Assembly: GCA_049968235.1 (NCBI GenBank)
Contig: JBMFRC010000035.1
Span: forward strand, 1-16,202
Reading direction: 5' to 3'
Length of the DNA: 16,202 nt
From: Candidatus Hydrogenedens sp.
Lineage (GTDB): Bacteria; Hydrogenedentota; Hydrogenedentia; Hydrogenedentales; Hydrogenedentaceae
Below are positions 1 through 16,202 of this stretch, piece after piece. The first letter of the stretch is position 1; each line of letters opens with the position of its first letter. The translations under genes were made by a program, and so were the position numbers. The notes beneath the pieces were generated by a model. The model was not told where the DNA came from. It saw nothing but the letters and a program-made list of their open reading frames with translations, and searched no databases.

Positions 1-60
1 GTCCCTATTTTTATTAACCAGAAAAAAACATACGAAATCATAAAAATAATAGAAAACAGA

Positions 61-264
61 ATGGAAGAATTAACCAAGTATTATCAGGTTACAAGAACAC
101 AGACCTTCGCCCTTCGTATTGCTTATGAATCTTTACTTGAACTTGAAAAAGAAAAAATAAAAATAAAAGAAAGAGAGAATGAAATAGAAAACAAATACAA
201 AAATGCCATAAAGAATCTGGAGAAAATAATTCAGAAAATCAAAAATCGTTTTGAAGAGGGATAA
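61..264 (+). CDS. hypothetical small charged, probably coiled-coil protein (67 aa)
   Basis: Only plus-strand ORF that does not overlap a strong minus-strand gene. Lys/Glu-rich heptad-like sequence. No convincing SD upstream. No family recognised. Confidence 0.25.
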   Translation: MEELTKYYQVTRTQTFALRIAYESLLELEKEKIKIKERENEIENKYKNAIKNLEKIIQKIKNRFEEG

Positions 265-561
265 TACGGATTAAAAATAAAGTTAAAATAAAATATCATT
301 ATAAGTAAAAAAGTTTATATTATGTCTGATAATATATATTATGTTTCTAAATTGCAACCAAAAGTATTAATCTACCCATAAACAATAAATATAATTCATT
401 ATATTTTTGTCAATATAACATATAATATATTTTGTTATTTAATTATTGTATCTTACTTTGTATCAGTATATTATAAATATAATAGGTTTTGTTAATTTGA
501 TTTTTATCGGGTTTGTTTGATTGAAAATTGGAAGATATATTTTTAATTTAAAAAGGATTCT

Positions 562-1677
562 TTATATTTTCATCAATTCATGAACTAAATGAAGAAGGAA
601 ATCGCGATTATCCATTGTTAAATAATGGAAAGTCCCCCCCATTCGTGAAAAGGATTTATTAAATCTAAGATAATACTCAGGTCTATCCATAGGAGGTTCT
701 CCCTGCGACCAATCCCATTTTGATTCCTGTAGGTCAACAACAACAATAAAATGATTAGAAATAGGTTTTCCTTTTTGTATTGCAATATTTTGCGACATTG
801 ACAAAGATTTTTCGAAAACCATCGGGGACATTACAGCGGAACCAATACTAATATACACTCCATCTTCTAAATTAGAAACAGAATGAGCAAAAGTAAGAAA
901 ATCTCTCTGGGCTGTTTTTCCTATTGATGAACAACAATTCATAGGATGAGTATAAATTATATCATGTCCTATCATAGGATGGGCTGTAAAAGGAATTTTA
1001 TGTCGAAATGCACACGCTTGCAAACCAAATTTCTTAAAAGGATGTTTTACAGACAAAAAACCTTCTTTAAGAGAAAATTCTCTAACTTTTTGAAGTAAGT
1101 CACATATGGCAGAACAAAGTTCCGGATTATCTTTTATATTATTATTTAACATATTTAACAATTCATTCTCAGTAGGAATATAAAGTCCTTCATTTTCAAC
1201 AAAAGAACCGATAGATTCGCCGTATCCTTTACCTTCAAAGGCTCCAACTACTAAAGATAAATTAAGGTAAAATCCTGTTTCTTCCCAGATACCGAACTCT
1301 CCCCTACTTACATTGGTTCGTACATCTTCACTGCTATGTCCCTGATAACTAAACTCCCAGTCATGAATGATTCCTGCACCATTTGTCGCTAAGTGTGTAA
1401 TCCATTTGTTCTCAATCAGCCACATTATTATTGGAGCCAAACCATTTTTTATCGAATGAGCACCAAACACAAGCATACGAGAACGATTTTTTTCTTTTGC
1501 AAGTATTAGTCGCTCTATTGTTTGCAATAAAATTTTTTTTGATAGGTCGTTTAATTGGATTTTAGGTTCATCTTTTGGGTAAACAGCGTCTTTTTCTATG
1601 TAAACCTTGTCTTTTCTTTGATTTAAAGGCTTGAATTTTATCTTAAAACGGTCAAAATAGGGATAGGGCATAAGCAC
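562..1677 (-). CDS. deoxyhypusine synthase-like protein (DHS/homospermidine synthase family), 371 aa
   Basis: Long ORF in the same orientation as the upstream genes, with a 14-nt gap. The segment LVFGAHSIKNGLAPIIMWLIENKWITHLATNGAGIIHDWEF aligns by eye with the DHS segment [40 protein letters not shown]. The family call is from memory and tentative. Confidence 0.45.
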   Translation of the reverse strand: MLMPYPYFDRFKIKFKPLNQRKDKVYIEKDAVYPKDEPKIQLNDLSKKILLQTIERLILAKEKNRSRMLVFGAHSIKNGLAPIIMWLIENKWITHLATNGAGIIHDWEFSYQGHSSEDVRTNVSRGEFGIWEETGFYLNLSLVVGAFEGKGYGESIGSFVENEGLYIPTENELLNMLNNNIKDNPELCSAICDLLQKVREFSLKEGFLSVKHPFKKFGLQACAFRHKIPFTAHPMIGHDIIYTHPMNCCSSIGKTAQRDFLTFAHSVSNLEDGVYISIGSAVMSPMVFEKSLSMSQNIAIQKGKPISNHFIVVVDLQESKWDWSQGEPPMDRPEYYLRFNKSFSRMGGTFHYLTMDNRDFLLHLVHELMKI

Positions 1678-1691
1678 TCACATCCTATAAT

Positions 1692-2618
1692 TTACGATTT
1701 TTTACGAATTATCATGGATACAACTTGCAGGGTATTCACATTTTTTTCTTGATTATCTATAATCAAAGGTTTTGTTCCATACTCCTTTAATACTTCAAAG
1801 CATAAATCAATATTATCCGTTAATATATAATCAACTCCTGCATCTACTAATTTTTTTATTATTTCCGGGTCCTGAGCACTAAAAAAATTTACCTTTATTC
1901 CATGTTGATGGGCTAATTCTACATCTTCTTTAAGATTATCCAATCCCTGTGTAAAACTAATTTGAACATAAGAAACCTGTAGTCTTATGCCCCTTTCTAT
2001 AAAATCCCGTCTTTTTTCTAATTTTTCAGGGATTAAACAAATTTTCATCTCGGGAACTTTATTACGAACTACTTCTACTTGTTTTTCATTATTACAAGCA
2101 ATAAAACATCGCCCTATTTGTCCTGTTTCTTTTAATGTTTTTGCTACTACTTCTGTGGCAAATTCATCCCCATAAACATGAACATTACATAGAATACCAT
2201 AAGGAATTGTATTTATTACTTCATATAAGGATGGAATTTTTGTACCTATAAATGAATTGCCGAACCATTTTCCGGCATCCAGTTTATATATTTCTTCACT
2301 GAGTAAATCCTGAACCTTACCCTTTCCATTTGTGGTCCTGTCGACTTTTTCATCATGCATAATTATTAGATGTCCATCTTTAGTCATTCGTACATCAAAC
2401 TCAATCATATGTACCCCCTTTTTTACTGCAGATTGAAATGCAGGTAAGGTATTTTCAGGTGCATTCTTTACATCTCCCCTATGTGCGCAAACATAAGTTT
2501 CCCCAGCACCTATATTTGAAACTAAAATTAGAAGAAGTTCCAAAACAACAAGAGAACTAACTTTTATTTGCTTTATTAAACATCTTAATAATACGTGGTA
2601 CATTTTCCAATGCCTCAT
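1692..2618 (-). CDS. glycerophosphodiester phosphodiesterase (GlpQ/UgpQ family), probably secreted
   Basis: Shows the GDPD hallmarks CAHRGD...APENTLPAF...MIEFDVRMTKDGHLIIMHDEKVDRTTNGKG. The maximal ORF runs to 2654. The more likely start is Met at 2618 or 2603 (GAGG about 10 nt upstream of 2603), which gives an n-region plus hydrophobic LVVLELLLILVSNIGAG signal-peptide-like N-terminus. It overlaps the alaS 3' end. Confidence 0.8.
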   Translation of the reverse strand: MRHWKMYHVLLRCLIKQIKVSSLVVLELLLILVSNIGAGETYVCAHRGDVKNAPENTLPAFQSAVKKGVHMIEFDVRMTKDGHLIIMHDEKVDRTTNGKGKVQDLLSEEIYKLDAGKWFGNSFIGTKIPSLYEVINTIPYGILCNVHVYGDEFATEVVAKTLKETGQIGRCFIACNNEKQVEVVRNKVPEMKICLIPEKLEKRRDFIERGIRLQVSYVQISFTQGLDNLKEDVELAHQHGIKVNFFSAQDPEIIKKLVDAGVDYILTDNIDLCFEVLKEYGTKPLIIDNQEKNVNTLQVVSMIIRKKS

Positions 2619-5205
2619 TAAATTTCTCAATATCTTTTCCTCCCGCCTGAGCAAAATCTTTCCTTCCGCCTCCTTTTCCTCCTACAATTTGTGCTAACTG
2701 GTTAACTATATCAGAAGAACTAAACTTATCAATTAAATCCTTTGTAACTCCTACACAGAAAGTGGCCTTATCTTCATATTTTATCCCTACAACTACAATT
2801 CCAGATTTAATCTTATCTTTCAAATGGTCTACAAGTGTTCGTGCCTGATTAATATCTTCATTTTCCAATACTAATGTTATAAAATTAACACCATCAATGG
2901 ATTTCACATTTTTCGACAAATCTTTCCCTTCACCTAACAATGCCTGTCGTTTCCATTTTTCTAATTCTTTATAGAGTTTTCTATTTTCTTCAATTATTTG
3001 TAATATTCGTTCTTGTAATCCTTCCGGAGATGAATTTATAGTTTCCGAAATTTCTTTTATCATTCGTTCTGTTTTCTGTATCCAATTGATAAAAGGTTCC
3101 CCGCATATAGCTTCAATTCTACGAACCCCAGCGGATACGGAGGATTCTGACAGAATCTTAAAACCACCTATAACGCCAGTTTGAGAAACATGACATCCTC
3201 CACAAAATTCGGTACTAATACCGTCAATTTTAACTACTCGCACTATGTCTCCATATTTTTCCCCAAATAAAGCCATAGCCCCTAATTTTCTGGCTTCATC
3301 TATGGGAAGATATAAAATCTCAACATTGTAATCTTCTCTAATTTTTTCATTAACCCATTTTTCAATATCCAAAATACGGTCATAACCTACTGCCTCAAAA
3401 TGGGTAAAATCGAAACGCAATCTTTCTTCAGAAACCAGAGAACCACATTGATGAACATGTTCACCTAAAATATCGCGAAGTGCGGATTGAAGTAAATGAG
3501 TTGCGGTATGGTGGTTTTGAATAGTGAGCCTTCTTTTATAGTCAATGATGGCATTGATATCTTCACCTGTTTTAAACTGTCCATTAACTACTTTCACATA
3601 GTGGACAAACAGTTTATCTAATATTTTTTTTGTATCTGTTACTTCCGCAAGTGTTTTCCCATCCAATCCTGACAGAATACCTATATCACCTACCTGACCA
3701 CCACTTTCAGCATAAAAAGGAGTTTTATTTAGAATAATCCATCCTTCTTCTCCTTCTTTTAATTCTTCTATAATATTACTTTCCTTTACAATGGCTATAA
3801 TTTTACAAACCGCTGTATTTTGTTCATAACCTATAAATTCTGTTTCACCGTATTGGGCTAAAATCTGGTGATACACAGGGGATATTTCCTGTTGACCACT
3901 TCCTACCCATGTTTTCCGGTTAAATTCTCTTTGTTTCTCTTTCGCTTTTATGTATCCATCTTCATCTAATTCAAAACCTTTCTCTTCAGCCATATCCTTC
4001 ACTATATCAAGAGGAAAACCGTATGTGTCATGTAGTTTAAAAAGAATATCTCCCGGTATAAGTTTTTCCCCTTTACTAATCATATCTTCAAAAAGTTCTT
4101 TCAATATATCCATACCACGAGATAAAGTACTACCGAACCGCTCTTCTTCAAGATTTATAATTTTTTCAATTTGTGTCTGTGTTTCTAACAATTCCGGATA
4201 ATATTTACCCATATTTTGTATTACGACTTTTGAAATTTGATGTAAAAATGGTTTAACCAGTCCAATTTCTCTACCAAATCGTGAAGCCCGTCTTAATATT
4301 CTTCTCCAAACATATCCCCTTCCCTCATTTGCGGGTAAAATCCCGTCAGCAGTCATGAAGGATAATGCTCGAATATGGTCTGCTATAACGCGGAAAGGAA
4401 TAGGATTTTCTTGATAAGAACATGTAGCAATTTCCTGAGTAATTTCTATGATTGGAAACAAAACATCGGTATCAAAAACAGTTGTCTTATTTTGTAGTAA
4501 TAAGCACATTCTTTCTAATCCCATTCCTGTATCAATTCCCCGATTTTTTAACGGTAACCGTGTTCCATCCACCTGCTGGTCATATTGGGGAAAAACCAGA
4601 TTCCAGAATTCTAAAAAACGCTCATGGGGGTCATTTTCAGGCGTAGCATTAGGGTCAATGTCCTCACCTTTATCAAAAAGAAGTTCAGAACAAGGTCCAC
4701 AGGCACCTGAATCCCCCGCAGGTCCCCAAAAATTGTCCTTTGCTCCCAAACGAACTATTCTTTTTTCAGGTACTCCAATCTCTTTATTCCATATATCAAA
4801 AGCCTCATCATCTTCTTCATAGACCGATACCCATATTTGTTCCGGTTTTATTTTCATAACTTGTGTTGAATATTCCCATGCCCATTGTATAGCCTCTCTT
4901 TTAAAGTAATCACCAAAAGAAAAATTCCCGAGCATTTCAAAAAAGGTTAAATGACGGGATGTCTTCCCTACTTCCTCTAAATCATTGGCTTTCCCTCCTG
5001 CTCTTAAGCATTTCTGAACTGTTGAAGCCCTCCGATATGGAACAGGAACTTCCCCTGTATAATAAGGTTTAAATTGAACCATTCCTGCACTGGTAAAGAG
5101 CAGTGTTGGGTCATTTTTGGGAATTAATGTATCACTTTTTTCGATAACATGACCTCTGTTTCTGAAAAAATCTAAAAAACTCTCACGAATTTCATAACTT
5201 TTCAC
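2557..5205 (-). CDS. alaS: alanine--tRNA ligase (alanyl-tRNA synthetase), 882 aa, GTG start
   Basis: N-terminus MKSYEIRESFLDFFRNRGHVIEKSDTLIPKNDPTLLFTSAGMVQFKP, class II catalytic core, editing domain (HHTATHLL...CGGCHV) and C-terminal DHHA1-like tail. The start codon is GTG, with GGAGAAA 6 nt upstream. Confidence 0.97.
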   Translation of the reverse strand: MKSYEIRESFLDFFRNRGHVIEKSDTLIPKNDPTLLFTSAGMVQFKPYYTGEVPVPYRRASTVQKCLRAGGKANDLEEVGKTSRHLTFFEMLGNFSFGDYFKREAIQWAWEYSTQVMKIKPEQIWVSVYEEDDEAFDIWNKEIGVPEKRIVRLGAKDNFWGPAGDSGACGPCSELLFDKGEDIDPNATPENDPHERFLEFWNLVFPQYDQQVDGTRLPLKNRGIDTGMGLERMCLLLQNKTTVFDTDVLFPIIEITQEIATCSYQENPIPFRVIADHIRALSFMTADGILPANEGRGYVWRRILRRASRFGREIGLVKPFLHQISKVVIQNMGKYYPELLETQTQIEKIINLEEERFGSTLSRGMDILKELFEDMISKGEKLIPGDILFKLHDTYGFPLDIVKDMAEEKGFELDEDGYIKAKEKQREFNRKTWVGSGQQEISPVYHQILAQYGETEFIGYEQNTAVCKIIAIVKESNIIEELKEGEEGWIILNKTPFYAESGGQVGDIGILSGLDGKTLAEVTDTKKILDKLFVHYVKVVNGQFKTGEDINAIIDYKRRLTIQNHHTATHLLQSALRDILGEHVHQCGSLVSEERLRFDFTHFEAVGYDRILDIEKWVNEKIREDYNVEILYLPIDEARKLGAMALFGEKYGDIVRVVKIDGISTEFCGGCHVSQTGVIGGFKILSESSVSAGVRRIEAICGEPFINWIQKTERMIKEISETINSSPEGLQERILQIIEENRKLYKELEKWKRQALLGEGKDLSKNVKSIDGVNFITLVLENEDINQARTLVDHLKDKIKSGIVVVGIKYEDKATFCVGVTKDLIDKFSSSDIVNQLAQIVGGKGGGRKDFAQAGGKDIEKFNEALENVPRIIKMFNKANKS

Positions 5206-5257
5206 AATGATTTCTCCATTTGATATTAAAGGGTTACATAATGAGGTATATAGATTT

Positions 5258-5291
5258 TATCAAATTATTTATAAACATTTACAGATGACAA
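5258..5291 (-). promoter_or_regulatory. candidate sigma70-type promoter for alaS (TTGTCA-N17-ATAATT/TATAAAT)
   Basis: Minus-strand sequence TTGTCAtctgtaaatgtttataaATAATT lies immediately downstream of the terminator of the preceding gene and about 55 nt upstream of the alaS GTG. Confidence 0.3.
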
Positions 5292-5300
5292 CTTGTTTGT

Positions 5301-5336
5301 AAAAAAGAAGAGAGAACAACATTATGTCCTCTCTTC
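5301..5336 (-). terminator. rho-independent terminator of the riboswitch-controlled gene
   Basis: On the minus strand: GAAGAGAG-(14-nt loop)-CTCTCTTC followed by TTTTTTAC. It lies 30 nt after the stop codon of the 5367..6698 gene. Confidence 0.6.
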
Positions 5337-5366
5337 GATATTTTTATTATCAATTCTTGAAAATAA

Positions 5367-6698
5367 CTACAATATTGATACACTCCTCTTCAGTCTATAA
5401 AAGGCTAATAGCGACAATGAAAGAATCATTATTATAAGAAATATAGGTTTATATAAAGGCAATCTATTTTCTGTAACGATAATATGAACAGTATAGATGG
5501 CTTTTTCATTTCCGTAACTACATATATATGTCCCTGTATCTTCAGGTTGTGCATTATAAATTAATAACTTTTTACAATGTATTCCTGAAATTCTGGGATT
5601 TGTGCTTATATCACCATTTATTTTACTCCATGTAAATTGTGTTCCTTCGGGAACTATTTCACCAAAAATATCAAGACAGACATCCTCACCAGAACGATAA
5701 ATAGATTTTCTAACGGAATTACAATCTGGACACTCTTCCTGTTCTGTTCTTAAGATGAGGTATCCCCTGTTATTTACTATTGCCAATATTGTATCTGAAT
5801 ATGGATTATAAAAAGCAGAATAATATCCCTGATTATTTGCGGGGTCCCAAACACGAACGATTTCACCTGTGGATGGATTTATTTCTTGTATTCCGCCCGG
5901 AAGCATAAAGCCTTCTGAACCAGCAACAATCAGGAGATTATCATTGCTTATTCCAGATACTCCACCTGTGAAATAAACCCCGGATGTCCCAACCGGTATT
6001 CCATCTATATTCCAATCAAGTGTAGTGTGAGTATTATATGCGTTGACTAAAGAGGATATTGAAAATTTACGTATTTCACGAGCATTACCATCCATTATAT
6101 AAACCCAAGTATCATCTTTTGCTAACGTAGCAGAATAGGCAAAGGGTGGCTTATCTATAACCATATCTTTGTTGAGTGATTTAGGTTTCATTAAAACAAA
6201 ATGGGAAATATTTTCATTTTTTTCATTTAGTGGTAAAATATGGATTTCACTTCCTGAAAAATCAGATTTTGTGACATCGAGTAGTAACAGGTCTGATGTT
6301 AAATAAATACCATAATAATGACTGATATTTGCAATAATAGACAATGGTGTAAAGTTCTGTGGATTTGTTAAATCAAGGAGATATATATCTCCTAAATATC
6401 CCTGTCCTAATATTGCTTTTTTTTCATCCGGACTAATTGCAACAAAAGCAGGGTCTCCTTGATAGCCTTCTGCAATCAAGAAATAATTGTCATTTTTGGG
6501 AGCAATCTGTTTATAGACCTGATTCCCATTCCAGATTAAAAAAGTGCCATCACTGAGAGGAGCAGAAGTAACAAAATATGAACCGGATGCAGGTTGTGGA
6601 ATATTAGGCAAAGGAATTACTGTTTCAGCCATAGCACTTAAAACTAATAAAAGGGAACTAAGAACAAAAACAGATTTAGCATAATTATAGAGAAACAT
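5367..6698 (-). CDS. uncharacterised secreted, membrane-anchored protein with beta-rich (propeller-like) repeats and a C-terminal Ig-like domain; cobalamin-riboswitch controlled
   Basis: N-terminal signal peptide MFLYNYAKSVFVLSSLLLVLSAMA|ETV. Body rich in G/Y/N/T beta-strand repeats. Ig-type signature near the C-terminus (FTWSK...NAQPEDTGTYICSY...YTVHIIV). Terminal TM helix plus basic tail (PIFLIIMILSLSLLAFYRLKRSVSIL). Strong SD GAAGGAGGA 7 nt upstream of the ATG. Confidence 0.8.
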   Translation of the reverse strand: MFLYNYAKSVFVLSSLLLVLSAMAETVIPLPNIPQPASGSYFVTSAPLSDGTFLIWNGNQVYKQIAPKNDNYFLIAEGYQGDPAFVAISPDEKKAILGQGYLGDIYLLDLTNPQNFTPLSIIANISHYYGIYLTSDLLLLDVTKSDFSGSEIHILPLNEKNENISHFVLMKPKSLNKDMVIDKPPFAYSATLAKDDTWVYIMDGNAREIRKFSISSLVNAYNTHTTLDWNIDGIPVGTSGVYFTGGVSGISNDNLLIVAGSEGFMLPGGIQEINPSTGEIVRVWDPANNQGYYSAFYNPYSDTILAIVNNRGYLILRTEQEECPDCNSVRKSIYRSGEDVCLDIFGEIVPEGTQFTWSKINGDISTNPRISGIHCKKLLIYNAQPEDTGTYICSYGNEKAIYTVHIIVTENRLPLYKPIFLIIMILSLSLLAFYRLKRSVSIL

Positions 6699-6765
6699 AA
6701 TTTTCCTCCTTCTGAGTTTAAATTTAATTCTTTTTTTTCGTTCATTTGTTAAAAAGGGAGGAAAA
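6699..6765 (-). promoter_or_regulatory. riboswitch expression platform: anti-SD (UUUUCCUCCCUUUUU, 6751..6765) able to pair with the SD (AGAAGGAGGAAAAUU, 6699..6713)
   Basis: About 10 nt of direct complementarity between the two elements, which are separated by about 40 nt. This is the typical translational OFF-switch arrangement of B12 riboswitches. Confidence 0.55.
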
Positions 6766-6842
6766 GTAGGCAGGTAAGGCTTTCACAGAAGGAGAAATGC
6801 CATCCTGCAACAACCTTTCCGCGAGTTGTTACAGTCACATTT

Positions 6843-6989
6843 CCTGACCAATGCAGGTCTTCTGGCTTCCGGTTCATCCTACTTATCACGCCTTCCCGTT
6901 ATTACAGTGGCTTTTTGTGACTTTCGTACCCGGTTACAGCAGCGCGTCTGCGACGGACTTTCACCGTGCTTCCCTATACATCAGTCAGG
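6843..6989 (-). promoter_or_regulatory. cobalamin (AdoCbl/B12) riboswitch aptamer
   Basis: Minus-strand RNA: CCUGACUGAUG UAUAGGGAAGCACGGUGAAAGUCCGUCGCAGACGCGCUGCUGUAACCGGG...AAGCCACUGUAAUAACGGGAAGGCGUG...GGAAGCCAGAAGACCUGC AUUGGUCAGG. The conserved AGGGAA, GGUGnAAnUCC, GCnGnnCnCUGUAA, GCCACUG and GGGAAGGC elements are all present. The B12-box consensus rAGYCMGgAgaCCkGCc is matched by AAGCCAGAAGACCUGCA. An 11-bp P1 helix (CCUGACUGAUG/CAUUGGUCAGG) closes the aptamer. The region is GC-rich (about 50%) against a 30% background. Confidence 0.9.
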
Positions 6990-7030
6990 TTCCTTAATTT
7001 TCACCTCCTTTCCATAAGTTGTTTATGAAT

Positions 7031-8129
<1,099 letters not shown>

Positions 8130-8140
8130 TCAATATCCTT

Positions 8141-8599
8141 TTATTCATTTTTACATTCCACTGATATATATACAGGGTAATCATCCAGACTTAGTTCAAC
8201 AAAATCTGCATCTTGTCTTATCTTTTCCCATTGTTCTTCATTAATTTCCTCTGCTGAAGGAGGCTGAAGTTCAAATACAGGTTCTGTCCCGGCTAATGAA
8301 GTTAAAAAATTTCCACAAAAAATATTTAAAAACTCACAAAGAGCATCTTTAGGTTCTACTTCTATATCCGTTTCTTCTTCATCAATACCTAAAACATTAC
8401 TCATCATTTCTCTGCACAATTCCTCCGGAGTTACAATGATGGCATTGCCTTTATACGGACCGGAAAAAGACATTTCAGCCTTGATATAGGGTGGCATTGC
8501 ATCCTGTTGCTCAGACCAATCATCTGCAAACATAAAAGCAAACTCTTTTGCCACATCAGTTAATACCTTTTTAATTAATTCTTTGTCCATTTCATTCAT
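8141..8599 (-). CDS. acidic CheC/CheX-family phosphatase-like protein (divergent CheX paralog)
   Basis: 152 aa, very acidic. The segment ALCEFLNIFCGNFL matches the CheX active-site region AVGELANMISGNAK (E-x2-N...GN). It overlaps the preceding cheY by 8 nt, which suggests translational coupling. Confidence 0.5.
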   Translation of the reverse strand: MNEMDKELIKKVLTDVAKEFAFMFADDWSEQQDAMPPYIKAEMSFSGPYKGNAIIVTPEELCREMMSNVLGIDEEETDIEVEPKDALCEFLNIFCGNFLTSLAGTEPVFELQPPSAEEINEEQWEKIRQDADFVELSLDDYPVYISVECKNE

Positions 8600-8981
8600 T
8601 TCCAGATACTCCCAAAAGTTCTATAACCAAATTTTTTAACGATTCCGGTGTGAACGGTTTTCTAAGGTACGCTTTAACTCCTTTCGATTTCAATTCTTCA
8701 ACACGTGTTTGACTTCCTTCTGTGGATACAATGGCGATAGGAATGGTCTTTAAAAGTTCATCCTGATTCATCTCATTTATCAACTCAACTCCATTCATAA
8801 CGGGCATGTTAATATCCGTTAAAACAAGGTCAACCCAATTACTTCGCAGTATATCCAATGCTTCCTTCCCATTACTTGCATGGAGAATATTTCCTATTTC
8901 CACACCAGACAATCGCAAGGTCTTTTCCATCACGGCTCGCACTGTTGTTGAATCATCAACAATCAAAATATTGATACTCAT
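8592..8981 (-). CDS. cheY: CheY-like single-domain response regulator
   Basis: ILIVDDSTTVRAV...LVLTDINMPVMNG...KAYLRKPF: receiver domain with the conserved Asp pocket and the phospho-acceptor Asp in LTD. A 4-nt ATGA overlap with the upstream HDOD gene. Confidence 0.9.
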   Translation of the reverse strand: MSINILIVDDSTTVRAVMEKTLRLSGVEIGNILHASNGKEALDILRSNWVDLVLTDINMPVMNGVELINEMNQDELLKTIPIAIVSTEGSQTRVEELKSKGVKAYLRKPFTPESLKNLVIELLGVSGNE

Positions 8982-9838
8982 GTAATTTCTCCTGATTTTA
9001 AATTGTCCAGAAATGCTTCTATCTCCCCAATTAATTTAGATAGAACAACTTCCACAATTTGCATATCTATTTTCAATCGTTCTATAGAATGGATATTATT
9101 TGAATAATTTAAACCGTCTATTCCAGAACCAATGCCACATTCCAGACATAAATTACTTGCAATATGGATAAAATCAGCAACCAGACGATATTCTTCCGGA
9201 GCATTATCCGGCTCATGGTGATATAAGACAGGTTGAACTAAGTTATTGGGGAAATGCCACTCCTGCATTAATAAAGCGCCTACCTCCGAGTGGTCAATAC
9301 CTAAAATTTCTTTCTCTGCTTTTTCAAAAGATAGTTTCTCATCGTATGCCTTTTTTACTATAGGTTCCGCATCTATTTCTACAAAGGTTCCCAACACTAT
9401 TTTACCAATATCATGGAGTAATCCTACCGTAAAAGTATAAGGAGGAATATCTATTTTTAATTCTTTTCCCAGTAATTCACTGGCTATTGCAGTTCCTATT
9501 AAATGTTTTATTAGTTCTCCTGCAGGTAAGTCATATCCTCGAAGTGGTTTTACAACCGTCGGGAAAATTGTCGATGCAATAATCATCTGCTGAATTCTGT
9601 TTATCCCTAATAATACAACTGCCTCACGGACAGTACTTATTTTTTTAGGACCCGCAAAATATGCTGAATTGGCTAACTTTAATATATTTGCAGTTAATGT
9701 CGGGTCCATTTCCAATTCTTTAGATATATCTAATATTGGGGATTCTTTATTGTTTATCTTGCTTAAAATACGAGCAGTATTTGCAGGGAAAGCAGGTACT
9801 TCTTTAATTTTTTCTATAATTTTCTCTCGTATAGTCAT
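8978..9838 (-). CDS. HDOD domain protein (HD-related output domain)
   Basis: PAFPANTARILSKINNKESPILDISKELEMDPTLTANILKLANSAYFAG...LLGINRI...LLHDIGKIVL: the canonical HDOD N-terminal motif string. 286 aa with no other domain. Confidence 0.85.
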   Translation of the reverse strand: MTIREKIIEKIKEVPAFPANTARILSKINNKESPILDISKELEMDPTLTANILKLANSAYFAGPKKISTVREAVVLLGINRIQQMIIASTIFPTVVKPLRGYDLPAGELIKHLIGTAIASELLGKELKIDIPPYTFTVGLLHDIGKIVLGTFVEIDAEPIVKKAYDEKLSFEKAEKEILGIDHSEVGALLMQEWHFPNNLVQPVLYHHEPDNAPEEYRLVADFIHIASNLCLECGIGSGIDGLNYSNNIHSIERLKIDMQIVEVVLSKLIGEIEAFLDNLKSGEIT

Positions 9839-9852
9839 TCTATTTTTTCCTA

Positions 9853-10329
9853 TTACAATTCATATTCTTTCCCGGCACTTTTAATTGTTGTTTTACCATC
9901 ATTAATATATAAATACATCGTTCTCGCTAATGTTCCACCAATATCTTCTGATGAAATTAGTATATTATTTTTCCAGAGGAGTTTTCTCACTACAATGTGA
10001 TTTCTTTCCCCGATTCGGAACATTTCGTTATCATCTAACAGAACAGCACCACCAGCAACTTTAGCTATCATTCTTTTTTTATCTGCACCCATATTAATTA
10101 GTGTTTGCATCATTAGTGGCAAACCTGTATCTACAAACATGTATGGGGCTTCTCTGGCTCGTTCAGGGTCAACCTTCGATAAAGGTAACATGCAGTGAAT
10201 AAGTCCACCTATCTTCTGGAGTGGGTCATATAAAACAACACCTACACATGAACCCAAAGAATATGTAACTAACACATCCTCCGGATTACTTGAAACTTTC
10301 ATATCCGATATATTTACAGTAATTAACAC
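9853..10329 (-). CDS. cheD: chemoreceptor glutamine deamidase CheD (paralog 2)
   Basis: The LGSCVGVVLYDP...GGLIHCMLP motif region is typical of CheD, and the size is about 158 aa. Confidence 0.85.
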   Translation of the reverse strand: MLITVNISDMKVSSNPEDVLVTYSLGSCVGVVLYDPLQKIGGLIHCMLPLSKVDPERAREAPYMFVDTGLPLMMQTLINMGADKKRMIAKVAGGAVLLDDNEMFRIGERNHIVVRKLLWKNNILISSEDIGGTLARTMYLYINDGKTTIKSAGKEYEL

Positions 10330-10356
10330 CTTATAACACCTTTAATATTTTCTAAT

Positions 10357-11160
10357 CTATGGTTTATAGTAAATGGAAGGTTTTACTATTCGGAAACCCG
10401 TTTGTATCGAGGTAATACTTTCGGAATGTCCAACGAATAAATATCCTTTGGGTTTAAGAAGACGGTATATTTCATTGACCAGCATATTTCTAACTTTTTC
10501 ATCGAAGTATATCATCACATTCCTGCAAAATATTATATCAAAGGGTCCCTTCATAGGATAGGGAGTTTCTATTAAATTTAACCTCGAAAACGTAATTAAT
10601 TTTTTAATCCTATCTGACACCACGTATACCCAGTCATTCCCAACTTTCTTTTTTTCAAAATACTTCTGTAGTAAATATCCCGGAATATTCTCTACTTTAT
10701 GCGAATAGTATTCCCCCTTTTTAGATTGCTCTAATACTCGCGTCGATATGTCCGTGGCAAGAATTTTTAAATCTACAAAGGAACTATTAAGGGCTTCCAT
10801 AGCAGTAATGGCAATAGTATAAGGTTCCTCACCTGTGGAACAAGCAGATGACCATATTCTAAATTTTGTTTGCCCTTCTTCCTTCCATTCCATTAACTTC
10901 TCTTTTAAAAATTCAAAATGGTCGCTTTCCCGGAAAAAATGTGTCACATTCGTTGATATATAATCAATCAGTTTTATAATTTCCTGTCCTGATTTATCGT
11001 TTATTACATACTCGTAATAATCCTTAAAATCATTAATTCCTAAAGTGCGAATCCTTTTTGAAAGCCTCCCAACTACAAGTGCTTTTTTCTGGTCACTTAG
11101 ATGAATACCACTAGTTTCATATATCAATTGTCGAAATCTGTTGAATAAATTATTATCCAT
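10357..11160 (-). CDS. cheR: chemotaxis protein methyltransferase CheR
   Basis: N-terminal CheR helical domain (FRQLIYETSGIHLSDQKKALVVGRLSKRIR) and the SAM-binding fold motif IWSSACSTGEEPYTIAI...DIIFCRNVMIYFD. Confidence 0.95.
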   Translation of the reverse strand: MDNNLFNRFRQLIYETSGIHLSDQKKALVVGRLSKRIRTLGINDFKDYYEYVINDKSGQEIIKLIDYISTNVTHFFRESDHFEFLKEKLMEWKEEGQTKFRIWSSACSTGEEPYTIAITAMEALNSSFVDLKILATDISTRVLEQSKKGEYYSHKVENIPGYLLQKYFEKKKVGNDWVYVVSDRIKKLITFSRLNLIETPYPMKGPFDIIFCRNVMIYFDEKVRNMLVNEIYRLLKPKGYLFVGHSESITSIQTGFRIVKPSIYYKP

Positions 11161-11169
11161 ATACGCTCT

Positions 11170-11679
11170 CTATTCTTCAGGTAATTCTAAAATCCAATCT
11201 TCTTTTCGTATTTGATAAACTTTTAAGACAATAATATGACCTGTATAACTATTAAAAACGATTTTTCTGCCCATATTTCCTCCAACATCTTCTGATACAA
11301 TCTTTATACCTTTACTTTTCAATATTTTCCGGGCAACTTCCACATTATCTTTACCAATATCTTTGCTTTTACTATTAAAAGGAGGAACTGCACCTCCTAC
11401 GATTTGGGCAAAAATGGAATTTGTTCTGGCGCCTGCCTTTTCCATCATTTGTATTAGTTGAAGTGTTGCCACATTACCATATTGGGAAGTGGCTTTATCT
11501 TTTGATGATACACTGGGATAAAGAAAATGGTTCATTCCCCCTATCTTTAATTTTTTATCCCATAGACAAACAGATACACATGACCCCAGAACAGCATACA
11601 AATTTGTGGGAACAGTGGGAAGATAGATATACCCCGGTTCAATAAATACCTGCTGATACGATGTCAATTCTTTTGACAT
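11170..11679 (-). CDS. cheD: chemoreceptor glutamine deamidase CheD (paralog 1)
   Basis: LYAVLGSCVSVCLWD...GGMNHFLYP and the C-terminal GGNMGRKIVF region. CheD family, 169 aa. Confidence 0.85.
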   Translation of the reverse strand: MSKELTSYQQVFIEPGYIYLPTVPTNLYAVLGSCVSVCLWDKKLKIGGMNHFLYPSVSSKDKATSQYGNVATLQLIQMMEKAGARTNSIFAQIVGGAVPPFNSKSKDIGKDNVEVARKILKSKGIKIVSEDVGGNMGRKIVFNSYTGHIIVLKVYQIRKEDWILELPEE

Positions 11680-11695
11680 TTATTTTCTCGTTTTA

Positions 11696-12067
11696 CTATT
11701 GACCTTTACTTTTGTTTAACACTTCTTGAATTTTCCCAACGATAGTGTTAGGTTCAAAAGGTTTAATTACATAATTCGTTGCACCTGCTTTTAATGCTTC
11801 TAATACTCTGCTTTTTTCCGCTTCGGTTGTAACCATAATAATCGGCATTGTTTTACCCATTTCACGGATTGCTTTTAATGCATCAATTCCCAACATATTG
11901 GGCATATTCCAATCCATTAAAATAATATCATAGTCGTTTTGTTGAACAGCCTGTACTGCTTCTGCTCCATCCGCCGCCTGGTCAACCTCGTTTATATTTG
12001 CTCTACCTAATGCTCCAATCAATACTTTTCTCATTACTGCAGAATCATCAACAACCAATGCCCTCAT
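11696..12067 (-). CDS. cheY: chemotaxis response regulator CheY
   Basis: MRALVVDDSAVMRKVL...DIILMDWNMPNMLGIDAL...NYVIKPF. Classic CheY, 123 aa. Confidence 0.95.
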   Translation of the reverse strand: MRALVVDDSAVMRKVLIGALGRANINEVDQAADGAEAVQAVQQNDYDIILMDWNMPNMLGIDALKAIREMGKTMPIIMVTTEAEKSRVLEALKAGATNYVIKPFEPNTIVGKIQEVLNKSKGQ

Positions 12068-12083
12068 TATTTACACCTCTTTC

Positions 12084-12551
12084 CTATTTTTCTGGTTCAA
12101 ATGTGACCCGTAGCGTAAACGGACCTAATTCACTATCAAAGTTTATTTCTATCCATACAGAATTTGTAGGATAATCTACTGAAAAGTCTCCACCACGAAC
12201 TACTGTGGGTAAACTTAAATCCAAAGGCTTCTCATCACCTGTATTTAATCTCGCTTTTGCTCCTCCTGCAACGATATTCACCATCTCAGCAATAGCATCA
12301 GATACGGTATCATCCATAATCTTTATATCTGCATTTAGCAATTTATTTACCATAGCAAGAGCAGTAGAAACAGGAAAAGCAAGGGCAACCATTCCACGTA
12401 CCCTTCCACTAATCCCAATTAACGCCATTATGTCTCGCGGATTGGCTGATTTTGCTATTCCTACATTTTTTCGTTCCGCTTTTGCATTTAACATTGTTGT
12501 AAATAAATCATATACACTTTCTATAAACGGATTGATATGTTCAGCCTTCAT
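12084..12551 (-). CDS. cheX: CheY-P phosphatase CheX
   Basis: 155 aa. INPFIESVYDLFTTML N-terminus, AEMVNIVAGGAK active-site motif (E-x2-N) and a C-terminal beta region. It resembles spirochaete/Thermotoga CheX. Confidence 0.8.
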   Translation of the reverse strand: MKAEHINPFIESVYDLFTTMLNAKAERKNVGIAKSANPRDIMALIGISGRVRGMVALAFPVSTALAMVNKLLNADIKIMDDTVSDAIAEMVNIVAGGAKARLNTGDEKPLDLSLPTVVRGGDFSVDYPTNSVWIEINFDSELGPFTLRVTFEPEK

Positions 12552-12588
12552 AATACTCCTGTACCTTTTTATTTATTTCTATTTAATT

Positions 12589-13092
12589 TCAAAGAGAACT
12601 CAAACTTTGTATTTCATTGGCGGTTAATACTTTATCTATATCCAAAAGTATAACCACCGCTTCGCCTAATTTTCCCATCGCCATAATAAATGCAGTATCA
12701 ATACTTGCTCCAAAAGAAGGAGCAGGTTCTATTTGATTCTCTGCTATATCTACAACCTCTGAAACTTCATCTACGATTATACCCATAGTTATAGGACCAA
12801 CATTTCCCATAACTTGAACAACAATTATACAGGTATGGTCCGTATCTTCTACGGTTTCCATATCAAATTTCTTACGAAGTTCAATAACAGGAATTACTTT
12901 ACCTCTTAGATTAATTACACCACGAACAAAATTAGGTGTTCTCGGGATAGAGGTAATACTCATCAGTCCAATTATTTCCTGTACCTTCAGTATCTCTATT
13001 CCATAGGTTTCATGAGACAACTTAAATGTGAGATACTTGCCTGCTAATGATTTTAACTCGTGCTTGCTTGTGGTTTTTTCTTGTTCTGTCAT
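12589..13092 (-). CDS. cheW: chemotaxis coupling protein CheW
   Basis: KYLTFKLSHETYGIEILKVQEIIGL...VRGVINLRGKVIPVIELRKKF. CheW fold, 167 aa. Confidence 0.95.
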   Translation of the reverse strand: MTEQEKTTSKHELKSLAGKYLTFKLSHETYGIEILKVQEIIGLMSITSIPRTPNFVRGVINLRGKVIPVIELRKKFDMETVEDTDHTCIIVVQVMGNVGPITMGIIVDEVSEVVDIAENQIEPAPSFGASIDTAFIMAMGKLGEAVVILLDIDKVLTANEIQSLSSL

Positions 13093-13141
13093 GGCTATGT
13101 TCCTTTTGTTACATTCTATTTATTTTACACAATTTATATAC

Positions 13142-15949
13142 CTATACAAAAGTAGTGGATTCTTCTGCTAATTTTAGTATTCCTGCAATATCTAAAATTA
13201 GACCTACTTTACCATCCGGCATAATAGCTCCCCCTGCAATTCCCGGTACACCCTTTAAGGCTTCTCCCAAAGATTTAATTACAATTTGCTGTTGACCCAA
13301 TATCTCATCTACTAACAAACCCACCTGAGAATTGCCCGTTTCTACGACCACAATAGTTCCTTCCGTATATTCTTCAACAGCATTGGGAATATTAAATAAT
13401 TTATTTAATCTGTATAAATTTATTAGTTTTCCATGGAACGATAAAACTTCGCCTTTTCCAACTACAGTATTTATCTCTTTTTTTGTCGGTCTTAATGATA
13501 TTATAATAGACAATGTCGGGATAATATATCTTTCCATTCCCACGCGAACAACCATTCCATCAATAATTGCCAATGTTAAGGGTAATCGTATTGTAAACAC
13601 AGTCCCTTTTCCCGGTGTAGATTGAATTTCCACATGCCCTCTTAAAGCCTCTATATTCTTCTTTACCACATCCATACCTACACCGCGACCGGATACCTCT
13701 GTTACAACCTTTGCTGTAGAAAAGCCCGGTTCAAATATAAGATTCCATACTTCACGATCTGATAGACCTTCCTCAGAACGAATTAGCCCTCGTTCTATTG
13801 CCTTTTTTATAATGGCTTCTCGATTAAGCCCTGCTCCATCATCTTCAACTTGTATATGTATATTTCCGCCAGCATGATATGCCCTGAGATATATATTCCC
13901 TATAGGCGGTTTTCCATGTTTAATTCGTTCCTCCGGATTACTTTCAATTCCGTGGTCCACCGAATTGCGAACCATATGAACAAGCGGGTCTCCTATTTTA
14001 TCAACCACAGTCTTATCTAATTCCGTATCTTCTCCACTGGTATGAAATTCAATCAACTTCCCCGTTTTTTTGGATAAATCGCGAACCAGCCGTGCCATTT
14101 TTTGAAATGTGCTTTTTATCGGTATCATCCGAAGAGACATCGCCATAAGTTGTAATTCTCTTGTTATCTTATCCAATTGCCCCATATATCTCGACAAATC
14201 CGTATACAAATCCCCATTTATTTCTACCTCTCTTGCAACCATAGATTCAGCAATAACTAACTCACCAATCATATCCACAAGTTGGTCTAATCGATTGGCA
14301 TCTACTTTTATTGCTTCCGCTACACTTGCTTGAGGTGCTAATGATTGTGCCCGTTGTGTGCGAAGTGCCTGAACGACTTCTTTCGCATTAGCTTCTCCAG
14401 TCTGAACCAGCAATTCTCCCAATTTCGGAGGTTCCTGGGATTGCTTCTGTTTTTCTATTGCATTTTGAATTTCCTCCTCCGTAGCAAAACCCAATTCTAC
14501 TACAATTTCTCCTATAAGTTTGTTCGGGAATTCAGTTTTTTGTAATTCCAATACCTTTTCTAATTGCTTTGAAGATATAACATTATATTTAACTAATATT
14601 TCTCCCACTGCTACAGGTTCTGTTGGACTTTTCTGTAATATTAGGGCTCGCTTTACACTATCTTCAGATATAGATTCAGAACCTACCATTATCTCGCCCA
14701 ATCGGGATATATTTTTCCCCGGTTTTTCACGAAATATTGTCGTTACCTTTTTACCTTGCAAAACCCGATGAATATTCTCAATCAATTCTCCCGAGTTTTC
14801 TTGCGGAATTACAGGTTCCCCTGTGGTCAACGCTTTTCGAACAGCATTTACACACTCCTTCAATGTATCTACCGCTTCAAAGACAACATCAATAGCATTA
14901 CCCACAAGTAACATTTCTTTTTTTCTTGCACGGTCTAATAAATTTTCCGCTTCGTGCGATATCTGTTTAATCTCGTCTAATCCTAAAAAACCTGACACTC
15001 CTTTAATTGTATGAAAGGCTCGAAACACCGCATTTATTGCATCCTTATCTTCCGGGTCTGTTTCCAGAGTAAGCAAGTGGACATCACAGTTATCTAAATG
15101 TTCTGTTGCTTCTTGAATAAAATCTTTCACTAAATCAAGGTCACCTTCTAAAACTTTTGGTTCGAATTTCTTCGTCTCTGCTACTTGTTGTTCTGTTTTT
15201 TCTCCCGCATCTTTTCTACTCTCCTTTGCCAATTTCTTCCTTAATTCATTAGGAAACAGAGGCATAGGTCCCTTCCCGGCAATAGCATCAAATTTCTTTT
15301 TCAACCAGTCTTTTAATGTAAACAAATCATCGACCAATTCTTGAGTTACCCCCTGTTCAATTCGGTCTTCTGCTAAATGACATAAGTCCTGAATATCATT
15401 TAACCCTAAAATCCCCGTTTCTCCTTTTAATGTATGAATCTTCCTCTTCAATTCTGCAATTACTTCCTGTTTATCCCCATCTTCTTTATAACTCAATAAC
15501 AACGCTTCCATTTCTTCCAGATTAGAATCCTGAGATTGAATAAACTGTTGGAATATTTCTGGGTCAACATTTTCTGGCAACTCAAATACCTGCCCCGAAC
15601 CTTGAACTATGATATTCTCTATTCTCTTTTGTTGCAATTCATTCGGATAAATTACTTCAGATTCACTGACTCCGGCTACAATTAACTGCTGTATGGAACT
15701 GATGACTTGAGATAAAGTTTTCAAGGCTTCATCAGGGTTGGACATTTCCTGTAAAACAATCTTTTCTATCCAATCCGCACTATTATCCGCAACTATAGCC
15801 GTTCTAAGAAAACCCTGCGAATTTGCCCATTCCCGTATCTCGATAAGACAGGTATGCATTTGTGCCAATTCCTGTAAATCTCCAGGACTTACAAATACCG
15901 CCAATTCACTTAATTTCTCTATTGTCTTCTGAATTTCTATTTCCACCAT
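13142..15949 (-). CDS. cheA: chemotaxis histidine kinase CheA, atypical: two Hpt (HxxKG) domains and four MshEN-like 24-aa motifs in place of a P2 domain
   Basis: Hpt motifs IHTLKGETGILGL and AFHTIKGVSGFLGL. P3 dimerisation region (IKVDANRLDQLVDMIGELVIAES). HATPase N/G1/F/G2 boxes (HMVRNSVDHGIE, VEDDGAGLN, FEPGFST, GRGVGMDVV). C-terminal CheW-like P5 domain. SD GGAGA 8 nt upstream of the ATG. Confidence 0.97.
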   Translation of the reverse strand: MVEIEIQKTIEKLSELAVFVSPGDLQELAQMHTCLIEIREWANSQGFLRTAIVADNSADWIEKIVLQEMSNPDEALKTLSQVISSIQQLIVAGVSESEVIYPNELQQKRIENIIVQGSGQVFELPENVDPEIFQQFIQSQDSNLEEMEALLLSYKEDGDKQEVIAELKRKIHTLKGETGILGLNDIQDLCHLAEDRIEQGVTQELVDDLFTLKDWLKKKFDAIAGKGPMPLFPNELRKKLAKESRKDAGEKTEQQVAETKKFEPKVLEGDLDLVKDFIQEATEHLDNCDVHLLTLETDPEDKDAINAVFRAFHTIKGVSGFLGLDEIKQISHEAENLLDRARKKEMLLVGNAIDVVFEAVDTLKECVNAVRKALTTGEPVIPQENSGELIENIHRVLQGKKVTTIFREKPGKNISRLGEIMVGSESISEDSVKRALILQKSPTEPVAVGEILVKYNVISSKQLEKVLELQKTEFPNKLIGEIVVELGFATEEEIQNAIEKQKQSQEPPKLGELLVQTGEANAKEVVQALRTQRAQSLAPQASVAEAIKVDANRLDQLVDMIGELVIAESMVAREVEINGDLYTDLSRYMGQLDKITRELQLMAMSLRMIPIKSTFQKMARLVRDLSKKTGKLIEFHTSGEDTELDKTVVDKIGDPLVHMVRNSVDHGIESNPEERIKHGKPPIGNIYLRAYHAGGNIHIQVEDDGAGLNREAIIKKAIERGLIRSEEGLSDREVWNLIFEPGFSTAKVVTEVSGRGVGMDVVKKNIEALRGHVEIQSTPGKGTVFTIRLPLTLAIIDGMVVRVGMERYIIPTLSIIISLRPTKKEINTVVGKGEVLSFHGKLINLYRLNKLFNIPNAVEEYTEGTIVVVETGNSQVGLLVDEILGQQQIVIKSLGEALKGVPGIAGGAIMPDGKVGLILDIAGILKLAEESTTFV

Positions 15950-16021
15950 ACATCAAATCTCCATCGTATTATTTTGCTAAAATTACATTAAATATTTTAG
16001 CACGAATAATACACATTTAAC

Positions 16022-16058
16022 CCTATTCGTGGCTATAATACACAGCCACGAATAGGGC
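16022..16058 (-). terminator. perfect 14-bp inverted repeat with a 9-nt loop (CCCTATTCGTGGCT...AGCCACGAATAGGG): probable terminator hairpin of the upstream gene, or an operator
   Basis: GC-rich stem in an AT-rich spacer, 18 nt after the stop codon of the partial upstream gene. The 3' flank on the minus strand (TTAAATGTGTATTATT) is only moderately U-rich. Confidence 0.4.
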
Positions 16059-16075
16059 ACATAATTAAATCAATC

Positions 16076-16202
16076 TTAAAATCCCTTTAAATCCTCATCA
16101 TCTAAAGGTATAACCTGTTCCGGATTTACCACATTCGATTTCGGAGCATGATGTGCCGACGGTAATGCATGTATATCCTTACGGGGCTTTCTACGGTCAA
16201 TC
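16076..16202 (-). CDS. 3' end of an unidentified gene running off the window (…IDRRKPRKDIHALPSAHHAPKSNVVNPEQVIPLDDEDLKGF*)
   Basis: It is the only stop-free frame across the last 124 nt. It is in the same orientation as the che operon, and the hairpin lies immediately downstream. Too short to assign a family. Confidence 0.3.
   Translation of the reverse strand, partial: IDRRKPRKDIHALPSAHHAPKSNVVNPEQVIPLDDEDLKGF

Follow-up and report, generated by a model that had tools for sequence, protein, structure and literature searches.

Nearly all that is known about the capture of vitamin B12 at the bacterial cell surface comes from gut Bacteroidota (BtuG, BtuH, BtuJ and BtuK). BtuG is a beta-propeller lipoprotein, for which it was shown that a propeller can itself bind B12. 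For BtuH, the Ig and PKD domains were identified as spacers and not as the B12 site. In Bacteroides, BtuH domains are found fused either to a propeller or to PKD/Ig domains. BtuJ (DUF4465, PF14717) is a riboswitch-repressed surface corrinoid scavenger, which is also present outside the Bacteroidota.

In a stretch of 16.2 kb from Candidatus Hydrogenedens, referred to here as the window, a cobalamin riboswitch precedes a gene for a protein of 443 amino acids. We consider it fairly likely that this protein is a Sec-exported, C-terminally tethered or sorted surface six-bladed propeller, which acts in corrinoid (vitamin B12) acquisition in Hydrogenedentota and related bacteria. The propeller family is previously undescribed and is probably part of a new vitamin B12 scavenging system, since it is paired with the riboswitch in about 40 other genomes and frequently has a B12-binding domain as neighbour.

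The locus and its leader

An earlier note on this DNA had described a riboswitch, an ORF, a terminator, a signal peptide, a repeat body, an Ig-like module and a C-terminal stretch, and all of these were found where it had placed them. The transcription unit contains the following elements:

7004..7012, minus strand: SD-like GAAAGGAGG box shortly upstream of the aptamer, which might pair with the anti-SD boxes
6835..6998, minus strand: cobalamin riboswitch aptamer RF00174, full length (cmscan 94.5 bits, E 8e-23)
6805..6834, minus strand: P13-like hairpin of the expression platform, CUGUAACAAC-UCGCGGAAAG-GUUGUUGCAG, from the minimum-free-energy fold
6786..6798, minus strand: anti-SD box 1, AUUUCUCCUUCUG, the best duplex partner of the SD region
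6756..6774, minus strand: anti-SD box 2, conserved box CCUGCCUACUUUUCCUCCC, pairing with GGAGGAAAA in the minimum-free-energy fold
6701..6714, minus strand: Shine-Dalgarno region CAGAAGGAGGAAAA, separated by 2 nt from the ATG at 6698, read from the sequence
5367..6698, minus strand: ORF of 443 amino acids with ATG start at 6698, a putative riboswitch-controlled surface protein
about 5299..5336, minus strand: intrinsic terminator with a 12-bp stem (5336..5307) followed by UUUUUU, closing the monocistronic unit

Orthologs with 54-83% identity to the 443-amino-acid protein were found in Candidatus Hydrogenedens MAGs. Upstream of the ORF lies a chemotaxis cluster (cheA...cheB), and downstream alaS, a gene of the GDPD family and an ORF of 371 amino acids of no assigned function are located; the domain context of these neighbours was taken from the Pfam matches of the syntenic locus L001. 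No transporter, TonB-dependent receptor or B12 enzyme was identified in the 16.2-kb window, which bears out the statement that no transporter is nearby. The che operon as the target of the riboswitch was rejected, because the orientation is wrong and the riboswitch and the propeller gene travel together as a unit into unrelated contexts.

A terminator scan of positions 5000..7300 gave one terminator-like site compared to 0.9 expected from shuffled sequences, so that the scan alone is weak evidence. The hairpin is kept in the syntenic loci L001, L003 and L005, where its base changes compensate one another, and the terminator postulated after the ORF was confirmed.

The riboswitch ahead of the gene was likewise confirmed, with a match of 94.5 bits against a gathering score of 31.5, which covers model positions 1-189 without truncation. 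The GAAAGGAGG box is present 5-25 nt upstream of the aptamer in the window, L001, L003, L005 and L007 and is also kept in the distant loci L012, L014, L023 and L025; no start codon follows it. For the P13-like hairpin, sequence and position are conserved in 10 aligned leaders and in most other Hydrogenedentota leaders. The CGCG of its loop can base-pair with the invariant CGCG in the L5 region of the aptamer, which suggests that the two may form a kissing loop.

In the predicted leader folds, the SD region is sequestered. The duplex of anti-SD box 1 and the SD region in the window comprises 12 bp with -18.5 kcal/mol (z -3.6 against shuffled leaders), and equivalent pairings were identified in L003 (z -5.2), L005 (z -4.0) and L007 (z -3.8). 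In anti-SD box 2, CCUGCC and UUUUCC are invariant or nearly so in the leader alignment, and the box covaries with the SD, CCUCC occurring with GGAGG and CCCC with GGGG. The sequestration signal is significant in the low-GC clade only, with a median z of -0.8 over 24 loci, and is weak in GC-rich loci. A translational mechanism is therefore not claimed as proven for the whole family, and the limitation of the signal to the low-GC clade was noted as a point against corrinoid capture. In the distant loci L037 and L038, terminators follow the aptamer. Both arrangements fit repression by B12, and an OFF polarity of the riboswitch is inferred. Control by a cobalamin riboswitch is thus common to BtuG and the window protein, with repression by plentiful B12 being deduced for the latter.

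Architecture of the encoded protein

Four regions were distinguished in the 443-amino-acid protein:

6627..6698, minus strand: Sec (SPI-type) signal peptide, amino acids 1-24, MFLYNYAKSVFVLSSLLLVLSAMA followed by ET, with AXA-type cleavage between AMA and ET, read from the sequence
5751..6623, minus strand: predicted six-bladed beta-propeller, amino acids 26-316, the conserved core of the family
5469..5711, minus strand: Ig-like beta-sandwich module, about amino acids 330-410, with Cys341, Cys393 and DTGTYICSY, and an ECPDC motif just before it
5370..5453, minus strand: C-terminal tail of LPLYKP, a hydrophobic stretch of 16 residues and YRLKRSVSIL, an anchor or sorting signal

The AXA-type site agrees with the cleavable signal peptide that had been described. 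The first 30 residues contain neither a cysteine nor a lipobox, and since an AXA-type site is present without Cys, the signal is not of the lipoprotein type. An N-terminal hydrophobic segment was found in all family members. The window protein is presumably exposed at the cell surface.

The body, previously noted as beta-rich and repetitive, is predicted to be a six-bladed beta-propeller. This fold was obtained from an AF2 model based on a multiple sequence alignment, and a single-sequence AF2 model (pLDDT 43) was set aside. Within the blades, most conserved residues belong to the D-A and B-C loops, and in the model these appear to lie on the same side of the propeller, which was counted in favour of capture. 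Across the family at its widest, conserved polar residues are few, which counts against capture.

BtuG is represented by the PDB entries 8BMX, 8BMY, 8BN0 and 8BLW chain B. Both proteins are beta-propellers with an export signal and with a surface location, which is deduced for the window protein. However, BtuG has seven blades while six are predicted here, and BtuG is a lipoprotein (SPII) whereas the window protein has an AXA-type site and no lipobox. BtuG is encoded beside the TonB-dependent BtuB and forms a complex with it, whereas no btuB adjoins the gene in the window or in the units examined. No sequence similarity or specific structural similarity to the window propeller was identified for BtuG1, BtuG2 or BtuG3, and BtuG2 is structurally no closer to it than unrelated propellers are, an observation which also speaks against capture. 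The window propeller is thus not a BtuG. From BtuJ, with its augmented beta-jellyroll, the window protein differs in being a propeller; PF14717 gave no match in the window protein at E ≤ 10, nor in 30 relatives at E ≤ 1.

The predicted six-bladed fold is shared with NHL, SMP-30 and strictosidine-synthase-like propellers, at 9-14% identity to the window protein; to our knowledge, none of these families is B12-regulated. As a generic fold, common to lactonases, lyases and NHL domains, the six-bladed propeller is a further point against capture. The top Foldseek match (E 2.9e-10) was an archaeal S-layer protein with a YVTN propeller and a PKD domain (PDB 1L0Q). In this cell-surface protein, too, an Ig-like domain comes after a propeller, but the TM-score is low (0.38/0.42), the identity is 12%, and the protein is archaeal and has no link to B12.

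Searches of Pfam, NCBIfam and PDB sequences with the propeller, both as single sequence and as profile, gave no match, and the family profile found none among PDB sequences at E ≤ 10. In a few family members, matches to Pfam NHL, Kelch and PQQ reached only E 0.015-0.14, with NHL in three of 30 relatives (best E 0.015); in the window protein, neither NHL nor SGL attained the gathering score. Literature searches found no published description of the propeller family or its gene module. The proposal that the protein is of a previously undescribed type therefore stands. The unannotated family comprises about 260 clusters at 50% identity. With a three-sequence alignment of distant members, no confirmed metagenome locus was obtained, and a word-indexed search with the distant-member alignment returned six proteins only. 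A B12-independent isozyme was rejected, since the protein carries an export signal and shows no signature of an enzyme family.

An Ig-like module is predicted, as had been noted. The strands of the beta-sandwich have a pLDDT of about 85-94 in the AF2 model, contactin and neurofascin Ig domains match the module weakly, and the Pfam Ig_3 match (E 7.9e-5, 23.5 bits) lies below the gathering score of 30 bits, as does Ig_2. Orthologs of the window protein carry precomputed Ig_3 and Ig_2 matches. However, it does not belong to the conserved core of the family and was found only in the Hydrogenedens-like clade. That an Ig-like fold might form a B12 site of the BtuH type was not supported, the Ig/PKD domains of BtuH being only spacers; the window protein contains no BtuH domain (no match to 7BIZ or 8BLW), and its Ig-like module does not correspond to the B12 site of BtuH. 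Probably the module serves as a stalk or spacer, which is the use that BtuH2 (PDB 7BIZ) makes of its Ig/PKD domains.

A C-terminal hydrophobic stretch exists (amino acids 418-433), but its description as a permanent transmembrane anchor is less certain. P414 is nearly invariant, and the tail aligns with the (V/L)PA-hydrophobic-RRxR tails of close relatives and with true [IV]PEPA...RRR PEP-CTERM tails of distant relatives. In the PEP-CTERM, IPTL-CTERM and MYXO-CTERM signals, a motif containing proline precedes a short hydrophobic helix and a group of basic residues. The window tail, LPLYKP...YRLKRSVSIL, has the helix and the basic residues, but the PEP motif is missing and no sorting-signal HMM matched it. 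Weak IPTL-CTERM matches were found in five of 30 relatives, and weak MYXO-CTERM matches also occur among the relatives. Judged from these alignments, the tail may act in sorting instead of anchoring the protein permanently.

The riboswitch-associated family and its gene partners

Homologs, too, are located behind RF00174, a point that the earlier note had proposed to check: among 44 informative loci, the riboswitch directly precedes the propeller-family gene in 42 (40 non-redundant). Clustering of the riboswitch-associated loci gives 40 groups at 95% identity and 10 at 50%. Besides the window, 41 family loci have a homologous aptamer upstream. The association holds in unrelated gene neighbourhoods and reaches members with about 25% identity to the window protein, as in L037 and L038 (124 and 120 bits). 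Paralogs within one MAG (L026 and L029) each have their own riboswitch. The riboswitch link is a property of the propeller family. One two-domain paralog, P0018 (L016, L017), has no riboswitch, which was likewise listed against capture.

In 12 loci, the riboswitch-led unit also encodes a prepilin-type DUF1559 (H-X9-DG-like) protein and a secreted protein designated family A, the gene for which comes right after the propeller gene. With the family A profile, the B12-binding domains of BtuH2 (7BIZ, residues 267-490; E 7e-16) and of BtuG1 (8BLW chain B; E 5.5e-21) were recovered. In the alignment, counterparts of the BtuH2 metal/phosphate-site residues Asn399, Glu406, Asp522, Ser582 and Glu584 are kept. 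By sequence comparison, the family A domain is a true homolog of the BtuH B12-binding domain. Genetic coupling to a BtuH-type domain is thus common to BtuG and the present family, by fusion in BtuG1/BtuGH and by an adjacent gene in the 12 units. These are the same parts as in the Bacteroides BtuH fusions, a propeller and PKD/Ig domains, and this was counted in favour of corrinoid capture.

For the window's clade, the lone-gene layout that had been described was found, with the propeller as the only gene behind the riboswitch, and the same applies to many other loci; elsewhere, however, units of two or three genes occur. The BtuH-like partner gene is absent from the locus in the window's clade, which is a point against capture. 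Tandem duplications of the propeller alone were identified in L018, L031, L032 and L048. No TonB-dependent or ABC transporter was found in any riboswitch-led unit examined, and this also speaks against capture. For family B (CFI-box-CTERM) and for the downstream gene in L009, no PDB relatives were identified.

Possible roles of the propeller

For the favoured role in corrinoid acquisition, the following sequence of events is proposed. At high intracellular cobalamin, the riboswitch would bind its ligand and the leader would refold, so that the anti-SD boxes sequester the ribosome-binding site; in distant relatives, a terminator would form instead. When B12 is scarce, the protein would be made and displayed on the surface, where the Ig-like module would hold the propeller away from the envelope. 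The propeller might then capture a corrinoid, or take it from another protein and pass it on, a role that would be functionally analogous to that of the Bacteroides BtuG propeller in its cooperation with BtuH domains. That the propeller itself binds corrinoids is inferred.

Alternatively, the propeller could be a non-binding accessory of a B12-repressed surface system, serving as scaffold or docking site for the BtuH-like binder, the pilin-like protein or an unlinked outer-membrane transporter. Propellers are common platforms for protein-protein interactions (NHL, WD40 and YWTD structural matches), the recognisable B12-binding domain is located in the partner protein and not in the propeller, and conservation of polar residues is poor among the most distant members. 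Yet a propeller as sole gene behind the riboswitch would be odd for a pure adaptor, the tandem propeller-only duplications suggest that the primary activity resides in the propeller, and BtuG provides the precedent for a propeller which itself binds B12. We regard an accessory role as unlikely.

Corrinoid acquisition might also proceed by a previously unknown uptake route in Hydrogenedentota and Planctomycetota-like bacteria, formed by the propeller, the BtuH-domain protein and the prepilin-type DUF1559 protein. Here, surface capture would be coupled to a pseudopilus or a pilin-like periplasmic carrier instead of BtuB, and the window protein would be a minimal stand-alone capture module. This is a speculative extension, which we judge to be quite unlikely.

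The protein could also be a secreted or surface six-bladed hydrolase or lyase of the SMP-30/PON lactonase, strictosidine synthase or PAL type, needed only when B12 is scarce, for example to release or remodel corrinoids or cobalt from environmental complexes. However, no sequence-level match to any enzyme family was found, the 9-14% identity to enzymes is no better than that to non-enzymatic NHL domains, and we know of no extracellular corrinoid-processing enzyme with a six-bladed propeller fold. Such an enzyme is very unlikely.

Least probable of all is a B12-regulated adhesin or S-layer-type protein unrelated to uptake, acting in attachment to B12-producing partners or in a surface change under B12 starvation. 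The two-module S-layer protein as best Foldseek match, the sorting-type tails typical of surface or matrix proteins (PEP-CTERM-like, CFI-box-CTERM) and the pilin-like partner fit it, but the recurrent pairing with a BtuH-type B12-binding domain and the riboswitch that nearly every family member has of its own (42 of 44 loci) are left unexplained.

With corrinoid acquisition as the favoured role, the finding points to a comparable but differently built B12 capture system in uncultured environmental phyla. It provides a first functional handle on the unannotated propeller family, extends the BtuH B12-binding domain well outside the Bacteroidota, and ties one member of the very large and so far function-less DUF1559/prepilin family to a particular nutrient. 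Should the propeller itself bind corrinoids, B12 capture by a propeller would have evolved independently a second time, and a small new B12-binding scaffold would be at hand. The finding would also aid in predicting B12 dependencies within the communities of anaerobic digesters and sediments, in which Hydrogenedentota are frequent.

Layout and leader of the riboswitch unit

All long ORFs of the window, which has a GC content of about 35%, are located on the minus strand. The earlier note described a cobalamin riboswitch followed by a single ORF and a terminator with no transporter nearby, and ORF, Rfam and terminator scans confirmed this layout as written. The features are as follows:

7047..15949, minus strand: chemotaxis cluster upstream of the riboswitch unit, from cheA (13142..15949) to cheB (7047..8123)
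6835..6998, minus strand: cobalamin riboswitch RF00174 (94.5 bits against a gathering score of 31.5; E 8e-23; model positions 1-189)
6805..6834, minus strand: P13-like hairpin CUGUAACAAC-UCGCGGAAAG-GUUGUUGCAG (leader alignment)
6756..6774, minus strand: box CCUGCC-N-CUUUUCC(Y)C (leader alignment)
5367..6698, minus strand: 443-aa ORF, next after the riboswitch
5336..5299, minus strand: terminator 3' of this ORF, a 12-bp GC-containing hairpin with a U-run
2557..5205, minus strand: alaS, downstream of the riboswitch unit
minus strand, also downstream: a GDPD-family gene and a 371-aa ORF of unknown kind

The 16.2-kb window was found to contain neither transporters nor cob/cbi genes nor enzymes related to B12. 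The terminator after the gene is kept, with compensatory changes, at the homologous loci L001, L003 and L005, and the monocistronic layout is therefore real for the clade of the window; elsewhere, 12 loci have three-gene units. Directly past the terminator, a promoter-like element (TTGTCA, 16 nt, AATAAT; 5264..5291, minus strand) is kept in the same three loci and is presumably the alaS promoter. On the other side, 48 nt separate the chemotaxis cluster from the riboswitch, and since the interval from cheB to the aptamer has no predicted terminator, read-through from the cluster into the riboswitch unit is possible. The cluster itself contains duplicated cheD and cheX, an HDOD-domain gene and three receiver-domain (response-regulator) genes besides cheB.

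Ten aligned leaders have in common the P13-like hairpin, the CCUGCC-N-CUUUUCC(Y)C box and the Shine-Dalgarno sequence (SD), and the same layout was identified in most other Hydrogenedentota leaders. In the predicted minimum-free-energy fold of the window leader, UUUUCCUCC is paired with GGAGGAAAA. The strongest predicted pairing of the SD region is with a second box, AUUUCUCCUUCUG (6786..6798), over 12 bp at -18.5 kcal/mol (z -3.6), and there are equivalent pairings in L003 (z -5.2), L005 (z -4.0) and L007 (z -3.8); beyond the low-GC clade, the box-SD pairing was not significant (median z -0.8). In L037 and L038, hairpin and U-run terminators follow immediately after the aptamer instead. As far as can be read from sequence, the leader features fit the usual OFF switch, and we infer a polarity in which the gene would be expressed when B12 is scarce. 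An SD-like box, GAAAGGAGG (7004..7012, minus strand), precedes the aptamer by 5-25 nt and is not followed by a start codon; it is conserved, with equivalents in L001, L003, L005, L007, L012, L014, L023 and L025. Its complementarity to the leader's anti-SD boxes suggests a possible role as an anti-sequestor element.

Conservation of the riboswitch-gene link

Gene contexts were sampled for homologs across the identity range, from GTDB species genomes, from metagenomes and for two very distant members, and all were scanned with Rfam. RF00174 was present directly upstream of the family gene, on the same strand, in 42 of 44 informative loci, which settles positively whether homologs also sit behind this riboswitch; four further loci, where the contig extends under 270 nt upstream, were counted as uninformative. 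Clustering of the 42 linked loci at 95%, 70% and 50% identity leaves 40, 34 and 10 clusters, and the link persists in unrelated gene neighbourhoods. Two paralogs of one MAG (L026 and L029) each have a separate riboswitch ahead of them, and the propellers of L037 and L038, only about 24-30% identical to those of Hydrogenedentota, are preceded by riboswitches scoring 124 and 120 bits. The association is as tight as those defining classical members of the B12 regulon, and the family is a core member of a cobalamin-riboswitch regulon.

The sole exception is P0018, a two-domain paralog in a glycosyltransferase context (L016:6001-8097 and L017:3529-5625). It consists of two propellers joined by a Gly/Glu/Pro-rich linker, with glycosyltransferase genes and flgM as neighbours, and may have taken on a function outside B12 regulation.

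The propeller family

The nearest database proteins to the window protein are from Candidatus Hydrogenedens MAGs, an assignment with which the GC content of the window agrees. Relatives numbered 32 by word-indexed search and 51 by profile search, and every named one is from a Hydrogenedentes or Hydrogenedentota MAG. When 1.84 billion cluster representatives were searched exhaustively with an HMM, 261 clusters matched at E<=1e-3, 69 of them at E<=1e-30; the annotation of one distant member is Planctomycetota. The family, otherwise typical of Hydrogenedentota, is also carried with the same riboswitch leader by MAGs labelled Nitrospirales or Nitrospiraceae (L019, L021, L022, L024, L030, L034), which may be mislabelled bins or may reflect a wider spread.

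The window protein begins with a Sec signal (MFLYNYAKSVFVLSSLLLVLSAMA|ET) with an AXA site and without a lipobox cysteine. Its AF2 model, based on an alignment of 55 sequences, has high confidence (pLDDT 87, pTM 0.72) and contains the six-bladed propeller followed by a beta-sandwich, the Ig-like module (about aa 330-410; Cys341, Cys393, DTGTYICSY). Pfam gave sub-threshold Ig matches alone (aa 334-400), the NCBIfam scan gave no match, and the PDB sequence search gave weak Ig matches and nothing else. The top Foldseek match is an archaeal S-layer protein that joins a YVTN propeller to a PKD domain, the same two-module plan. Between propeller and Ig-like module, a CxxC motif (E-x-C-P-[DN]-C; ECPDC, aa 321-325; about 5723..5737, minus strand) is kept across the whole Hydrogenedens-like clade and could form a disulfide or metal site.

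Conservation across the family is limited to the propeller, and the Ig-like module is confined to the Hydrogenedens-like clade. Members outside it consist of signal peptide, propeller and tail, of two tandem propellers, or of a propeller extended at the C-terminus in other ways. The C-terminus of the window protein (LPLYKP, 16 hydrophobic residues, YRLKRSVSIL) contains the hydrophobic stretch regarded earlier as a TM anchor. Because this tail aligns with (V/L)PA...RRxR tails of close and canonical [IV]PEPA...RRR PEP-CTERM tails of distant relatives, among which weak IPTL-CTERM and MYXO-CTERM matches also occur, it may be a C-terminal sorting signal instead of a lasting anchor.

Partner genes and proposed corrinoid capture

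The genes following the riboswitch were tabulated across loci. In 12 of them (L020, L021, L022, L034, L035, L037, L038, L040, L046, L047, L049, L051), a three-gene unit encodes the propeller, a secreted protein designated family A and a prepilin-type N_methyl/DUF1559 protein; about five other loci have a secreted CFI-box-CTERM protein after the propeller, and in five, propeller genes or domains are arranged in tandem. None of the units tabulated contained a TonB-dependent receptor or an ABC transporter. Partner genes are as follows:

Family A: L035:7081-9264; L038:3392-4624; L037:6051-7286; equivalents in the other nine three-gene loci
Prepilin-type (N_methyl) DUF1559-like: L035:9265-10128; L037:4146-4958; L038:4632-5537; fused ORFs in L020, L021, L022 and L034
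CFI-box-CTERM (NF041770, E ~1e-25): L011:6324-7814; L028:2514-4145; L027:7793-9439; L052:3507-6047

Beyond that domain, the CFI-box-CTERM partners contain nothing recognisable, and no relative of them was found in the PDB. The DUF1559-like partner, recurrent in the cobalamin-riboswitch unit, carries an H-F-R-H...W-x-D-G-H motif near its C-terminus. L034 also has an Acido-Lenti-1 sRNA (RF01687, 50.4 bits) at 8788-8833 (minus strand), a few kb downstream of its riboswitch unit.

Family A occurs in Hydrogenedentota and one unidentified lineage. Pfam gave no match and LIC_13355-lipoprotein a weak one, and PDB matches were to 7BIZ, BtuH2 with bound cyanocobalamin, and to 8BLW chain B, BtuG1 in the BtuB1G1 complex. 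A single sequence matched these at E 2e-11 and 1e-16, and a nine-sequence profile at E 7e-16 (residues 267-490 of 7BIZ) and 5.5e-21 (residues 391-526 and 612-659 of 8BLW_B). Residues were matched to BtuH2 with an offset of 100 between PDB chain and published numbering, which holds for Asn399/Phe401/Glu406, Tyr475/His476, Trp577 and Ser582/Glu584. In the alignment, counterparts of Asn399, Glu406, Asp522, Ser582 and Glu584, which make up the BtuH2 metal and phosphate site, are conserved; His476 and Tyr510, which contact the corrin, are in an unalignable region. The family A domain is homologous to the BtuH B12-binding domain, the sole recognisable component of the regulon.

A BtuH domain in Bacteroides may stand by itself, be carried on a PKD/Ig stalk or be fused to the BtuG propeller. 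In the units described here, parts of these kinds (propeller, Ig stalk, BtuH domain) are spread over one to three genes. The proposed analogy to BtuG/BtuH capture gains from the BtuH-domain partners in 12 loci, but the window protein itself is not BtuG: it has six blades instead of seven and lacks the lipobox, btuB adjoins the BtuG gene and not the window gene, and the family profile found no BtuG among PDB sequences. On the most economical reading, the window protein is a B12-repressed surface module which probably serves in corrinoid capture or hand-off, working like BtuG. The propeller may instead be a non-binding scaffold in the same B12 system, a reading that the pairing with BtuH domains and the propellers encoded alone or in tandem partly disfavour. 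The same evidence speaks against two further, unlikely readings, in which the protein would be a surface enzyme resembling lactonase or lyase propellers, or an adhesin under B12 control.

For the propeller family, no Pfam or NCBIfam model, solved relative or published description was found, nor any published description of the module or of BtuH domains in these phyla; in the survey of 313 human gut species by Putnam et al., the homologs of BtuH reported were confined to Bacteroidetes and three Firmicutes. It is unlikely that the three genes together form a new route of uptake, with a pilin-like component in place of BtuB. For the very large DUF1559 family, the DUF1559-like partner in the B12 units may give a first hint of what one of its members does.

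What the first reader, a model, noticed from the sequence alone, without database searches (positions are those of the whole stretch)
6843..6989. Canonical cobalamin riboswitch, GC-rich, embedded between a chemotaxis operon and an orphan surface-protein gene
Every conserved block of the B12 element is readable on the minus strand. They are AGGGAA, GGUGAAAGUCC, GCAGACGCGCUGCUGUAACC, GCCACUG, GGGAAGGC and the B12 box AAGCCAGAAGACCUGCA. An 11-bp P1 helix with two G-U pairs closes the aptamer. The block-for-block resemblance to the E. coli btuB leader is striking. The six-frame track only shows a spurious 63-aa plus-strand ORF here.
Basis: partly seen in the sequence, partly recalled or inferred. 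Interest (0 to 1): 0.6.

Follow-up and report, generated by a model that had tools for sequence, protein, structure and literature searches.

The report
B12 riboswitch controlling unknown secreted propeller
This is a genuine vitamin-B12-sensing RNA switch of a well-known kind, but in this uncultured phylum (Hydrogenedentota) it almost always sits in front of an uncharacterised exported propeller-shaped protein, which is therefore a good candidate for a new B12-scavenging protein.

Summary
Window 6998..6835 (minus strand) matches Rfam RF00174 end to end at 94.5 bits (gathering 31.5, E 8e-23), slightly above the E. coli btuB leader (87.0 bits). The downstream gene is not an orphan. The switch lies in the 5' leader of ORF 6698..5367, a 443-aa protein with a signal peptide, a six-bladed beta-propeller with no Pfam/PDB sequence match, an Ig domain and a C-terminal hydrophobic anchor. 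A terminator follows it. The organism is a Candidatus Hydrogenedens MAG. The RNA-gene link is almost absolute: 79 of 80 testable homologous loci carry an RF00174 aptamer directly upstream. This holds down to ~25% protein identity, in unrelated gene neighbourhoods, and before separate paralogues. The expression platform resembles btuB: a covarying P13 hairpin whose UCGCG loop complements L5 (ACGCG), followed by pyrimidine tracts complementary to the Shine-Dalgarno sequence. The most likely mechanism is a B12-repressed translational OFF switch. The riboswitch is a new member of a known kind. The regulated protein family is unannotated and unmentioned in the papers searched, and I infer, without proof, that it acts in corrinoid acquisition at the cell envelope.

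The parts
6835..6998 (-). Cobalamin riboswitch aptamer (full RF00174 match); the P1-to-P1 core is 6843..6989
   Evidence: 94.5 bits, E 8e-23, model positions 1-189/189; all conserved blocks read directly from the sequence.
6978..6989 (-). P1 helix, 5' strand (CCUGACUGAUGU)
   Evidence: It pairs with 6854..6843 over 11-12 bp including G.U pairs. Compensatory changes are seen in L003 and L004.
6843..6854 (-). P1 helix, 3' strand (GCAUUGGUCAGG)
6943..6947 (-). L5 loop ACGCG, the predicted kissing-loop partner of L13
   Evidence: alignment (P5/L5 columns). L5 is [A/U]CGCG in nearly all related leaders. E. coli btuB has the same L5.
6852..6868 (-). B12 box AAGCCAGAAGACCUGCA
6807..6832 (-). P13 hairpin of the expression platform (GUAACAAC / GUUGUUGC) with L13 loop UCGCGGAAAG (6824..6815)
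   Evidence: present in the minimum-free-energy fold; covariation in 58 unique leaders, 7.10 of 8 canonical pairs against 6.47 +/- 0.07 with swapped partners, 0 of 500 swaps reaching the observed value; btuB has the equivalent hairpin and UCGCG loop.
6770..6808 (-). Second platform hairpin (P14: GCAGG...CCUGC) whose loop holds anti-SD1
   Evidence: -10.5 kcal/mol. The stem is conserved and covaries across leaders.
6786..6797 (-). Anti-SD1, UUUCUCCUUCUG, complementary to 6714..6703
   Evidence: duplex -18.5 kcal/mol, 0 of 200 shuffles as good. The pairing covaries in L004 and L013.
6757..6766 (-). Pyrimidine tract / anti-SD2, CUUUUCCUCC, part of the CCUGCCUnCUUUUCC motif that is invariant in the six-leader alignment and recurs in many, not all, leaders
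   Evidence: invariant columns. (motif found in a subset of leaders); 9 bp with GGAGGAAAA. Alternative partners are L13 GGAAAGG or the aptamer core GGGAAGGCG..AGUAGGA.
6701..6714 (-). Shine-Dalgarno region (GGAGG 6709..6705), 6 nt before the AUG at 6698
5367..6698 (-). Regulated gene: 443-aa exported protein. Signal peptide ~1-24, six-bladed beta-propeller ~25-325, Ig-like domain ~333-407, C-terminal hydrophobic helix 418-442 with a basic tail
5307..5336 (-). Intrinsic terminator ending the monocistronic unit, upstream of alaS
   Evidence: 12-bp stem followed by a T-run.

Best explanation
Window 6998..6835 (minus strand) is a functional cobalamin (corrinoid) riboswitch with the btuB-like design. 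It sits in the 5' leader of a monocistronic gene (6698..5367) for an exported, C-terminally anchored six-bladed beta-propeller protein. Most likely it is a repressing (OFF) switch acting mainly on translation. When a corrinoid binds, the aptamer core closes and L5 (ACGCG) forms a kissing loop with L13 (UCGCG), which locks hairpin P13. The pyrimidine tracts downstream (anti-SD1 in the P14 loop and the CUUUUCCUCC tract after P14) are then free to pair with the Shine-Dalgarno region and block initiation. Without ligand, P13 is not locked. The purine run GGAAAGG of L13/P13-3' (or the aptamer's own GGGAAGGCG..AGUAGGA) pairs with the pyrimidine tract, extending P14, and the newly made SD stays open. 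What is shown: family membership, position, conservation of the RNA-gene link, P13 covariation, and SD/anti-SD complementarity. What is inferred: the sign of regulation, the exact alternative pairing, and the protein's role. I take that role to be capture or hand-over of corrinoids at the cell envelope when B12 is scarce.
Against: No experiment exists: ligand binding, the sign of regulation and the kissing loop are all inferred. Thermodynamic folding keeps the SD paired in every minimum-free-energy structure, so an ON state must be kinetic. Two anti-SD candidates compete for the same SD, and I cannot say which is used. In 44 of 58 related leaders the second hairpin is followed by a U-tract, so termination may contribute in other lineages. 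The protein has no sequence or specific fold link to any known B12 binder. No BtuB or BtuFCD gene is adjacent in any locus examined. Six-bladed propellers of this type are often enzymes. One homologue (L024) has no riboswitch.
Confidence: 0.85

Rival explanations
1. The switch acts mainly by premature transcription termination. With ligand bound, the P14 hairpin plus the following U-rich tract stops RNA polymerase, and SD pairing is secondary.
For: In 44 of 58 related leaders a hairpin (dG of -6 kcal/mol or lower) ends 0-9 nt before a U-tract. CCUGCCUnCUUUUCC is invariant in the six-leader alignment.
Against: In the window the U-run is only 4 U and starts 4 nt after the stem. The terminator scan finds nothing in the leader. 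The tract is complementary to each locus's own SD and covaries with it. The two mechanisms are not mutually exclusive.
Confidence: 0.25
2. It is an activating (ON) corrinoid riboswitch, like A. halodurans cobT, and induces the protein when corrinoids are present.
For: Activating corrinoid switches exist and also use the L5-L13 kissing loop (PMC10327014). The outermost 2 bp of P13 overlap the base of P14.
Against: In the activating type, P13 shares its 3' side with the terminator or sequestering helix. Here P13 shares no bases with either anti-SD, so locking P13 leaves both anti-SDs free to block the SD. The design mirrors the repressing btuB leader.
Confidence: 0.07
3. The regulated propeller is not a corrinoid binder. 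It could instead be an envelope enzyme (lactonase- or hydrolase-like), a cobalt-related protein, or an adhesin made under B12 limitation.
Against: NHL and PknD-type binding domains score equally well. The near-absolute riboswitch linkage across paralogues and contexts points to a role tied directly to corrinoid supply. Every experimentally characterised exported protein under corrinoid-riboswitch control in the review read binds cobamides.
Confidence: 0.3
4. The region encodes the 63-aa plus-strand ORF 6826..7017, and the RNA match is incidental.
For: The ORF exists, and a stop-free antisense stretch is present in relatives.
Against: The covariance-model E-value is 8e-23. Aptamer lengths in relatives differ by non-multiples of three, so the frame is not kept. 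Helices change by compensatory substitutions.
Confidence: 0.01

Closest known systems
E. coli btuB leader (cobalamin riboswitch, Rfam RF00174, translational repressing type)
   Same: Both are full-length RF00174 matches (94.5 bits here, 87.0 for btuB). The conserved blocks are the same, and so are the L5 loop (ACGCG) and the UCGCG loop in P13. In both, the platform ends in an RBS-sequestering structure.
   Different: There is no primary-sequence similarity detectable by blastn. The optional P2 hairpin is missing (23 consensus positions replaced by 2 nt), which makes a compact 147-nt core. There are two anti-SD tracts and a longer platform of 136 nt. The controlled gene is not a TonB-dependent transporter.
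Bacteroides BtuG (surface B12-capturing lipoprotein under riboswitch control)
   Same: Both are exported beta-propeller proteins whose genes lie behind a corrinoid riboswitch. [quoted passage not shown] In this family, conserved residues lie in the loops that usually form one propeller face.
   Different: BtuG has seven blades, an N-terminal lipid anchor, and caps an adjacent BtuB. This protein is predicted to have six blades and no lipobox cysteine. It has a C-terminal helix anchor, no adjacent BtuB, and no sequence match to any PDB chain in the propeller domain at E of 10 or less. BtuG is absent from the top 50-60 fold hits.
Six-bladed NHL / SMP-30 / PknD-sensor beta-propellers
   Different: Identity is only 9-14%. 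No Pfam, NCBIfam or PDB sequence match exists for the propeller domain. None of those families is known to be riboswitch-linked.
Methanosarcina S-layer YVTN propeller + PKD protein (PDB 1L0Q)
   Same: It is the top Foldseek hit, and the architecture is the same: a propeller followed by an Ig-like domain in a cell-envelope protein.
   Different: Identity is 12% with TM 0.36-0.40. It is archaeal and has a different number of blades.

Membership tests
Cobalamin riboswitch (Rfam RF00174) | Covariance-model score at or above the curated gathering score over the whole model | tested here: met
   94.5 bits against 31.5, positions 1-189/189, E 8e-23
Cobalamin riboswitch (Rfam RF00174) | B12 box and the conserved core blocks (AGGGAA, GGUG..CC, GCCACUG, GGGAAGGC) | tested here: met
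   Read directly from the sequence and aligned to the consensus
Cobalamin riboswitch (Rfam RF00174) | P1 helix closing the aptamer, supported by compensatory changes | tested here: met
   11-12 bp at 6989..6978 / 6854..6843. G-C to A-U and U-A to C-G changes are seen in L003 and L004
Cobalamin riboswitch (Rfam RF00174) | L5-L13 kissing loop linking the aptamer to the expression platform | tested here: inconclusive
   A complementary CGCG core is conserved in L5 and L13 in about 58 unique leaders and is identical to btuB. Both loops are nearly invariant, so there is no clean covariation, and formation of the loop was not observed
Cobalamin riboswitch (Rfam RF00174) | Located in the 5' leader of a same-strand gene, with an expression platform able to occlude the SD or terminate | tested here: met
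   136 nt upstream of the AUG at 6698. The anti-SD/SD duplex is -18.5 kcal/mol, 0 of 200 shuffles as good
Cobalamin riboswitch (Rfam RF00174) | Direct, selective binding of a corrinoid | not testable with these tools
   Requires in-line probing, ITC or a reporter assay
BtuG family (Bacteroidota B12-capturing lipoproteins) | Seven-bladed beta-propeller homologous to BtuG | tested here: not met
BtuG family (Bacteroidota B12-capturing lipoproteins) | N-terminal lipoprotein signal (lipobox Cys) | tested here: not met
   The signal peptide MFLYNYAKSVFVLSSLLLVLSAMA/E contains no cysteine
BtuG family (Bacteroidota B12-capturing lipoproteins) | Encoded next to, and complexed with, a BtuB TonB-dependent transporter | tested here: not met
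   The window gene is monocistronic. None of the 10 downstream ORFs scanned, nor the called neighbours, is a TonB-dependent receptor
BtuG family (Bacteroidota B12-capturing lipoproteins) | Expression under a corrinoid riboswitch | tested here: met
   79 of 80 testable loci
BtuG family (Bacteroidota B12-capturing lipoproteins) | High-affinity cobamide binding | not testable with these tools
   Requires purified protein
PEP-CTERM-type (exosortase-sorted) surface proteins | C-terminal short motif, hydrophobic helix and Arg/Lys cluster recognised by a curated sorting-domain model | tested here: inconclusive
   All members end in [LVM]P[AL]-like motif, helix and basic tail. Only 2 members hit IPTL-CTERM and 1 hits MYXO-CTERM, all weakly, and the window protein hits none

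The most novel reading that the evidence does not exclude
The riboswitch-linked six-bladed propeller defines a new, Hydrogenedentota-wide family of envelope proteins that bind corrinoids. It would be functionally convergent with the seven-bladed BtuG of Bacteroidota but unrelated in sequence, anchoring and gene context. In some lineages it works together with a second conserved secreted partner (the ~460-aa TSP3-repeat protein encoded just downstream).
Probability: 0.45. Interest if true: 0.65.

Novelty: new member of a known kind. Interest (0 to 1): 0.42.

Why it matters
The riboswitch itself adds little: it is one more RF00174 member, in an uncultured phylum. Its value is as a pointer to function. 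A riboswitch that stays attached to one unannotated protein family across about 80 loci, several paralogues and many gene neighbourhoods is among the strongest function predictors available for uncultured bacteria. It marks a modest family (about 75 propeller-domain hits among the 150 best-scoring 50%-identity clusters) of exported propellers as part of corrinoid economy. If these proteins bind B12, propeller-based capture of this scarce cofactor would have arisen independently outside gut Bacteroidota. It would also give a handle on how Hydrogenedentota, common in anaerobic digesters and sediments, compete for or depend on cobamides made by their neighbours.

Tried and rejected
(1) Coding ORF on the plus strand. 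Rejected because the frame is not conserved.
(2) Blastn similarity to E. coli. None was found, so the btuB comparison had to go through the covariance model.
(3) BtuG homology. Rejected by fold (six blades), signal peptide, gene context and sequence.
(4) Looking for an adjacent B12 transporter in distant loci. The large downstream ORFs are not TonB-dependent receptors. They are a conserved unknown TSP3-repeat protein, propeller paralogues, or unrelated proteins.
(5) B12-box CCAGAAG pairing with anti-SD1 as the ligand-free competitor. This pairing appears in the window's minimum-free-energy fold but is not conserved in L004 or L013, so I dropped it as a general mechanism.
(6) The MAFFT alignment of P13 hairpins (A3) put two loop-length classes out of register. 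I therefore did not use the count of structure pairs on it and ran a partner-swap test instead.
(8) Unconstrained folding of the full leader does not recover the aptamer fold or a clear ON state, so it cannot settle the switching pathway.
(9) A relaxed search for a degenerate aptamer upstream of the L024 homologue found nothing.

Full report
OBSERVATION. An Rfam scan of the whole window returns a single hit: RF00174 (cobalamin riboswitch) at 6998..6835 on the minus strand. It scores 94.5 bits against a gathering score of 31.5, with E 8e-23, covers model positions 1-189 of 189 and is not truncated. P1 is 6989..6979 paired with 6853..6843, which is 11 bp with two G.U pairs. The model adds a twelfth pair, U6978.G6854. 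The optional P2 hairpin of the model is absent (23 consensus positions replaced by 2 nt), which explains the compact 147-nt core. The aptamer is 0.49 GC in a window averaging about 0.35, so it is GC-rich only relative to its surroundings. The 63-aa plus-strand ORF 6826..7017 exists. Related aptamers differ in length by non-multiples of three (164, 165, 171, 175 and 169 nt), so no antisense frame is conserved. The persistent stop-free stretch is a composition effect of a purine-rich RNA.

SURROUNDINGS. Upstream on the same strand lies the end of a chemotaxis operon (CheB 8123..7047, CheX 8599..8141, then further che genes). Downstream on the same strand, 136 nt after the aptamer, a GGAGG (6709..6705) and an AUG (6698) open a 443-aa ORF (6698..5367). 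A 12-bp stem plus T-run terminator at 5336..5307 closes it. alaS, a GDPD-family gene and a 371-aa ORF follow. The exact protein sequence is on record in a Candidatus Hydrogenedens MAG, GCA_049969095.1.

THE LINK BETWEEN RNA AND GENE. This is the main result beyond confirmation. Five homologues fetched by exact protein look-up all have an RF00174 hit (85-99 bits) directly upstream. Two of them, at 35-39% identity, sit in completely different neighbourhoods. A scan of one genome per species found 34 loci. All are labelled Hydrogenedentota or come from MAGs labelled uncultured bacterium, Nitrospirales, Nitrospiraceae or Rhodothermaeota. Rfam finds the aptamer upstream in 16 of the 17 and 13 of the 14 loci scanned, and three further loci duplicate loci already positive. 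A metagenome scan gave 53 more loci down to 25% identity. An nhmmer profile of the aptamers finds it upstream in 45 of them. Seven have too little upstream DNA to test. In L078 the aptamer precedes the first of two tandem paralogues. L038 has an aptamer cut by the contig end. Altogether 79 of 80 testable loci are positive, although a few metagenome loci duplicate genome contigs and there are about 58-62 distinct leader sequences. The single exception is L024, an 877-aa variant with no aptamer even under relaxed search. One MAG has two paralogues (L025, L029), each with its own aptamer, and L017 carries two aptamers in tandem. Such persistence across divergence, paralogy and context means the protein's role is tied to corrinoid supply.

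HOW THE SWITCH PROBABLY WORKS. The platform is conserved well beyond the aptamer. First comes a hairpin, P13 (6832..6807), with loop UCGCGGAAAG. Across 58 unique leaders its stem keeps 7.10 of 8 canonical pairs, against 6.47 +/- 0.07 when 5' and 3' strands are swapped between leaders (0 of 500 swaps reach the observed value). One position splits evenly, 19 A-U to 19 G-C. The loop's CGCG complements the L5 loop ([A/U]CGCG) in essentially all leaders. The E. coli btuB leader, aligned to the same model at 87.0 bits, has the same L5 and a P13 hairpin with loop UCGCGUAAUA. In btuB and env8 the L5-L13 kissing loop stabilises P13 and promotes the RBS hairpin (PMC10327014). Second comes a hairpin, P14 (6808..6770), followed by a pyrimidine tract. 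The motif CCUGCCUnCUUUUCC is invariant in the six-leader alignment and recurs in many, but not all, of the other leaders. Two segments can occlude the SD. UUUCUCCUUCUG in the P14 loop (6797..6786) gives -18.5 kcal/mol with 0 of 200 shuffles as good, and it covaries in L004 and L013. CUUUUCCUCC (6766..6757) forms 9 bp with the SD. Comparable SD-sequestering duplexes occur in distant loci (L018, L020, L040). For the ligand-free state, GGAAAGG of L13/P13-3' (6820..6814) can pair with CUUUUCC (6766..6760) and stack on P14. This gives -17.8 kcal/mol with the SD free, against about -12 to -14 for P13 plus P14 before the SD is transcribed. That fits the experimentally derived rule for repressing corrinoid switches, in which the antisequestor is more stable than P13 unless the kissing loop locks P13. 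The aptamer's own GGGAAGGCG..AGUAGGA is another possible competitor, being the best upstream partner of the tract in 38 of 42 leaders. The activating design requires P13 to share its 3' side with the sequestering or terminating helix. Here only the two outermost base pairs overlap P14 and none overlap either anti-SD, so an OFF switch is the better reading. A contribution from termination cannot be excluded: 44 of 58 leaders have a hairpin followed by a U-tract. In the window, though, the U-run is short and offset, and the terminator scan finds nothing there. All of this is inference from sequence. SD-sequestered structures are the most stable in every fold, so any ON state must be kinetic.

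WHAT THE PROTEIN PROBABLY DOES. Corrinoid riboswitches control corrinoid synthesis, cobalt and corrinoid transport, and B12-independent isozymes (established knowledge). The exported proteins under such control that have been characterised, BtuG, BtuH, BtuJ and others in Bacteroides, all bind cobamides (PMC13616437). An exported, anchored propeller with a conserved face is therefore most simply read as a corrinoid-binding protein made when intracellular B12 is low. It is not a BtuG. It has six blades rather than seven, no lipid anchor, no adjacent BtuB, no sequence similarity, and BtuG is absent from the top fold hits. Its location is also unsettled. After Sec export, a C-terminal helix with a basic tail would hold it on the inner membrane facing the periplasm, unless an exosortase-like system processes it. 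The tail resembles PEP-CTERM-type signals, but only three members give weak hits to such models. An enzyme role (many six-bladed propellers are lactonases or hydrolases), a cobalt-related role, or an adhesin role remain open. Searches of the held papers for Hydrogenedentes with cobalamin, and for cobalamin riboswitch with beta-propeller, found no description of this family or of any such link in this phylum.

VERDICT. As a riboswitch it is ordinary: a new member of a well-known family with a btuB-like platform. The added value is that the supposed orphan gene is its target and belongs to an unannotated, phylum-restricted family whose riboswitch linkage is nearly absolute. That makes it a concrete, testable candidate for a new kind of corrinoid-acquisition protein.

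Noticed in passing
L017:4380-4861: Two complete RF00174 aptamers in tandem (4380-4549 at 96.4 bits and 4661-4861 at 93.7 bits) precede one homologue of the propeller gene. The first aptamer has its own P13-like hairpin.
   Followed up: partly
L015:1297-3711, L017:6298-8130, L019:5097-8108, L020:2591-4882, L027:6880-8571, L040:5942-8089: In six distant loci the riboswitch-controlled propeller gene is followed within -33 to +275 nt (five of the six within 75 nt), on the same strand, by a conserved unannotated protein. These proteins are 43-57% identical over about 460 aa and carry one TSP3 calcium-binding repeat near residue 290. Some of the ORFs run on into an N-methyl/DUF1559 pilin-like module. 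This may be a second member of the regulon, and it is absent from the window.
   Followed up: partly
L025 and L029 (same MAG JBHEKR01); L078:329-1393 plus ~1600-2533; L032, L036 and L037 downstream ORFs: The propeller family is often duplicated. Some MAGs have separate paralogues that each carry their own riboswitch, and others have tandem paralogues behind one riboswitch. Some proteins contain two propeller domains (P0017, P0018, P0025).
   Followed up: partly
L024:4237-7568 (closed genome OY782877.1): This is the only testable homologue without a riboswitch. It is an 877-aa multi-domain variant with a 700-nt upstream intergenic region that has no aptamer, even under relaxed search.
   Followed up: partly
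window 6996..7010 (minus strand): A purine-rich, SD-like run (AAGGAGGUGAAAAUU) lies just 5' of the aptamer. It is shared with the closest relative (L002) but not with L003 or L004. It could be a decoy partner for the anti-SD tracts or simply part of the promoter-proximal leader. No sigma-70-like promoter was found between cheB and the aptamer.
   Followed up: no
window 562..1677 (minus strand): A 371-aa ORF has only a sub-threshold match to deoxyhypusine synthase (PF01916, E 0.002). It is conserved in synteny after the GDPD gene in L002-L004, where the called 369-aa product has no Pfam hit.
   Followed up: no
window 7047..16202 (minus strand): The chemotaxis operon upstream is unusually redundant. 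By synteny with L002 it has two CheD, two CheX, two single-domain response regulators and an HDOD-HD protein, in addition to CheR, CheB and CheW. A 935-aa ORF at 13142..15949 was not examined.
   Followed up: no
L009, L013, L020, L031, L037, L039 (labelled Nitrospirales), L018 (Nitrospiraceae), L038 (Rhodothermaeota): Several MAGs that carry this otherwise Hydrogenedentota-specific riboswitch-gene cassette are labelled as other phyla in their record titles. L013 even shares the che-alaS neighbourhood type. These are probably mislabelled or mis-binned contigs rather than horizontal transfer.
   Followed up: no
window 1..500: The first 500 bases are very AT-rich (GC 0.218, against about 0.35 elsewhere) and contain no long ORF on the minus strand.
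   Followed up: no

What the first reader, a model, noticed from the sequence alone, without database searches (positions are those of the whole stretch)
8592..9838. HDOD protein translationally coupled to a CheY inside the che operon: a split receiver-HDOD pair
HDOD domains are usually fused to receiver or GGDEF/EAL domains and are linked genomically to c-di-GMP signalling. Here a stand-alone HDOD gene overlaps the downstream cheY by ATGA. That cheY in turn overlaps a CheX-like phosphatase gene. Together with the MshEN-like modules in CheA, this suggests a c-di-GMP-linked signalling branch of the pathway.
Basis: inference. Interest (0 to 1): 0.5.

Follow-up and report, generated by a model that had tools for sequence, protein, structure and literature searches.

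The report
CheD-linked HDOD protein in chemotaxis operon
A small protein of unknown function (HDOD family) sits in a chemotaxis operon next to a CheY and a phosphatase, as reported, but across many bacterial phyla its most constant neighbour is the receptor-modifying enzyme CheD, which gives this poorly understood domain a testable role in chemotactic adaptation.

Summary
On the minus strand of a Candidatus Hydrogenedens contig, an 11-gene operon reads cheA-cheW-cheX1-cheY1-cheD1-cheR-cheD2-HDOD-cheY2-cheX2-cheB. HDOD overlaps cheY2 by ATGA, and cheY2 overlaps cheX2 by 8 nt. CheA carries an MshEN-like insert.

I surveyed the 80 closest relatives, each from a different species and spanning about 10 phyla.
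- CheD lies directly upstream of HDOD in 62/78 loci, usually with a 4-nt overlap.
- CheY lies directly downstream in 49/78, mostly with a short gap.
- CheY-CheX lies downstream in 48/77.
- Isolated cheD-HDOD pairs occur with no other che gene nearby.

No fused HDOD/REC orthologue turned up in two very large protein searches. CheY2 resembles ordinary CheY, not the receivers of REC-HDOD regulators.

The family carries a C-terminal loop motif, GxGxGxDGLNY. This motif tracks CheD adjacency better than the six metal ligands do.

Best reading (inferred): HDOD is a CheD partner within a CheY2~P/CheX2-controlled adaptation sub-module, analogous to CheC-CheD. A c-di-GMP link remains circumstantial.

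I found no paper that describes the cheD-HDOD pairing. Interest is moderate.

The parts
13142..15949 (-). cheA (935 aa): two Hpt domains, dimerisation domain, HATPase and CheW-like domains
   Evidence: Pfam
14330..14722 (-). MshEN-like insert in CheA (aa 410-540): four copies of an xLGExLVxxGxxxxxxhxxAhxxQ-type 24-residue unit
   Evidence: Similar to solved MshEN-type domains: PilF 6f8l E 2.7e-13, PilB 5zfr, MshE 5htl. The Pfam MshEN model is not hit. Translation. Present in CheA of 19/34 related loci.
12589..13092 (-). cheW (167 aa)
   Evidence: Pfam CheW E 1.1e-38
12084..12551 (-). cheX1 (155 aa), the well-conserved CheX paralogue
   Evidence: Pfam CheX E 3.9e-21; D-x3-E-x2-N-x22-P motif readable
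11696..12067 (-). cheY1 (123 aa), canonical CheY with the DWNMPNM motif
   Evidence: Pfam REC E 7.5e-32; family conservation
11170..11679 (-). cheD1 (169 aa), divergent CheD paralogue, absent from several related operons
   Evidence: Pfam CheD E 9.9e-23; 35% identical to CheD2; loci
10357..11160 (-). cheR (267 aa)
   Evidence: Pfam CheR and CheR_N
9853..10329 (-). cheD2 (158 aa), the HDOD-linked CheD paralogue with T22, C28 and H45
   Evidence: Pfam CheD E 2.4e-28. Directly upstream of HDOD in 62/78 related loci. T22 and H45 are invariant and C28 is at least 90% conserved.
8978..9838 (-). Stand-alone HDOD gene (286 aa) retaining six HD-type metal ligands (H112, H142, D143, H183, H207, H208)
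   Evidence: Pfam HDOD E 1.6e-52 and HD E 4.7e-8; PDB relatives 3m1t and 3hc1; AF2 model pLDDT 88.4; Foldseek hits to 3hc1, 3m1t and SadB
9104..9136 (-). Family-specific C-terminal loop motif GIGSGIDGLNY (aa 235-245); candidate partner-binding element (inferred)
   Evidence: Translation. Invariant or near-invariant in A1. Lies in a loop between helices 215-233 and 249-255. Present in 58/65 CheD-adjacent versus 6/22 non-adjacent HDODs. Absent from REC-HDOD fusions.
8978..8981 (-). ATGA overlap between the HDOD stop and the cheY2 start
   Evidence: shared only by close relatives
8592..8981 (-). cheY2 (129 aa), CheY-type receiver with D9, D10, D56, S86, Y105 and K108
   Evidence: Pfam REC E 2.8e-26; alignment to E. 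coli CheY, 30% identity with all phosphorylation residues aligned
8592..8599 (-). 8-nt overlap (ATGAATGA) between the cheY2 stop and the cheX2 start
   Evidence: REC and cheX overlap in 45/49 related loci
8141..8599 (-). cheX2 (152 aa), divergent CheX paralogue that keeps D-x3-E-x2-N
   Evidence: Pfam CheX E 2.1e-13; 28% identical to CheX1; family conservation DalkE.lNv.CG
7047..8123 (-). cheB (358 aa), REC plus methylesterase; last che gene
   Evidence: Pfam

Best explanation
The finding is part of a conserved four-gene accessory block, cheD2-HDOD-cheY2-cheX2. The block sits between cheR and cheB, in the receptor-modification part of a chemotaxis operon.

What is shown:
- The block is found in many phyla.
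- It consists of two tightly coupled pairs, cheD-HDOD and cheY-cheX.
- cheD-HDOD is the core, because it also occurs alone.
- The HDOD proteins of this family are always stand-alone.
- They share a C-terminal loop motif, GxGxGx[DE]G(L)xY.
- The window protein also keeps all six ligands of the di-iron site seen in structure 3HC1.

What is inferred:
- HDOD binds CheD2 and regulates its action on chemoreceptors (deamidation, or receptor binding).
- In this it plays the role that CheC plays for CheD in Bacillus and Thermotoga. This operon has only CheX-type phosphatases and no CheC.
- CheY2, phosphorylated by CheA and reset by CheX2, would modulate the HDOD-CheD2 interaction. Kinase activity would thereby feed back on receptor modification.
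- The metal pocket may add a second input (metal, redox state or a nucleotide). It does not appear to be essential for the CheD-linked role.
For: Survey of the 80 closest relatives, one per GTDB species. These include Hydrogenedentota, Nitrospirota, Planctomycetota, Zixibacteria, Sumerlaeota, Marinimicrobia, Thermodesulfobacteriota, Kiritimatiellales and Verrucomicrobia:
- CheD is directly upstream in 62/78 loci.
- REC is directly downstream in 49/78.
- REC plus CheX is downstream in 48/77.

Gene overlaps:
- cheD/HDOD overlap in 51/66 loci (47 are 4-nt overlaps).
- REC/cheX overlap in 45/49.
- HDOD/REC overlap in 13/53.

Isolated cheD-HDOD pairs sit in unrelated contexts (L075; L084).

The motif [DE]GxxY occurs in 58/65 CheD-adjacent versus 6/22 non-adjacent HDODs (Fisher p 8e-8, not corrected for phylogeny). 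The six ligands are intact in only 41/65 CheD-adjacent members. All Desulfovibrionaceae cheD-HDOD pairs have degenerate ligands but keep DGLxY.

CheD2 keeps T22, C28 and H45. Neither phosphatase is CheC-type: both match CheX better than CheC. CheY2 keeps every phosphorylation residue, and CheX2 keeps the catalytic E and N.

The precedent is the CheC-CheD-CheY~P adaptation model (PMC3513319, abstract listed). SadB shows that an HDOD domain can act as a non-catalytic protein adaptor (PMC12075610).
Against: - No physical interaction was tested.
- A mirror-tree comparison did not single out any pair. Partial correlations were 0.23-0.42 for all pairs.
- The motif is not exclusive to CheD neighbours. 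FapA-HDOD pairs keep it.
- I did not see a receptor-like CheD recognition motif when reading the HDOD sequence by eye.
- The metal site is intact in 34/46 full modules, which suggests a metal-dependent activity that this model does not explain.
- The survey covers only the closest 80 relatives, and its counts are not independent phylogenetically.
Confidence: 0.4

Rival explanations
1. HDOD would be a metal-dependent hydrolase or sensor of c-di-GMP or a related nucleotide, controlled by CheY2~P. It would act together with the MshEN-like c-di-GMP receptor modules in CheA.
For: - The CheA insert resembles solved c-di-GMP-binding MshEN domains.
- MshEN-like CheA occurs in 19/34 related loci.
- Close HDOD relatives lie directly upstream of MshEN-T2SSE ATPases in L044, L049 and L069.
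- The six metal ligands are intact in the window protein and in 34/46 full modules.
- The next-best fold matches after the HDOD structures are cyclic-dinucleotide phosphodiesterase HD domains (PgpH).
- HDOD is a frequent partner domain of EAL proteins (PMC2952852).
- MshEN-CheA and MshEN-CheX fusions have been catalogued (PMC5013675).
Against: - There is no GYP motif and no HD-GYP Pfam hit.
- DVU0330, an HDOD with intact HD residues, showed only weak bis-pNPP activity and none on c-di-GMP (PMC4114195).
- SadB did not bind c-di-GMP by Biacore (PMC12075610).
- 15/34 CheAs in these loci lack the insert.
- About a third of family members have lost metal ligands yet keep the che context.
- The few extra operon genes I checked are FapA or MCPs, not GGDEF or EAL proteins.
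- Most MshEN-bearing CheAs come from one phylum, so the co-occurrence may be inherited rather than functional.
Confidence: 0.2
2. HDOD is simply the output target of CheY2~P, a functional two-chain version of a REC-HDOD response regulator. It would relay the chemosensory signal to something other than receptors, such as flagellar or pilus assembly. CheD adjacency would be incidental.
For: - HDOD-REC-CheX adjacency is conserved (48/77 loci).
- REC-HDOD regulators exist, and GsmR affects flagellar genes (PMC11004494; PMC4114195).
- Stand-alone HDOD proteins affect motility in Pseudomonas and Campylobacter.
- FapA, a flagellar assembly protein, recurs next to this family.
- Ligand loss is concentrated in pairs that lack CheY2: 9/18 versus 4/46.
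Against: - CheD adjacency is more frequent and tighter than REC adjacency. It also persists without REC.
- No fusion with REC was found in either order.
- CheY2 is not related to the receivers of REC-HDOD regulators.
Confidence: 0.15
3. HDOD is a di-iron sensor of oxygen, nitric oxide or redox state. It would tune CheD activity or adaptation for energy taxis or aerotaxis.
For: - The relative 3HC1 binds two iron ions through five His and one Asp (PMC12075610), and the window protein keeps all six.
- Several related operons encode soluble PAS-HAMP receptors.
- Distant fold matches include the mixed-valent di-iron HD oxygenases PhnZ and TmpB, at weak E-values.
Against: - There is no direct evidence.
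- Ligands are lost in about a third of the family.
- The metal identity in this protein is unknown.
Confidence: 0.1
4. There is no specific function within the pathway. HDOD would be a passenger gene, kept in the operon by inheritance.
For: Counts come from related genomes and are not phylogenetically independent.
Against: - The arrangement spans about ten phyla at 37-50% protein identity.
- The cheD-HDOD pair recurs in unrelated genomic contexts.
- 4-nt overlaps are maintained in 47/66 loci.
Confidence: 0.05

Closest known systems
CheC-CheD-CheY~P adaptation system of Bacillus subtilis and Thermotoga maritima
   Same: - A CheD deamidase gene is translationally coupled to a small partner gene inside a che operon.
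- A CheY and a CheC/CheX-family phosphatase lie in the same block.
- The proposed logic is the same: CheY~P controls how much CheD is available to receptors (PMC3513319).
   Different: - The partner is an all-helical HD-superfamily protein (HDOD), unrelated to CheC.
- The phosphatase is CheX-type. From my own knowledge, CheX is not known to bind CheD.
- No interaction has been shown for the HDOD-CheD pair.
REC-HDOD response regulators (GsmR of Xanthomonas, DVU0330 of Desulfovibrio, MmoQ)
   Same: - An HDOD domain is associated with a receiver.
- There are links to motility.
- DVU0330 and the fusions in these loci also keep the HD ligands.
   Different: - Here the genes are separate and in the reverse order.
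- No fused orthologue exists.
- The receiver is CheY-like, not RR-like.
- The fusions lack the GxGxGxDGLNY loop.
Stand-alone HDOD structures 3HC1 (Geobacter sulfurreducens) and 3M1T (Shewanella amazonensis)
   Same: - Same fold: Foldseek E 8e-12 and 3e-11, TM about 0.7.
- Sequence E-values are 1.6e-28 and 2.2e-33.
- 3HC1 shares the six metal ligands.
   Different: - Both are structural-genomics entries with no assigned function.
- 3M1T has lost several ligands (alignment).
- I did not examine their gene contexts.
SadB (YbaK-HDOD) of Pseudomonas, PDB 9QZK
   Same: - HDOD fold.
- It acts as a protein adaptor without needing a ligand in the pocket (PMC12075610). This is a precedent for a non-catalytic role.
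   Different: - SadB has an N-terminal YbaK-like domain.
- Only one His faces its pocket.
- It targets AmrZ proteolysis, not chemotaxis proteins.
Stand-alone HD-domain genes in Geobacter group-alpha che clusters (Tran et al. 2008)
   Same: A stand-alone HD-superfamily gene inside a che cluster, already proposed to be regulated by or to take part in chemotaxis-like signalling (PMC2577667).
   Different: - That paper describes the clusters as confined to Geobacteraceae.
- It does not report an HDOD assignment or a CheD pairing.
- I could not test whether those genes belong to the same family.

Membership tests
HDOD domain (PF08668) | Match to the family profile above the curated cut-off | tested here: met
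   178.3 bits against a cut-off of 22.9, covering profile positions 2-196 of 196
HDOD domain (PF08668) | All-helical HD-like fold matching solved HDOD structures | tested here: met
   AF2 model pLDDT 88.4, all helices. The top Foldseek hits are 3hc1, 3m1t, 9qzk, 3mem, 3i7a and 1vqr.
HDOD domain (PF08668) | Distinct from HD-GYP (no GYP motif) | tested here: met
   Only the HDOD, HD and Cas3_HD models are hit. The sequence after HHE is PDNAPEE, not xxDGxGYP.
HDOD domain (PF08668) | Lack of phosphohydrolase activity, as often stated for HDOD | not testable with these tools
   The window protein keeps H112, H142, D143, H183, H207 and H208, equivalent to the Fe ligands of 3HC1. Activity cannot therefore be excluded.
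CheY (single-domain chemotaxis receiver) | REC fold with the acidic pocket, phospho-Asp, Thr/Ser, Tyr and Lys | tested here: met
   PF00072 E 2.8e-26. D9, D10, D56, S86, Y105 and K108 align with CheY D12, D13, D57, T87, Y106 and K109.
CheY (single-domain chemotaxis receiver) | Phosphorylated by CheA and acts on a motor or another target | not testable with these tools
   Operon membership only. CheY1 carries the canonical DWNMPNM motif, whereas CheY2 has DINMPVM.
CheX phosphatase (CheC/CheX/FliY family) | Profile match and the active-site motif D/S-x3-E-x2-N-x22-P | tested here: met
   PF13690 scores 50.5 bits against a cut-off of 27. D-ALC-E-FL-N is present, with Pro 21-22 residues after the Asn. 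D, E and N are conserved in 50 orthologues.
CheX phosphatase (CheC/CheX/FliY family) | Dephosphorylates CheY~P | not testable with these tools
   Inferred from the 8-nt overlap with cheY2 and from REC/cheX overlap in 45/49 loci
   A concatenated HDOD+CheY2 query returned a top 120 that are all stand-alone proteins of 270-331 aa. In the exhaustive profile search, the best 150 representatives are all 212-351 aa.
   - The gene order is HDOD then REC.
- Fusion receivers score 23-29 bits against CheY2, versus 69 bits for CheY1.
- The fusions lack the family motif.
CheC-CheD type adaptation module | CheD with the Thr-Cys-His catalytic residues | tested here: met
   CheD2 has T22, C28 and H45. The spacing matches T. 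maritima T21/C27/H44 (recalled from my own knowledge of Chao et al. 2006). The residues are conserved in alignment A2.
CheC-CheD type adaptation module | A CheC partner encoded next to CheD | tested here: not met
   No CheC is present. Both CheC-family genes match CheX better than CheC. HDOD occupies the neighbouring position in 62/78 loci. The module may therefore work like CheC-CheD, but it is not a member of that system.
CheC-CheD type adaptation module | Partner binds CheD, and binding is strengthened by CheY~P | not testable with these tools
MshEN c-di-GMP receptor domain (in CheA) | Sequence similarity to MshEN-type domains | tested here: inconclusive
   The segment is significantly similar to solved PilF, PilB and MshE N-terminal domains (E 2.7e-13 to 2.9e-3). 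The Pfam MshEN model is not hit even at E 10.
MshEN c-di-GMP receptor domain (in CheA) | Paired 24-residue motifs RLGxxLVxxGxLxxxxLxxxLxxQ with the Arg, Gly and Gln residues | tested here: inconclusive
   Four copies are readable. All four keep LG/VG/IG and the terminal Q. Arg is present in one copy and Lys in another. The central Gly is present in two of the four. The motif definition is recalled from Wang et al. 2016.
MshEN c-di-GMP receptor domain (in CheA) | Binds c-di-GMP | not testable with these tools

The most novel reading that the evidence does not exclude
The CheD-linked HDOD family would be a previously unrecognised chemotaxis adaptation protein, a functional replacement for CheC. 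It would bind CheD through its GxGxGxDGLNY loop and respond to CheY2~P. Through its di-iron pocket it would also make receptor modification sensitive to a second cue, such as redox state, O2/NO or a nucleotide like c-di-GMP. This would give the HDOD domain its first defined biochemical role, and would explain what CheD does in the many bacteria that lack CheC.
Probability: 0.2. Interest if true: 0.75.

Novelty: new variant of a known kind. Interest (0 to 1): 0.55.

Why it matters
HDOD is a very large signalling domain family. The exhaustive profile search found 50,022 cluster representatives at E ≤ 0.001. Only about 25 relevant papers in the searchable library mention it, and they report conflicting results on catalysis and c-di-GMP binding.

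CheD is widespread, but its regulation is understood only where CheC is present.

A cheD-HDOD pair conserved across phyla, often extended by a dedicated CheY-CheX pair, gives both problems a concrete and cheap experiment: test binding, test the effect on deamidation, and test dependence on CheY~P. It also identifies a motif to mutate.

If the metal pocket proves to be functional, the module would be a route by which a second cue enters chemotactic adaptation.

Tried and rejected
- **Rosetta-stone search for HDOD-REC or REC-HDOD fusions.** I used a concatenated query and an exhaustive profile search. No fusions ranked among the listed hits (the top 120 and the best 150, respectively), so I rejected the gene-fission reading.
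- **Mirror-tree correlation** of distance matrices for CheR, CheD2, HDOD, CheY2, CheX2 and CheB in 29 complete loci. All partial correlations fell between 0.23 and 0.42, so it had no discriminating power.
- **Structure prediction of a CheD2-linker-HDOD chain** from a paired alignment (A2).
- **Pfam scan of the CheA insert for MshEN**. There was no hit, only a weak DUF4388 match. A search against PDB sequences was needed to show the relationship.
- **Literature searches** for HDOD with chemotaxis, CheY/CheA/CheX, COG1639/PF08668, and cheD with phosphohydrolase. I found no description of a cheD-HDOD pairing. The only precedent is stand-alone HD-domain genes in Geobacter che clusters.
- **Receptor-like CheD recognition motif** ([ASTG]xx[EQ][EQ]xx[ASTG]) in HDOD, checked by eye. 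None was evident.
- **Intrinsic terminators or promoters splitting the operon**. Nothing convincing lay between cheA and cheB.
- **Membership in HD-GYP.** I considered this and rejected it, because there is no GYP motif and no matching Pfam hit.
Full report
**What is in the window**

The contig matches a Candidatus Hydrogenedens sp. metagenome-assembled genome. The HDOD protein has a 100% identical database entry whose longest contig is 16,202 bp.

All long ORFs lie on the minus strand. Pfam assigns eleven consecutive genes, in this order:
- cheA, 13142-15949. It has two Hpt domains, a dimerisation domain, HATPase and CheW-like domains.
- cheW, 12589-13092
- cheX1, 12084-12551
- cheY1, 11696-12067
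- cheD1, 11170-11679
- cheR, 10357-11160
- cheD2, 9853-10329
- HDOD, 8978-9838
- cheY2, 8592-8981
- cheX2, 8141-8599
- cheB, 7047-8123

Gaps between genes range from -8 to 49 nt. I found no convincing terminator between cheA and cheB. A perfect hairpin lies upstream of cheA.

**Checking the observation**

- The HDOD ORF scores E 1.6e-52 against PF08668 and also passes the HD model.
- The next gene is a single-domain receiver, and the gene after it is CheX-like.
- The minus-strand sequence reads AGGAGAAATTACATGAGT. The HDOD TGA stop overlaps the cheY2 ATG start, with a Shine-Dalgarno-like AGGAG 8 nt upstream.
- cheY2 ends and cheX2 starts within ATGAATGA.
- CheY2 aligns with E. coli CheY at 30% identity, and D12, D13, D57, T87 (Ser here), Y106 and K109 are all matched.
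- CheX2 keeps the D-x3-E-x2-N active-site motif.

The remark about MshEN-like modules in CheA also holds.
- Residues 410-540 match the solved MshEN-type domains of PilF (E 2.7e-13), PilB and MshE.
- The Pfam MshEN model is not hit.
- Only some of the four 24-residue repeats keep the Arg and Gly of the canonical motif.
- MshEN fusions to CheA and CheX were already catalogued by Wang et al. 2016 (PMC5013675).

**Is the arrangement more than chance?**

A 4-nt overlap is ordinary within operons, so I looked at relatives instead. A profile of 23 homologues (A1) retrieved the 80 closest relatives, each from a different GTDB species, at 37-81% identity. They span Hydrogenedentota, Nitrospirota, Planctomycetota/Phycisphaerae, Zixibacteria, Sumerlaeota, Marinimicrobia, Thermodesulfobacteriota, Kiritimatiellales, Verrucomicrobia and others. 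I labelled ORFs in these loci by phmmer against the window proteins.

Neighbour counts:
- CheD is directly upstream of HDOD in 62 of 78 evaluable loci.
- A CheY-type receiver is directly downstream in 49 of 78.
- A receiver followed by CheX is downstream in 48 of 77.
- The commonest full order is the window's own.

Gene spacing, with start sites refined by alignment:
- cheD and HDOD overlap in 51 of 66 loci; 47 of these are 4-nt overlaps.
- The receiver and cheX overlap in 45 of 49.
- HDOD and the receiver overlap in only 13 of 53, and are usually separated by 1-23 nt.

The block is therefore built from two coupled pairs, cheD-HDOD and cheY-cheX. The window's ATGA junction is a feature of its own lineage.

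The cheD-HDOD pair also occurs alone in unrelated contexts:
- In a Desulfovibrionaceae genome it sits between a DUF4198 gene and an amidase (L075).
- In another genome it sits between glucosamine-6-phosphate isomerase and ribonucleotide reductase (L084).

**Is it a split REC-HDOD regulator?**

I tested this in three ways.
1. A concatenated HDOD+CheY2 query would rank any fused orthologue well above stand-alone proteins of 45-50% identity. Against 5.8 billion proteins, the top 120 hits were all stand-alone HDOD proteins of 270-331 aa.
2. An exhaustive profile search of 1.84 billion cluster representatives found 50,022 HDOD-like proteins. The best 150 are all 212-351 aa.
3. REC-HDOD fusions do occur elsewhere in some of the same loci (L040, L072, L061).
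   - Their receivers score only 23-29 bits against CheY2, whereas CheY2 scores 69 bits against CheY1.
   - Their HDOD parts score 60-100 bits, compared with 240-380 bits within the family.
   - They lack the family motif.

The gene order is also reversed relative to those regulators. As an evolutionary statement, the split-regulator reading fails. As a functional analogy, with a receiver controlling an HDOD, it remains possible.

**Features of the HDOD family**

- The AF2 model is confident (pLDDT 88.4) and entirely helical.
- Its best structural matches are the HDOD structures 3HC1, 3M1T, SadB (9QZK) and 3MEM. More distant matches are cyclic-dinucleotide phosphodiesterase HD domains.
- 3HC1 binds two iron ions through five His and one Asp (PMC12075610). 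The window protein aligns His or Asp at all six positions: H112, H142, D143, H183, H207 and H208.
- The family also has a conserved C-terminal loop, G235-x-G-x-G-x-D-G-L-N-Y245, between helices 215-233 and 249-255.

How the two features track gene context:
- In the loci, [DE]GxxY is present in 58 of 65 CheD-adjacent HDODs and in 6 of 22 others (Fisher p 8e-8, not phylogeny-corrected).
- The six ligands are intact in 41 of 65 CheD-adjacent members and in 19 of 22 others.
- All Desulfovibrionaceae cheD-HDOD pairs have several ligand substitutions but keep DGLxY.
- Among 293 family proteins, the motif is present in 248 and the ligands are intact in 195.
- Ligand loss is concentrated where CheY2-CheX2 is absent. 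Two or more substitutions occur in 9 of 18 such loci, against 4 of 46 full modules.

The motif is not exclusive to CheD neighbours.
- Two relatives that keep it lie directly after FapA.
- FapA also sits inside some of the che operons.
- Three relatives without the motif lie directly upstream of MshEN-T2SSE ATPases.
- A DALSY variant sits in a metabolic context.

**Most likely mechanism**

What is shown:
- The accessory block cheD2-HDOD-cheY2-cheX2 is conserved and lies among the receptor-modification genes.
- cheD-HDOD is its core.
- A family-specific surface loop is better conserved in the che context than the metal site.
- CheD2 keeps T22, C28 and H45.
- CheY2 keeps every residue needed for phosphorylation, and CheX2 keeps its catalytic E and N. 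Both look competent on sequence; activity was not tested.
- The operon has no CheC. Both CheC-family genes match CheX.

What is inferred:
- In Bacillus, CheC controls how much CheD reaches the receptors, in a manner dependent on CheY~P (PMC3513319). By analogy, HDOD is a CheD-binding regulator.
- CheY2~P would modulate that interaction, and CheX2 would reset it.
- SadB provides a precedent for an HDOD acting as a ligand-independent protein adaptor.
- The intact metal pocket in most full modules suggests an additional metal-dependent input or activity that this model leaves open.

I put about 0.4 on this explanation.

**Rival explanations**

The c-di-GMP reading has circumstantial support:
- MshEN-like CheA occurs in 19 of 34 loci.
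- Some relatives lie next to MshEN ATPases.
- HDOD is associated with EAL proteins (PMC2952852).
- Metal ligands are intact in most full modules.

It also faces negative biochemistry. DVU0330, an HDOD with intact HD residues, did not act on c-di-GMP (PMC4114195). SadB did not bind c-di-GMP. In addition, 15 of 34 CheAs lack the insert.

Other readings are a pure CheY2 output target, a di-iron redox or gas sensor, and a passenger gene. They are listed with their tests in the rival section.

**Comparison with what is known, and novelty**

- HDOD, CheY, CheX, CheD and MshEN-CheA are all known kinds.
- Stand-alone HDOD proteins affecting motility are known in Pseudomonas and Campylobacter.
- Stand-alone HD-domain genes in Geobacter che clusters were noted in 2008.
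- I found no paper describing a cheD-HDOD pairing or the four-gene block. The library lacks most subscription journals, so prior description cannot be excluded.

I classify the finding as a new variant of a known kind: a chemotaxis pathway with an uncharacterised, widely conserved accessory pair.

**Limits**

- No interaction or activity was tested.
- The survey covers only the closest relatives, and its counts are not phylogenetically independent.
- ORF calls in the loci are mechanical.

Noticed in passing
window 14330-14722 (CheA aa 410-540): CheA carries four tandem 24-residue LGExLV...Q units. They resemble solved MshEN-type c-di-GMP receptor domains (PilF E 2.7e-13), but the Pfam MshEN model misses them. 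The insert is present in CheA of 19/34 related loci. This architecture was catalogued in 2016 but remains untested.
   Followed up: partly
L044 5582-7582; L049 10971-12911; L069 10980-12923: Close HDOD relatives that are not next to cheD lie directly upstream of an MshEN-T2SSE ATPase with a C-terminal double zinc ribbon. These HDODs keep all six metal ligands but lack the DGLNY loop.
   Followed up: partly
L081 6489-7889, L083 6492-7922, L009 5716-7128: FapA (flagellar assembly protein A) recurs with this HDOD family. In two metagenome contigs it lies directly upstream of HDOD with no cheD. In L009 it sits inside the che operon between cheW and cheX1. ORFs of similar size occupy the same position in L010 and L025 (the L025 ORF had no Pfam hit), and similar-sized unlabelled gaps occur in L012, L018 and L020.
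   Followed up: partly
window 11170-11679 (cheD1) versus 9853-10329 (cheD2): The operon has two CheD paralogues that are 35% identical. CheD2 has T22, C28 and H45. CheD1 has the Cys and His but a Tyr where the Thr is expected, and it is missing from several related operons. There are likewise two CheX paralogues (28% identical) and two CheY paralogues (37% identical).
   Followed up: partly
L073, L074, L077, L080 (Desulfobacterales); L037, L051, L053, L062 (Marinimicrobia); L032, L061 (Kiritimatiellales): Variants of the block occur in other lineages: tandem HDOD duplicates after cheD; a second, motif-less HDOD after cheB; and cheD-cheB-HDOD followed by a REC-HDOD fusion.
   Followed up: no
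L030 5483-8503, L058 6407-8401, L047 3172-4785: MCP genes lie inside related operons. Those in L030 and L058 carry PAS and HAMP domains; the one in L047 has HAMP but no PAS hit. The window operon itself has no receptor gene.
   Followed up: no
window 5367-6698: A 443-aa protein with a hydrophobic N-terminus, a weak Ig-like domain and a C-terminal hydrophobic tail follows cheB after a 348-nt gap. It is conserved in the same position, before alaS, in the two closest relatives (L001, L002). A strong terminator-like hairpin follows it at 5307-5336.
   Followed up: no
window 16019-16055: A perfect inverted repeat (CCCTATTCGTGGCT...AGCCACGAATAGGG) lies between the end of the upstream ORF and cheA. 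It may be the terminator of the upstream gene. In L001 that upstream gene encodes 1187 aa with no Pfam match.
   Followed up: no
window 1692-2654 and 2557-5205: The mechanically called start of the GDPD-family ORF overlaps the end of alaS by 98 nt. The real start is probably further downstream.
   Followed up: no
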